From Epithemia pelagica (lineage: Eukaryota; Protista; Bacillariophyta), in assembly GCA_946965045.2 (NCBI GenBank), contig OX337242.1, positions 558,001 through 622,000 of the forward strand: a DNA stretch of 64,000 nucleotides, given 5' to 3'. Of the stretch, positions 1-64,000 are shown piece by piece; the stretch's first letter is position 1, and the number at the start of each line of letters is the position of its first letter. Under the pieces are notes generated by a model. It was given only the letters and a program-made list of their open reading frames with translations, was not told where the DNA came from and searched no databases. Position numbers and translations under genes: made by a program.

Positions 1-211
1 ATGTTCACTCGTCGTTAATCGTTTCCAACATTATCCCCTACTCCTATCTATCGTTCGTTGCACATTGCACATAGACTATACGTTCCGATGGAAAGATACC
101 TTTTTGTACTCTATGTTGTTACAGTTGTACTGAAGTGATGATACTAGCCGGCTAGATTTTGAGAAGGTTGAGTTCGCAGATGTTGCATCCACCCCCTACA
201 ATTGTAGAACA

Positions 212-1182
212 ATGACAATGATGGGCGTAAGAAGCGTTCAACCAAAGGCTTCTTCAGTGGCTGCATTTTGTGCTAATCGCATGCCGTTGCATCATGGCTT
301 GTCTTTTCGGAGCATGAATAACCGCTGTGGTCGTCCGTCAGGCGAAAAGTTCAGCCACCACCACTTGTCTCACCCCTGTCGTCATTTCGACCTTCGACAA
401 AACAATGCAGTGGTCCAAGCCACAGTCGATACCAGGCTCTATTCTGGGTCGGACATGGTGAATGAAGTCATTCCAGGTACGCGTCGTGCGTTGAACGAAT
501 TCTTGTATTGGGTTTGCGTATAGTGGCTAACGAAGTAGGTCATCTTTTGTATCCTTTGGTTCTTGACACCGTGTCATCCACATTAACAGCGGCATCTTCT
601 TGGCAGCCTGATACTACGACGTCATTCGAACCAATCTTGAATGTTCCCGCCTTGTCCATATTTTTGTTCATTGTCATGATTTTTGGTTACCTGCAATATC
701 GTATCATGGCTATTGAAAAGGCCACGGACCGTCGCAAAGTGGCCCTCCAGGATCTGCGGAGACAAAGATCTCAGCAACTAGCTTCGGGTGTCGGTGCCGT
801 GGATGAAGGACACGAAGCTAGAATGGTACAAGATGCGATTCAGGAATATCGCGATGCAGTCCAACAAGTCGAGGGTCTCCGCACCATTCCATTTACGTCA
901 GGAAGAGTGCGGATTGCACCACCACGCAACTTGGATCGTCAGCGACAACTAGAAGAGCATACAATGGCCACGCAGCAATATTTGGGTATAAATGACACAG
1001 ACATTATCAAGGACGATGTAGAGCAAAAGCCGCCCAAAATGGCCGCCACGGGCGAGACAGTGACACTTGAACCTTGGATGACGGCAGTCCTGTTAGTCAC
1101 AGCACTGGCTCAGGTCTCATTGTTGTGGCTTTTCTCAGTGGACGTTAACACACTGGAACGGATCGGAGCCTTATCCTATTAA
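212..1182 (+). CDS. Hypothetical membrane protein, probably plastid-targeted; 2 exons (212-476, 539-1182)
   Basis: ORFs 212-523 and 508-1182 join in frame through a GT..AG intron 477-538 with a CTAAC branch site (…VIPG|HLLYP…). It has one central TM helix (ALSIFLFIVMIFGYL), a coiled coil and a C-terminal TM. The N-terminal SSVAAF resembles the diatom ASAF motif. Confidence 0.65.
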
Positions 1183-1684
1183 ACAAAGATAAGCAAAATA
1201 GTAGCAGGAACAATTTCACTCATTACATGAAGCTGCTGTTTCCCACAAAATGGGTGTAAATAGATATGCGTCATTCTATACAGTGATGATCAGCCGATTG
1301 AGTTTTCGAGTGACATAGCACTTTCGCCGAAGCTACCCTATCTTGAAACATCCGCGAAATCATAATGACTAGAAGACAAGCTTCTCTCGTACGAGTATAT
1401 CTTGCGATTTACGATTAGCTTCAGAGCAATGCGAACATTGGGGGGGGGGGGGATGCATGGACTCTTTGTTGATGTATCCGTTTGTTTGATTGATTGATTT
1501 GGATTGACTGGTTACTGGTTACTGTTTGCGGCGTCGACTGCGAAGGATTTGTCACTGTTGAATGAAGAATGTGGGTACGGAAATCCATCACACCCAACAC
1601 GATATCAACATCATATAGCACAGATGACCCCACATAATTGTAAATCATTAATTATTACATTGAATCTACGAGCTCGTATTGTTT

Positions 1685-2307
1685 TAGAGGTGGCTCCAGC
1701 AACAGCTCATCTCTGCTGGAGCTAGGTAAGCGCTGGAGACGTCTCTGCTGGAGCTAGGTGAGCGCCTCCAGCTGGAGAAAAGACTACCTATGCTAACAGG
1801 ATGAAAATGCTTAGCTAGAAGCTACTCCTAGTGAATCTATCTTATGGTGAGAACACATGTTCCCAATTCTCACGTAAAAAATGTAAATCTGTAACGGTGG
1901 AAGGGTCCAGTGATGCTTGTTTCGCAGATATGATCAGTCTTGCAATACTGAATGCCCGTTCAGAAGAGGCAGCAGTCGCAGGCAACGCAAGATATTTTCT
2001 TGCTAGGCGCCAAATGTTTCTGCGTGGCCTTCGAAGTGCCATCCATATCAAGCTCTTCCACCTTTGATGAGTCATCATCATCATTGTAATCAGACATTGT
2101 GGAAGGCAGTGTGGAGCAAATGAATGACACAGGGTCAGCAATGACCAGTGCGGAGCAAATGAATGACATGCAACAGGCAACAGTCACAGAGAAAGGCGAC
2201 CAATGTAGCGCTCTTTTCTCGCAACAGAAAACCTCTGCTGGAGTTTCTCCAGCGCTGGAGCTCCAGCGCTGGAGCTGCGCGTCCGCTCACCGCTGGAGCC
2301 ACCTCTA
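1685..2307 (-). mobile_element. Non-autonomous hAT DNA transposon derivative (623 bp)
   Basis: Perfect 16-bp TIRs TAGAGGTGGCTCCAGC (1685-1700 / 2292-2307). GTATTGTT occurs at 1676-1683 and 2308-2315 as an 8-bp TSD, with one extra T on the left. Many subterminal GCTGGAG/CTCCAGC motifs. The internal minus ORF encodes LARKYLALPATAASSERAFS…L…V..L.FL..NW, the hAT C-terminal dimerisation motif. Confidence 0.9.
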
Positions 2308-2852
2308 GTATTGTTGGATTTCGGATTTGGGCAGCTGTCAGCTGTCGCTGGTCGCTGATAAGAGGCAAATCCGAACCATCGGAACATCATCGAAGATGCA
2401 TAAACAAAATAAAAACATCAAAGACGAACAATTCACGGGAAGGATTGCCGACTGCCGACACAAGACACACCTTTCTCATACCCCTCAGCGGGGGAGAGAA
2501 TTTTGCAGTCTGTCCGTCAATCATTATCGTGATTCTGAGAATACAGATCCTTTTTTTTTGTGCGACCAGATTCTCGCCCCTGCTTGGGGGTAACCTTTCT
2601 CATGACCGCCAAGAGTCAAGAGGCCTTTAACTATTTTCTTCCGTAAAAACAGAACAAATACAACCTTATTCCGGTGACAAAAGCATCACAGAAACAGAGT
2701 ATCGAGAAGCTTGGGTTTTCTGTCGATCCATAAATTGTAGTTCCAGCGGACAAGAACTGGACTTGCTAGTTGCTATTGGTCGCAGTGCAGTATTGAGACC
2801 TCAAGCACTTGGCAAGATCACTTTGACAAGATTGGTAGTCCATCGTTCTCAA

Positions 2853-4463
2853 ATGGGCAACACAGCATTATCTCAACCTCTTTCAGCAATCGAGCCATCC
2901 ACTATGGATCCTTTTCGCCCCAGAAGGCATTGTCCCTTGTCACCGGCGGCTTTCAAGGAACGGTATCAGAATCATGCGTCATCTTCTTGGGGAAAAAAGA
3001 GAAACCAGCGACCTGACATTGCGGCTGTAGAAAATGCCAGCTTGTTGGTGTATGGTGCATACTTGGAGCCCAAGGAGATTCGTCATTGGAGCCGTAACAA
3101 GATTCAGGGAGTCATTAACCGTGTGAGTCTTCTCTCCTGCTGCCGAGGCGTGGATGTGAGTGAACGGACCATGGTACGAGAGTTGATCCGACTCTTGCAA
3201 ACGCATGCACCCGAGTTGCAGTGGCTGTTGTTGACTGGACCACTGCTACTTCACACTAATGAACATGCGTGCAACTTGCTTCGGTCCATTCCGACAAGAC
3301 ATTTGGAGAGACTCTGTCTTGGATTGGGACATGCTGCATCTCTCGAACTCGGCGTTACACTGGCCCAGATGTTTGCCACATGTCGGAACCTGAAACACGT
3401 CAACTTGAACTGTATCTCATGGAGAAACATGCACGCTCTTCAAGCACTGGCGCAAGGGATCCCAGTTTCATGCTGTTCCTTGCAATTGGATCTTACATCA
3501 TGCCGGATCATTGACCAAGGTTTTCATTTGTTTGTTCGTACACTATTGACGATGAGCAAGAGACAACATGATCAAGGTGCCATACACGATGAAAGTTCTA
3601 AAGGTGAAAGCTCACGACCACGCATGGAAGCTTTGATCCTCCGAAGGAATCACCCAACAAGTGAATCCCTGAGTTCCCTTGCCCAGTTGATCTCTCAAGT
3701 GCACGTTTCTCATTTAAACCTGAACTCTATGCCCTCTTTGTTTCACCAAGTGGACCCGGAGGGACACGAGGGTTTCAAAGAATTTGTTCAATCGATTCAA
3801 AACAGCACCACCCTCAAGGAACTTCATCTGGCCTCTTGTGGTATAGATCGCTCTTGCATGGCGAGTCTACTCCAAGGGTTGGTCTCTTCATCACGACTCG
3901 AATGCTTGAATCTGAATGGTAATCTGGATTCTCGCAAGGACCAACTGGAACTGCTCTCCAGCTATCTTCCCCATCTACCACACTTGTCAAGTCTCCGCGT
4001 GTGCTTAACCGAAGATCATAATGACCACCCAACCGGTGAGAGTCGACAGGAAACTTCCCAAAGAATTCAAGGGTTCTTGGAGGCCCTAAACCAGAATTGG
4101 CGCTTGACCCATCTAGTTTTGGGAAAGCAAGATGAGCAAGGTGCCTTTTCGTTTCATTCAAATGATTCATATGCATCGAACGACACGTTGTCTTCTATGG
4201 ACCGCATGCATCATCTTGTTGCGGGAAGGATCCGTAAAAAGTCCAAACAGGACAAGCTATCGGTCCGTGTCCAATCTGTGGTTCAAAGAAATTGGTTGGC
4301 CCAGCGGCTGGCCAGTCGTGAGGAAGAGCCTCCACTGGCTGTGTGGCCTCAGTTTTTAGCCAAGATGCGCTCTAGATCGGCACAACAATCGTCCATTGTG
4401 TACCAGGTACTGGAGAGGCATTTGATTTCAATAGCTACACTACCAACAAAAACTAATGCGTAA
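2853..4463 (+). CDS. RNI-like leucine-rich repeat protein (diatom NLRC3/NOD3-like LRR family), paralog 1
   Basis: Repeated LxxLxL motifs (LQWLLLTG, LERLCLG, LKHVNLN, LKELHLASC, LECLNLNGN). Likely start is the ATG at 2853 (MGNTALS). Strong similarity to the 5955-7532 protein. Confidence 0.85.
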   Translation: MGNTALSQPLSAIEPSTMDPFRPRRHCPLSPAAFKERYQNHASSSWGKKRNQRPDIAAVENASLLVYGAYLEPKEIRHWSRNKIQGVINRVSLLSCCRGVDVSERTMVRELIRLLQTHAPELQWLLLTGPLLLHTNEHACNLLRSIPTRHLERLCLGLGHAASLELGVTLAQMFATCRNLKHVNLNCISWRNMHALQALAQGIPVSCCSLQLDLTSCRIIDQGFHLFVRTLLTMSKRQHDQGAIHDESSKGESSRPRMEALILRRNHPTSESLSSLAQLISQVHVSHLNLNSMPSLFHQVDPEGHEGFKEFVQSIQNSTTLKELHLASCGIDRSCMASLLQGLVSSSRLECLNLNGNLDSRKDQLELLSSYLPHLPHLSSLRVCLTEDHNDHPTGESRQETSQRIQGFLEALNQNWRLTHLVLGKQDEQGAFSFHSNDSYASNDTLSSMDRMHHLVAGRIRKKSKQDKLSVRVQSVVQRNWLAQRLASREEEPPLAVWPQFLAKMRSRSAQQSSIVYQVLERHLISIATLPTKTNA

Positions 4464-4718
4464 AATGATCGACGTGTACATATGAAACCAAAACACTTCT
4501 GATCTTATGATTGAGCAACACCACGTTTACCTTTTGTCTTATCGAACCGAGTCTGTTCGAAAGCTACCCACTATACAATGATGTTGATTGAGTAGCTTCA
4601 GATCGTGATTGAATAGCATCACGGGACTAAAAGGCGTTTGACGTGGCATCTTTCACATGACGCCACTCACTGTTCACTGGACCTTTGCTTCTCGCACACT
4701 TTTCTCGAATTGACGACA

Positions 4719-5045
4719 ATGATGATTGCCCGTTCCCTCTTGTCCGTACTTTTGGTGGTTGTGCTCGCTGTCAGCCCAGTGGTTCGAGCATTCAGTGTTT
4801 CGCCGGTTGCTTCCTCTTCGCCAGCCGAGAAGACTCTTTTGTACACCAAAAAGTACCCACAAGGACGCCCTTGCACTATTCAAGAAGATGAAGATGCAGC
4901 CATGTGGATCGAAAGCAAGGACGGAAAACGCGAGAAAGCCTTGAAGAAACCCGTGGGAGGACGACCGATTAATAAATATACCAGGGATATGGTTGAAAAG
5001 ATTGAAAAGAAGGGTGTGCCAAAGAAGCCGTGGTGGCAGTTTTAA
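4719..5045 (+). CDS. Small plastid-targeted or secreted hypothetical protein
   Basis: Signal peptide MMIARSLLSVLLVVVLAVSPVVRA followed by F (ASAFAP-like cleavage site) and a Ser-rich transit-like segment. Ends in KKPWWQF. Confidence 0.7.
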   Translation: MMIARSLLSVLLVVVLAVSPVVRAFSVSPVASSSPAEKTLLYTKKYPQGRPCTIQEDEDAAMWIESKDGKREKALKKPVGGRPINKYTRDMVEKIEKKGVPKKPWWQF

Positions 5046-5954
5046 GCCGAACGACTTTCTGCTCACTGCATCCAATCCTACACATAGGTGCAGAAATGGA
5101 GGGCCTTGTGACGGTTTTGACAGACAATGATTGAGAGGAGGCAGTGAGTTTTTGTTCGACTATGTCGCTTCGGAGGCAGCTTTCGTATGGGTGATGGGTG
5201 TCGTCGCAGAGTTCGGCGTGACATTATAGTTTAGATGTATACCTTTTAGAAGCCTCGTTTGGGATTCAAGTCGTCTTCAGCGTCATTACGTTTCGGAAGA
5301 GAAGGCTCTGGCATGAGGATTCTCCTGAATTTCAACATTTTAAGTATCGATTTAGGAGTCACCCGACTCTACTTCTGGTTAACCAAAGGTTTAAACTAGC
5401 GAAAACCACCGCTCCTCAATGAAATCCTACCAGCATTGTTGTCATTTTCCATGGTTGTTACCATTTCTTTGTTCGAGTTCGACAGCATCACGAGGGCGAA
5501 GGACTTGAGACGAACTCTCTCCTCCCTCAAGCGGAGGGCAGTTCTCTTGATTCCATTCTTCTCTCTCGTCGAAAAGGACAATACATGTGCTTGTTTTTGG
5601 GCAGTGTCATTGTCATCTGCGGCCTTCCAACTCCAATTTCCATGATTGTAGAGCGACTAATGTGCTAACTATCAACGACTGAACATCACACACGCACACA
5701 TTGAGCGACCACGTTCGGTTGACGTGGTCAAAAAGTGCAAAGTGACTTCTTACGATTTGTGAACTGTAACACGAAGGCCAAAGAGAACATGAAGACGATG
5801 TCTTTTACTTTGTGACAAAAACTATCAAGACAGACGACACACGTTCACCGATATCTTGACATGAATGTCTGCGTGCGAAATGTGAAGACACTCGACATGA
5901 GTCAAAAACCATTCTCGAGGTGTTTGAAACTCTGGTTTTCGCTTGTTTGACATC

Positions 5955-7532
5955 ATGGGAACCGTCAGCTCATCCTCACGTGCCTCTCGTCCTTCCCTTT
6001 CAGATTCCTCAGTCAGTCCAAGTGTTGGACGAAGGGATTCGCGTGGATTGCCTCTTGCTTGGACCAGTCTCCATCGACGACGCATCTTTTGTGAGAACAA
6101 GAAGAACAAGAAAAAGATTCAACGAGTAGCAGTTGTCGACGAATCAAGCTTGCTGGTATATGGTGCCTGTTTAGAGCCAAGCGAAATTCGACGATGGAGC
6201 GCAGAAGAGATTCATGGATTGATCAAGCGAGTGAGTTTGTTGTCCTGCTCCAGGGGCATCGACTCGACGGAACCTGAAGTAGTGGACCAGCTGATTCGGT
6301 TGTTAAATGCTCATGCCCCAAAGTTGGAGTGGCTTCAGCTTACTGGTCCGTGGCTTTTACACAGAAATAGACAAGCCTGTAAATTGCTTCGGTCAATTCA
6401 GACAGACAATCTTGAAAGACTGTGCCTGGGTCTCGGAGAACTAGCAAGTCCAGAACTTGGGGCGACAATCGCCCATCTATTATCGACTTGTCGAAAAATG
6501 AAGCACGTCAATCTTAATTCTGTCTCCTGGCATAATCCGAATTCCCTGAAGGCCTTGGCTCAAGGGATCCATCGCTCTTGTAATTTGGTCTACCTGGATT
6601 TGACTTGTTGTCGTATCAGCGATGCTAGCTTTCTTTCATTCGTTGAAGCAATCCAATCAGAGAACAGAACGAAAGGAAGTGCAAGGAGGAATTGTAGACA
6701 CTTGGAAACACTTATTCTTCAAGGCAACAAGCTTACGAATCAATCCCTCAAGCCCCTAGCGAATCTCATTTCTTCGCTCGGAATTGTTCGTTTGAACCTG
6801 AATTGTATTCCCTTGTTGTTTGACGGAGTAGATATACAGACCGATGGAGGGTTCCAAGACTTCCTTGGAGCAATTCACCAAAGTACAACTCTGAAGAATC
6901 TGCACATTGCGTTCTGTGGAATGGATTATGAATGTTTACGTTCCTTCTTTCAGGGAATAGCATTTTCACAACTCGACTTCCTCGATGTTAACGACAACCT
7001 GGGCTCTCATCAGACCCAAATGGAGCTCCTCATAGAGTTTCTTCCTCGCTTGCCTTGTTTGTCCAGTATGCACGTTTCCGTACGTAAAGACGGCATCACG
7101 GATGAGCCACTGGAAAGGTTGAATACTGAGGGAGAACGTGATTCAAAGGCGGAAGCGACAATAGCAAAGTTTCTGAAGGCCCTCTCTCAAAACTGGCACA
7201 TCACAACACTCTATTTGGGGCAAGCGACTGGTGCTGAGTCTATCACTTGGAACCGATTTAACGATGCAGCCGGATCGTCGCAACTCTTGGGTCGAAGCGT
7301 ATCGGACAGTGCCACTAGCCGATCCGCGATACGACTTGCGGCTGGAGTCCAGTCCGTGCTGCAGCGAAACTGGTTAGCCCAAAGGTTATCGAAATGCGCA
7401 ACTAACGATACAGCGCCTGCTCTTGCAGTATGGCCTCACTTTTTGGGCTCGAAACGTAGTGAAGCGCAACAAAATCCGTCTCTTGTCTATCAAGTGTTGG
7501 AGAGGCATTTGGTGTCAATGGTCGTAGCGTGA
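5955..7532 (+). CDS. RNI-like leucine-rich repeat protein, paralog 2
   Basis: Collinear with paralog 1: SLLVYGAxLEPxEIRxWS, LERLCLGLG, VQSVxQRNWLAQRL, LAVWPxFL, VYQVLERHL. Likely start is the ATG at 5955 (MGTVSSS). Confidence 0.85.
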   Translation: MGTVSSSSRASRPSLSDSSVSPSVGRRDSRGLPLAWTSLHRRRIFCENKKNKKKIQRVAVVDESSLLVYGACLEPSEIRRWSAEEIHGLIKRVSLLSCSRGIDSTEPEVVDQLIRLLNAHAPKLEWLQLTGPWLLHRNRQACKLLRSIQTDNLERLCLGLGELASPELGATIAHLLSTCRKMKHVNLNSVSWHNPNSLKALAQGIHRSCNLVYLDLTCCRISDASFLSFVEAIQSENRTKGSARRNCRHLETLILQGNKLTNQSLKPLANLISSLGIVRLNLNCIPLLFDGVDIQTDGGFQDFLGAIHQSTTLKNLHIAFCGMDYECLRSFFQGIAFSQLDFLDVNDNLGSHQTQMELLIEFLPRLPCLSSMHVSVRKDGITDEPLERLNTEGERDSKAEATIAKFLKALSQNWHITTLYLGQATGAESITWNRFNDAAGSSQLLGRSVSDSATSRSAIRLAAGVQSVLQRNWLAQRLSKCATNDTAPALAVWPHFLGSKRSEAQQNPSLVYQVLERHLVSMVVA

Positions 7533-8281
7533 AAGACTAAACACATCGTTCGTTCTCGGCTTGTTTCTCATCTGCGATTATAGTCATGATTCATGATGAA
7601 CTTTGGCTTCGGGTGATGCATAGAAATAATACTCCTAGAACTTAGTGTGATGGCTCACCGAAAAATCTGAGATGCTTCATGCAAATCGGGGTACAATGTA
7701 CAATGTATAATAATAAAGAACATGTATTTGGTAGACGATTTATGCCTCATTTGGTCCCAAACAAGAATCCTCATCCCAGTCAAAAAAGATGCTGGGTGCA
7801 GTTTAGGAATTCCTAGCGCTCTTCATCCTCTTGAAAATGAACAGACCCCATGCAAAGTTGGGTGATATGGGAGTGGGTTGAGTGGCGACTTTCGCCCTGG
7901 CCGGATGTTGTTTTGTGCCTGGTCGCTCTTGAGTCTTGCAGTGGGTTCTGGGTGTGGCGCGCTCTCTACATCGCATGAAAATCCAATGTGTACACAAGCC
8001 TTCGATCCCAATCCCTACCAATCCATGCGTACATTGTATTGTTTTTGTTCCAAACACGATTATTTTGTTTCCTCTTCTCCAACCTCATACCTCATCCTGT
8101 TCCTATTTCCAATTTCCAATATCTCCTTGTACCTTGTTCGCATCGAGCTTGTGAATAGAGAAGGTTCCAAAGTGACAAATTGTCTTGAAAGATGGGTCAA
8201 CCTAACGAACAACTTTTGGAGCCTGTTCAACCACAAGATCCAGGTCGAGACCATCAAGTCTCCCAGCATCGCCGTATCGTT

Positions 8282-9483
8282 ATGCCAGCCTTTCTGAAAT
8301 CTCGTTCTTCACGCAAAGTCACGGCCGAAGATACAGGAGACGAAGAATCATTGTCATCTCCTCGTCCAGGCTCATCCACCATGCCCAACAAAAAGTTCTT
8401 GTCGCCCTTGATTTTCTCGCGCTCACCGAAACCCTCCAAATCAAGACGTAAACTGATGATCAGTGCATCCAGCATTGCTGCTGCTGCAGTCAGTTACCCA
8501 GAACGGAAAGAGGAGTGTTCACCAAGTTTATGCAGCAGCGAAACATCGTTATGCAGTGATGGATGGTCCCCAGTTAGAGAGCAAAACAAGAAGAGTCACC
8601 GAGATCGACGCACTCTGTTGATAAAGCAGTCCATGGTTCGGAACTTGGCTTTGACCTTGTCCATGTCCGCTTCCTCTCATGCAGAATCCACAACAGAAGA
8701 CATTCATGATTGCTCCATAGATCAAAAGCGCGTTCGATTCACTGAAACGTCTTCTCGAACTGCGATTGACGATCTACTGGAAGAAGCACCTCCTCCCATG
8801 AACTAAAGAGTTCATTTTGGTCGCGACACGAAATTTGCAAAATGAGAAGACGAGCGAAACAAAGCGCTCAGGAATACACTCGAAGAAAGGACAGAAATGT
8901 GGTCACGTGTCTCGACTTACTTTATGAAACATGTGCCACAACATCGACTTTCAAACAAGATCGATTGTCCGCCTCATCCACAATCGAATCTGGGTTTGAT
9001 TATTTGTACTCACGAGATGGGATTGTGGAACTCGAATCTGATCAGTGCACCAATGCCGGGAGCATGGACGATACTTGTGTCGGTAAGGATGATAGTGAGG
9101 AAAGCCCAAGGGATCCAGCAAGCACACTGCGAGGACTAGAAGGGATGATATCACCTGATGCAGCGACGGATCGAAAAATGGACTGTATCCACGCGGTTCT
9201 CAGAAGGCAAAGCAAGCTCCAAGAAAAGGAAAGCTTCATGGAGAAGCAACTCGCATCACAAGATCCCATGCCTCGAAAGGACAAGTCAGATTACAATTAT
9301 AAGCTTCGACTTTCGATTGATGCCATGTTGGCCAAGGAGTCCGCCAAGGCTAGCGCATCTTCTCGGAGATTTGCTCGTCTTCTCGGAAAGGTAGACGAGT
9401 CCATGGTCGCGAAAGACAATCGAGCGGACAGCACATCTATCGCAACAAGTCTTGCCACAACACAAGTATCCTCTGACGAATAA
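8282..9483 (+). CDS. Diatom-type hypothetical protein with an apparent 1-nt frameshift near 8797
   Basis: The first ORF ends …EEAPPPMN*. The adjacent frame reads HELKSSFWSRHEICKMRRRAK straight into the 8842-9483 ORF. One extra C in the CCTCCTCCC run would fuse them. It shows the RVRF…W…LRGLE…AVLRRQ…SASSRRFARLLGKVDE motif pattern I recall from unannotated diatom proteins. Confidence 0.65.
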
Positions 9484-9619
9484 GAAGTCTCGACTCTAAA
9501 CTAAGTAAAACCCCTTTTAATGAGATTATAAAACAACTGGGGCGCCTCTATGAACATATAACGCAAAGTATGGAACAAGCGAACCAGTGCTTCTCATCTG
9601 TACACCTTCGCTGTTCCCG

Positions 9620-11257
9620 TTATTGCTCGTGTGCTTGGAAGGATTCTGTTTGTTCGTCAACGACGGTAGAAATCTCTCCCTGAACCGACGATGCAAGTTG
9701 TTCCACATCATCTTCCGATTGCTTGTCTGAAGCCATCGGCGCGATTTGTTCGGTCGGGGATGCCTGGACGCACGAAGCATGTCGTTCCGCGTTATCCATA
9801 TCATTGCGCGATTGCTTGTCTTGGGCCGTCGTTGCGATTTGTTCAGGTAATGATTCAGAAGTCTCTTTGTTGACTGCCGAGAACGAGTCTTCTCCTTGTT
9901 TTGAAGGCCTTGTTGAATTTCGCTCATGGTCGTTCTCTGTCGTGTCTTCAGTTTCTGTTGTCGTCTCGTTTGTCGTCGTCGAACTACTCTTGGCAAAGCT
10001 CTTCCGGATTCGTTGCGTGGCAGAGTTCATGACACGTCGTGGACCTTCAAATTCAGTGCTCAAGACACCCACACCTCCAATCGCCATGGCATGACCAATG
10101 GGATGCAATGGCGTCGCCATAATGACCGCACCCACCGACACCATGGATCCACCGGCTACCGCCACGGCTGCTTTTCGAACAGTCCACTTGGTGCTCCGTC
10201 GATGAGCCAAAAGGGTAACCACGAGTGGAGGTTCCGGTTCCTCATCATCGCCATGATTGTTGGGTCTACTGCTTCCAGAAGGTGTGCCTAATTTGGAGCA
10301 CAAGAGAATTTCGAGATCCTCTGGAGCACAGTCCATGCAATCCATCCCATTGACGGAAAGTACTTCGTCACCTATTTCCAATGCAGATTGTCCAAGGCAC
10401 CCAAATGAACCTCGTTTGGCAATCCTGACATATCGACTCTTTTCAGATGATTGTTCAAAGGATAGTCCTGTTTCGGTCATGTCTTGTGATATGTTGTTCC
10501 CGTCGTCCGCGGTGGCATCTTCGAGAGTGTCGTTGCCATTTTCCTCGTCCGATTCTTTTCCAGAATCTTTTGCATCCCCTGTCCGTGATGGTGATTGTAT
10601 TATTTGTTGTTGGTAAACAAGGGCCGTAGCTTGAATGAGTGAACCATCCCCCTTTGGTCGTTTGGCAAGGACTGTCAAAAGCCCTCCTCCACCACCACTA
10701 TGATCCAGCAGGTTCTGAATATGCGAAACAGTTAAATCACGACAGGCACAAGCATTCACAGACTCCAAGACATCTCCCGGTTGCAGCAGCAAGAGGGACA
10801 ATACTTGCTCTTCTTGTTCGGGAGAGGGACCTTGTAACGAAGAAGCCGTCGCATCTTGACCAGTCGACGATGACGACGACGACGATACCGGCATGACTGA
10901 CCACAGGCTGCTCTCGTTCTCCACTCCTCTTACAACCACATCTTTGGATTTCTCATCTTGAATCAAATCCAATTTCCAAGCAAACCGGGGACGACTCATT
11001 CCGGTATGGCCTGTAATCGGAGACGTGGATTGACGAACTGCGATGCTCACAATGCCTGGAATTCGTTCCGTTTCCGAATATGGATCGTCCTCCACCGCTG
11101 GACTCGACTCCTCCTGCAAGCGTTCGACGGCAACGCCATTGTTGCCCTCCGATTGCCTGTCCTTGTTGTTGTTATTGTCATCTCCTGTAGTAACAGTTGA
11201 AGTGGTGGTCCTTCGTTGTTCCTTCCATTGTCGGAATGATGACCAAGTCGTTGACAT
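9620..11257 (-). CDS. Protein with two PDZ-like domains and a hydrophobic hairpin, paralog 1
   Basis: PDZ-like LQPGDVLESVN and LEIGDEVLSVNG motifs. Conserved AAVAVAGGSMVSVGAVIMATPLHPIGHAMAIGGVGVLSTEFEGPRR block shared with 12042-13313. Confidence 0.8.
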   Translation of the reverse strand: MSTTWSSFRQWKEQRRTTTSTVTTGDDNNNNKDRQSEGNNGVAVERLQEESSPAVEDDPYSETERIPGIVSIAVRQSTSPITGHTGMSRPRFAWKLDLIQDEKSKDVVVRGVENESSLWSVMPVSSSSSSSTGQDATASSLQGPSPEQEEQVLSLLLLQPGDVLESVNACACRDLTVSHIQNLLDHSGGGGGLLTVLAKRPKGDGSLIQATALVYQQQIIQSPSRTGDAKDSGKESDEENGNDTLEDATADDGNNISQDMTETGLSFEQSSEKSRYVRIAKRGSFGCLGQSALEIGDEVLSVNGMDCMDCAPEDLEILLCSKLGTPSGSSRPNNHGDDEEPEPPLVVTLLAHRRSTKWTVRKAAVAVAGGSMVSVGAVIMATPLHPIGHAMAIGGVGVLSTEFEGPRRVMNSATQRIRKSFAKSSSTTTNETTTETEDTTENDHERNSTRPSKQGEDSFSAVNKETSESLPEQIATTAQDKQSRNDMDNAERHASCVQASPTEQIAPMASDKQSEDDVEQLASSVQGEISTVVDEQTESFQAHEQ

Positions 11258-12041
11258 ACTTGTATCCTATTTAGAATCACGCACACACACGTCGATCCCC
11301 GATCGTTCCCCATAAATCTCATGAATTCATCCATGACCATGACCATGACCTGATACCTGATGACTGATGAGGTGTCTACTCCTACTAGGTAGAGGCCGTT
11401 GCTTAGGCCATTGTTTCAACAGAAAGCTATGAATGCTACCTCATACCTCATTTGCCAAGAGTCGTTTTTTCGCTTGCGGACGTAGTACTCCTAGCTAGGA
11501 GTAGGAGTAAGAGTTTTATGGTAATCCTATTAACCAGTGCTGACTTCTTTTCGAATCGGTTCTGGGAGACTTTGGTCCACCTAGTCCAACGCTGTTGTTT
11601 TTTGGATTCATGGGAGTGTCCTGATTGCTCATGGAACACAACTCCTCCGGGACGGTCGGTGCGCTACTTTGCAGGCCATGTTCTCAGTCTATCTCACCTG
11701 CCAAAACAAGTGAACCAAACTCTCACAGCTCCCTTGACAAGCAAATGATCAGTTTCAATATTTTCGTACTCTAGGAAAACAAGTTTTACAATCTCTCCTA
11801 CACCCAGATTATATTCACCGATACGTGTCTGTCTCAACGTGCACGGTGCTCGCTGGGGTCCACCCATTGTTAGCATTCTCTCAGTCTACCGAGAACGCTA
11901 GGTTATCCGAACGAGATTCGACCAATCTGATACAAGAGTTGTTGGATTGGATCATCGACGTGATGCATGAAAACAACGCCAAAGATCGGTCGCCGTCGTC
12001 CCCAAAGAGTGAAGCTAGGGAATTCGAATAACAAGCTGGTT

Positions 12042-13313
12042 TCAAACAGAGACCACATGTCCTTGATCGCTTTTGATATTTGTGGTGGCTGCAGCACCAT
12101 GGAAATTTTCCACGGCATCATTTCCTTCCGAGTCATCCAAGGGTTCATCGCTAATGTCCACGTCTGAAAATTGATCACTGGATTCCTTCTTGAGGTATTC
12201 CTCCTCATCGTTCCTGGTCGTGTAAGACTCGTTATTCGGGTCGTTGCTATCGTCCACCTTGACTTCTTGACCATTCTCGTCCTTGGTGTTCGCACTTCCA
12301 CTGTATCGAGACAAGTGGTCCTTGGCAGATTGCATGGCTCGTCGCGGACCTTCAAATTCTGTGCTTAGTACACCGACACCTCCAATGGCCAAGGCATGAC
12401 CTACCGGATGCAAGGGTGTTGCCATAATGGCAGCCCCTACCGACATCATGGATCCCCCCGCAGCAGCGACGGCGGCCCGTCGGACTGACCATTTCGGTTT
12501 TCGTCGTGCCTGGATGCAAATATAATCGGCTCCCATGAATTTGGCATTCAGCAACAATGCCAAATCGTCTGGTTTTGTATCGAAACAGTCAATTCCATTC
12601 ATCCACAAGACTTCATCTCCCGTTTCCAAAACGGATTGTCCCAAATATCCTTCAATCGACTTTTCCGATACAGTGCAAAGTTCCTTGTCCGACGTGGAGC
12701 ATTCAAACTCAATACCTGTAATCATTTCACTTTCCTCTCGATCCAAAACAGGATCAGAGCCATGCAGTGTAATGGCCGTTGCTTCCACTCGTTGGGGATC
12801 TCCCGTGGGTCGAGTGGCACTCACGGTAATCATCCCTCCCCCGCGATTGTCCAAGAGCTCTTGAATATCGCGGACCGTCAAATGCCGAACCTCGCAAAGA
12901 TTCACCTCTTTTAAAATATCGCCTTCTCGAAAGAAATTGAAATGCAAAAAGCTACTCTCTGGTTGAAAGCCCACAATCACAATGTCCTGCGTTTGTTCAT
13001 CCTGGACCAGATCCAATTTCCACCAGAATTTGCAACTGCTACTGTTGGAATGCCGAACCGTCACACTCAAACTGCCTGGAATACCTGGAAATTCACGACG
13101 ATGTTCTTCTGGTAGTTCTTCATGATGACGCTGTTCATTTTGAGGAGATGTGGGAACACTCTCAAGGGAATCCACACTCGTATCCATGGTCGACGATTCG
13201 ACAACGACCGTCTCTTTCGAGGGATCATCTTTTGTTGGTTCTGGTTGTTGTTTCGGAGCATCTGTTGGTTTCTTTTCGCTCCAAATCCTCTTGAACCACC
13301 ATGACTTTGCCAT
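12042..13313 (-). CDS. Protein with two PDZ-like domains and a hydrophobic hairpin, paralog 2
   Basis: FREGDILKEVN and LETGDEVLWMNG motifs, a WKLDLxQDE motif, and a near-identical ATPLHPxGHAxAIGGVGVLSTEFEGPRR block. Confidence 0.8.
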   Translation of the reverse strand: MAKSWWFKRIWSEKKPTDAPKQQPEPTKDDPSKETVVVESSTMDTSVDSLESVPTSPQNEQRHHEELPEEHRREFPGIPGSLSVTVRHSNSSSCKFWWKLDLVQDEQTQDIVIVGFQPESSFLHFNFFREGDILKEVNLCEVRHLTVRDIQELLDNRGGGMITVSATRPTGDPQRVEATAITLHGSDPVLDREESEMITGIEFECSTSDKELCTVSEKSIEGYLGQSVLETGDEVLWMNGIDCFDTKPDDLALLLNAKFMGADYICIQARRKPKWSVRRAAVAAAGGSMMSVGAAIMATPLHPVGHALAIGGVGVLSTEFEGPRRAMQSAKDHLSRYSGSANTKDENGQEVKVDDSNDPNNESYTTRNDEEEYLKKESSDQFSDVDISDEPLDDSEGNDAVENFHGAAATTNIKSDQGHVVSV

Positions 13314-14137
13314 GTTTAACCGAACAATTCAAGGAGAGAACGCAAGAGACTTTAGTATTGGACAAAACACCAAACAGCTTGTCAAATGGCGATATGGTTT
13401 GGCCATGGAGCACTTCGCCTATCATGTCGATCCCCCCGACAAAAATCCAAAGATGTGAATATCATTATTTAATATTTTGAACTCAAAATTCAAGCCCCAA
13501 GTTATCTTGCCCTAGAGATAATCTAAGACAGAGGGGCAGTACAGAATCGAGTACCGCTCCGTATATATTACTTACAAGTCCCGGAAAATCAACAAGACCA
13601 AAACTGTCCAGGCATGCGCCGGTCACACCCTTTGGGGGAACGCCCGTCGGCAATGATTGCCCACCATTGCTCTCAAACTGGTGGAACGACTCTTGTGAAG
13701 GCATCCAAGAGAAACCAAAACGAGCCATACATCAAGCCCAATGTCATGTCCACTCAAGAATGCTTCTATGCATTTCGTGTGGTTTAGACGATTGCCGGTT
13801 GTCTTCTATTAGACAGAAGATCTCATATTATTCGTTTTGTGGTATCCATTCAACGTTCAGAAAGAATACCTTCTCGCATCGAGTCAGCAGAGCCTCACTT
13901 ACTTGGACACTACTAATATCCCCATCACATTTACAAGATGAAGGGATGGTGCCTATCGTTCGATGGTCATTGCCGTTCCAAGACTTTGAAAGCAAACGTC
14001 TTGGTCGTCATCAACAACGGTTCACCAACTCAATGGGTCCATCTCATTTTTCAAACATCCGGTCATCTTCCAAAAGATCAAAGATCCTTTTCGGTAAAAC
14101 CGAGTGATCAATTCCAATTGAATGCTGGTTAATCAGA

Positions 14138-14788
14138 ATGGGCATGACTGAGAACGACAGAAAGAACAAGCCAAATTTGCCGCGACCCTCGTTGATTCGC
14201 CGCAAATCGTCGGTCGAAGACTCGGAAATGATCCAAGCCTTGACAACGGCAATGAACGCGTTTCCCCATGAAGAACGCGTCCAATTTAGTTGTCTCAAAG
14301 TCATTCGACATATTGTGCCATCCACCATTTGTGACGAGCCGTCACTACCTGAAAAAGACATGACCAGTACGATAGGAGAACCGAAGGAGGGAAACAAACA
14401 ACAGGAGGACCAAGCTCTCAATCGAATGACAATAGAAAGCATGGTCAACATTATTCTCCGAGCCATGCAAGCCTGCTCCAAGTCCGTGGAGTTGCAAATA
14501 CTTTGTGTCACTATTCTAACGGACATGTGCGAGTTGTCCATTGTGGACGGTTCCCGAGTCTGTGATGCGATTATTGATGCCGGTGGTCTCATTCGATTGT
14601 CGGAAACAATGACATTTCATCGAAGGTTGCCAGTGGCAACCGCAGCGCGTCGTTTGCATCAAAAGCTTTCCCAATACATGCAAGTGCTGGAATCCATATC
14701 GACACTATCTCTTAATTCAACCATGACCTCCTGTGATTCTCTGGATGACTCGTTGGTGACAGGGGATGAATACAAGGAAGAATTTTGA
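14138..14788 (+). CDS. Armadillo/HEAT-like helical repeat protein
   Basis: Repeated helical units AMNAFPHEERVQFSCLKVI, AMQACSKSVELQILCVTIL and AIIDAGGLIRLSETMTFH. Confidence 0.6.
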   Translation: MGMTENDRKNKPNLPRPSLIRRKSSVEDSEMIQALTTAMNAFPHEERVQFSCLKVIRHIVPSTICDEPSLPEKDMTSTIGEPKEGNKQQEDQALNRMTIESMVNIILRAMQACSKSVELQILCVTILTDMCELSIVDGSRVCDAIIDAGGLIRLSETMTFHRRLPVATAARRLHQKLSQYMQVLESISTLSLNSTMTSCDSLDDSLVTGDEYKEEF

Positions 14789-15373
14789 ACCTACACATTG
14801 TTCCGGTTTTTCATTCATGATCTTTTGCTTCATTCAGGCTTTATTTGTGTTCATATAGAAAGCGTACGAACCGCTCAATTCATATAATTTAGATGCCAGT
14901 TCTCCACGTATATCAATCACGCCCTCATCTTTCATCAAGCCCTGCTTTGGGATTCGATACACAATGGAGTCACGATCCTTTTGGATCCTCTTCAGAACAT
15001 ACTCTTTACAATTTTCCATATCGCACCGTGCGATCTCCGGAGTCGAGGGAAGGATGTCAAAGTTAAGGCAACTCACTTATGGAAAGCGCAAACAAACTAC
15101 CCACCTTATGGAATGTTCGCCCCATGCAAAATAAATCACAAATACTCATCATCGTAAGACTCTGGTATACAAACCACAAGATCTAACGAAGGTTCCGGCT
15201 ATCCCATAAAAATGCTACTACTAATTTCTGTCTTTGTGCTCCATGAAACATTTGAAACCAGCACCATATCCCAGGGCGCCCGGCGACACAACACGTGCGG
15301 GCATTGATCCAAAGCGAGTTGTTGGGAATTGAAAGCCATCAAGTATGCAGACAAAGATGCCATGATTGGTAAT

Positions 15374-15577
15374 TTAGTTCATTTTATCCGCATTGGAATT
15401 GGGTCCTACCCGTCTTCCTCCCATACCGGTGACAACATTCACGTAGCGGCGATTGTATTGAAGGCGCTTCTTGGCGCGTCCGCGGGGCATTTTCTTCTTG
15501 TCTTCTTGGGCTTCCACCTTGGGTGTTTGTCCCTTTACTTTACCGGCACGGGCCAGAGATCCGTGCACTTTTCCCAT
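15374..15577 (-). CDS. RPS30: 40S ribosomal protein S30 (eS30), no ubiquitin-like fusion
   Basis: [21 protein letters not shown]…[17 protein letters not shown] signature. An in-frame TAA lies two codons upstream of the ATG. Confidence 0.97.
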
Positions 15578-16379
15578 ACTTTATCTTGTTCTTATTTGAG
15601 ACTGTCGGAGCAAGACCTGTAAAGACAACAACAAAGCGGAAAAATATGAGAAACCAAAATGAATCGAATGATCTCTGCAAGAAATATGGAAAATTATCCC
15701 TGGACATCGAATCAATGAAAAATCGGACGCTTCTGCGAAATATCGAGGAACACAGTTCAAGAGGGATGGTTCCACCGATGCCTTTTACCGATAGGAAGTC
15801 AGTATGCCATTTTGCGCTGTCAAATATCTTCTCCATTTCTTTTTTTCCAGTGATGGCAGCACCATTCCACTCCCTGTTTTCGCTCTTGATCAAATAATTA
15901 ACATACCAATTGCAAAAGGAGGATTGTAATTGAAGCAAGGAACAAGAATATCGCTACACTACCCTCTTTCGAGATGAGACGCGTCGTGAGCAGCACTGTT
16001 GTAGTAACGGCGGTAAGTGGTGAAACCGTGACAAATCGCGGAAGGGTCGCTGCGAATTTCGCACCCAAACTGGCAGTCCATCTGGCGACCGCTGGCGCGC
16101 GAGTCACTACCCTATCATAGGAATTCCGCCATTTCTCTTCCTTCAGCCGGCGTGTTTGGAGGTGCACTCCTCGCGCTCACAAAATACATACCAAGAGCGC
16201 TTCTTCTGCCATCGCATCACGCAAATCACACGGGTGCTTGTGAAAACCTCATTTCACAACATAAAAAAACGACAAGAGAGAGAGAGAGGTACCCCGTACC
16301 CTTGAACAACAGCAGCATCTAGGAAAGTCGTCACTTCCAATACGCTTCGATCGCTCGAACGCTTCGATACAGAAGCATC

Positions 16380-19300
16380 ATGGCTTCGTCGTCAATGTCT
16401 TTGGTGTTTTTGGATGAGGAAGAGAATAAGAATGATGCGTCCAGGTTATCGTGGGGTGGAATTGAAACCCACAACAGTTTAATCGTTGAAGATTCGCATG
16501 AGGTGCGCAAACACTGATACAGACAGGGACTCGACACATTTCCATTTCCGCATCGTCCTTGATTCTAACATGTTCTCTTCTGTATTTTGTACAGGCATCC
16601 GGTGCTTGTTCGCAACCGACCCAAGAAATCATGACGCAAAACTTGGAATGGAGCCAATTTGGTGAGGGAGACGATGAAAACGGTGAACACAGCGCATTTT
16701 CGCCCCTCCCACCCGGACGTCTTTCTCCCTTGCACGTGAACGAACGAGAACAACCCTGGGGGCGGTTATTGCCATCCAGCAGCAACCAGGATGATATGTG
16801 TGCGAATTATTCACAGCAACGTCCCATTGAGTTATTGCCTCGCTCTCCGGAGCGACGTCCCCTGGCAAACTTGAGCGCGAGCAGCCAGGATGAGGACGCC
16901 AAACCTGCAAACCAACAGGAACCCTCAAAGACTACGCAATCCCATTCATGCGAAAAGGATGATGGCTTTTCAATATTAGGTCTGTCCAAAATACATGCCA
17001 GCGATTTGTTCAATGAGCACTTTATGGGACGATCCAAGAAAATGGACATTGCGGCGAGTGAACCGATCGGAGACTTTACCAGCTCCACAGGAACTCCGAC
17101 ACCCGATTCTGCTGCGTCCATTGATGCCAAAAAGATCAAAGCCATGCATGAGTGGGCCCACGCCATGATATCCAATAAACATTGCCGTATCTACTGTCGT
17201 TTAGATGAGACCATTGCCACAAATCCACCTTCTTCTGTGGCACTCATGCCTCCACCACAAGTTTATATCGAAGATTGTTCGGGCAATGGTACGCTCATCA
17301 ATCGGACCATTGTCCTGAGAAAGGGAGAACGCCGGATCTTGCATTCAGGAGATGAAGTTTGTTTGGCCAATCCTGCTGTACTTCAACGCAAGATTCCATC
17401 TCAAACAGTGTTGCAACAGGTGATGCAACAGCATTCCTTTGTGTTTGTCAATCTGCTTTCCATTCGAATGTCGGCCGCCGCGCAAACCGCACCGCAGTCA
17501 CAAGTCAAGACAGCTCCCTTGGGTCCATCAATCCAGGGCAATGTTGCTGCCAATCGCCAGCAACTCTTTCCTGGAATTCCGTCCGCTGCTCATGATGGTG
17601 TTGGTAAGCGTGTTAAGGCTGCTGTCAATGTTCGAGCACTGAAACACCCGTCCATGCAGCAGAAAAGCAACCATTTCATTCCAATGGCAAGACATGTCGA
17701 ACAGAAAGGATCGGATGCTCCTCAAGCACAGAATCACGATAGAAACATACAAAAAGAGCGTCGCTTTGAAGAAGATTATGACCTGCGTGACATGTTGGGA
17801 TCTGGTACGGTTGGACAAGTCTTTCGGGCGATTCATCGGAAAACGGGACAAGAGCGCGCTGTCAAACGGATTCCTTGGACAGGAGGATTGCCCAGTCGGC
17901 AGTTTATGAATCGAGGCCAGTATCAGAACGATCAACAAGATCAGCAACATCCCTGGCAAGCCGAAGCGGCAATCTTGCAGAAACTGAATCATCCCTATAT
18001 TGTTGATCTTATCGATGTTTACGTGAATACGAATGCCCTCTACATTGTGATGGAACTGCTACCCGGTGGTGACTTGTTTGATCGCATTGTCGCTCGTGAA
18101 CGGTATTCCGAAACAGCCAGTCGGCGTGTATTACGACGCATCCTGTCGGCTGTTCATTACTTACATCATGGATGCAATATTGTCCATCGCGACTTGAAAC
18201 CTGAAAATATCCTCTTGGTGGGTCCTTCGAATGACATTCACATTAAAATTACAGATTTCGGATTGGCCAAGACTTGCGAATCTGGTGGTCTCAAAACCTT
18301 TTGTGGGACACCGCAATATTTCGCGCCAGAAGTTCTGCAACGTCAACTTACAGTTGCCGGAAAAGGGTTCTATGGCAAACCGGTAAGTGTTCCTCCTCTA
18401 TTGGTCTTGCAGCAGGAGTCGTTTGCTCATCATCTCTCGTGTCTGTCTCGCTATTCAAGGCGGACATGTGGTCGGTAGGCGTCATTCTCTACGTTCTGTT
18501 AAGTGGAACGCCACCCTTCCAAGAACCACCGTCAGTCGGTGATAACAGTGGTGGTCCGCGAAATGCTGAAAATGACAATAGTTTACACTCGTTTCGCTTC
18601 TCCAATCATCGCCCTGTGGTGGACTTTCCTGAGGAATTTTGGCATGATGTGTCCGATACGGCACGTGATCTGGTACGTCGTTTGCTCATGCCGGATCCCA
18701 AACGCCGATTCACTGTCGAACAAGCCTGTCGACACAGCTGGATCTTGGTAGAGGATGGCGATACACATATAAGTCCGCTCGAAGACCCCAAACTCGCAGG
18801 AATCGTCAAACCGGCTTCGACGCCATGCGTCGAATCCGACAGGCCATCAATCGATGCACTCAAGGGACACGCACACGGCAAAAATGCGCAAATGGAGCAC
18901 GAACAAAAGGAATCGGAGACATCAGACAATGCGCGACTAAAGCAAGAATCGGGGATTGCCTCCACTGATGACCAACTTATACCTCAGTCATATTCGTCTG
19001 GTGTAAGCAGTACAGTCAATGCCTCAACGAATGAGTCCAGCATCGATTCAACAAAAGATATCCGCCGTCCGAAAACCGTTTCCGACGAAATCGATATGCA
19101 CAAATCTCGCAACTCCGAATCCATGGAAAGTGGACAAAAAGAAGCGAATGTAACGAAGGTAACTCCTGACGATGATTCTCAAACAGCTGATGCCCTGGAT
19201 CATGAAATTCATAAGAGATTGGCTTTCAAAGCCCAACCCAATGTAAAAGAACAGCAAATGGTATCGGGTGAGGAATCTGAAAGAACAGTAGCAAAAGCTG

Positions 19301-20157
19301 ATCAACCCACGGTACTTTCCGGTCCTCTTTTCATTCCTCCAATGGTGAAGCAGAACAGGAACGGTGGACAAGTCAACAGCCCAAACTCGAAGAAGTCAAC
19401 TATGGAGAAGATGCCGGTCAGTGGCGCTGGAGCATCGGAAAGCTCAGGTGGAACGCAGCAACAAAAACGAGCTCCGGTGAAAGGGAAACTGGTCAACGAT
19501 TCTCGTAAAAAAGAAAGGAGGAACAAGCCTTTTGGTTCGTCTTGTTTATCCTCGGAACGATTTAAGAAGCGTCCACAGAAAGCTGTTAGGCGATGCAAAC
19601 CGGGAACACAAACAAAAGGAGAGGAATCTGCTTCTAGTCGTCGTGTTTCCGATGCATCTTCCGAATCAAAAAGCACTGCTAACAAAATGGCCCCCCTCAC
19701 ACCCAAAAATGTCAACGGTCGACCACAAGCTTTCAGACTCCGTATGATCGAACAGGCAAAGTCTGAGACCAAAAGTAGAAAGAAACAACCAATGCTATCA
19801 TCGGACAAGACTAATCCACCGACAACAAACAATGGAGACGACGGAAATTACGAAGATGACATTGAATCTCAGTTCAGCACGGAACGTCCCGAAAGCATCC
19901 ATTCATCACCAGAAAGTGTGCCACCTCCCGCTCCTGATCGTTCTGCTTCAGGAGGGAAAGAGAACAAGCCGGCTTTCCGTCTCGGCGAAACACGGTCTAA
20001 GCGGAGAAAAATGAAAGGACAGGTGACAGAAGAAAAGAAACCAAAGAAGAGTAGGAGAAGATATTCCAATGGTACAGATGCATCAACCAACAAAGGCGGC
20101 AAAAAGCAGACAACTCTATCAGCATGGTGTCTACCAGATGAAGGTTATAATATCTGA
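16380..20157 (+). CDS. CHEK2: CHK2/Cds1-like checkpoint Ser/Thr kinase (SQ/TQ cluster, FHA, CAMK-type kinase, long disordered tail); exons 16380-16502, 16595-18382, 18460-20157
   Basis: Two in-frame phase-0 GT-AG introns (16503-16594, 18383-18459). N-terminal SQPTQE…TQ…SQ. FHA motifs GR…SNKH…EDCSGNGTLIN. Kinase motifs LGSGTVGQV, HRDLKPENIL, DFGLAK, FCGTPQYFAPE, ADMWSVGVILY. Confidence 0.85.
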
Positions 20158-20437
20158 TTTCAAAAGTTGCTCTAATTTCGGAAAAACGATCAGTACTGCA
20201 GGCTCCGATGAAAATTGCCCCCCTATGTTCTGTCAGAATTAAATTACTCATTACTTAGAGTTTGTCCTCCGTCTTCTTTGTGCTGATGGTATTTGAAAGG
20301 TCGTTATGTGGACAGCGTTGCATGGTGTGACAGCGAATGCTCTCTTCGTTCGAGCTGGATGATTTCCTGCATGCAAACTGACCAAAGTGTATTAGAGCGA
20401 CCTGAAGAAAATAAAGAACGAAACTCAGGAGGCGTAC

Positions 20438-22648
20438 TTACTTATAGCTCGATTGCCAGGACGTTCGTTCGCGTTTATCCATACGCTGTCCATCTGGCAG
20501 TATGGCAGGCTTCTTGCCGTCCAAGGGCCCCAAATGACAAGCAAACTCCTCTTCCCCGTCATCATAGGAATCCATCGCACGCATAAACTTCGACGTCAAG
20601 CTATCCAATTTTGTCTTGTCCAACGCAGATAATACAACAGAAGTTGCCAGTGTGGAGGCCATAAACACTCCAGGGTTCGGACACGTTCCTTCTTGTTCTT
20701 CTCCTGAGAGAAGATGAACAAATTCTTCGTTTGCCGCCTTCCCCATGTTTTCTTCTCCAAAAATACTCGAAGCATTCTGCATCAAAAGCTCACGAAGCAA
20801 CACCATAGTCCCAAGAATGACAGGAGTTGGTGGTACTTTAACTGTCTTGTTGTCGCTGTCGTCATCGATACGGTATGCCTGCATGGCTGGTACGATCACG
20901 TCCTTGGCGTACTGGACAAGCGCCGCGGCCACGAGTCCAACGTCACTGTGATTCTTGTTTGTGCCAGATTTGCCATTGGAGGTTGGCCACGGCCATGGGA
21001 AGAAAACAATGGACTCCGCAACCAACTCGGTTGCTTGCACAACAATATCTGCCAAATTCCCGTGTCCATTTTCATCCAAAATACTTGTAAATGGCCCTGA
21101 TGACTCCGTCTCTGCTGCGATGGCTTCATTGACAGCAGAGGACTGGCCAACACGGTTCTCTTCGGCGACTTCGTGTGTCGATGTTGTTGGAGCAGCCTTC
21201 TTGGTAGTAGACTGTTTCATCAATCTTTGCTTGTGCTGTGGTAGCAAGTATTGACCCATTTGCGAACTCTCATTCTTGCTCCCATGCACAAATTCCAAGG
21301 CAACTTTGGCTGTTTCAGCAGCGGCTCGCGAACTACGACGACGAATCTCAACTCCACCTGGTGCCCTAGTTCTGGCTGATTCCTCACGTGATCGCTTTCT
21401 GGGCATTCGTTGGGACGAGGGAGAGGCCCTGGAATCATGTGCAAGCGATTCCGTGGTCACTCGAGCAACCTTTTCGGAACGTTGATGAGTTGCATTGATG
21501 GTATTCGGGGAGCGTCTCTCCAACGAGACATCGCCGGCTTGTTGTTGGGCATGCTCTGGAAATGATGTTTCATCATTATCGACGTCTTCGACCTCATCCT
21601 TTCTCCCTTCATTTCCGTCGGCCGTTTCTCTTGCATACAAGATATGCTCTCGCAATGACGTTTCATCATTGTCTTCGGCTTCATACTTATGCCCTTCGTT
21701 GTTGTCCGTCGTTTCTCTCGAATACAAACGATGGTGGTCATTGACAACCCTATTGGCTACTGTAAAAGCTTGAGTTTCAGCAACATAATTCGAGTCTTCC
21801 GAAAAGGCTTCCGGTCTTGGTCTCTTGTTGACGAGTGGTAGCCGCCTCGATGCCATGTGGCTGCTGCCATCATGTGTTTGGTACATGCCCCTTTTGGATG
21901 AGGGCGATACCCGGACCTGAAGCGGAAGAGCGTGATGGGGGGACCTAGATTTGTGCGTCCATGTGCCACCGGGCCGGGGTGGCGTTTCCACTTTGTATGT
22001 TTTGGTACTACTTCTAGGACCATCGGCAGTGTCTTTTCCTCGTGGAACTTTGCTTGCCTCCACAGCTCCCGAAGAAGAAGGCAACTTGCGATATGACACC
22101 ATAGGCCCTCGTTGAATACTGCTGCGGGCGGTTTCAACTTTTCTCGTATTGGAGTCTAGTGTCGATTTACGAGAATCTTGTTGGTTGTCGCCATCACTAT
22201 TTTCTGCGCCTTGTTCTACAAAAATAGTATCGTCACTCGGTTGGTCTGGGTTCTCGTTTTTGTGTGCAAGCTTGCTGGATGGTGCTTCCGCGTCCTCTGT
22301 TCGATTCATTGATATCTTGGCATCATCTTGTGTTGCGGCGGATTGATCTCTGTGAAGAGACGAGCCATGCCGATCTCTCACCAATGGAAGCATGCGTTTG
22401 TTGTTGATTCCGGATGATAATTTCCCTTCCCTCGATGACGAAGGTGGTGCAGATCCCTTTCGACCGGCATGCGGAGACGGCAAGATTGGTCGGCTCATAG
22501 TAGTAGAAGCTTTGTTGTTGTCACGAGAGAGAGAGGATGACGGAGATTTGGAGTCCTCCTTGGAATCGTCGTTGACCTTTTTGTTGCTGTTTTGGTTGCC
22601 GTGTCGGTCAGGTTTGTAAGTAGCACCAAAGCGAATTATCCGAGGCAT
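20438..22648 (-). CDS. Hypothetical protein with a long disordered N-terminus and a helical C-terminal domain
   Basis: 736-aa uninterrupted ORF. A GTAAGT at the stop suggests a possible extra 3' exon. No family recognised. Confidence 0.6.
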   Translation of the reverse strand: MPRIIRFGATYKPDRHGNQNSNKKVNDDSKEDSKSPSSSLSRDNNKASTTMSRPILPSPHAGRKGSAPPSSSREGKLSSGINNKRMLPLVRDRHGSSLHRDQSAATQDDAKISMNRTEDAEAPSSKLAHKNENPDQPSDDTIFVEQGAENSDGDNQQDSRKSTLDSNTRKVETARSSIQRGPMVSYRKLPSSSGAVEASKVPRGKDTADGPRSSTKTYKVETPPRPGGTWTHKSRSPHHALPLQVRVSPSSKRGMYQTHDGSSHMASRRLPLVNKRPRPEAFSEDSNYVAETQAFTVANRVVNDHHRLYSRETTDNNEGHKYEAEDNDETSLREHILYARETADGNEGRKDEVEDVDNDETSFPEHAQQQAGDVSLERRSPNTINATHQRSEKVARVTTESLAHDSRASPSSQRMPRKRSREESARTRAPGGVEIRRRSSRAAAETAKVALEFVHGSKNESSQMGQYLLPQHKQRLMKQSTTKKAAPTTSTHEVAEENRVGQSSAVNEAIAAETESSGPFTSILDENGHGNLADIVVQATELVAESIVFFPWPWPTSNGKSGTNKNHSDVGLVAAALVQYAKDVIVPAMQAYRIDDDSDNKTVKVPPTPVILGTMVLLRELLMQNASSIFGEENMGKAANEEFVHLLSGEEQEGTCPNPGVFMASTLATSVVLSALDKTKLDSLTSKFMRAMDSYDDGEEEFACHLGPLDGKKPAILPDGQRMDKRERTSWQSSYK

Positions 22649-23161
22649 TGTTCGTTACGATTTCGTGGACACGACAAATTTGTATTTGTTCTGATCTCGG
22701 ATCTGGTTGCTGTTCACACAAAAACCTGCAACTTTCTGTGTAACTTTCTCACAGTACGATCAAACAGCTTGGTTTCTCTTTGTTTCTGGCTGATTCTCCG
22801 CCACTTTGACTTCAAATACGAATTAGGGCTTCTATCGCTTTGTTGTCCTTCTCAATCAACCAAGTCTCAACGGTGTGTTACGCAGCGACAACAAACTGTC
22901 CTGGAAGCTTGCTTGGGTCGGTGCTAGGCACCGACGCGCGGTCGTCGCGGCAGGATTAAGAGTCACGAATCCTATTGGAGTCTTGTTTACTTTCGTCTTT
23001 TTTTCTTTGCCACCATGAGCCATGAGATATAAGTTCTTCAGAAGATCTGTTCGCTACGTTTTCCCTTTGAAATGAAAGCACTGTTCTGTCTTTTACTCTT
23101 TCTTTAACTCCTCCCCGAAAGATCAGGGTCCGATGCGAAGCTCGTCACCCATTCGTTGGAC

Positions 23162-26100
23162 ATGGAAAGTCGTCATGACAGTTCCGCTAGCAAGCACAAC
23201 ACGACAACAACGACGACGGCTTCCCCATCCGGGACGGTTACGAATCCCTCCTCTGTTGTTCTAAATTCAAGGTCTATTCGATTAACATGTCATCTTCCCG
23301 CTGCCATGACAAACTATGCCATTCGGCAAGGCTTGTGGCGGTCAGCGTCCATACCGATCTAGTCTATCTATTTGAACTAGACAGCTTCTCGCGATGCAAG
23401 AACGATGGGGACGGAACCAACCGAACCATGCCGCGTTTCGCGAATCCAGATTACACAATATCAGTTGGGTTGAATCCCTACGACATTTCCTTTGTTCGAT
23501 ACGGCAACCGTTCCTATTTCGCCGTCCTTTGCTTTCACGACCCTCATTTGTATCTTTTGAATGACACCAATTTGGAAATGGTGCATACAATTTCCCTCAG
23601 CGGAAAGGTGAAAGGGCATGGAGCTTTTTCGTCGGCTGGCAATCAGGATGATCTCTTTATCTATTACCTTATTCCTCCACAGAATCCAAAAAGTAATCCG
23701 TACGATTTTCGCCTTGGTGTGGTGGATTTGCGCATCTTGCAAGATCGAGGTCCCCTTCACATGGATTATGGCAATATATCCTATGGAGGAGCCAGCCAAT
23801 GGTAAAATTCTGTACAATCAAGGAGAAGAGGCCTCCTTTTCGGCCTACAGAATCTTTGAAGAGGAACTCGACCCATTCCAGAAAAGTCATGATGCCGACG
23901 ACTCAACATCCTTGCCCATTTTTCATCTCGTTTACTGCGAGAATCGAATGCGAAGTTGGTGTCCCTATATTCCTGATCCGCACAGTGAGTATGTCGCCTT
24001 TGGAACCGACATTTACGATACCTATCTGGGCTCGCCCCAAACGCATGGTCGCATCAATGCTTCTCTACTACAACCACCATTCATGCTCTACCCTGACATC
24101 CAAGATACTGCGACGATTGATTGTCCCCTCTTTGATTTTTTTGGTCAGATGCAAGAACAAGATGAATTCAATCCTCCCTTGGCGAAACTTGACATACTTG
24201 TCCAAGGCTTTGCTTCCCGTCATCCTCTTGTGTTTGGATTTGCGGCCGAGGGCTTTGACCGCACAAACTTTCTTTCCTTGGAAATGGCCCTTGGTCAGAC
24301 CAGCCAGGGATCCATTGTGGCAGTATGGACCAATGCGTCCGATTTTGCCTACACACCCTACTCCGTGGAAATACCTCCTCCCTTGTTTCAACATGCAGCT
24401 CAAATGGTGGAGCCTGACTTTGAGAGACCACCCAACGCCCAATTCGTCGGCGGCTTGTTGGTCAATGATGCGTCCGAGGAAGTTGTGTTGGCCCTTGCCG
24501 ATCGGATTGCAATTGTTCCCTTTTCCTGTTTTCTTCTGGATTCCACCCTCAAGGTCAATACCACACACTTTACTCGGGGAAATGGATTACAAACCATGGC
24601 ATTGCAGTTTGACAAGGAAGTGTTTTCCCTCCGATGGGAAAATTTGCCCAAGGGTGCCATGTACGATGCAGTCACTGACTGCCTTCGTTGGAATCCCACG
24701 ATTGAGCAGGTGGAATCTCATTCCGTCACAGTCCTGTTGGTCCACAACGCCCATGAATCAGTATGTGAGTTCACGCTGCAACTCACAGTCAGTGTCTTTT
24801 CCCAGTTTCAACTCCCTCATTCGGTAGATCGAATAGCGGTTAACTCGGAAGGAACTATTGCTCTTGCCGTTGGCGAATCTCACACAAAGTAGACGCAAGA
24901 TGGTATGACAGAAACTAGCATGAGGAACATGATGATGTTATCTTCGGTCCATATGGACAGGGGTATTGTTGTAACCAGGTCATTGGGATATGAGACAAAG
25001 CCTTCGTTTCTACTGGTTGAGGATGACCTTGCGGTGGTAGTGGAACAAGACTGTTACAGAGTTGAGTTTTTTAATGCTTCTTTGTTGACGACGCTAAACA
25101 CAATCAACGTAACAGGCTATTCCACATGCGCCAATTTCGTCGTGGAACGGAATTATCTCCATATCTGCAGGGACTGCCAACCACAAGGGCCTTCTTTTGA
25201 TCTGTCCAACAAGAACAACATTTAACTCGTTAGTCTACCACCTCCTTATCATTCTGCAGGGTTTGCCACCGGTGCGCCTTTTGCGGCGGGTGTCATCGAC
25301 CACGGGATTCTCTGGGATCATGTCCATACCGACCAAGCACTGCTGGCGCTTGATCCAGGACCCTTTGTGGTGGGATCTCTCATGGCATCCACCGGAGAAT
25401 TCAATCCGTGGGTGCGACCGCCCAATTTCAAGGGCTCTCTTCAACAAGTCTTCAATACTATCGAGGGTCCCTTACCTTCTGCCTACACTTTGACTCACCC
25501 AGAAGAAGTTCCGGGTGCCGGAATTCTTTTCCAGCTTGAAATTGATTGTGAACATCCACAGGAAAGTTGCACAAACGTGAATGGAACGCTTCGTGTCTTA
25601 GATCTGACAGGGCGTGTCGTGGACAGCCTTGGGTTCGTAGAAAACGCTCCAACCGTTGCTGATGTACATGGTGATGGCAAGAACAAGAGCATCGCTGTTG
25701 GTTTCGACAATCATATTTATCACTGGACGTATCAGGACAAACCCCGCTTAGGCAACAATACCTCCTTTCGTTTTGAAACACGACAGGATATCTTCCGGAT
25801 CGAGCCTGGTTCTACAGTGACCCTTACTCATCGTGTCATTGGCGGAACCGATTCGATTCAATTTTCCATGTCGTTTGATTACTTCTTTTCCCAGCAATCG
25901 GATGTGATCAATGTTGAGTCTGTTCGTGATATAGCATGTGTAAACGAATCGACCGGAACGGTCACGATCGATGGTGACAAATTCGCGCGTCAAGCCTTGA
26001 ATGTTCTTGTTGGGTATTCCAAACAGAATGGAATTCCTGATGTACAGGATCCGCTCCAGACGATGGACCCATGGGAGTATCTTGCCTCTCCAGAGCAACG

Positions 26101-26296
26101 GCTATCTCGTGGTGCCGGGGAATTGCCGGTATCACTGCCCATTGTGATTGGTGCCACAGACCGTAGCAATGACGAAGAAGCAACACTCATGTACTACGTT
26201 TATATGGTGGTCCATCTGGAGGATGTTAAGAATGCCATGAAGCATCAATCCAACAAGACAAACGTCACTGGAGGCATCTGTGTGGTGGAAGATTAG
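23162..26296 (+). pseudogene. Large mosaic adhesin-like gene (beta-propeller-like repeats, He_PIG/cadherin-like Ig domain, FG-GAP-like motif), interrupted
   Basis: In-frame intron 23272-23330. Frameshift near 23790 (YGGA|ANGKILY). Further breaks at 24892 and 25225 may be introns. Ig-like block SLRWENLPKGAMYDAVTDCLRWNPTIEQVESHSVTV and FG-GAP-like PTVADVHGDGKNKSIAVG. Confidence 0.5.
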
Positions 26297-26370
26297 AGAT
26301 TAGCTATACACTCTACAATAACAATTCGAAGAACATCTAATATCTAATCGTACCCATCTCTCCCATATTC

Positions 26371-27510
26371 GCCATTAGAGGTCCGCAGAAACAAGGACAG
26401 CAGACAGACTAAACCTTAACTCTACTGTGTGAAGTCTACCGCCCGTCTCACCTGCCACGCGTCTAAGTAATCCTTCCATTGGAAGGGCCGGCGTCGAAAT
26501 GACAGTTGGTGGTTGGCGTCACGATTCAAATTTGAAATTTGGGATGCTCTCATCTCTCATCTCGTATCTCGTCACAAAAAATCTTGACATCGAACATTGA
26601 AACATGAAGCGAACGAATCGTCGCGACCTGACACCTGACACCTGAAGCAGTATTCTTTCGAGTTTCTTTCTAGCATGCCGCTTGTTAGGACTAGCTTGTT
26701 TCTTTCCCATGTAGGATAATAGTGGACCTTTTAATCTTCCAGAGCATTTCTTGCTTCGTTGCAGCTTATGTCCCCATTCAACAACCCTGACCCTCAGCAA
26801 CACCCTCGAAAATACACCCAAACCACGGCTCTGAGCAAATCCTGTCGACTCTGTCATCCATAGAGACTTGGACTAGACTGATCTTGATAATATTGAATAG
26901 TTGGAGTAATGGCAAGATGACGGATGGCTTATTTGTACGGTGTTTGTGTATCCGACACAACCAAGTAGGCATTCAGTCGTCGACAGGAACAATGAATGAG
27001 ACTAACAAAATGAAGAGAGTGCTACAGAAGAGAAGAAAGTGGCCAACAAGCAATCAACCATCTCTAAAAATATAGCAAAAAAGAGTTGTGACGGATTACC
27101 ACTGTTCTTTACTTGAGCGAGACAAAGTCGAAAGACCAACCATCAACAGGGACAATGGGAGGGATTAAATGGATAACAAGTGATCATATTTATCCTATAT
27201 GGGAAGGACGCAAGCTACTTCTAACAAACAGCGTGTTAGAAAGAAACCCGCCAGAAGGCTGCATCAGGTTGCTTCGATTCTTTCGCTTCATGGTTCATGT
27301 TTCATGGTTCGATGTCAAGATTTTTTGCGACGAGATGAGAGCATCCGAAATTTGAATCGTGACGCCAACCACCAACTGTCATTTCGACGCCGGCCCTTCC
27401 AATGGAAGGATTACTTAGACGCGTGGCAGGTGAGACGGGCGGTAGACTTCACACAGTAGAGTTAAGGTTTAGTCTGTCTGCTGTCCTTTTTTCTGCGGAC
27501 CTCTAATGGC
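26371..27510. mobile_element. Foldback/MULE-like non-autonomous element with ~350-bp terminal inverted repeats
   Basis: 26371-26533 and 27348-27510 are reverse complements with about one mismatch. Diverged inverted similarity with indels continues to ~26720 / ~27188. No TSD and no coding remnant found. Confidence 0.8.
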
Positions 27511-27765
27511 AAATCCTTTATTCGACTCTACGACTACGTAGAACGACATCCTCTCGCCTCACGCCTCCAACAAATTTACCATAGAGCGTGTATTGATCAC
27601 TGTCGAATAATCTTCTCTGTTGGAACCACGTGGAGAAGAAAGAAACAACAGGATATAGCGATCAATCTGAAGCAATTCAGTATTCAGTGTCTACTAGAAC
27701 ATTCTTTCCCTTCTGTTTTCTCCAGGACAAGAAGCGCTTTTCTTCTCGCTAACTGTCAAGGAACA

Positions 27766-28023
27766 ATGCTTCTCCGATTTGCTGCAACGGCTGTCATCCT
27801 TGTATCGTCGACAAACATTTTCGCCCTTTCTTCGAACCCAGACGACAACAACTACTTGCGACGAAACGAAGACGATCTTGCTGTACACCGTGATTTAGCT
27901 GGTACTGAGTTTGCTCTGGAACAACACATAGACCAAAGAAGACGCCAACAAGACGGTGGAAACACCCGTTCCTACCAACACCCACAACAACGACGAGTCC
28001 TCTCCAAGCATTGTCGTTCTTGA
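27766..28023 (+). CDS. Short or truncated secreted-protein ORF
   Basis: Signal peptide MLLRFAATAVILVSSTNIFA followed by YLRR…HRDL, which resembles diatom pro-peptides. The frame ends after 85 aa. Confidence 0.35.
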   Translation: MLLRFAATAVILVSSTNIFALSSNPDDNNYLRRNEDDLAVHRDLAGTEFALEQHIDQRRRQQDGGNTRSYQHPQQRRVLSKHCRS

Positions 28024-29601
28024 TTTACGATCTAAGGGTGATACTAGTGATGGACTCTTTGTCCTTGATACAGCCAGACTTTGCAGAGAGGATCATAGCG
28101 AAAAAGAGATAGAACCACGCAAGACAAAGAGCGAACGATGACCACGTCACGGAATGCATCGATCGCGCTTCTTCTCGATTGAGCGGCCTATATGCGACGG
28201 CTCATTCGCTTTTGTAGGACGCGGTCGCATCACAATGGGCATCTCATCTCCACAATAATGACATTCGACATTTGACGCTCTAACCGTAGTAAGGTTAGAA
28301 GATAGAGACAACCTCTCTCGAGCCTCTTTCTAGAGTCGTAGACCAGGATGTCATTCGTCTCCAGAACGAGCTCCCGCAGGGGTTGTACAGGGGTATGTAT
28401 GATGGAACGTTGCGCGAACACGCAACTCGTACTAATTACCTACTCCTATCGCCTTGCCATTTTCATAGAGCTTTCCTATTGTCAGGATGCTATAGATGCA
28501 AGACAGACGGATGATTTTCTGATCATTGTGCCAGGGTTCCGAACCATATTGTTCAGACCATGCAAATTATAGTGTTGTCACAAAACTCGTATATTTCCCC
28601 TCATGATGTATCCTTCGAATCATATCACGATAAGAAGCTTCCCTTTACCAACGGTAGTCCATACCACTTCGTGCCTTTGAGTGGTGATCATGATGAGGGT
28701 ATGTTGGTTCTGTCGCGTGTCTGGTTCATCCTCCGTTGCCTCGTTCTCTCTCTCTGTCTCTCTTCGTCCATCATCGTGCCGTGCTTCTTGGATCCCCAAT
28801 GGGTAGGTATACCGAATGGGCATCCATTTTGGAGTATTGCCTTCCCCTCCGATGCAAAAGCTTTGTGTCTGAAATGTCACTGGGTCTTGGGATCTAATGA
28901 CCACATCACAATCGCTCCTTTCCTCTCCACATTCCAGGTTCGGTCATTGTCGTTGGTCATCGGACCTTGGGACTTGGGACAATGGCTTGTAGCACATATT
29001 CATTATCATTCCCGGTTAGGGCAATACAATAATAGATGACAAAAAACTTCGAATACGCCCAACAAGAATCAAATAGGTCCGAAATCCGGAGCCGCAATCC
29101 CGCAACAAATGCCACTGGAGAGCTTCCAAAATCACTTGCCTCTCATATGAGAACAAGAGACGACGAAGAAGAAAGGCACAATGAAACTTGGTTGGCTTGT
29201 AGCGTTCATTTGCTTGGTTGTAGCCTCCGCTGACGGGGTGGCAAAAGACTGTCCCGATGCCGAGCACACGTGTGGTCCTTGTTGGGGTAGGTGATATATG
29301 CGCACACAAAATAAGAATAGGGTGTCGTGGATGGTATAGACACAATTCATTCCGGAATGGTGGTGGTTGGGTCGTCGGTTGTGACGACTGGCCATGCCGC
29401 CAAACAAGACGCGCGTCTTCTCTCCTCCTAACACAAAAGAATAACACAAGTAGCTCGAGCGATTTCGAAACATTGGTTCTCACAAAAAGTCTCTGGCTGT
29501 TTCTTGTTCGTTACCAGGTGAAGCGGACGAGTACGATCCGGATACCACGGATCCCTAACCACTACTCATCCAGTCTATTGAAGAGGATGAGAACAAACAT
29601 T

Positions 29602-30369
29602 GGGTCTTGACTGAAATGTTTTTATCATAAACATAACATAAAACATAAACACAAAGTTTTTGCCTCGTTATGTTATGTTTATGTTTATGACTGCCCATGC
29701 CACTGAAACTCTTTGAAACATAAAACATAATAGCAAAACATAAAACATAACAGCGGGAACACAAAAATTCTCCAAAGTTTCCCCCCACCTCAATCCGACG
29801 CATCTCTATCTCTATGCTTTTGCCTTGCTTTTCTTTGGCATCAAAAAAGAGGTGCTAGTGTGATGGTCAAGCTTGATGATTCTTCTTCCTTCTTCCTTCT
29901 TCCTTCTTCCTTCTTCCTTCTTCCTTCTTCCTTCTTCCTTCTTCCTTCTTCCTTCTTCCTTCTTCCTTCTTCCTTCTTCCTTCTTCCTTCTTCCTTCTTC
30001 CTTCTTCCTTCCTTCTTCCTCATCAAGCATTGAGCGGAAGTGACATACCCAGCGTACCAGTGTATCGTGTATCATCTATCATCTTGGCAAAGTTCCAACA
30101 AGAGAGTCCCATGAATCTGGTGGGGAACTCGTGTCCATTTTCATGCGCATGCCCGGTGTTGGGCATGCGTTGAGAATTTTTCGGATGTGTTTTGTGTTAT
30201 GTTTGAACACAACGGTTATGAGGCATGAATTCATGCCTCATAACCAAGCGACGAATCATAAACTCAAACATAACAAATAGGTTATGAGCGGGTTATGAGC
30301 CCTACAAAAATTTGCGTTGTGTTTATGTTTTATGTTATGTTTATGATAAAAACATTTCAGTAATGACCC
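29602..30369. mobile_element. MITE, PIF/Harbinger (PHIS)-like (768 bp)
   Basis: TIRs of ~53 bp start GGGTC (2 mismatches in the outer 9 bp, then 44 bp perfect: CTGAAATGTTTTTATCATAAACATAACATAAAACATAAACACAA). Flanked by a 3-bp direct repeat ATT (29599-29601, 30370-30372). Many subterminal CATAA/TTATG motifs. Confidence 0.85.
29884..30020. repeat. 7-bp tandem repeat (TCTTCCT)n, about 18-19 units, inside the MITE
   Basis: Read directly from the sequence. The minus strand translates as (KKEEGRR)n. Confidence 0.95.
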
Positions 30370-32233
30370 ATTCATTACACAAAGACACACACACACACAT
30401 TCTCGAGAGTCATGGCGCGTGGTTTCGAGAATCTGCCATTGTGTGTACAGTCAGTGCAGCCGGGGATGGCCACCTGTGTATAGATACGTACGGGTGATTA
30501 CCAAGATGAGTGTGGATTTTTTCGAGTTTCTCATGATAACTTTCACCGACCTTGGAATCTATAGTATCCTAATGGTCGAACAACAATTAGGAGAATGGGA
30601 TACATGGTTTGTTTTACTTGAGCCTTCTCCTAGAGGTAGAGGAAAGGAGGGAACATTCTCCCTAGTCCAACCAGTGTCCTCTTTCTTACATGATTGCTCC
30701 TTGCACTGGTAGTCCACTATCGTTGCCCAAACACAGGGACCAAATAGCAACCGAGTCTGCAATCGCCCAAAGTGGCATCCTCGGTACTCCTGATAACTTC
30801 GACCGGCCATGGAATATCGTAAATGGTATTACAGTTTATAATGATATACATGTTTGTTTTACTTGAGCGTCCCGCTTGCTGATTCCTCACGATCGGGCAG
30901 CGATTTCCCCAGTCATTTTACGACCTGATCGTATCACCAAAAGGACATTATTGCTCTAAAGGCGTAAGTAATTGGACTGCTGTAGTCATTGGTGGAATGT
31001 TCGTCTGAGTTCAGTATGAACGGAACGGGTGGGCCGTAAGGCTTGGGGTCTGGGGTGGGAATTTCCAGAAAGACCAGCTGTACCGAAAACGGGCGGACAC
31101 TAGAGTAAAAAGTACAATTGAGAAAACATGGCGGTTGATGAAACGGTTAAATATATATGGCAATGATCTAGCAATGAATATTTTAATGGTCAGTCACGGT
31201 ATGATTTGTAGTTGTACCTCCAACCGCGTAATTTGCGAGTAAGGTCTCACCCTTGACGTATCCATCATATTAATGTACGACTCCCAACCATCGATCTATG
31301 ACCACTACAAGCGTTTTTTGTGTTGAAGCCTGTAATTTGACGTTGAATGACGTTACGAGTTCCCCGCTCCAGCAGTCTCTCCAAAATCGCTAAGTGCTCA
31401 TCCCCATGAAATACTCGTACACCATGACGAACAGTCGGCCGCCGCAACAGCAAACAAGGAAAAGGGGTAGTAGTACCAAAGGGGAACTGGACATTGTACG
31501 GAAACGATCAAGGGAAGAGGACGACGATAGCAATTCCACTTCTCCAACACCAAACGAGCAGCCGCCGCCACCGGCAAACAACTGTGTGTCACCATCACCG
31601 CCACCAGCACGACGCCGAATCTTGTAGATTCCAAAACCCACCAAGGAACAAGGAACCCAACAGCAGCAGCAGCAGCAGCATCGGCAGCAGCAACGAGCTC
31701 AACGGGCAGTTGCAACAAACCATAGTACCAACATACGAATAACTACAGTTAGAGTGACATCCGAGAATCTCTGTCGACGGGTTGACTTGTTGGAACAACA
31801 AGCACAGCAGATAATGTCGACAACAACAACGACAGAGGATCCCATGTCTCTCCTCCATCACAGAAAAGAAAGGTTGCTACCACAATGAGGGAAGCGCCAA
31901 CAGCGACAGCGGATGACAACAAGACGTTGGTGGCACCACCAAGCGCTGCTTGTTGTTCCGCCGATGCTGAGTTTACTCGTCGCTTGGTGGCGGGACTGCA
32001 GAATCCTCAACTGATGGCGGCACTTCGAGAAGCATTCGCTCCCGAATTCGAGGAGCTCAAAGGAAAGTACCAGCAGCTCAAAAGGAAAGTACCAGCAGCT
32101 CAAAAGGAAAGCATGTTTCCTCTGTTCTTGTGACTCTTTTTGTTTAGTCTTCGAAAAATTTTCTAAGAGTAAACGAAAAGAGTCACAAGAACGAAACAAA
32201 TCATTTGGCGAGCGATTCATGGATTGGCCTTCT

Positions 32234-32309
32234 ATATTGATAATGAAGATAAGGAATCTTTAATGAACTGCCCAGTTCATTAAAGATTCCTTATCTTCAT
32301 GATCAATAT
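32234..32309. repeat. 76-bp near-perfect palindrome (37-bp arms, 2-nt spacer, 1 mismatch)
   Basis: ATATTGAT-A-ATGAAGATAAGGAATCTTTAATGAACTG cc CAGTTCATTAAAGATTCCTTATCTTCAT-G-ATCAATAT. Confidence 0.95.
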
Positions 32310-32601
32310 CAACATTTTGTCGCATGACGGTGATTTCATCAATGTCATCTATCGAACTCCGGACGGAAAGTCAACGAACCGAGACGGAAATAGCTTTCAG
32401 AAAACAACACGAGCGATCAAAGAGTACCAAAAACTTTTGGAAGAAAAGTCTGTGGAAAATCTCCCCTGGACCACCTTGGCTGATGCGCTGGAGGAAATTG
32501 TCAAGGCGTTTACATCTAAGGGTGTAGAGGTTATGACAGCGGCGAAAGATGAAGTTGTGACCGAACTCGAAAAATTGGCTGGAGACAAGGCCGACAAATG
32601 A
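32299..32601 (+). CDS. Small hypothetical helical protein
   Basis: Intact 100-aa ATG-to-TGA ORF with protein-like composition in an otherwise broken region. The ATG lies in the palindrome's right arm. Confidence 0.4.
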   Translation: MININILSHDGDFINVIYRTPDGKSTNRDGNSFQKTTRAIKEYQKLLEEKSVENLPWTTLADALEEIVKAFTSKGVEVMTAAKDEVVTELEKLAGDKADK

Positions 32602-33398
32602 AAGAAAATCGAAACACAACAGATCCACTCGAACGGAACTTCTCCCAAAATTCGGGGGAGGAAACTCAAACTGTGGTAGTCCTCGAATAATTAACCAAAC
32701 GAGGAGGACGAGTAGTAGCACCGCCCCAATTCACCGAGACGACAACACGAGAAGGACACGAAAAGAGTGGCCAAGCAGAATCCGTCCAAGAAATGTCTTC
32801 GTTCGTTTGGAACCACTCGTAAAAGAAACCAGAAAACAAGCAAATTTCGATGCGCCTCCCAAGGAACGAACGGACTTGGACCAGAAACCGACGGCTCGAG
32901 ATGAATTGGACATTGATAAAACGGATGACAATGAGGATGAATCGTCTTTGGTCGTCCGTTGCCTCGTCCCAAGGATCCTCGCAATCGTCCACAGTCTTGG
33001 CATTATCAACATCAACAGTATTGTCGGTGGGGCAACGCAAAAACGGAGTAGGGAATTCCTCTGGTACATAAGAGGAAAGCTCCTCTCGATCCAGCAGCCG
33101 AGGCCACGCAAACCAACCGCCACCACGATCCCCGCCAAACCGACTGTGGATGCTTTTCGCTAGTCACACGACAATACCCACTCCGCCATGATACTCCAAG
33201 CCAAAACCACGACAACCTCGGATGAATCGGACTATTGAGGCTCAACTGTTGGCGTCCAAAAAGGGCTTTCGTTCGCGACTCTTTTTGGCATCCACCGCCC
33301 ACAACAACAACAAGGACGCCGACCGACGCCACGAAACAGGACGACCATAAAAGTCCATTGTCTAGGGACGAAACATCTCTCTTGTTGTCGTCAGTTTC

Positions 33399-33435
33399 CA
33401 AGAAGAAGAAGAAGAAGAAGAAGAAGAAGAAGAAG
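33399..33435. repeat. (AAG)n microsatellite
   Basis: About 12 consecutive AAG units. Confidence 0.95.
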
Positions 33436-34335
33436 ATGGCATTACAATTCCATCACAACAGTAAGGATCCTGACACGGCCGACGATCAAACCACTACCAA
33501 CGATTCAGTTTCGGCCAGACACACTTGACAACAACAACAGCAACGGCCTCTGGAACATGGTGTGTCGGATCCGAGTAATGGCTTCTTGTCGATGTCATTG
33601 TCATCACACGGTGGAGATGAAAGTTCGACCACCGCAACCGAGAGGGGCAGTTTGGCAATGCCAACCAGTTCCCAAAGCCCACGTCGTCGTCATTGGGACG
33701 CACCAAAAGTGCTCGACTCAAACTGCGACGACAACAAAAAGAACAGCTGCAGCAGCGGCAACCAAACAAAGAAGGTCCACAGCACCAGGACGATGATGGC
33801 GTTCCCCAACAGTCGCGGAGAAAGGTAGGGTTGTGGACTGCCTCGTGACGATGACCAAAGTTGGACCGTGAATGCTACAATCAATTAATCAAGCATCAGC
33901 AGTTCCGTTCCATCCTATTCGTCCCTTTCCTACACCTCCTCGTACACGACATCTCATAATAGTACACGAATGACACGACGGTGCTATGTCAATGCCCCCA
34001 CCACACTCCACGACGACAACGAGACGGTTGCGATCAAAACATGCAGGACCCGTGGAGGAACCACTGGCCGACAACAACGAGAGCATGACCGAGTCGCCCA
34101 CAATGGTGGAGTGGGGGCCAATGTCTACAATTTGCAAGACGATGGTCAACTACAACTCTTGGCGGACGAAGTATCCTTTTTGTGTGAGGGATTCTGGGAA
34201 AATATTGAATCAGGATCCATCCTAGAATTGGCCTGGCTCTTGAGTCTAGAACGCAACCGGAACCTGTTGTGTAAGTCAAACCATGTGGAGGCCTGTGCTG
34301 GTGCTTCTGCCACCTTCAAGCTATTTTGGATTTGA
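33436..34335 (+). pseudogene. Fragmented gene with a WAPL-like (cohesin release factor) segment
   Basis: Low-complexity N-terminal pieces lie in different frames, followed by VYNLQDDGQLQLLADEVSFLCEGF…SILELAWLLS…NRNLL. This resembles the start of the WAPL domain as I recall it. The frame stops soon after. Confidence 0.35.
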
Positions 34336-34516
34336 TGGGGCAATTGCCTGTAACTCTCCTTCAACAACAACAGCAACAAGAACCATCCCTTCTCACCAAT
34401 ACGCCGGAGGATGCCTTGCTTCCCCTGTCTTGTGAAACGACACCAGATGGAGTACCGAATCGACATGACTACGAATGCAACAATCATACGAGGCAAATCG
34501 GAAACAAGCGGCGACA

Positions 34517-34518
34517 GC

Positions 34519-34557
<39 letters not shown>
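34517..34557. repeat. (CAA)n microsatellite
   Basis: About 13 CAA units. Confidence 0.9.
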
Positions 34558-34558
<1 letters not shown>

Positions 34559-35922
34559 CCATACTCAACAATCCACTCCTCGTTTCGGCCGAACGAAACA
34601 ACATCAACACCAACACCACACTCAACAATTGACAACCAGACGCAAGCTATCCAAAAGAGCAGCATACCAGCGACAACAGCACCCAAAACAAAAATCCACT
34701 CCTAGTTTCGGCCGAACGACAACAACACCCGACGCAACCCAAACGCAACAATCAAAAGCTGACAACAAGAGATGAGGATGGAGGAATGACAGATCCATGG
34801 ACCAACCAACGCAGCAATCAACCTCTTTGACGAGCAGCGACAACCACAACTAGCAACGACAAGGAGGAGCAACAAGACCAAGAGAAATGACTATACGAGT
34901 ACGATGATGCACAAACAAACTACTAGTCTAGACTTCCTACTGTGAAAGCGAGCAGCGCATATGGAAACCAACCCCCCCCCCCCCCCCCCCACCCACAACG
35001 ATAACCTCAACCGACGATCCTCCCAAAGCAGCAGTAAAGCAAAATGGAGAAGGAAAGCAACAATCAACTACGGTCAACTAGACAGAATAAGATGAGAAAG
35101 ACATGCAACAATCAAACCAGTTCCCTTTCTGATTCCACTTTCCCGTCTGGTTCAAAATTCTCCCTCTCTCGCACGCATGTGGCCATAAGTACCATGAACA
35201 TCAGCAAACCAGTCCTGGTCTGGGAATATCTTGGGTAATTTTTGGATCCGAGTGGCGTAAAAGGGAAACTATCATTACGCTCATCATGTTCGTCCAGTTC
35301 CTGTTCCATCCTCATTGTCAGTTTTTGAACAACAACACGGGTTTATGAAATGAAGGTCTCTTACTTAAAAAAAACCGTTGGAGGAAGCAGACAAATGCAG
35401 CGGAATGTCTGCTTAGTGATAAGAGTTTCATGTTCATTTCAGGCCCGCCAAGCATCCACCAGAAACACGTCTCTTTAATTCACTCGTAGGAGTACTCCTT
35501 AATAATAGACCTATGGCCGCTACGAAGCATGTAGAGAAAACTACTGCTCCTGAATACGGATACTGAACTCAGCCGTTGGGCTTATATCAACTCTACGAAC
35601 AGAACCAAGAGTTCCTTCGAAAACGTCTGTCTGGGAGTGAGAAGCGTACAGTAGATAAGGGTCGGAAAATGGTTATGCGCGACCGCTTCTGTACGTCCCC
35701 CAGAGAAAATTGAAGTTTTACTTCGCTACCAAGAATAATCGAACTATGGGCTGCAAATCCAGAGATCCACCAATTAAACTTATTGGTTGGACTTAGTCTA
35801 ACCCGCCTTTCTTTTTTATCTTATATCTCTTTTATCTCTCTTTCTATCTGGCGATCGACGTTCCCATATTTTTTGGATATAAGTTTGTTATGTCCAAATT
35901 CCAAATAAGGATGATGTGTGAA

Positions 35923-36610
35923 CCCCGAGACTGGAGATGGAGACCTAGAACTGTCAGCCATCTCAGACGCTTGCCAAATGGTTGGTCTCCCAGGGAAATC
36001 GAAACGCCACTGGCCATGAAGTTTGCCTCCGAATCCGAAGGATGAGTTGCTCCTCCATGCCATCCGTGTACCCCTTTCTGAAGGCACGAAAAATCTCACG
36101 GGTTTGTTCATTCGCTCGTTTGCAGTTCTCATCAGCCGTACCAGCTCGTACACTTTAAAACCAGCTTTGGGCTTTGACCTTTGACATCTAAACTACGAGT
36201 AATATCATATCAAAATCTTCTGTGTGAAGTTCGAAGCTTTGGCCCCGAGACTGGAGATGGAGACCTAGAACTGTCAGCCATCTCAGACGCTTGCCAAATG
36301 GTTGGTCTCCCAGGGAAATCGAAACGCCACTGGCCATGAAGTTTGCCTCCGAATCCGAAGGATGAGTTGCTCCTCCATGCCATCCGTGTACCCCTTTCTG
36401 AAGGCACGAAAAATCTTCATTCGCTCGTTTGCAGTTCTCATCAGCCGTACCAGCTCGTACACTATAAAACCGGCTTTGGGCTTTGACCTTTGACATCTAA
36501 ACTACGAGTAATATCATATCAAAATCTTCTGTCTGAAGTTCGAAGCTTTGGCCCCGAGACAGGAGATGGAGACCTAGAACTGTCAGCCATCTCAGACGCT
36601 TGCCAAATGG
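35923..36610. repeat. Tandem repeat, 2.2 copies of a 309-320-bp unit
   Basis: Units start CCCCGAGAC at 35923, 36243 and 36552. Copy 2 lacks ~11 bp (CACGGGTTTG region). Copy 3 is truncated after TTGCCAAATGG. Confidence 0.95.
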
Positions 36611-37060
36611 GGTGTTACGCAGAGAGATCTCGTTCCGAGTTCGCCGCGCGAGAGGTTCGTCTTTTTGTTGTCGAAATCGAGCACACAATTGGTCCTCTTG
36701 CCACATTCGATTTGATTTGTCTTTTTTCTCTTCATAACACACCTCTACCTCTAGAATGATGAACATGAAGATCTTTGTAACTACTTTGTTGGCAGCCTTG
36801 ATGCCCGTTGCCGTCTTGGGTGACGGTGTAAGTATCCGTACGTGATGGTTTCGGAAGGAGATGGGTAACAGGAAGCTTCTCTTCTGACTCGGTTCCTTTT
36901 GCTTGATTTCTTTTTGTTTTGCGTTGCTCTTGCGTATCTTGCCTCGTCTCGACACATTGTAACGATTGATTGGCAATCCTCAATGGCGGCGGCATTACAG
37001 ATGAATGTATTCACGTAGTGTGTGGAGACAGTTGTACTGGTACGTCTTTCTTCTTCGTAG

Positions 37061-38521
37061 ATGGAACGAATCTCGTCCTACTGGACACACCATCTGACGT
37101 ATCTCTTGTTGTTGTTGCTGTGTTGTTGTGGTTGTGCAGGTCGCATCGAACCCAAGGGCCCAACATCAGCTCCCACTCACAAGGTGACATATGTCAACCA
37201 CCAGTGTGATGATGGGAAATCATTTTGTAACGTCAAGTACGATGAGACACGTTCATGCCAGTGTACCAACCTTGGAAATCTTCAAGCCGGCACAACAGAA
37301 TTCAATACGCGGTTACTAGCATGCAGTAATCCCACATGTCCAAAGCTGAAAGCATGGAACGATACACTCGTGCCTCCGGAAGTTTCTGTCAAGCTGAATT
37401 GTCTTGAGGAGGATTGTGCACAGTACCCAAGCATCGTCGTTCGAGATGATGAACTCAAGTGTAAATGGGGAGGACTTGGTGTATCAGGACAAGTCTACCC
37501 TGCAATGGAGGTATGTCCTGAAGACCCCTTCATGGGATTGAAACCCAAATGCCCGAAAGCACAGTATCAAGGTGAGGGGTTCGGTGCTCAATCATACCTC
37601 TTTGCGACTTGCCACGCGGATGGAACATGGACGCCTGACCGCCTCAAGATTCGTGGACGGCATGTTGCTGGGTTTTGTTCTATTGACCTTCAACAAGAAG
37701 GCGTGCACCAAGTACAAATTGAGGCTTTGTGTAACAGTTTTAACAGTGGTTCGGGTCCAGAGTGGTTTGACTGCGACGATATTTATGCAAATGATTGTCC
37801 TTCTACGGACGGGAAGCCGGGACTCAAGGTGACTTACCCAACACCAGCTCCCACTCACAAGGTGACATATGTCAACCACCAGTGTGATGATGGGAAATCA
37901 TTTTGTAACGTCAAGTACGATGAGACACGTTCATGCCAGTGTACCAACCTTGGAAATCTTCAAGCCGGCACAACAGAATTCAATACGCGGTTACTAGCAT
38001 GCAGTAATCCCACATGTCCAAAGCTGAAAGCATGGAACGATACACTCGTGCCTCCGGAAGTTTCTGTCAAGCTGAATTGTCTTGAGGAGGATTGTGCACA
38101 GTACCCAAGCATCGTCGTTCGAGATGATGAACTCAAGTGTAAATGGGGAGGACTTGGTGTATCAGGACAAGTCTACCCTGCAATGGAGGTATGTCCTGAA
38201 GACCCCTTCATGGGATTGAAACCCAAATGCCCGAAAGCACAGTATCAAGGTGAGGGGTTCGGTGCTCAATCATACCTCTTTGCGACTTGCCACGCGGATG
38301 GAACATGGACGCCTGACCGCCTCAAGATTCGTGGACGGCATGTTGCTGGGTTTTGTTCTATTGACCTTCAACAAGAAGGCGTGCACCAAGTACAAATTGA
38401 GGCTTTGTGTAACAGTTTTAACAGTGGTTCGGGTCCAGAGTGGTTTGACTGCGACGATATTTATGCAAATGATTGTCCTTCTACGGACGGGAAGCCGGGA
38501 CTCAAGGTGACTTATCCGTAG
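37061..38521 (+). CDS. Secreted Cys-rich protein made of two near-identical 226-aa modules
   Basis: Signal peptide (…YLLLLLLCCCGCAG). The 678-bp unit occurs at 37159-37836 and 37837-38514; the only difference I saw is at 37166/37844. There are 16 Cys per module and a sushi-like C..DGTW motif. Confidence 0.75.
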   Translation: MERISSYWTHHLTYLLLLLLCCCGCAGRIEPKGPTSAPTHKVTYVNHQCDDGKSFCNVKYDETRSCQCTNLGNLQAGTTEFNTRLLACSNPTCPKLKAWNDTLVPPEVSVKLNCLEEDCAQYPSIVVRDDELKCKWGGLGVSGQVYPAMEVCPEDPFMGLKPKCPKAQYQGEGFGAQSYLFATCHADGTWTPDRLKIRGRHVAGFCSIDLQQEGVHQVQIEALCNSFNSGSGPEWFDCDDIYANDCPSTDGKPGLKVTYPTPAPTHKVTYVNHQCDDGKSFCNVKYDETRSCQCTNLGNLQAGTTEFNTRLLACSNPTCPKLKAWNDTLVPPEVSVKLNCLEEDCAQYPSIVVRDDELKCKWGGLGVSGQVYPAMEVCPEDPFMGLKPKCPKAQYQGEGFGAQSYLFATCHADGTWTPDRLKIRGRHVAGFCSIDLQQEGVHQVQIEALCNSFNSGSGPEWFDCDDIYANDCPSTDGKPGLKVTYP

Positions 38522-38941
38522 GTCACTGTTCAGAGCCCAAAGCAGTGCTTGCAATCGCACGAGTTCGAGACTGTTTTCCGAAGATACGAAAGGAATGCTC
38601 ATTGATTGAAAGCAAGTCATCAGAGAAACGTTATAGTTTGGATTTGAATTCGACCTCTTCAATTTCTAACCTAGGTTAAAAGGACCCGATGCTTTCTCTA
38701 GACAAGATATTGTAGATTATGTTACTGTTGCGTTGGTTCTACTCCTCTAGACCCTTACTATCCCAGCTCGGACTCGGATTGAGCGAAAAAAGGAATAGTC
38801 GGGTAGCAAACATAACCACCCGCAGTCGCAGTTCGGACGACAAAATAGACTGATTCGCGGGATCACGACGAGGGAGAAAAAACCCCGAGACCCGAGGACG
38901 TCGTTACAAGAGAACGAAATGCCAACAACAGAAGGAGCACC

Positions 38942-39810
38942 ATGGATTTTGTGGTGCCCATTCGACCCGAAGAAATTCCCGAGGCACTGAAATGTCCCAT
39001 TTGTTTTGGAGTACCAGTGGTTCCAGTCGTGACACCCTGCGACCATGTCTTTTGTCACGACTGTCTCTACGAAGCACATCGACTTGCAGCGGAGGACCGA
39101 GATGCTAGACGAATCGAGGTGGGGATGCTCACATGTCCTGTTTGTCGGAAAAGCAGCATCGCGATTCGATCTCTTGCCGAGGGAGCACCCTTGGCGTACC
39201 GTATTTGGAACCAGATTCCCGTCAAATGTTCCATGCAGGAACAGGGATGCACATGGACGGGAGCCATTTCCGATGTCGCAAATCACCGTGTACGATGTGC
39301 CCTATATCAACAAAAGAAGACGGTTGAAAACGAGGATTCCATTCGATTAGCGCAGGCCTTGGCAAAGGTTGAAGAACTGGAACGAGAAAAGCAACAACTA
39401 GAGCAAGAACTTCGTTCTTCGGAAGAGAAGCTGAAAACTACATCTGAAAGTCTGGCAAAGGCACAATGTGATCTAGACGAACTCAACAGCAGTCCAAGAT
39501 CAAAACTGGACGCCTTGTTTATCCCTGGTAGACCGGATAGTTATAGTTTTGATCGATTCAAGGTGGTGTCACTCGCACGGTTGATTTCTCGGTATCTCTT
39601 GACGGGACCACGTCAATCCTCATCTCCTGTTCGCATGATTGAAAACAATCGCATTTTCAATTGCGTACGAGACCGTTACTCTGATTTGGAGCATGGCTGG
39701 AAGGACAATCCTCCCGACTATTATCAAAATGTTTGCAAAGTAAAGGGTGGTTCACAGACAATCAAATGAATCGAATTCAAAGCTGGCTACATGAACAAGG
39801 ATGGACCTAA
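38942..39810 (+). CDS. RING (C3HC4) + TRAF-type zinc finger + coiled-coil protein (putative E3 ligase) with an apparent frameshift near 39740
   Basis: CPIC…PCDHVFCHDC…CPVC and C..GC.W.G….NH…C motifs. A shifted frame continues GWFTDNQMNRIQSWLHEQGWT* to 39810. Confidence 0.75.
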
Positions 39811-40099
39811 AGAAGCATCCACAGGAATCACATAGTCGGGTAACGGGACAAAACAGTTCGAAGAAAAAGGGTTTAGAACGTATTCAAATGCTATTCATGT
39901 GTACCAAATGTTTTGTCGGACGGCTAGCCGCTGTCCCCTAGATCAACAGAACAACCCTTCTTATCAAATGTTGCATATGATTCAAAGAACGCGCTAGATG
40001 TGGATTTGGAATCATTATCATGGTTAAAGACCCATTCTCCAAACGTACCAGGCGGTTCCAATCAAACATATTCGGAGAGAGCAATGAGTTGACAAGTTT

Positions 40100-40690
40100 T
40101 TATTTTTGTACATTGACAGGTCCAATGGTAGTTTTCAAGTGCTTGGGTATACGAAGTCGTGTCTTGGGTTTGGGAATGCGCGGATTCCATTGAAAGGTAT
40201 CGGGATGGGCATAGTGATCCAACCCAAAGGTGGTAAAGTTCCCACTATTGGCACGAGGCACGGGCGCCAGCGGTGGAACCGATGCCGGCAATTCATTGGG
40301 AAAGTGATGGTCGGGCCCGGCGTAGATCCACAATCGTTTTTCAATATAATTGCGTCGTAATCGATTCCGCTCCATCATACCCAACACGGCCTTGCGCAGA
40401 ATCTTGCACGGATTTTGTTCCAGCATTTGCTCGGCGGTTCGGCTTTTCAAACCTCCCGGATAACCCGTATGCCAACGATAGAGCTTCAATTTCCACTTTT
40501 TACCGGTAAATTGCACCTTTTGGGCATTGACGACCACCACATGATCGCCCATATCCTTGCCGGGCATGTAGGTGGGCTTGTGCTTGCCGCGCAGAATATT
40601 GGCAATTTGGACCGCCACACGTCCCACCGTTTGGTTCTCGGCATTCACCAAATGCCAGGCACGCTGCATGTGCATACCAATAAACGACAT
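40100..40690 (-). CDS. MRPL13: Mitochondrial large-subunit ribosomal protein uL13m
   Basis: RAWHLVNAENQTVGRVA…LRGKHKPTY.P..DMGDHVVVVNA…YRWHTGYPGGLK is the uL13 signature. Likely ATG at 40690. Confidence 0.93.
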   Translation of the reverse strand: MSFIGMHMQRAWHLVNAENQTVGRVAVQIANILRGKHKPTYMPGKDMGDHVVVVNAQKVQFTGKKWKLKLYRWHTGYPGGLKSRTAEQMLEQNPCKILRKAVLGMMERNRLRRNYIEKRLWIYAGPDHHFPNELPASVPPLAPVPRANSGNFTTFGLDHYAHPDTFQWNPRIPKPKTRLRIPKHLKTTIGPVNVQK

Positions 40691-41037
40691 GGTCAATGAT
40701 ACAAGGTCATGTACAACCACAACAACAACGTCTTTTGACACAACAACAGAAACGAACAAAGGATACTTTTTGAGGTCTTTGACACAGCCCAGAACCACGG
40801 AAAAACAGCGACCAAAATTATTCTTCGAACCATATTCTGGGGGGCCTAAAACCTACAGGGGGTATAGAAACAGGGTGCCCTCAAATGTCGTTAGACACCA
40901 TGCGACCACGACAACGGGGATCAAACAACGAATACCCACACAACAAAAGACGGGCAGGTTTCGTTTATAAGAAATCTCTCCTGAGTTCGAATACCATAAA
41001 GAAGAGTCGTACTCACAATACAAAGCATAGCCACAGC

Positions 41038-41967
41038 ATGAGCTCGCGCTCGGGTCATTTCTCTTCGAGTAGTCATCGTGGCAGAACGACGGAAACACGC
41101 GCTCGCGACGACTACGGCGGCAAACGAAAAACTTTGTTGCCACAAAGTCAAGAACGGGTGTCGGATGAAGAAGCGGTTCGAGCGCTGCAACAAGAAGCTG
41201 CGGAGCGACAAGAAACACAGGAACGAGAACGACAGCAACAATCCAAGAGGTTCAAATCCGAAAGTTCAAGATTTGACAAACGTCGAAAGGAAACGAACCA
41301 AACGTATTCCAAACCGTCCAATTCTTCTACCAGGCGGGAGCGAGATGAAAATGATTATTATGGCCCTGCTTCCTCCCAAGGCCACCAAGACGTTGATGAC
41401 AACAAGTACAGCGAAAAGGGAACAGATGAGAGTGTCAAGAAGGACAAACCGAACTTTGGTCTTTCGGGGGCGCTTGCCAGAGATGTTGGAGAAAATGGCG
41501 AAAACAATCATATGCGCAAGGGAATCTTGCTCAAATTTCAAGAACCACCCGAAGCACGGATTCCCAATACGTTTTGGAGATTCTATGTCTTTAAAGACAA
41601 ACCTGTCGACAAAAAGGATGACATCAAAGACGATTCACAGCCTCTGGAAACCTTGCATATTTCACGTCAGTCGGCCTATTTGATTGGTCGGAATGCGGAT
41701 ATTTGTGACATTCCCATTTTACATGCTTCTTGTTCGTCTCAACATGCCGTATTGCAGTATCGTGCTTTGCCCAGTGACGAGCACGGCGGCAAGCTCCTTT
41801 GCAAACCCTATCTCATGGATTTGGAATCCACCAATGGAACATTTCTCAATGGCGTGCGCCTCAATGCAGCACGATACTATCCCTTGCAAAAGGGTGATGT
41901 CGTACGGTTTGCGGCCTCCACAAGAGAATACGTCCTTCTGACAGCCAATACAACCTCCATCGACTAA
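41038..41967 (+). CDS. SNIP1: FHA-domain protein, SNIP1/DAWDLE/Pml1-like (RES complex)
   Basis: KPNFGLSGALA, KFQEPPEAR.P..WRFYVFK, YLIGR, SCSSQHAVLQYR, PYLMDLESTNGTFLN, STREYVLL. The start could also be 40885. Confidence 0.92.
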   Translation: MSSRSGHFSSSSHRGRTTETRARDDYGGKRKTLLPQSQERVSDEEAVRALQQEAAERQETQERERQQQSKRFKSESSRFDKRRKETNQTYSKPSNSSTRRERDENDYYGPASSQGHQDVDDNKYSEKGTDESVKKDKPNFGLSGALARDVGENGENNHMRKGILLKFQEPPEARIPNTFWRFYVFKDKPVDKKDDIKDDSQPLETLHISRQSAYLIGRNADICDIPILHASCSSQHAVLQYRALPSDEHGGKLLCKPYLMDLESTNGTFLNGVRLNAARYYPLQKGDVVRFAASTREYVLLTANTTSID

Positions 41968-42774
41968 AAAGACGAGACAACGCTTGCGTTAATCAACCTA
42001 TATGGTATGAACACCAGGCAACGAGGAGAACGAGATGCTCGGTGGACACATCATCAGCAAAATGGCCGCCCATGTTCACCGTGACAGGCTTTGAACATGA
42101 GACCAAGACGTACGGAATGCGTTTTGTCTCAAGTCTGAAGATGATGGACGATGATGTGGACAGGGTTTAATGGTTAGAGTATGTATCCATTTAGGAGTTA
42201 CCATGAATGACTGGGAGTGCTGAGTGGTTACCAGAAGATACAAGACACGCGCTACAATTAATTAATTTTAGTGTGTGTGTCGTGTCTTCGGGTAACCACT
42301 CAGCTTTCAAAGACGTAGGTAGTCTCTAGAAAGCAAGGCACATGGATTAATAATTGATTCTCGCTCTATAAAGACTATGCGCATCGTTTTTGCTCTTTCA
42401 TTTTGATTCTCGATGTATTCTATTCTTCATGTCTTGTCAGGGTGAAGGATCTCGTGATGCGTCAACCTCGGAAGAACAACTGAGATGCGTCGATGCAACC
42501 GAAAGGCGAGAATCCTGTATTCTTCACTTCACGAGCAGAATGGGCTCCTCAAAGTAGTAGGAACCGAAAGAGACATAAGTCTATAGAACGGAACCGAAGG
42601 AAGATCCATGCATCAACTTTGAGTCCTGGACTCGTCCTACGGAAGACTAAGAAACATCGCCTCGGGGACATTCTCGTCGTGAAGATTTAGAAGGTTGATG
42701 TCTTTCAAAAGCAGAACCACAAGAACATTCTTCACACGTAGTGTGGCTTGTTGGGATCCCATTCGCGGTATGAA

Positions 42775-43740
42775 TCAGCCTGACTGCAAAAATACCAATT
42801 CCTTGGGCAACTTGCCCATGGCATACCATTGGAATTCCTTCTCCAGCAATTCTGCAGTTTCTTGTCGTTGTTTGCCAATTTTCATGGACCAAACAGTTAA
42901 AAACCCAGTCGCTGCCAAGCCCAGTCCTGGAATAATCATGTTGGACGCCGTAAGCGCGGCCGCTCCCATTTTCGTAGCCGCCATGGCCCCTTCGCCTTGC
43001 AGGGTTTCCCATTGACCAGTCATACACCACACAGCAACCGTCTCACAATTGCTGCACAAGACATTGTAATCTGGAATCAAATGACGACAATCTCGCAAAA
43101 ACTGTACTCTCGTCAAAATGGTGGATACCGGAGAAGGAACCACCCCCGAACAGGTTCCGGGTCGCCATGTGAGACACTCCAAAGGGTTGGCCTCATACTT
43201 GACCTTGTGCCACTTGCTAGGGTCCGTTTCGACAACGATACGATAACCTCCATTCACACTCGTGGAAAGCGCATTCGATGCATTGGAAGATGAATGAATC
43301 AGCATGTTATTGTTGGGCTCCAGCAAGCCCGCATTGGTAAATTCGGCAATCAAAATGGTGGACTTGCTGTATTCGCGACTGCTTTCATATACATCATCAT
43401 CATCCATAGTTCGAGTCTCGATATGATTCTCGTTGTTTTGCCTAGACTCATGCGTTTCGAGAACAATCCCATGGTGTTGATACAGTGTACACCAAAGATA
43501 GACGTGATCACCTGGTCGTAAGACTTCTCCGCCACCGGCTATTGGTTGCGATTCGTAGTCCAGTCGATACATTTCGAGCTCTTCCAGTGGTTGGTCTTCT
43601 TCATCTTCCTCGTTTCCAGGGTCTTTGTCCTCGCTCTTTGGCACAATAATTGTTGTTTCATTTCCAATAAAACCGTCCTCAACCTTCCTTGGTTCCTTCT
43701 CCATGCTGCCTTCTGCTCCATCGATTGCTTGGACCACCAT
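42775..43740 (-). CDS. LRAT/NC-domain (permuted NlpC/P60 thiol acyltransferase/hydrolase) protein
   Basis: GDHVYLW…YQHHGIV H-box and YNVLCSNCETVAVWCMTG NCE motif, followed by a hydrophobic C-terminal segment. Confidence 0.85.
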   Translation of the reverse strand: MVVQAIDGAEGSMEKEPRKVEDGFIGNETTIIVPKSEDKDPGNEEDEEDQPLEELEMYRLDYESQPIAGGGEVLRPGDHVYLWCTLYQHHGIVLETHESRQNNENHIETRTMDDDDVYESSREYSKSTILIAEFTNAGLLEPNNNMLIHSSSNASNALSTSVNGGYRIVVETDPSKWHKVKYEANPLECLTWRPGTCSGVVPSPVSTILTRVQFLRDCRHLIPDYNVLCSNCETVAVWCMTGQWETLQGEGAMAATKMGAAALTASNMIIPGLGLAATGFLTVWSMKIGKQRQETAELLEKEFQWYAMGKLPKELVFLQSG

Positions 43741-44560
43741 CGTGGTAGGTGGCAGCGTCCATGTAGTGTCCGTGTCCCACGCGACGGAGGAGCAAGCGAC
43801 TGCAGTTTTAAGAGCGATCTAAACGCGACCCAAGAACTATGTTTGTCTTTTCTGCAGCTCTATCCCCTAAAAGACGATAATCCAAAGAGGTCACTTCCCT
43901 TTTTGTTTTGCCATTGACCTTAATTCCCTCTCTGTTTTACTAACAGCCTTGTCTTCCAAGAAAAGGAACCGCTACCGATGACACTGCTCTTCCATCACAT
44001 GGTGAAAAGTTTTTCGTCTATGAAGATGCCAGGCACAGGGCGAATGGTCGGATCAAACACCCATTAGCAGCTTTCAAAAGTGTCCATATCACACCGTTTG
44101 TCCTCTATCATTCAATTCGAGACTCTCTGGAGTAACGGAATGCCACTTCTTGAGCTTGATTTTCATAGAAAGGGTTCCAAGAATCGAAAACGTTCCAGCT
44201 TGACGCAAGGAGACGAATGACAATTCCGGTATTGGCATCTCCTTTCCCAATTCAATACGACAACGAAAGTACTCTCTAGTAGGAAACTCATTGTTTGGTC
44301 TGGAAACTCGTGTCGTCATCCAACTCGTTCCAATCAATGGATCTGTCGGCGTAGCATCGCTGAACCAATTGCCGCAACATCCACTCTCTCGGGTTCGGCC
44401 TTTTTGAAACAAGAGTCAATGAGGAACGCAACGAGCATTCCCCGAGATCCATTTAGATTGGTGATACTCGTCCCAACACTATCAGCAAGTATTTCGTTCC
44501 TCTTTGCAAGTCCATACACAATGAAAATGGGAGCCGTCTTTTGTCTCGTACTTCATTGCA

Positions 44561-45289
44561 TTATATCGACGATGAGCATTGCTTGGTTCTACGACGACAC
44601 AGCCCTGCATTGATTTCGTCGTTCGTGCAACCCCAGACAAAGTAGACACGTCCCACCGCAAAGCAGGCAAGTCCAGCCACCAAAAGGGAAGCTTCTACCA
44701 GTCCAGTCGTTTCCAAGGCACTTCCACTGTGTAACAGACAAGCGTCCACCAAAAACAAGGTACTCCCTGTCCAGAAACACGAACTTCCCCAAAATAAGGC
44801 AGCCTTGTATCGCCACGGATAGGGTTGAGGAACATGCGTTCCATAGACCAGTGACGTGGAACCGACGAGAAAAACCAAACTCCCAGTGACATACAAGGCT
44901 TCCAAAACCGCCACAATGTCATTGTCGTTTTCCCTGTCGCTCCTCCAAAACTCGAGGCAAAAGTACCCCAAGAAAATGGAATAGCCACAAAAGTACAAAA
45001 AGACGCCCAGTACTACCCACAGATTCGGTGCGGGTGGAGCAGCCATATAGAGATACAAGAAGGAGGCATAACAGGTGGAATAGACGACATGAAAGACCAA
45101 GTTCGGAAGCGTCCATACAGAAGAGTCCGTCACAGCCAACAGGAGGGAGGTGAGGGTCTGATAGAGAAAAATGTGCGCCGTCAATACATTCCAACGGACG
45201 ATGCTGGGGTGCGTGGACCTCTGAAAGGGCCACCATGATAGACGAGGTTCATCCACGGCTGGACATTCGTCGTCCTCATCCACTCGCAC
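44561..45289 (-). CDS. Multi-pass membrane protein (YrhK-like repeats)
   Basis: About six hydrophobic helices with repeated GSxxFxxGS motifs (GSLVFLVGS, GSSCFWTGS). Confidence 0.65.
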   Translation of the reverse strand: MRVDEDDECPAVDEPRLSWWPFQRSTHPSIVRWNVLTAHIFLYQTLTSLLLAVTDSSVWTLPNLVFHVVYSTCYASFLYLYMAAPPAPNLWVVLGVFLYFCGYSIFLGYFCLEFWRSDRENDNDIVAVLEALYVTGSLVFLVGSTSLVYGTHVPQPYPWRYKAALFWGSSCFWTGSTLFLVDACLLHSGSALETTGLVEASLLVAGLACFAVGRVYFVWGCTNDEINAGLCRRRTKQCSSSI

Positions 45290-45825
45290 GGTTGTCCGAT
45301 CCGTCGTATCCGACAGGAGGATTCTACTGCCTCAGACTGCTTCATCTTGAGATTCGGTGGTTGGCTTCGCTTCTTCTGCGCCGAGATGGCTTCACACCAC
45401 TCGTGACTGGTACCAACGGTTCAGTCCCGAACATTCCCGGCACGGTTATGGAGCTTCCGAATGGATAATGGATGTTGTCAGTTGTCAATTCTGTCAAACC
45501 AAACTGAAATGTACAGATGAATATATCGTTGTATCTACCATGGACAACCCTATAAACTCGAAAGCTTTTCCTCTCTGCATTGTGATCAGAGTGAATAATA
45601 CGACGCGTTCAGAATCTTACACAGAACACTGTCTGTGGCGTCGAACAGATGCTGTCGGCGGGTGGTGTCAAGTCCATCATGGAGTGATTCGCATTTTCAG
45701 AGTCGTGTCACGATGGCATTCCAACGAATTGATCTCACAATACCAACAACCAAATCTCAACGAAAAAACCATACTACTTTGTCAAAAAGAAGAGCAATTC
45801 CTTTTGCAACCACCAACAAAAACTC

Positions 45826-47125
45826 ATGAAGCTCTACATGGATCCTAGCTTGCTTCCACCTTCCCGCAATCGCGAAGCCAACTCCACGCATCGTCTTTCA
45901 CGTTTAGACATTCAACGAGCCAGTCAAGATATTAAGCGCTTTGTCGAAGACCGTCTCGAACGCGACTTTCACCTCGTCAAGGTAGGTACTGTCCGCACCG
46001 TATACAACTACGTCTCGTCTAGCTCTGGTTTCTTGTCTCAACCAACAAGACTGTTCTTGATTGACTGTACAGCATGCCACTCCCCTGGCCTTCTTGACCG
46101 GAACAGGTGTTAATGATGATCTGGATGGCACCAAGTCCAAAAGTGCCGTCACCTTTCGTGTGCCCAATCAGTTTATTCCTCGAGGTATTGAGGTACAGGA
46201 CGACGATAACGGCAAGAATCCAGCAACACCCTACCAACTCGACTGTGAAGTCGTCCAATCGCTGGCCAAGTGGAAACGATTCATGCTGGGTCATCTCGAC
46301 TGCCCCGTGAATACAGGTATCTACTGCGATTCGACATCCATTCGCAAGGGTTACAAGGGCGACGTGACGCATTCAGCCATTGCCGACCAGTGGGACTTTG
46401 AATTCGAATTCAAGAACATGAACGGACCCCGCAAGAGCTTTATCAACGTGTCCGAACCTTGTGGAGAATAATCAAGGATGCCGAAGAGTTTATTCTGAAC
46501 AAGTATCCCGACATTCTCTTGGCCAATCATGCCACGGCCTCCTTTCGACTCCCCCGGGACATTACCATTCTCACATCCGAAGAATTTGCACCACAAATAT
46601 CCCAATCTAGACGTCCATGATCGCGAAACGGCAGCCGTCAAGGAATACGGTGCCATTTTCATTCATGGCATGGGCTGGCCCATGGCCGATGGATCGCCCC
46701 CAGAGGAAGTGCGCTCCCCGGGTTATGACGATTGGAATTTGAATGGGGACATACTCGTGTACCATCCACTCACGGAATACCGGCACGAACTTAGTTCCAT
46801 GGGCATTCGAGTGGATAAGGAATCCTTGTTAAAGCAACTGGAACACCGGGGCATGATGCATCAATCCAAACTAGATTTTTTCCAAGCCGTCTTGAAAGAT
46901 CGTGTCCCTCACTCGTACGGTGGTGGTTTGGGCATTTCCCGGCTTCTCATGTTGCTGCTTCGCACCGGGCATATTGGAGAAGTCCAAGTCGGTCTGTGGA
47001 ACGATGAACACTTTCGACAAGCGGCCTCCGCTGGCATGGACATAATTCCCGACCGCATTCTGAACTTTGACACCAAGGACAAGCCCGACATGACAACAGA
47101 GACCAAGGAACATGCAGACCAGTAG
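45826..47125 (+). CDS. asnA: Aspartate-ammonia ligase (asparagine synthetase A); intron 45982-46072; two opposite 1-nt indels at ~46404 and ~46586
   Basis: Motifs DDLDG, EVVQSLAKWKR, DQWDFE, YDDWNLNGDIL, ELSSMGIRVD, GGGLGISRL and HIGEVQ. The segment RIQEHERT…NKYP…ITILTSEE lies in a shifted frame. Confidence 0.9.
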
Positions 47126-48120
47126 CACTTGGAGGTGGGATATAGTGTACGAACAGATATGACACCTTTTGCGACGACAAAACAATCCAAATGTAGAGCG
47201 AAGCAGTCGTTTCGCAAACATTGAGGCCACACCTCAAAGTGACAAATCATCATCGCCGACTGAATATGACGAGGAAGGAATCATATTATTAGACTCCACC
47301 ACCAATCTGTTGACAGCATCCAGCATAGCCATTTCTTGCCGTATTCCGTAACCTCCTCCCTGTTAGGTGAACCAGAACTTGCAACCCAATAGAGATCAAA
47401 CCTTTGCCGTAACAATAACGACAAGTTCGCAGATTCGTTTCCATTACTCTCTGTATGCATCGGTTCATAGATTCGCTTCCCTCAATGCCTTGATGTTTCT
47501 TATGCCTGTATGTATCTTGGCCGTTTAGTCCCTCTTCTCGCTCGAATCCTCGTTGAGACTAAATAATATAGTAGGAAGATCGTCCGTCTAACAGTCACAA
47601 CGTATACAGGGCGGTCTTGCTGTCAAATCATATTGTACAAAGGCGGACAACAATGTATTGTATATATTGGTGACCACGAAGCGTGAAAAAGGCAGCCTGA
47701 CCACCATCATGTTGTTGATTGCCCAACAATTGATTGTGTGACAGAGAAAGTTCCCGCCAATCATGTATATCTTATATCTCGTGGTTTGCTCTTTGTGTGT
47801 GTTCGTGTGGTAGAGATGCTTGACAAGATGCGAAACTAAAGATTATGCGATGCTCTAGAGAGAGATTGGGCGATGGGACCATCGTCCAATGTGAGAGGAT
47901 AGAGGAGTATACCTAGTTACCCAAAGATTGATTCGTGACCCGACTGAAATAGGAATGTAAAAATGGCACGAATCTTCGCGCTCTGCTCACGTTTGGATTT
48001 TGGATATCCACAATCCACACTCCATATTGATCTCCTTTTCATCCAGGTCTATTATCGGGGTACGGATATGGCAATTACAGGTACTTCCTTTCCCGAGTAC
48101 CTACGCTGCTGATTTCCTTT

Positions 48121-49200
48121 ATGGAGCGCAATGAAGACAAAACCTTAGAGGAGGACGCCAGCGCCATTGAATTGTCAGGCCCGATCACCGAAAGAGCCAA
48201 AAAGACCCCACTCTTTGATGCTTTCTTGATTCACACTGGGGCACAAAAATCCTTAGCAGTCGACGCCCTTCACTATGTCTTATCGAAAACTTATGGATTC
48301 CGATGCTTTTTGGACGTGGAAATGAATAACAACGGCGGATCACCTCAACAGCAAATGCTAGAAGCTCTATGGACCAGCCGCTACTTGATCGCCGTCATTT
48401 CTGTGGAATTCTTTGATCGGAAGGATCCAAAAGACGAGCTTTGTAGGGCATTTGATCGCATGAAGTTTCTAAGGGACCGAGAAAATTATGGCTGGCAATC
48501 TCTTTGGGTGATACTGTACAACATATCCGTCTCCGAATATGATCAACATCGTGTCACTCATGATTTGCCCGATCTGGGAAACGAAGTGGTTGTATACGAA
48601 TGGTTAAACCACGGAGCTTCAGGAAAATATCACCGTTGGTCGAACCTGTGCGAGAATCTGGGGCTTTCCTTGGTGGCTCACGATGATAAAGATGGCGCCA
48701 AGGAAAAATGGACAAGATTTACAAAAGACCACGGCGAAGGACTTCTTGACGAAAGCCTTTCAAGCTTGTCCTCATTTTCGTCAAGGTCCAGAACATCGGT
48801 GATTCGGAAGATTCGTGTTCGTGTTCACGTCGCACGTTTCATAAAGGATCCAGAGGGCCGAAAACATTTTTTTGTCAATGTCGTCAACGAATCGCCGAAG
48901 CGCGAACTACAAATATCTCATGTTTATTTTGAGGACAAAGCAAAAGGAATCTTTCTCTCGATTCAACCCAAGGCAAGAAAGCTACCAACGAGATTAAAGC
49001 TTGATGAGTCCTGGGAAACTTGGATCCCTGTTTCCCAAATTGAAGACGCGATGGGAGTGCAGCTGGATCAGAATGAGTCGATGTACAACAAGTTTTTCGT
49101 ACGATTAACAAGTGGAGACGTCTTCGACTCCGAAAGGAACATGAGTGTTCCCCAGCAAGGATCGGTTCCCGGTGGACCAATCGAGGACATTGGGATCTAG
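48121..49200 (+). CDS. TIR-domain protein (bacterial-like TIR_2) with an uncharacterised beta-rich C-terminal domain
   Basis: FDAFLIHTG, FRCFLD, MLEALWTSRYLIAVISVEFF and DPKDEL match the TIR betaA/betaB/betaC pattern and the catalytic Glu position. Intronless, 359 aa. Confidence 0.8.
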   Translation: MERNEDKTLEEDASAIELSGPITERAKKTPLFDAFLIHTGAQKSLAVDALHYVLSKTYGFRCFLDVEMNNNGGSPQQQMLEALWTSRYLIAVISVEFFDRKDPKDELCRAFDRMKFLRDRENYGWQSLWVILYNISVSEYDQHRVTHDLPDLGNEVVVYEWLNHGASGKYHRWSNLCENLGLSLVAHDDKDGAKEKWTRFTKDHGEGLLDESLSSLSSFSSRSRTSVIRKIRVRVHVARFIKDPEGRKHFFVNVVNESPKRELQISHVYFEDKAKGIFLSIQPKARKLPTRLKLDESWETWIPVSQIEDAMGVQLDQNESMYNKFFVRLTSGDVFDSERNMSVPQQGSVPGGPIEDIGI

Positions 49201-50037
49201 GTGGTTATTAGAATTGTAACAAAGTGCCTACACTGCAACAACCTTTGACAGGAATCACATGCGTACGCATAATGTCCTGAAAACAAACTACTGGTCGACC
49301 ATATGGAGGGCTATGCAAGCGGAAGACGCAGAGAGAACTGCACTGCGTTTTCTTCATGATGACGATTGATAATTGAGAGGCGAGAGTCGTTGCACCACGG
49401 CAAGAAAATGGGGAATCGAGCCATAACCTTTAATCTCGGATACCAACAGTCTCCTTCACATGTTTTGCTGCTGGACTGTTTTGGCATGTTACCATGTTGT
49501 GGTCTACGCAGAATCGAACCATGGGTTCAGCGGATAGACTTTTGTCGTTCATAGATAAAAGGAGTAACCATGAGTGACTAATATCAAGGAGTGCTCCTGC
49601 GTGACAACCACAAGATATTAGCCACATCCGGATGCTTTCGCGGAATGTCTGCTGACCGTTTGGCCCCTTGATCTAGTAGTCATTGCTATACAAAAGACGG
49701 CAGACATGCAACATTCAGTGCCTTCTATTAGTGTTATAGTCTCTTTCCATACATACGTTCACAAAAAAGGAGAGATGAACTACATCATGGTCATCTTCCA
49801 ACCCATCAGCACGACCGCAAACATGTGTGTGTTTGTGACACGCGCACGCACCCATCACACCGCAGTGACTGGATTCCCTGTGGTGACTTTGTCGTTTGTC
49901 GTCGTCATTCGGACTCGACAAGACAGGAAGCAGCAACAAACAATACGGATATTCGAACGACACGGCAGTTTCGTTTGGAAGTACGCGAGACGCGTCCAAC
50001 ACCATTGGAACCATCCACACGGGATAGTTCCACCGGT

Positions 50038-51474
50038 TTACATCATTTCTGTTCTAGTGGTCGTTCGTGTGTTTGTCGCATCCGTGGGCGGTGGTTGTTC
50101 TCGTAGCAATCCATAGACTAACTGAGGTTCGTTCCGAACTCGTGCCACCAACTGTGGCAAGGCATGTCGTTCCTGTCGCAACCATCCCCGTCCCGCTTCG
50201 TTCAAGGCCACAACATGTCGAAGTCGTTCGGCACAGGTATGCGTCAAGGGACGGAATGACACGCCTTGTCGTCGTTGCTGCTGTCGTTGTCGTGGACCCG
50301 TCCAGTACGCTGCAGACGCAATGACAATGGAAAGACGAAGCAAACTGGTATTGTCCCGTTGTAACACCTCATACAAGTTCCATCCCATGGAATCCGACAA
50401 GGGGTTGAGATCGAGACTCAATCGTTTCAAACTGGTATTGGTGGCCAAGGCTTGACAAAAGGCATGGCTCCCATCATGCTCTTCTTCGTGGCCGTTTCGT
50501 CCCGACAATTGATTGTGCGAAAGGGAAAGTTCCGTCAAGGCAAAGGAGGACCAAGTATCCGAGTCATGCTTGGAGGAGGATTGCCACAACAAGGGTGTAA
50601 TGGCGTGCCAGTCCGAAATGTGATTCATGGAAAAATCAATCTTGGTCCAAGGACGGTTCGTTTGTTGAATGGCCTGACAGAGGGGACCGACATGAGACAA
50701 GTTACAACGAACCAATCGCAATTCTCTCAAGGAGGGCAATTGTCGAATGAGTTGGACCAGCAATTCCATCGTTTTCGTACTACTAGATAAGTCCAATCCA
50801 AAGAGTTGCAAACTGTGCAATCCTCGACAGTGTGCCAAGGCCTGCAACAATCGTTGCGTAGTGTGGTCGGCCCTGGACCGCTCGTCGTCATTGTCCTGTT
50901 GTTGTTGTTGCTGCTGTTCGCAAAAGGCCAATCGCAATTCCTTTAAGGCCAAGGATGGGTGTGCCAATGCTTGTCCCAGCGACGAGAGCAACACACTTGT
51001 CTCTTGTTGTTGTTGGAACAGAGAGATATGAGTCATGTGCAAGCGTACCAAATTGGGACAGGTTACCAAGGCTTGTGACAAGGCTTGAGCGGACAAGGCA
51101 TCTTGTTCCAATTGCGGACCCAATCCGACCAGGGACAAGGATTGAACGACGGGAGATTCTCGCATGGCTCGAAACAAGCCCAAACATCGCAAACACGAGG
51201 ATGTGGAAGACGCCGTGACACTTTGCACCACATGAAATCGAATCATCCTCTTACTGGGTCCACGTGATTGTGGTTGTTGCAATTGTTGGACCGCTTGATT
51301 GACACGGTCTTGCGTATCCAACCATTCGTCACAGGCTGATGACGAGGAGGAGGACGATGAGTGTGGTGGATGGCATGTCGTCGTCGTCGTCGTCGTGGTT
51401 GGAGAGGGATCCTTGGGCCGACGAAAGGCCAACAAGTCTCGTTGGAGGGCGAAATGACGAGCGGCCATCAACAT
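50038..51474 (-). CDS. RNI-like leucine-rich repeat protein, third family member
   Basis: LKELRLAFC, LHSLQLFG, LRELRLVRC, LTELSLSHN and LKRLSLDLN repeats. The C-terminus ALNEAGRGWL…LVYGLLREQP is typical of this family. Confidence 0.8.
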   Translation of the reverse strand: MLMAARHFALQRDLLAFRRPKDPSPTTTTTTTTCHPPHSSSSSSSSACDEWLDTQDRVNQAVQQLQQPQSRGPSKRMIRFHVVQSVTASSTSSCLRCLGLFRAMRESPVVQSLSLVGLGPQLEQDALSAQALSQALVTCPNLVRLHMTHISLFQQQQETSVLLSSLGQALAHPSLALKELRLAFCEQQQQQQQDNDDERSRADHTTQRLLQALAHCRGLHSLQLFGLDLSSSTKTMELLVQLIRQLPSLRELRLVRCNLSHVGPLCQAIQQTNRPWTKIDFSMNHISDWHAITPLLWQSSSKHDSDTWSSFALTELSLSHNQLSGRNGHEEEHDGSHAFCQALATNTSLKRLSLDLNPLSDSMGWNLYEVLQRDNTSLLRLSIVIASAAYWTGPRQRQQQRRQGVSFRPLTHTCAERLRHVVALNEAGRGWLRQERHALPQLVARVRNEPQLVYGLLREQPPPTDATNTRTTTRTEMM

Positions 51475-52480
51475 GGTGCTGTTGAATCGTCAAGGTAATT
51501 GAATGTGTATGTGGAGACTTGTGCTGGGAGTGCAACCTTGCAATGGTAGATTTCAATGGAGAGATCAATGTTCTTGAATCTGGGTCTTCCCCAAACAACA
51601 ACAATGCTTTTTGGAAGCGCAACGTTTCAGAACGAAATGTCGATACGGTTGGCAAAGGAGAAAGTACAAAAGATGTGGTTTATAAGTGGTGTTGCAATGC
51701 GGTTGACCTTCAATTTGTTCTTTGGCAGCACGGCAGCACGCTACGTGTTGTGTCCAGGACATACCTTCTATGTTTGTGTGGCGCAACGTTGAGGTCATCG
51801 GAATGCAGTGTCGGACAACGTTTGATTGGTTGGCATACCTCCCACGAAGCAGAATTTCTCAACTTTGGTGTGGACCAATGACGTGGGACGCATGGTCCTG
51901 CGTAAGAAACCGTCACGAACTCTTGAGCGTGAATCCGTATGATTACTATAAATTATTGAGTATAATACATGCATGAAACAATGGGTAGTTGCACGTCTGA
52001 GGTCGAGATATTCCCTTGGGAAAGGTCATTGAGCGACTTCCAAGCGACCCCAAAGTCATACGGAGTCGCATGCCAAACGGTTAGAAAAAATTATTAGTCT
52101 ACTTGCGGGTTTGGCGAGACGCGAGACGCGACACAACCACACAACGCACACTGCGGACCAATCGAAGGCATTCTTGCGCCATATTCCATCCATCATCCTT
52201 CGTTGTATGGTGGAGATTGACACCCATTTTCTCTCTCTAACACAAAACCAACAAACGCAAGTGGTCTTGTGGTGCGTGTGTTGGGAGGATTTGGCATTTC
52301 ATTGTCGTTGTTGTTGTTGTTGTCAGTGATTGATTTGCTGGAAGGTGCTGACAGCTTGGAGTGTGATCCACGCGGAACCGGTCAACGTGGATTGATTGAT
52401 TGATTGACAGTTCATTGCAGTTGTCAGATCGCAGCATCTCCGTCAGATATCAGACTTTGTTTTATTATTGACTCGATCGA

Positions 52481-53470
52481 TTGGAAACAAGAATCATGAA
52501 CGCACCATCGTCGACGTGGTTCGCCTCGGACAGTCCCTATTATTTGCAACTCTTGATTGGTCCCGCCGCCTCATGTCCATCCTCTCGTGGTCGTTATCCG
52601 GATGAATCATCATCGTCATTTGGTTCCGGGAGAGTGTCGTGGATGACCGTGGCCAGTCTCGTGCTTCTCGTGGGACACTGTGTGGTGCCAGGAGGATGGG
52701 ATGCTCTCTTTGCTCAATTGGAACGTGTCGTGGTCCCCTTTTATACCGGCTTGGTCCTCTTGTATCTGAGTGTCTTGATTTTGGCCGGTCCGCTCGAAAC
52801 CCTCCATTATTGGTGGAGGGGGCCCCGACCAACAACTACCTCCAGAACCACTGCTACTACAAGTCGGGATCCCACCACCACCACACTGCAGCCGTCCACC
52901 AAAGCACCCCTCGTCGCACGACCCGCCTCGTCCCCCGTGCAAGTTCCAGTGGAATCCGCGACAACGACTGTCGCAGAGACGGACGCAACGGCATCCCAGC
53001 AACAAGACCAAGAAGAACAACCCTTTGATTTATCGGGAGCCTACAAATTGGTGTCCAATGACAATTTTGATGGATTTCTGGCCGTGCAAGGAGTTCCCTG
53101 GGCCTTGCGTCGCGCCGCCAATCAAGCACGTCCCATTCATCGCCTCTTGCATCAAGGCAATCGGTTGACCATTAAAATTGAAGGTCTCATTGAATCCCAA
53201 ACCACCTACCGAATTGGTGGACCACCGGTGGAAACCAATGTCCGAGGACGCATTTTTCAAGATGTCGTTCGGTACTTGCCGGACCAACAAGTGGGCATCC
53301 TCGTTTCCAAAAAGGCCTTGACCGAAGACTATGATGTCACGGTCCAACGACAGTTTCGTGAGGATTTGCAAGAAATTACCATGACCAGTCAAGCAGTCTT
53401 TCGAGATGGTCGAGAAACGGTCCAATGTGTCCAACAGTTTCAACGTCTCGAGGAGGAGGAACGACAGTGA
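52481..53470 (+). CDS. Membrane-anchored protein with a C-terminal FABP/lipocalin-like beta-barrel
   Basis: Two N-terminal hydrophobic segments and a Thr/Pro linker, then FDLSGAYKLVSNDNFDGFLAVQGVPWALRRAA, the FABP N-terminal G.(W/Y)KL..S.NFD.(Y/F)L…GV motif. Confidence 0.75.
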   Translation: METRIMNAPSSTWFASDSPYYLQLLIGPAASCPSSRGRYPDESSSSFGSGRVSWMTVASLVLLVGHCVVPGGWDALFAQLERVVVPFYTGLVLLYLSVLILAGPLETLHYWWRGPRPTTTSRTTATTSRDPTTTTLQPSTKAPLVARPASSPVQVPVESATTTVAETDATASQQQDQEEQPFDLSGAYKLVSNDNFDGFLAVQGVPWALRRAANQARPIHRLLHQGNRLTIKIEGLIESQTTYRIGGPPVETNVRGRIFQDVVRYLPDQQVGILVSKKALTEDYDVTVQRQFREDLQEITMTSQAVFRDGRETVQCVQQFQRLEEEERQ

Positions 53471-55399
53471 CGACGTCCACGACAATGCCATGTCTCTTGC
53501 CCACCCCCAAGGATTTGCAACCATTCAACAACGCAGTTGGAAAATTGTTTTTTGGCAATTGGAAAACAGTTGTGTTGTTGTTGTTGTCTTCAAAAAAGAG
53601 GAACCAAGCATTCACTCTCGGTCCGAACGGAGGCTGCTCCTAGTTCTGGATCCCAGTTTACACAGGCAGCAATGGCAGAGCAACTACTAGTTAGGAGACT
53701 CGTATGGCCGATTCTTCCTAGACAACAGTGTGGTAGCATGCAGTCCGTTCTCCCTCTACTAGACAACAGGCTGACAAGGGTACAACGACGTCTACACGAG
53801 CGGGTTGTCCCTACCACACGAAACAAAACGACGGAACGAGAAACAATGGCGAGCCGATTGGAATGAACCCCGAGCACGGTCAATTGTTCCCTCGTCTACC
53901 TAGTAGAGGACAGACCAGCGTCACATGGTTGACACTAGATGCACTTTGGAAATGACGGTGTAGTGTAAGTAGCAGCATAGTTCGTCCAACTATCTAGGTA
54001 GGACCACAAGGCACATTCTGCTGTAGTCTCATGTTTCTGTTTGGATGTTGTTTTCGGCTGATTTTGAACGACCTAGCCAAGATTGCCCTCGTTTAGATTT
54101 GTCTGTAATTGCAATGGGTTTCTGCTGGCTGATTTTCAAGGTCATGATCGCCTTCTTCGTGTTCGATTCGGCTGCATTTGCAAAGGACCATGATGTTGAC
54201 AAAACCCTTGAGTCCTACCGTATGTCTATTCGTATTCAAGGTGTCTGTAGTAGATTCGTTGTTTCTGAGTTGGGATTCCAATGTTCCATTCGGTTTCTGC
54301 GGCCACGCGCACGGAAAAACTATGGACACTACCCAAGGCCGGCAAAGAACCAAGAACCAATCAGGAACGACCACCCGTCATCACAAACCACAATGGAATC
54401 TAAGGTACCTACTCAATCCACAATCCATAATCCATACCCCCGACAATAATAGATTGATGCGTCCATAGTCGCCATAGCCAACAGCCACCCATCATTATTA
54501 TTTGTCTATTGCGATATTGCCATTCCACAACAGCCATTCCAAATAATTGCAAATGCAACGAGCAGGGAAAGTCTTCATTCTCTTTTTCTCAACTCAACTC
54601 ACCACACCCATCTTGATCTACCTAGCTAGATGGAAAACAACACTCCTGCTCTAGAAATCGGACGAGGAGTACCGAATACTCCAGCTTTCTCTTATTGCCT
54701 GTTCTTGATAGGTGACATACATAGACACTTAGATAGAATCTCAGAAGCTGTCGATGCTACCGTAAACTGTTCATGCCTTGTGGTCAAGATCAAGCAGCAG
54801 TACTTGTTGATGATGGGACGAGAGATTCGATGTGATCAGGCCTTCATCGAAATAGCTAGGTACATCTGCTTCTTGCTCTCTGCTCCACCGTGCTCGTGAG
54901 GTGAGGAAGCCAAATGCTTGTCAAGTTCCATTGAGAAATTAGTACATCCCAGTTTACCATTCTATCGAGCTGGAGAAGCAGCAAGGAGCTTGACCTCATG
55001 GTCTTTCATCTCTCTAGGGAAAGGTAGCTAGTTCTCATACGATACTCTTCCTATTACTTTCACAATCAAAATGATATTGTTTTAGATGTACATCATGTCG
55101 ATATAAGCATTCGATCAGTTTTCGGCTTGCAACAAGGTTGGTCATTTGTCCTTCAATATAAGTCGGTATTTCTTGAGACAGCCAATCAGTATAGCGCAAT
55201 GCGTGCTTTCCGGTAGCACGATAGGAGGAAAGGTTGACAAAATTGATTCCCTTGTCTCAAATGACAATTCAGCTATTGCTTCAGGCCGACAGGTAGAGCA
55301 TCTGTGCGACCTGTATATGTACATATGTTGTCCCCTGGAGTGCTTGGCCCATCGAAGAAGAGAAACCTTTTCCCTTCCCTTGCGGAGAACTCATGGTAT

Positions 55400-55780
55400 T
55401 CACCACTGAGGAACAAAGCCCTGATTACTAGCACCGTGTGATGGAGAATCGACAAAGTAGCCCCATTCGTCAGCAGAACTCATTTCCTCATCCATCATCA
55501 TGGCATCAGGAACGTCATTCGTATTCATGTAGACTTGTTGGGGAGTCTGCTGTTGCACTTGATGAGTCATCTGAGGACATGGTGGTGTCGCCAGAGCAGC
55601 AAGGTTCTGACAGGCGTTGCTTCCCCATGACTTGCGCATCAAGGAGGAACCCGAGGGAACTCGGCTGGAACTCATGGTCTGGAAAGCGCTCTGCGACGCC
55701 TGAGACCCATCATCGGACGAGATACTCAAAGCGGAGAGGCTCAAGCTCGAAACACTGCATCTTGAGAGAGAAGTAGCCAT
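55400..55780 (-). CDS. Short Ser-rich disordered protein with a C-terminal WGYFVD motif (member 1)
   Basis: 126-aa ATG-to-stop ORF containing KSWGS and DEWGYFVD. The motif is shared with two nearby ORFs. Confidence 0.65.
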   Translation of the reverse strand: MATSLSRCSVSSLSLSALSISSDDGSQASQSAFQTMSSSRVPSGSSLMRKSWGSNACQNLAALATPPCPQMTHQVQQQTPQQVYMNTNDVPDAMMMDEEMSSADEWGYFVDSPSHGASNQGFVPQW

Positions 55781-56843
55781 GGCTGGATACTGATCAATAC
55801 GAAGTATATTTTATGGTATTGTCACTGATGCGGTCCCTTGTTGTGCTTTATGCGAACGCTATTGACACAAAATGGATATGATGCGCTTGGACTTGACATG
55901 CCTTTTCGCCCATCAAAATCGCACAGAATCGCACACAATTGGATGTTTCTTCGTGGCACGCACACCACGAGCATCATTGATGGGTGATGGCTCCTGTCAG
56001 CGAAAGCGTTTTCGGTCCACGTGGGCATGGCGAACTCCGAATCAATCCAGAAGTTGAGGAAAATTGGATGCCTTCGCGCTATGACTTCGTTCCATCGTGA
56101 AAGGGTCATATCGCTGGGTTGTGACTTGAGAACGCAGAAATTTTCCATATGAGATGCCACACTCCCCAGAGGAAATGACTCGGAAGCTAAAATAAGAATA
56201 TTCATTCCAAAATTTCACATTCTGCAGCAATCATTTCACCTTGCTTCGTGAAATTTTTGTATTGCAGTGTGAAGGATATGGAGGAATCTTGCTATTTGAA
56301 CTGTAGTGTCACGTGACGTGGCCCAAGTGTTCTACAAAATCCATAGATTTTGGGTGCCGCTGCGACACGAATTTTCTATTCCGTACCTGGTTTCGATGAC
56401 AATGGTCGGGGATGAGCCTGGTTCACGATCATTCAAGACTGATCTTGGAGTTCATGATGTCTAAGATCCCATAGTGATGTACCTGTTTTGAATAGAAGGA
56501 AATACCTATTGTACATGCGACACAAGATTCCTGGTGCATGTCAATGAGGTCATCCTGATCGTCAAATCAAATGCCACGAAGGGGACATTTCGTAGCAGTT
56601 CCATAAGTAATCTGTGACATGATGTCATTTCCATGGCAGTGACGCACAACAAGTCTTTTTCGTTTGCCAGCTCACCCCACAACACATCACCTTGGCGTCA
56701 AAATTGATCCACGTTTTCATCTTTTTCACCTCGTATTAAAGCTACCCTTCTTCCCCCGTCCATCATGTTGTGTCCATTTTTTCCTAAAAACATCTCGAAT
56801 TCTATCAACGACATACTTGTAAAGAGCATTTTGCAATCGAACC

Positions 56844-57116
56844 ATGCCTGGAATAATCAGCACATCCCTTAGATATTCGAACCGAAGAGCACAACCTGGA
56901 GCATTTTTTCGCAGAGATTCATACTCTAATTCCGTTGTATCAGCGTCCTCCAGACAAGGATCCGCACAAACATCACCTCGGATATCTCGTGATACGAGCT
57001 CTGTGCAATTGACACCAACTTCGACCTCCCAACCATCAAATAGCCTGTGGGGCTCAGAGTTGCCACCCTCCAAGGACAGTTGGGGATACTTTGTGGACTT
57101 TGGAAGTTCCTCGTGA
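56844..57116 (+). CDS. Short Ser-rich disordered protein with a C-terminal WGYFVD motif (member 2)
   Basis: MPGIISTSLRYSN…SLWGS…DSWGYFVDF. Paralog of 60066-60422. Confidence 0.65.
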   Translation: MPGIISTSLRYSNRRAQPGAFFRRDSYSNSVVSASSRQGSAQTSPRISRDTSSVQLTPTSTSQPSNSLWGSELPPSKDSWGYFVDFGSSS

Positions 57117-57657
57117 GGTGCCAAAGTATAACTCGACCGTTCCCCTTGAGACGTTGAGTGCATAATTCGCTGCTGAGAAGTTTTGAAACTGGACTACCGA
57201 GAAACTCAAAGTACCATGGCTTCTCTCTGTGGTCGCCAAACGAGGCTCCACAGTTTTCATCGATGGCATTGGAATGCGTCACGAAGTCATGTTGTTGAAC
57301 AATGCTTGGCGTTAATCTTTGTGTGAGCCATCGCCGATTTTGCATGAGCACCGCCTGCAGCTGCATCCCTTAGGATTGCGTGGAGCATCCTATCGGACAA
57401 GCGTCGCAAAAATGAAATTGCGAGAACAGCTCAAGACGAATAGATTTTGCTGCTTGTAACCCGGTGCTCTATGATAGACATTGACTGTTACAATATTGCA
57501 AGAACGAGTTCTTTTCCTCTAGTTGTCGAACAGAGTTTGTCTATTGCTACGTCAGGACTTTTTGTTTCTGTCGCTCAAGGTACATGGGATCGTTTGTCAT
57601 TGCGATGGGGTGAATAGAAACCTACGGTGGATGCCCATGGTCATGGTCCATCCCATC

Positions 57658-57790
57658 ATACCCCCAAGCGCCGGGCGAGTATTGAGTCGCACTTAAAAAG
57701 GGCTTTCGTATACTCACCCCCATGGCGCGATCCTGAGCTCTCGGTGTTGATACAAAATGCCAAGCATCTCCCCACTGTCATCACGGTGGT
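57658..57790 (-). pseudogene. Degraded fragment paralogous to the 59270-59460 segment
   Basis: Translates FVST…RHGGEYTKALFKCDSILARRLGV*, compared with FVST…RHGGENTNAYFLRLRRDSKLTRRWGV on the plus strand at 59.3-59.45 kb. Confidence 0.4.
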
Positions 57791-58327
57791 GAAGGTGTAG
57801 GGGTCCCAAATCGATCTCCATCATGTCCATGTCTTCCCACAAATGACACTGTGTCGCTCAAACCACACCAAGAGAACCTTACGGGGCGCGATGATACTCT
57901 GGAGCATCGATGGCATCCACAGGAGAGGGTTCTAGGGAGAGGTAAATCGCCAAAACTTTCACTCCTGTCTCACAGAACAATTCATCGCCCAAACTGGGTG
58001 TTTCCCTGTTTCCTTTCTCTTCTTCCGTTGCGGGTGTAACCGTACGAGCGGAGTACAACATAAATCATAAGAAGGAAGACGACTAAGACGAAAATAGCAC
58101 AACAATCAACCATATGTGGCTGCATCGACAGATGGTGAGTCAGGAGAAGTCAGAGATAAAGACAAGGACTTGATGACAATCAACCACAGTCTGCTTCATG
58201 GCAGAAACATGGCCATGATCCTAGCAAAGACAACAGCGAAGGATACGCAACAATCAGCTAATGAAACAACATAATAATCAGCATCTGTGATCATGCAACA
58301 ATCAGACAGCAAAACAACTTATTACAA

Positions 58328-59463
58328 TTGCCAATTCCAAGAGGAGCTACCGGTAGTGGCTGGGCAAAAACAAGCAAATGGTTCATTATTTGTCTTATTG
58401 TTGTTTTCTTTCTATCTTGGCTTGGTATGAAAGTGGATGCAAAACGAAGACAAAGAGTACACAATAATCAGCCACAATTTGGGATATGGATGAGGAACCA
58501 TGATTGGTCGTTTCCAGTGCCGGTACTTGTCCTCCATTGGTGGTGATCGCTTACTAGAAATTCTTTTCCTCTTCATTGCGACTCAAACTCTTTAATCGAT
58601 CGGAAAATGCGACGGCCATGGTGGAAATCCGACACAACGTACTTGAAACCAATTTGGAGCTCTTCATTGTTTTGTTGGTAGCTTCCTCATCCTCCTTGTA
58701 GTCTTCTCGCAACAAGGTTCATACAAGTTGTTGTTCCTTCAGAGGCAAGAATAACCAATTGGCACGTGATTACGGGGTAGTGATCACGAGTTGCAACTTT
58801 CGCCAAGCCGAACAGGGATGCAACACGAGGCCTGAGATCAAGGCCAATTGCAACCGGGGACGGTCCAAGTTAAAAACAAATGCAGATCCATCAGGATTAA
58901 TCCAGTCGCACCCAACAGATAGGTAACGACCACATCTGGTGGATTGTTGTGATAAATTTGTTGTGACAGAGTTGAAATGAGTGTATTCCAACCTTGTAGT
59001 GGTATGAAAGGAGGATGGCCCGTTCCCATAGCGGCAATTGGAAAGAGGGAGTGGTGGGCGAATGCGAAGAGGGTCGGTGGAGGGAAATGTGGTTGTCTTG
59101 TGGGCTTGTAGACACGTCGTTGCTTCCAGTCATGATGGTGGAAATGGTGCTTGAGTGTGGCAGTTCGGCAGACACAACAGCAATGTTTCAGTGGGAGTTC
59201 AATAGCCGAGGCCCTTCAGTAGTGGCTATAAAACAGACCTGCAAGCAGGTGCGCTGTAGCAGCTCCAATTGCCGATGCACTGGACCTCACTTGGTTGGGT
59301 CCACGGTGGAACTGTGGAGGTGAAAATGGATTTGTATCAACCTCGAGAAATCGCCAAATTTGGAGGACGCGCCATGGGGGTGAGAACACGAATGCATATT
59401 TTCTCCGACTCAGGCGGGATTCAAAACTCACCCGGCGCTGGGGGGTACATCCCATCAGCTGAA
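58328..59463 (+). pseudogene. Degraded type II membrane-protein-like gene
   Basis: An N-terminal TM (WFIICLIVVFFLSWLGM) and a protein-like 3' block LGPRWNCGGENGFVSTSRNRQIWRTRHGGENTNAYFLRLRRDSKLTRRWGVHP are separated by many stops and frame changes. Confidence 0.35.
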
Positions 59464-60065
59464 GAGTTGAAGCGATCCATGATCACAAGACAGAATTTTG
59501 AGTCGATTTTGAACTATTTTTGTCGGATTGTTTCTTTTTTCGTTTTATTTTTCTAATTCTCTTAAAACAGCTTTCTGTCGTCTCAGTGTCTCCCATTACT
59601 TGCAGAAAGGCTTCTTTCCAGCATCATCTCTTTCACGACTCACCGATCTGGTGGGAATGACTTTGCAATCCATGGATATCGGTAATCGGTAGTGGACAAT
59701 CGATCTAATCGACGAAGTTTGAACGAAAGAAATAGATCTAAAACTGATCGACGCGACCGACAGACTTCGAATCTAACTGCAGGAAGTAAGAATGAAATAA
59801 TACGAATGATCCCATACCGTCTGCCACCTCAGACCACCGCAGATTTCGGAAAGTCGTTTCCAACAAAAAGATCGAGATCTTCGTTGTTACGGTTCATTTT
59901 TTCATTCAAGCTTCAAGCGCCTCTTTCTCACAAAACGCAAGTGAGATCCTTTTCTCTCCAACGGCTACTTGTCGTCGATTGGCATTCATCGTTGTTGAAT
60001 CGCATCCTTGGACGACCACTTTGGTTCTCGATCGCGTTGTCCTGGAGATACGATATCATCCAACC

Positions 60066-60422
60066 ATGCCTGGAATGATTAGTCGCTCGTTGCGATTCTC
60101 CAACATGAGGAAATCGCCGTATGGATCCCTGCCTTGCAGAGATTACTACTATGAAGACACCAGGTACTCGGCCACCTCTTCTCAACGATCGACTGCAAGC
60201 GCATCATCCTCGTCGTCGTCAAGACCAGGATCCATACCCACGTCCCCCAACTTGTCGTGCTGTACGAGTTCCCAAGTTCTCTCTTCCATGATCACGCCTC
60301 CCTCCTCCCCCCATCGGGGTCCTTCGAACCATGACGCACTGTGGGGAACCAAAGTAGCAACGACAACAATCTGTGAAGACGACAGCTGGGGATACTTTGT
60401 GGATATTGACGATTCCTTGTAG
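60066..60422 (+). CDS. Short Ser-rich disordered protein with a C-terminal WGYFVD motif (member 3)
   Basis: MPGMISRSLRFSN…ALWGT…DDSWGYFVDI. Likely ATG at 60066. Confidence 0.65.
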   Translation: MPGMISRSLRFSNMRKSPYGSLPCRDYYYEDTRYSATSSQRSTASASSSSSSRPGSIPTSPNLSCCTSSQVLSSMITPPSSPHRGPSNHDALWGTKVATTTICEDDSWGYFVDIDDSL

Positions 60423-61074
60423 TCTCAACATCTGCAGACAGTGAATGACACAAAAAGACGCATTCCAATAGAAACCATGACTGGTGGACCCTACTATCTC
60501 ATGCAAAAGGAAACATGACAAGAATACGGCCTTGTTCCTTGCAAGAAATCAGAGAAGCCGTGGGCCACCATCCTCTCAATACACACAATACACACAATAG
60601 ATACAACCATAGATTTAAACAGAATAGATACACGCGCTCAAGACCATCTTAACTAGTTCTCGCACACAACATTTACCAAGCATTCTTCTCGTTTCCCAGC
60701 ATCGACCTAAGAAGACGGTCGGTGATGCGTTGATCCAACGGCCAAAAGCGGTCGGAGTGGACATCATGGTGGGATTACACCCAACTCGGCCAAAAACTAA
60801 AATAGCCATGGTCCCATTCGTTGGATCGCGCATCGGACATCGGAGTATACCCACATTTCCCCGGGAAACCTGAAATGCGCACGGACAAGTCTGTCTTTCT
60901 CGTGGCATGGTATCTTCTTGTCGCCTGGCGTTCGTGTCTTTTGGGGGGCCCAACGGTAATAGGACATGTCTCATTCGTGTCTGATGACATTTCCAAACGT
61001 GAAAAGGTGATCTGATCTTGCACCTTCGTCAACTTCCGGGTGGATCTTTTTCTTGATGGCCACAAAAAGAGACA

Positions 61075-62142
61075 ATGGCGGAGAACGAACATCCTGCTTC
61101 CAGTATCCTAGAACCCGCTGGAGAGAAGGAAACAAAGAATATCATGTCCAGTGTTGGTCGCAAAGCAACTTCGATTGCCTTGCACAATGGTGTTGAGATG
61201 CCTTTGTTCCAATTGGGAACGGCACACATGGTTTTGCCCGGCAAACCCGATCCTCATGCCCCATCCGGCTTTTATGGTTTTCAACCAGAACGAACGTACC
61301 GTCAAACGGAATTGGCATTGCGAGCTGGGATACGGGCATTTGATACTGCCTTGAATTATCGGAGTCACTCGGCACTGAGTCATGTGTTGGGCGAATGGTG
61401 GCGCACGGGTCAACTGACGGATCGGCATTCCGTGTGGGTCACGTCCAAAATTCTCAATCCTCGCAACAATGCCATCATGTTCAAGACGAATCGATTTTGT
61501 GATTTGCCAAACATGACACCCGAACAAGTGGCAGTGCAAACGGAACAACATTTCGAAAAGGCCTTGCTCGAGCTCAATATTGGATACATTGATCTCATGT
61601 TGTTGCATTGGCCTGCTGCCGGGCCGGGGGAGGGAACACCCACCTTGAATCGACAACAGCGTCGGGCTGCCTGGCAAGTCTTGGAAACCATGTATGAAAA
61701 GGGATGGTGTCGAGCGATTGGGGTTTCCAATTACGATGTAAAACATTTGGAGCAACTCCAACAAGACGGTGCACGCATTCTTCCCATGGTGAATCAGATC
61801 GAAGCCAGCGTTGAAGTACAACATGTCGAAATTCGAAATTATTGCCGCCGTCATGGTATTGTGCCTCAAGCGTATTCTGTCTTGAGAGGTCTCGGTTCGA
61901 CGCCTCCTCCGATTTTGGCCGAATTGGGCAAGAAATACAACAAGGACATGGGTCAAATTGCCTACCGGTACTTGATTCAACATGGGTATGCGATTGTGTA
62001 CTTGACCACATCGGAACAACGAATGATGTCCAATACCAATGTGTTTGATTTTGAGCTTGACGCCGATGAAATGGAGGCCATTGATAAGCTGAATACCCCT
62101 GAAGGAGGATGGGGACTTCCCAAACCACAAGAAATTGATTAG
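61075..62142 (+). CDS. Aldo-keto reductase family oxidoreductase
   Basis: GIRAFDTALNY, VWVTSK, YIDLMLLHWP, RAIGVSNY, VNQIE and FDFEL motifs. Confidence 0.95.
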   Translation: MAENEHPASSILEPAGEKETKNIMSSVGRKATSIALHNGVEMPLFQLGTAHMVLPGKPDPHAPSGFYGFQPERTYRQTELALRAGIRAFDTALNYRSHSALSHVLGEWWRTGQLTDRHSVWVTSKILNPRNNAIMFKTNRFCDLPNMTPEQVAVQTEQHFEKALLELNIGYIDLMLLHWPAAGPGEGTPTLNRQQRRAAWQVLETMYEKGWCRAIGVSNYDVKHLEQLQQDGARILPMVNQIEASVEVQHVEIRNYCRRHGIVPQAYSVLRGLGSTPPPILAELGKKYNKDMGQIAYRYLIQHGYAIVYLTTSEQRMMSNTNVFDFELDADEMEAIDKLNTPEGGWGLPKPQEID

Positions 62143-62814
62143 CAACAATATAGACTTGCTCTTGTTGTTACAGCAAAATTGACCACGAATGAAGGTCATG
62201 AAAACCACCATGGTCATTGTGTACTAGGAGTAATCCTAGAGTAGGATACCGTCTTCTTTGCATAGCTACCTGCTGTTGAAAAACAAAAGAGTACAGCCCA
62301 CAGGTAGTAGTCATTCCAATTTCTGGGGGTAGGCGGTCATTCTCGTCATTTCTCTGGGGGAGGAGACGCACAAAAAATCGCTCTCGAACAGATCCAACAT
62401 CCAACACACAACAAAAACAAACTGGAGATTGATGGTGTGATTGTGTGAGAGACAGGGATAGAAAAGATTTATTGGACATCCTGTGATCTTTCTGCGTGAT
62501 CGAGATTATCAGTGTTTGGTGTTGTGATAGCGGAGCTGAGACTGAGAGAGAGAGAGAGAGAGAACAGAAAGGAGTGTGTGACAACGCCTCCCCCAAATTC
62601 ATCACATTGATCGAATACAACATTTTGGTATCCCGTCCCTGTCGATCCAGCAACTTTGGATCTTGGCTTGTTCCACGTAGACAACGAATTGTCGCGCAAC
62701 GAGAGGCGCAAGCTGCTGTTTCTGCATCAACACGAAAGATTGTCGAAACAACGACGACTGTCTACGGTACAGCCAAACACGCGTGACGCAAATTGATATT
62801 ATAACACAGAAAGC

Positions 62815-63192
62815 ATGATTATCGATGCATCCACAATTGTGTTGACGCTATTAATGGTCTCTGTGGGCCTGTATGGTGGGTTGCAATTGATTCGTAAATT
62901 TGCTTTGGAAATTGCGCAAGAAAATCATGATGCCATGGCTATTTTGGATCAACGAGCCGAAGAAGAACGAGTTCGAAAAGAACGGGCGGCAGATGCCGCA
63001 GCCAGTTCAGCCTTTGCCAAGGTACAACCCATTGTCACCCAACTGGCACAAAAACAACCACAACATCAACAACAACAACAGCATGTGTCAAAGGCCAAAC
63101 TGGGGGAATTGAGGACACCGGGACAAGCGCCAAGCGCTTCACCACCCTCCACGGCATCGGCATCTCTTCAAGATATGGTGGACAGCGTCTAA
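62815..63192 (+). CDS. Small single-TM hypothetical protein
   Basis: N-terminal TM (IVLTLLMVSVGLYGGL), a charged coiled coil and a Gln-rich tail. Confidence 0.6.
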   Translation: MIIDASTIVLTLLMVSVGLYGGLQLIRKFALEIAQENHDAMAILDQRAEEERVRKERAADAAASSAFAKVQPIVTQLAQKQPQHQQQQQHVSKAKLGELRTPGQAPSASPPSTASASLQDMVDSV

Positions 63193-63596
63193 CCAACTAC
63201 ATCCTGCTCTGACATTGTAGCGAATGGAGACAACCGTATGGATGAAACAGCAAAACTTTCTTCTTCCTAGAGCAGAGACGGGCAATTTTGTGTAACATTA
63301 TATACACTAGCGAAACATATTTAACAGAAACTCACCTCTCCTTTTTCCTCTGGACAAAGGAATTCCTTGTTCGAGAAGACTTCTGTTCATTTCAATGCAC
63401 GGATCCAATGAATCTAACCACCATTTCGGGGTTCTCGCCAACAAAGGCGTTCGACATGGATTCGAGGGAGAATCAAACCAACAATGGGTGTTGAATGATA
63501 TTCTCATTCAGCAACCCAAAACCGTCCTTGATTCGAATGACGTCCTTTTGGAGACTGTCCTCCGTATTCTGTTTCTGCCTCTAGTTCGGGCCGTCG

Positions 63597-64000
63597 TTAC
63601 ACGGGTGGTAATTGGGTTCGACAGGTGGGACACTTCAGTTTGATTTCCATCCATTGCAAAAGACAGGTTTTGTGAAAGACGTGATTGCACGGTGCCAACA
63701 TGTACGTGGTCGGACGCGTTGTTGCGTCCACAATGGGTTCCAAACAGATGCTACATTCCAATTCACAGCATGTGGTACTTTTTGTAATCGAAGATGACAT
63801 CCAGGAGGTGAAAGACGACCTGGAAACAGAACCGACATTTGTTGGTGTCTTTGACGTGGATGAATGTTCATTGGATACCGCGTTGGACTTGTCTCGTTTT
63901 CGTCGCAAGCGCTGGCGGAGAGATGGGTGAGATGCGGACCAAACGGATGAAGACGACGGAGGAGAGGCAGTATACGAGCACACAGTTGCTCTATCGAATG
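63597..64000 (-). CDS. 3' part of a RING-H2 E3 ligase (TUL1/DSC-like C-terminus); 5' end lies outside the window
   Basis: CSIC…YMLAPCNHVFHKTCLLQWMEIKLKCPTCRTQLPP. The frame is open to the window edge. Confidence 0.85.
   Translation of the reverse strand, partial: FDRATVCSYTASPPSSSSVWSASHPSLRQRLRRKRDKSNAVSNEHSSTSKTPTNVGSVSRSSFTSWMSSSITKSTTCCELECSICLEPIVDATTRPTTYMLAPCNHVFHKTCLLQWMEIKLKCPTCRTQLPPV

What the first reader, a model, noticed from the sequence alone, without database searches (positions are those of the whole stretch)
48121..49200. Intronless TIR-domain gene fused to a bacterial-looking beta-rich domain: candidate defence NADase/signalling enzyme in a diatom
Seen: an N-terminal TIR_2-type fold with Glu at the catalytic position (DPKDEL), a Ser-rich linker, then a ~130-aa domain (IRVRVHVARF…FFVNVVNESPKRELQISHVYF…LPTRLKLDESWETWIP…VRLTSG…N.SVPQQGSVPGG). 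Established: TIR domains with this Glu cleave NAD+ or make signalling nucleotides in bacterial anti-phage systems (Thoeris, CBASS and Pycsar effectors), plant NLRs and SARM1. Inference: from memory, not a search, the C-terminal domain resembles an unnamed domain fused to TIR-like proteins in bacteria. That would make this a horizontally acquired sensor-effector of an undescribed algal immunity or cell-death system.
Basis: partly seen in the sequence, partly recalled or inferred. Interest (0 to 1): 0.8.

Follow-up and report, generated by a model that had tools for sequence, protein, structure and literature searches.

The report
Algal TIR gene with bacterial immune-type domain
A diatom-like alga carries an intact, probably transcribed gene that joins a TIR domain (a candidate NAD-cleaving "alarm" module) to a small, highly conserved domain not present in any domain library searched here; this domain is otherwise found in hundreds of bacterial proteins, fused to TIRs and other immune-type killing modules, so the gene looks like a bacterial defence part taken up by a eukaryote.

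Summary
Window 48121-49200(+) is an uninterrupted 359-codon ORF. It encodes a TIR domain (aa 31-190, Glu106 at the catalytic position), a disordered Ser-rich linker, and a confidently folded ~120-aa beta-sandwich ("C-dom", aa 231-352).

C-dom matches nothing in Pfam, NCBIfam, PADLOC or the PDB, yet a profile finds 541 protein clusters, which look almost entirely bacterial or environmental. Among the best 150, the commonest partner is TIR_2 (38). Others are the NADase DUF4062, SEFIR, CHAT protease, a kinase, an HNH-like region, EAD1/EAD7 adaptors and N-terminal membrane helices. Some carry FGE-sulfatase or GUN4 behind C-dom.

The bacterial genes sit beside integrases, transposases and toxin genes, with no conserved partner gene.

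The algal gene is not contamination. It lies on 0.6-Mb and 1.6-Mb haplotype contigs, has host-like GC, and matches a discrete 1.5-kb contig in an RNA-like run. One same-architecture relative of unknown organism exists (47%/46% identity per domain).

On trees, C-dom nests among bacterial-like sequences, which suggests horizontal transfer. The TIR's origin is unresolved.

Function is untested, and a Trp usually found near the Glu is missing. My reading is a single-protein TIR effector controlled by a new switch or sensor domain. Earlier notes of this scan reported other TIR genes in this genome, none with this domain.

The parts
48056..49558 (+). Probable unspliced transcript, about 1.5 kb: 65 nt upstream of the ATG, the ORF, and 358 nt downstream
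   Evidence: Run X4 has one 1531-nt contig covering exactly this span at depth 98. Depth is zero over 47309-48056 and near zero over 49558-49820. Neighbouring genes have very different depths (500-2000 and 55). No joint lies inside the span. The run's type is not on record, so this is suggestive only.
48121..49200 (+). ORF of 359 codons plus stop: TIR, linker, C-dom protein (P0001)
   Evidence: An identical-length allele, P0157 (357/359 aa), lies on the second haplotype contig. GC 0.461 and GC3 0.490 resemble the host ORFs.
48211..48690 (+). TIR domain, aa 31-190
   Evidence: Pfam TIR_2 at 29.1 bits. The AF2 topology is bA-aA-bB-aB-bC-aC-bD-aD-bE-aE. Foldseek matches RUN1, MyD88 and AbTir TIR domains. 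It is 47% identical to P0002.
48436..48438 (+). Codon of Glu106, at the position of the TIR catalytic Glu
   Evidence: Invariant in all 31 TIR-C-dom proteins. It aligns with the Glu of RUN1 WCLDEL and PdTIR WPQKEL. It sits at the N-terminal end of helix aC. The Trp four residues upstream in those TIRs is Asp102 here.
48691..48810 (+). Ser-rich disordered linker, aa 191-230
   Evidence: pLDDT below 50 for aa 192-198 and 203-226. Only 27% identical to P0002.
48811..49176 (+). C-dom, aa 231-352: an Ig-like beta-sandwich of a domain family absent from the libraries searched
   Evidence: AF2 gives pLDDT 91.4 and pTM 0.87. There is no hit in Pfam, NCBIfam, PADLOC or by PDB sequence search. Fold matches are at background level only. 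A profile finds 541 clusters. The motifs RVxVHxAxF, FxNVxN, THVW (SHVY here), RxLPxRL, ESWETWI, VRLSxG and VPxxGxVPG are retained.

Best explanation
This is a real nuclear gene of a diatom-like alga for a cytosolic two-module protein: an N-terminal TIR domain and a C-terminal beta-sandwich, joined by a flexible linker. The sandwich ('C-dom') belongs to a large, mainly bacterial domain family that is absent from the libraries searched and is used in conflict or immunity-type proteins. In bacteria, C-dom sits next to interchangeable 'killing' modules: TIR, the NADase DUF4062, SEFIR, CHAT protease, an HNH-like region, a kinase, a phosphoesterase, or a single membrane helix. Sometimes a recognition-type domain (FGE-sulfatase, GUN4, FHA) lies on its other side. 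I therefore read C-dom as the constant switch, sensor or self-association module of single-gene defence proteins. The proposed mechanism is as follows. A trigger, either an invader component or a ligand, makes C-dom bind or self-associate. This clusters the TIR domains, which then form the composite active site around Glu106. The active TIR consumes NAD+ or makes an NAD-derived signal, leading to growth arrest or cell death. Shown here: the gene, its two folds, the family and its fusions, the mobile-element context, presence in both haplotypes, and nesting of the algal C-dom among bacterial-like ones. Inferred: horizontal origin of C-dom, its switch or sensor role, NADase activity and an immune function.
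For: Gene reality. The ORF and its domains are established. Both haplotype contigs (628 kb and 1.59 Mb) carry intact alleles with 3 nt differences in 1080, against about 1.7% divergence in a span including the flanks. DNA-like runs show uniform depth, and an RNA-like run has a discrete 1.5-kb contig. GC and GC3 match the host. One same-architecture relative, P0002, is 47% identical in the TIR, 27% in the linker and 46% in C-dom.

Family. There are 541 clusters at E<=1e-3 and 97 at E<=1e-30. Seven bacterial MAG loci come from about six phyla, with 47 metagenome loci and one IMG/VR locus. ESM-atlas neighbours are 83-100% Bacteria and include a 'TIR domain-containing protein' cluster.

Fusions. 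Counts among the best 150: TIR_2 38, CHAT 3, FHA 3, Pkinase 2, EAD1 2, EAD7 1, DUF4062 2, Abi_alpha 2, SEFIR 1. Examples of domain order: CHAT-Cdom-FGE_sulfatase, SEFIR-Cdom-GUN4, EAD1-Cdom, Pkinase-Cdom and TM-Cdom-TIR. An HNH-like region precedes C-dom in L007. About 21 of 77 short or C-extended forms begin with a TM-like helix. PADLOC hits run through the effector parts.

Literature. DUF4062 is an experimentally shown TIR-like NADase in phage defence (bioRxiv 10.64898/2026.05.01.722283).

Context. Integrases lie near five loci, along with an ISL3 transposase, ParE, PIN and DUF4145. No partner gene is conserved across divergent loci.

Catalytic residue. Glu106 is invariant.

Phylogeny. The algal C-dom falls in a 95/89-supported clade of 39 rows, all others bacterial-like or environmental. 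Its nearest C-doms, P0019 and P0023, lie on high-GC, densely coded contigs.
Against: No activity, trigger or phenotype has been measured. The conserved Trp four residues before the catalytic Glu (RUN1, PdTIR) is Asp102 here and Ser in P0002. Pfam matches only the first 80 residues of the TIR, just above threshold. The algal TIR has almost no pairwise similarity to the bacterial C-dom-fused TIRs, at best 9-11 bits, and by profile it is equidistant from bacterial and plant TIRs. Whole-gene transfer is therefore not shown. C-dom's fold matches are generic, with best Z 7.1, so structure gives no functional clue. Its many invariant polar residues would also fit an enzyme or a ligand-binding effector. 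EAD1-Cdom proteins could equally be read as 'adaptor plus effector'. The C-dom tree is short (124 columns) and mostly weakly resolved. The taxonomy of most relatives is unknown. Expression rests on a run whose type is not on record. Only two eukaryote-like members were found, and the organism of P0002 is unknown.
Confidence: 0.55

Rival explanations
1. The TIR is a non-enzymatic scaffold or adaptor. The protein would signal by TIR-TIR assembly with the many other TIR proteins of this genome, with C-dom as the input domain, and NAD+ would not be cleaved.
For: The Trp four residues before the Glu, conserved in RUN1 and PdTIR, is Asp102 here and Ser in P0002. The Pfam match is marginal and covers only half the domain. 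MyD88 and MAL scaffold TIRs are among the fold and sequence matches. Earlier notes of this scan, which I did not check, report many other TIR genes in this genome.
Against: Glu106 is invariant across all 31 TIR-C-dom proteins, including both eukaryote-like ones. In bacteria C-dom also pairs with DUF4062, a shown NADase (10.64898/2026.05.01.722283), and with other enzymatic effectors. This argues that the partner position is an enzymatic output.
Confidence: 0.2
2. C-dom is itself the effector or a targeting module, for example a membrane-proximal, ligand-binding or enzymatic toxic domain, rather than the sensor or switch. The TIR would be a second, independent output.
For: About a third of the representatives are C-dom alone with only a short N-terminal TM or amphipathic helix. 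EAD1 and EAD7 adaptors are fused directly to C-dom, the position where EADs usually carry an effector (concept from PMC7159879). About 25 positions are nearly invariant and many are polar (H, N, E, T, H, R, E, R, S, N), which is unusual for a mere Ig-like scaffold.
Against: C-dom takes the middle position between effector-type and recognition-type domains, as in CHAT-Cdom-FGE_sulfatase and SEFIR-Cdom-GUN4. It co-occurs with at least eight different enzymatic modules, the pattern expected of a constant regulatory part. It shows no similarity to any known toxin or enzyme fold.
Confidence: 0.15
3. The gene is domesticated and has a non-immune housekeeping or stress role, for example NAD+ turnover or regulated cell death during nutrient stress or bloom decline, unrelated to pathogens.
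For: No operon partner or defence island can exist in the eukaryote. The neighbours are an AsnA-type ligase gene and an LRR gene. Both domains are evenly conserved between P0001 and P0002, with no sign of arms-race diversification. The alleles are nearly identical.
Against: Every recognisable bacterial context and fusion of C-dom is of the conflict-system type.
Confidence: 0.08
4. The gene is a bacterial contaminant, an assembly artefact or a dead relic.
For: The closest C-dom relatives are bacterial-like. The RSCU correlation with neighbouring ORFs is lowish at 0.41.
Against: The gene is embedded in 628-kb and 1.59-Mb contigs with syntenic neighbours in both haplotypes. DNA depth is uniform across it. 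GC and GC3 match the host. The ORF is intact in both alleles and less divergent than a span including its flanks. A same-architecture relative exists at 39% identity.
Confidence: 0.02

Closest known systems
Uncharacterised bacterial TIR_2-C-dom proteins (about 260-300 aa; e.g. P0008, P0032, L018:2328-3152, L023:551-1375; an ESM-atlas cluster named 'TIR domain-containing protein')
   Same: Same two-module order, TIR then C-dom. The TIR Glu is invariant. C-dom is 40-45% identical and carries the same motifs.
   Different: The bacterial TIRs score 40-96 bits on TIR_2 and abut C-dom directly. The algal TIR is longer (about 160 aa, RUN1-like in fold search), scores only 29 bits, lacks the Trp before the Glu, and is separated from C-dom by a 35-aa Ser-rich linker. 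Its sequence is barely alignable pairwise with the bacterial fused TIRs. None of these proteins has been studied.
Single-protein TIR effectors with a fused ligand sensor: TIR-STING, TIR-SAVED (CBASS) and cNMP-activated TIR (Pycsar-type)
   Same: The logic is a TIR output fused to a compact input domain whose ligand-driven assembly activates the NADase. Membrane-helix versions of the same input domain exist in parallel.
   Different: C-dom shows no sequence or fold relation to STING, SAVED or cNMP-binding domains. No cyclase or other signal-making partner gene is conserved next to the bacterial C-dom genes. PADLOC SAVED_TIR hits in family members are assumed to lie on the TIR part, since the diatom C-dom piece alone matches no PADLOC model.
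Swarozyc / NIR / Evangelion: DUF4062 TIR-like NADase phage-defence proteins (bioRxiv 10.64898/2026.05.01.722283, 10.64898/2026.09.04.749371, 10.64898/2026.06.25.731849)
   Same: DUF4062 is one of the N-terminal partners of C-dom: P0003, P0004, P0006 and L019 at sub-threshold E 2e-4, and two top-150 members at 1e-21. Like TIR, it is an NAD+-depleting abortive-infection effector activated by assembly.
   Different: The diatom-like protein has a TIR, not DUF4062. The Swarozyc paper's text does not mention a C-terminal sandwich domain, and its trigger (the phage portal) cannot be transferred to C-dom.
Dictyostelium TirBCD, a TIR acquired from bacterial TIR-STING by horizontal transfer (PMC13142454)
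   Same: It is a precedent for recent bacterium-to-microeukaryote transfer of an immune TIR-type protein that is then tolerated in the new host.
   Different: In Dictyostelium the TIR was transferred without its regulatory domain. Here the regulatory-type domain (C-dom) is the clearly bacterial-like part and the TIR's origin is unresolved. That paper mentions no diatoms or stramenopiles.
Effector - STAND NTPase - sensor proteins (NLR-like, Avs, the NTP-dependent conflict systems of PMC7159879)
   Same: The layout is tripartite, as in CHAT-Cdom-FGE_sulfatase and SEFIR-Cdom-GUN4. They share effector sets (TIR, CHAT, EAD adaptors) and sensor sets (FGE-sulfatase, GUN4, pentapeptide).
   Different: The central module is a 120-aa beta-sandwich with no NTPase motifs, not a STAND ATPase. 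The diatom-like protein has no C-terminal repeat sensor.

Membership tests
TIR domain (Pfam TIR_2 PF13676, STIR clan) | Profile match at or above the curated threshold | tested here: met
   29.1 bits against a cutoff of 28, aa 35-112, covering only profile positions 2-77 of 122. P0002 scores 34-35 bits. A profile built from the bacterial fused TIRs hits aa 33-114.
TIR domain (Pfam TIR_2 PF13676, STIR clan) | Flavodoxin-like fold of five strands and five helices | tested here: met
   AF2 secondary-structure order over aa 31-190, pLDDT about 60-88. Foldseek matches RUN1 at E 2e-5 and TMt 0.64-0.73, and AbTir at TMt 0.69.
Enzymatic (NADase) TIRs | Catalytic Glu at the start of helix aC | tested here: met
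   Glu106 is invariant in 31 TIR-C-dom proteins. It aligns with the Glu of RUN1 WCLDEL and PdTIR WPQKEL.
Enzymatic (NADase) TIRs | Aromatic residue (Trp) four residues before the Glu, as in RUN1 and PdTIR (its general role is from my own knowledge) | tested here: not met
   Asp102 in P0001 and Ser in P0002. Most bacterial fused TIRs have F, Y, W or H there.
Enzymatic (NADase) TIRs | NAD+ cleavage or cyclisation activity | not testable with these tools
   Needs a biochemical assay of wild type against E106A.
C-dom family (unnamed; defined here by profile A1/A2) | Profile match and the shared motif set | tested here: met
   189 bits, E 2e-51. All invariant and nearly all near-invariant positions are kept. 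THVW is SHVY, with conservative changes.
C-dom family (unnamed; defined here by profile A1/A2) | Compact beta-sandwich fold | tested here: met
   pLDDT 91.4, pTM 0.87, nine strands and two short helices. Atlas models of family members reach TM 0.68-0.71.
Thoeris (ThsB TIR plus ThsA) | ThsB-type TIR and a ThsA (SIR2 or Macro-SLOG) partner | tested here: not met
   No ThsB_TIR or ThsB PADLOC hit for the window protein. No such partner was found in the bacterial neighbours scanned. A few family members do hit ThsB models through their TIR.
CBASS / Pycsar TIR effectors | SAVED, STING or cNMP-binding sensor domain and an adjacent cyclase | tested here: not met
   C-dom has no such match by sequence or fold. 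No recurring neighbour family other than integrases, and no cyclase among the neighbours scanned with Pfam.
Plant TNL / animal SARM1 | NB-ARC plus LRR (TNL), or ARM plus SAM (SARM1), accompanying the TIR | tested here: not met
   The only Pfam hits are TIR_2 and TIR. The rest of the protein is the linker and C-dom.

The most novel reading that the evidence does not exclude
C-dom is a previously unrecognised, NTPase-free switch or sensor module of bacterial single-gene immunity. As a 120-aa beta-sandwich it would do the job of the central oligomerisation domain in 'effector-switch-sensor' proteins. A diatom lineage would have captured it from bacteria and wired it to a TIR, creating a eukaryotic cell-autonomous defence or cell-death trigger of a kind not described in algae.
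Probability: 0.3. Interest if true: 0.85.

Novelty: new variant of a known kind. Interest (0 to 1): 0.66.

Why it matters
Two things would follow if this holds.

First, it defines a sizeable protein domain family that is absent from the libraries searched here: 541 clusters at 50% identity, with no Pfam, NCBIfam or PADLOC model and no solved structure. Its fusion partners (TIR, DUF4062 NADase, SEFIR, CHAT, EAD adaptors, membrane helices) mark it as part of the bacterial immune toolkit. The compact TIR-C-dom and TM-C-dom proteins are directly testable single-gene defence candidates.

Second, it adds a case of a bacterial immune-type module living in a photosynthetic microeukaryote. The molecular basis of antiviral and antibacterial immunity and of programmed cell death in diatoms is largely unknown. 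A defined TIR protein with a point mutant to test (E106A) makes that question experimentally approachable.

Tried and rejected
- The word-index search restricted to the TIR region (aa 20-215) returned only the query itself, so it was uninformative.
- A PDB sequence search with the C-dom profile found nothing meaningful; the best hit was calsequestrin at E 1.2.
- Foldseek against the PDB (best E 0.04: KirBac cytoplasmic domain, ApaG), the VIA wide search (best Z 7.1: FlaF/FlaG, an archaeal pilin, Spo0M, ApaG, transglutaminase barrels) and BFVD viral structures (best E 0.12) gave only generic Ig-like sandwich resemblances at background level. I rejected naming C-dom after any of them.
- The search for a conserved operon partner across about 55 loci found only synteny among near-identical contigs, plus recurring integrases. 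The kelch and DUF3466 neighbours are confined to one species-level group.
- Literature searches for the run and assembly accessions, and for TIR plus diatom plus NADase, gave nothing relevant. No paper describing C-dom was found.
- The organism could not be named: cluster look-ups of window proteins return no names.
- dN/dS between alleles is not meaningful with 3 differences.
- Contamination and pseudogene readings were considered and rejected.
Full report
**1. The observation**

Pfam puts TIR_2 at aa 35-112, at 29.1 bits against a curated cutoff of 28. The classical TIR model scores just below its threshold. PADLOC gives a weak hit to PDC-S66, and NCBIfam a partial hit to the TIR part of a retron TIR protein. 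The best PDB sequence match is the Paracoccus TIR 3h16, with FFDRKDPKDEL aligned to FFKKEWPQKEL.

An AF2 model was built on an alignment of 31 TIR-C-dom proteins. For aa 31-190 it gives the canonical order bA-aA-bB-aB-bC-aC-bD-aD-bE-aE. Glu106 sits at the N-terminal end of aC. The linker (aa 192-226) is disordered, and the C-terminal sandwich has pLDDT above 90. Foldseek matches solved TIR domains: RUN1 at E 2e-5 and TMt 0.64-0.73, then MyD88, AbTir, L7, SNC1, L6 and SPARTA TIR.

Glu106 is the only invariant TIR column in that 31-sequence alignment. A two-sequence profile aligns it with the Glu of RUN1 'SRWCLDEL'. The same alignments show a caveat. The Trp four residues upstream in RUN1 and PdTIR is Asp102 here and Ser in the relative P0002.

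**2. The gene is real and belongs to the host**

The window comes from ENA assembly ERZ21939226, contig ctg1310l (628,498 bp). A second contig of the same assembly, ctg1353l (1.59 Mb), carries a syntenic allele, P0157. It is 357/359 aa identical (E24K, I135M). There are 3 nt differences in 1080, against about 1.7% divergence over a 4.5-kb span that includes the ORF. The gene is therefore intact in both haplotypes.

Four public runs of one study hold the stretch. Two look genomic, with even depth of 110-145 and contigs up to 509 kb. One run, X4, looks like RNA:
- depth is 500-2000 over the upstream AsnA-like gene;
- depth is zero over the intergenic stretch 47309-48056;
- a single 1531-nt contig covers exactly 48056-49558 at depth 98, with no joint;
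- depth is near zero after it, then 55 over the downstream LRR gene.

The run type is not on record, so expression and the absence of introns are suggested, not proven.

The ORF's GC (0.461) and GC3 (0.490) match the window's other long ORFs. I could not confirm 'diatom' with the tools. Other notes of this scan call the genome diatom-like and report many other TIR genes in it.

**3. The C-terminal domain**

The last 149 aa match nothing in Pfam, NCBIfam or PADLOC, even at E=1, and nothing in the PDB by profile search.

The word-index search found five proteins: the query itself; P0002 with the same architecture (39% identity over 90% of the length); P0003 and P0004, where the domain follows a DUF4062-like region; and P0005 with TIR_2-FHA-domain. 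The five C-terminal regions align with 31 invariant columns.

Because the word search and the family scans left the domain open, I ran the exhaustive profile search. It found 541 representative clusters at E<=1e-3, 426 at E<=1e-10 and 97 at E<=1e-30. Scans of the contig collections gave:
- 7 loci in bacterial MAGs: Desulfatiglandales, Ca. Brocadia, Solirubrobacterales, Prolixibacteraceae, Dormibacteraeota, Miltoncostaeaceae and one uncultured bacterium;
- 47 metagenome loci;
- one IMG/VR contig.

A 42-sequence alignment has 45% mean column identity. N, L and ETW are invariant, and about 21 further positions are nearly invariant, many of them polar. AF2 on that alignment gives a confident model (pLDDT 91.4, pTM 0.87) with nine strands and two short helices.

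Fold searches return only generic Ig-like sandwiches at background level:
- Foldseek against the PDB: best E 0.04;
- VIA wide search: best Z 7.1 (FlaF/FlaG, an archaeal pilin, Spo0M, ApaG);
- BFVD viral structures: best E 0.12.

In the ESM Atlas the nearest models are a bacterial 'TIR domain-containing protein' cluster and 130-aa bacterial hypothetical proteins.

**4. What the family looks like**

Of 153 proteins (the best 150 representatives plus the earlier word-search hits), 66 have an N-terminal extension, 50 are essentially the domain alone, 27 have a C-terminal extension and 10 have both.

Pfam partners among the best 150 are TIR_2 38, TIR 19, CHAT 3, FHA 3, Pkinase 2, EAD1 2, EAD7 1, DUF4062 2, Abi_alpha 2, ThsB_TIR 2 and SEFIR 1. 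Single cases include Metallophos, FGE-sulfatase, GUN4, DUF2321, pentapeptide and Peptidase_C25.

Per-protein scans give these domain orders: CHAT-Cdom-FGE_sulfatase (P0143), CHAT-Cdom, SEFIR/TIR-Cdom-GUN4 (P0024), EAD1-Cdom, Pkinase-Cdom, TM-Cdom-TIR_2 (P0065, P0086) and helix-Cdom-DUF2321. Five metagenomic proteins are plain TIR_2-Cdom, scoring 40-73 bits on TIR_2. L007 carries an HNH-like CxxC...H...N motif before the domain.

About 21 of the 77 short or C-extended forms begin with a strongly hydrophobic single helix directly before the domain. Others begin with an amphipathic helix. TM-Cdom-TIR proteins place C-dom on the same side of the membrane as the TIR, presumably the cytoplasmic side. 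PADLOC hits of family members run through their effector parts: SAVED_TIR, PDC-S66, Ago-TIR, ThsB, bSEFIR and PD-T4-6 kinase.

Three 2026 preprints report that DUF4062 is a TIR-like NADase acting in phage defence (10.64898/2026.05.01.722283 read). The two commonest kinds of partner are therefore both NAD+-consuming effectors.

**5. Genomic context in bacteria**

I clustered all neighbouring ORFs over about 55 loci. No partner gene is shared by divergent loci. The only recurring neighbour is a phage-type integrase, at L008, L028, L029/L030 and L039. Other neighbours are an ISL3 transposase, ParE-like toxins, a PIN protein, DUF4143 and DUF4145. This fits single-gene modules on mobile or variable islands. 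It is not a formal test of defence-island enrichment.

**6. Origin**

On a 153-row tree, and on a careful 51-row tree, the two eukaryote-like C-doms fall inside a 95/89-supported clade of 39 rows. All the other rows are environmental or bacterial-like. The pair branches at the base of a 94/86 subclade of 29.

Their most similar C-doms, P0019 and P0023, are 55-57% identical to P0002. They lie on high-GC (0.58-0.63) bacterial-like contigs, one of them densely coded, and have non-TIR N-termini. One named relative is a Corallococcus metallophosphoesterase. Horizontal acquisition of C-dom from bacteria is therefore the parsimonious reading.

The TIR is a different matter. P0001 and P0002 are 47% identical in the TIR and 46% in C-dom. 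Yet the algal TIR scores only 9-11 bits pairwise against the bacterial fused TIRs. By profile it sits equally far from bacterial TIRs (PdTIR 22.6 bits, BtpA) and plant TIRs (RUN1 19.9 bits). I cannot tell whether the whole gene was transferred from an unsampled lineage or an acquired C-dom was joined to a resident TIR.

**7. Mechanism**

The constant element is C-dom. The variable elements are enzymatic or membrane 'output' modules on one side and, in some proteins, recognition-type domains on the other. This is the logic of effector-switch-sensor immune proteins, with a 120-aa sandwich where a STAND NTPase would normally sit.

I therefore propose, as inference, that C-dom senses a trigger and/or self-associates. 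This would cluster the TIR domains so that Glu106 can act on NAD+, giving NAD+ depletion or a signal and then arrest or death. Confidence is about 0.55 for the whole package. It is above 0.9 for the gene, the folds and the family, about 0.75 for horizontal origin of C-dom, and about 0.4-0.5 for NADase-based immunity.

The rivals are a non-enzymatic scaffold TIR (the Trp is lost), C-dom as an effector or targeting module (stand-alone forms, EAD fusions and many invariant polar residues), a domesticated non-immune role, and contamination (rejected).

**8. Comparison and novelty**

The protein is a member of the TIR superfamily. It is not a member of Thoeris, CBASS, Pycsar, TNL or SARM1 architectures, because their defining partner domains are absent. 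Its closest relatives are unstudied bacterial TIR-C-dom proteins. I found no paper describing C-dom.

I class it as a new variant of a known kind: a fused TIR effector protein with a new control domain, present in a eukaryote.

Noticed in passing
window 46061-47125 (+); compare L061:1202-2500: The upstream AsnA-type aspartate-ammonia ligase gene is split into two reading frames in this haplotype (46061-46471 and 46529-47125). On the other haplotype contig it is a single 432-aa ORF. This is either a frameshifted allele or an assembly error. Depth in the RNA-like run is high here (500-2000).
   Followed up: partly
window 47238-47738: A 499-bp stretch is skipped in contigs of three runs, two of them clearly DNA-like. 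It appears to be a heterozygous intergenic indel between the AsnA-like gene and the TIR gene.
   Followed up: no
window 50038-51474 (-): A gene for a 478-aa LRR (RNI-like) protein with poly-T, poly-S and poly-Q tracts lies tail-to-tail just downstream of the TIR gene. Several different loose ends at 50897, 51285 and 51360 in all runs suggest paralogous copies elsewhere in the genome. Only weak LRR Pfam hits were found.
   Followed up: no
L010:3930-4286: A stand-alone C-dom gene (118 aa) lies on an IMG/VR viral contig (IMGVR_UViG_3300035208_001886). The domain may also travel on phages or prophages.
   Followed up: no
L007:520-1218: A Prolixibacteraceae MAG encodes a 232-aa protein with an HNH-like CxxC...H...N...CxxC N-terminal region fused to C-dom. 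Pfam does not recognise the N-terminal part.
   Followed up: partly
L009:7953-9176: The copy in a Miltoncostaeaceae MAG (GC 0.78) loses the C-dom frame after about 60 residues. It is a likely frameshifted or degraded copy, or a sequencing error.
   Followed up: no
L048-L057 (e.g. L051:4660-7760): In one group of near-identical soil contigs, the C-dom gene sits between a DUF3466-like gene and a 481-aa kelch-repeat gene only 27 nt downstream. This may be a lineage-specific operon. Earlier notes of this scan link kelch arrays with TIR genes in the alga, which is probably coincidence.
   Followed up: no
P0003, P0004, P0006, L013, L019: DUF4062-like N-termini fused to C-dom score just below Pfam's threshold (E 2e-4 to 5e-4). 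Given the 2026 reports that DUF4062 is an NADase, these are a second NADase-C-dom architecture worth testing.
   Followed up: partly
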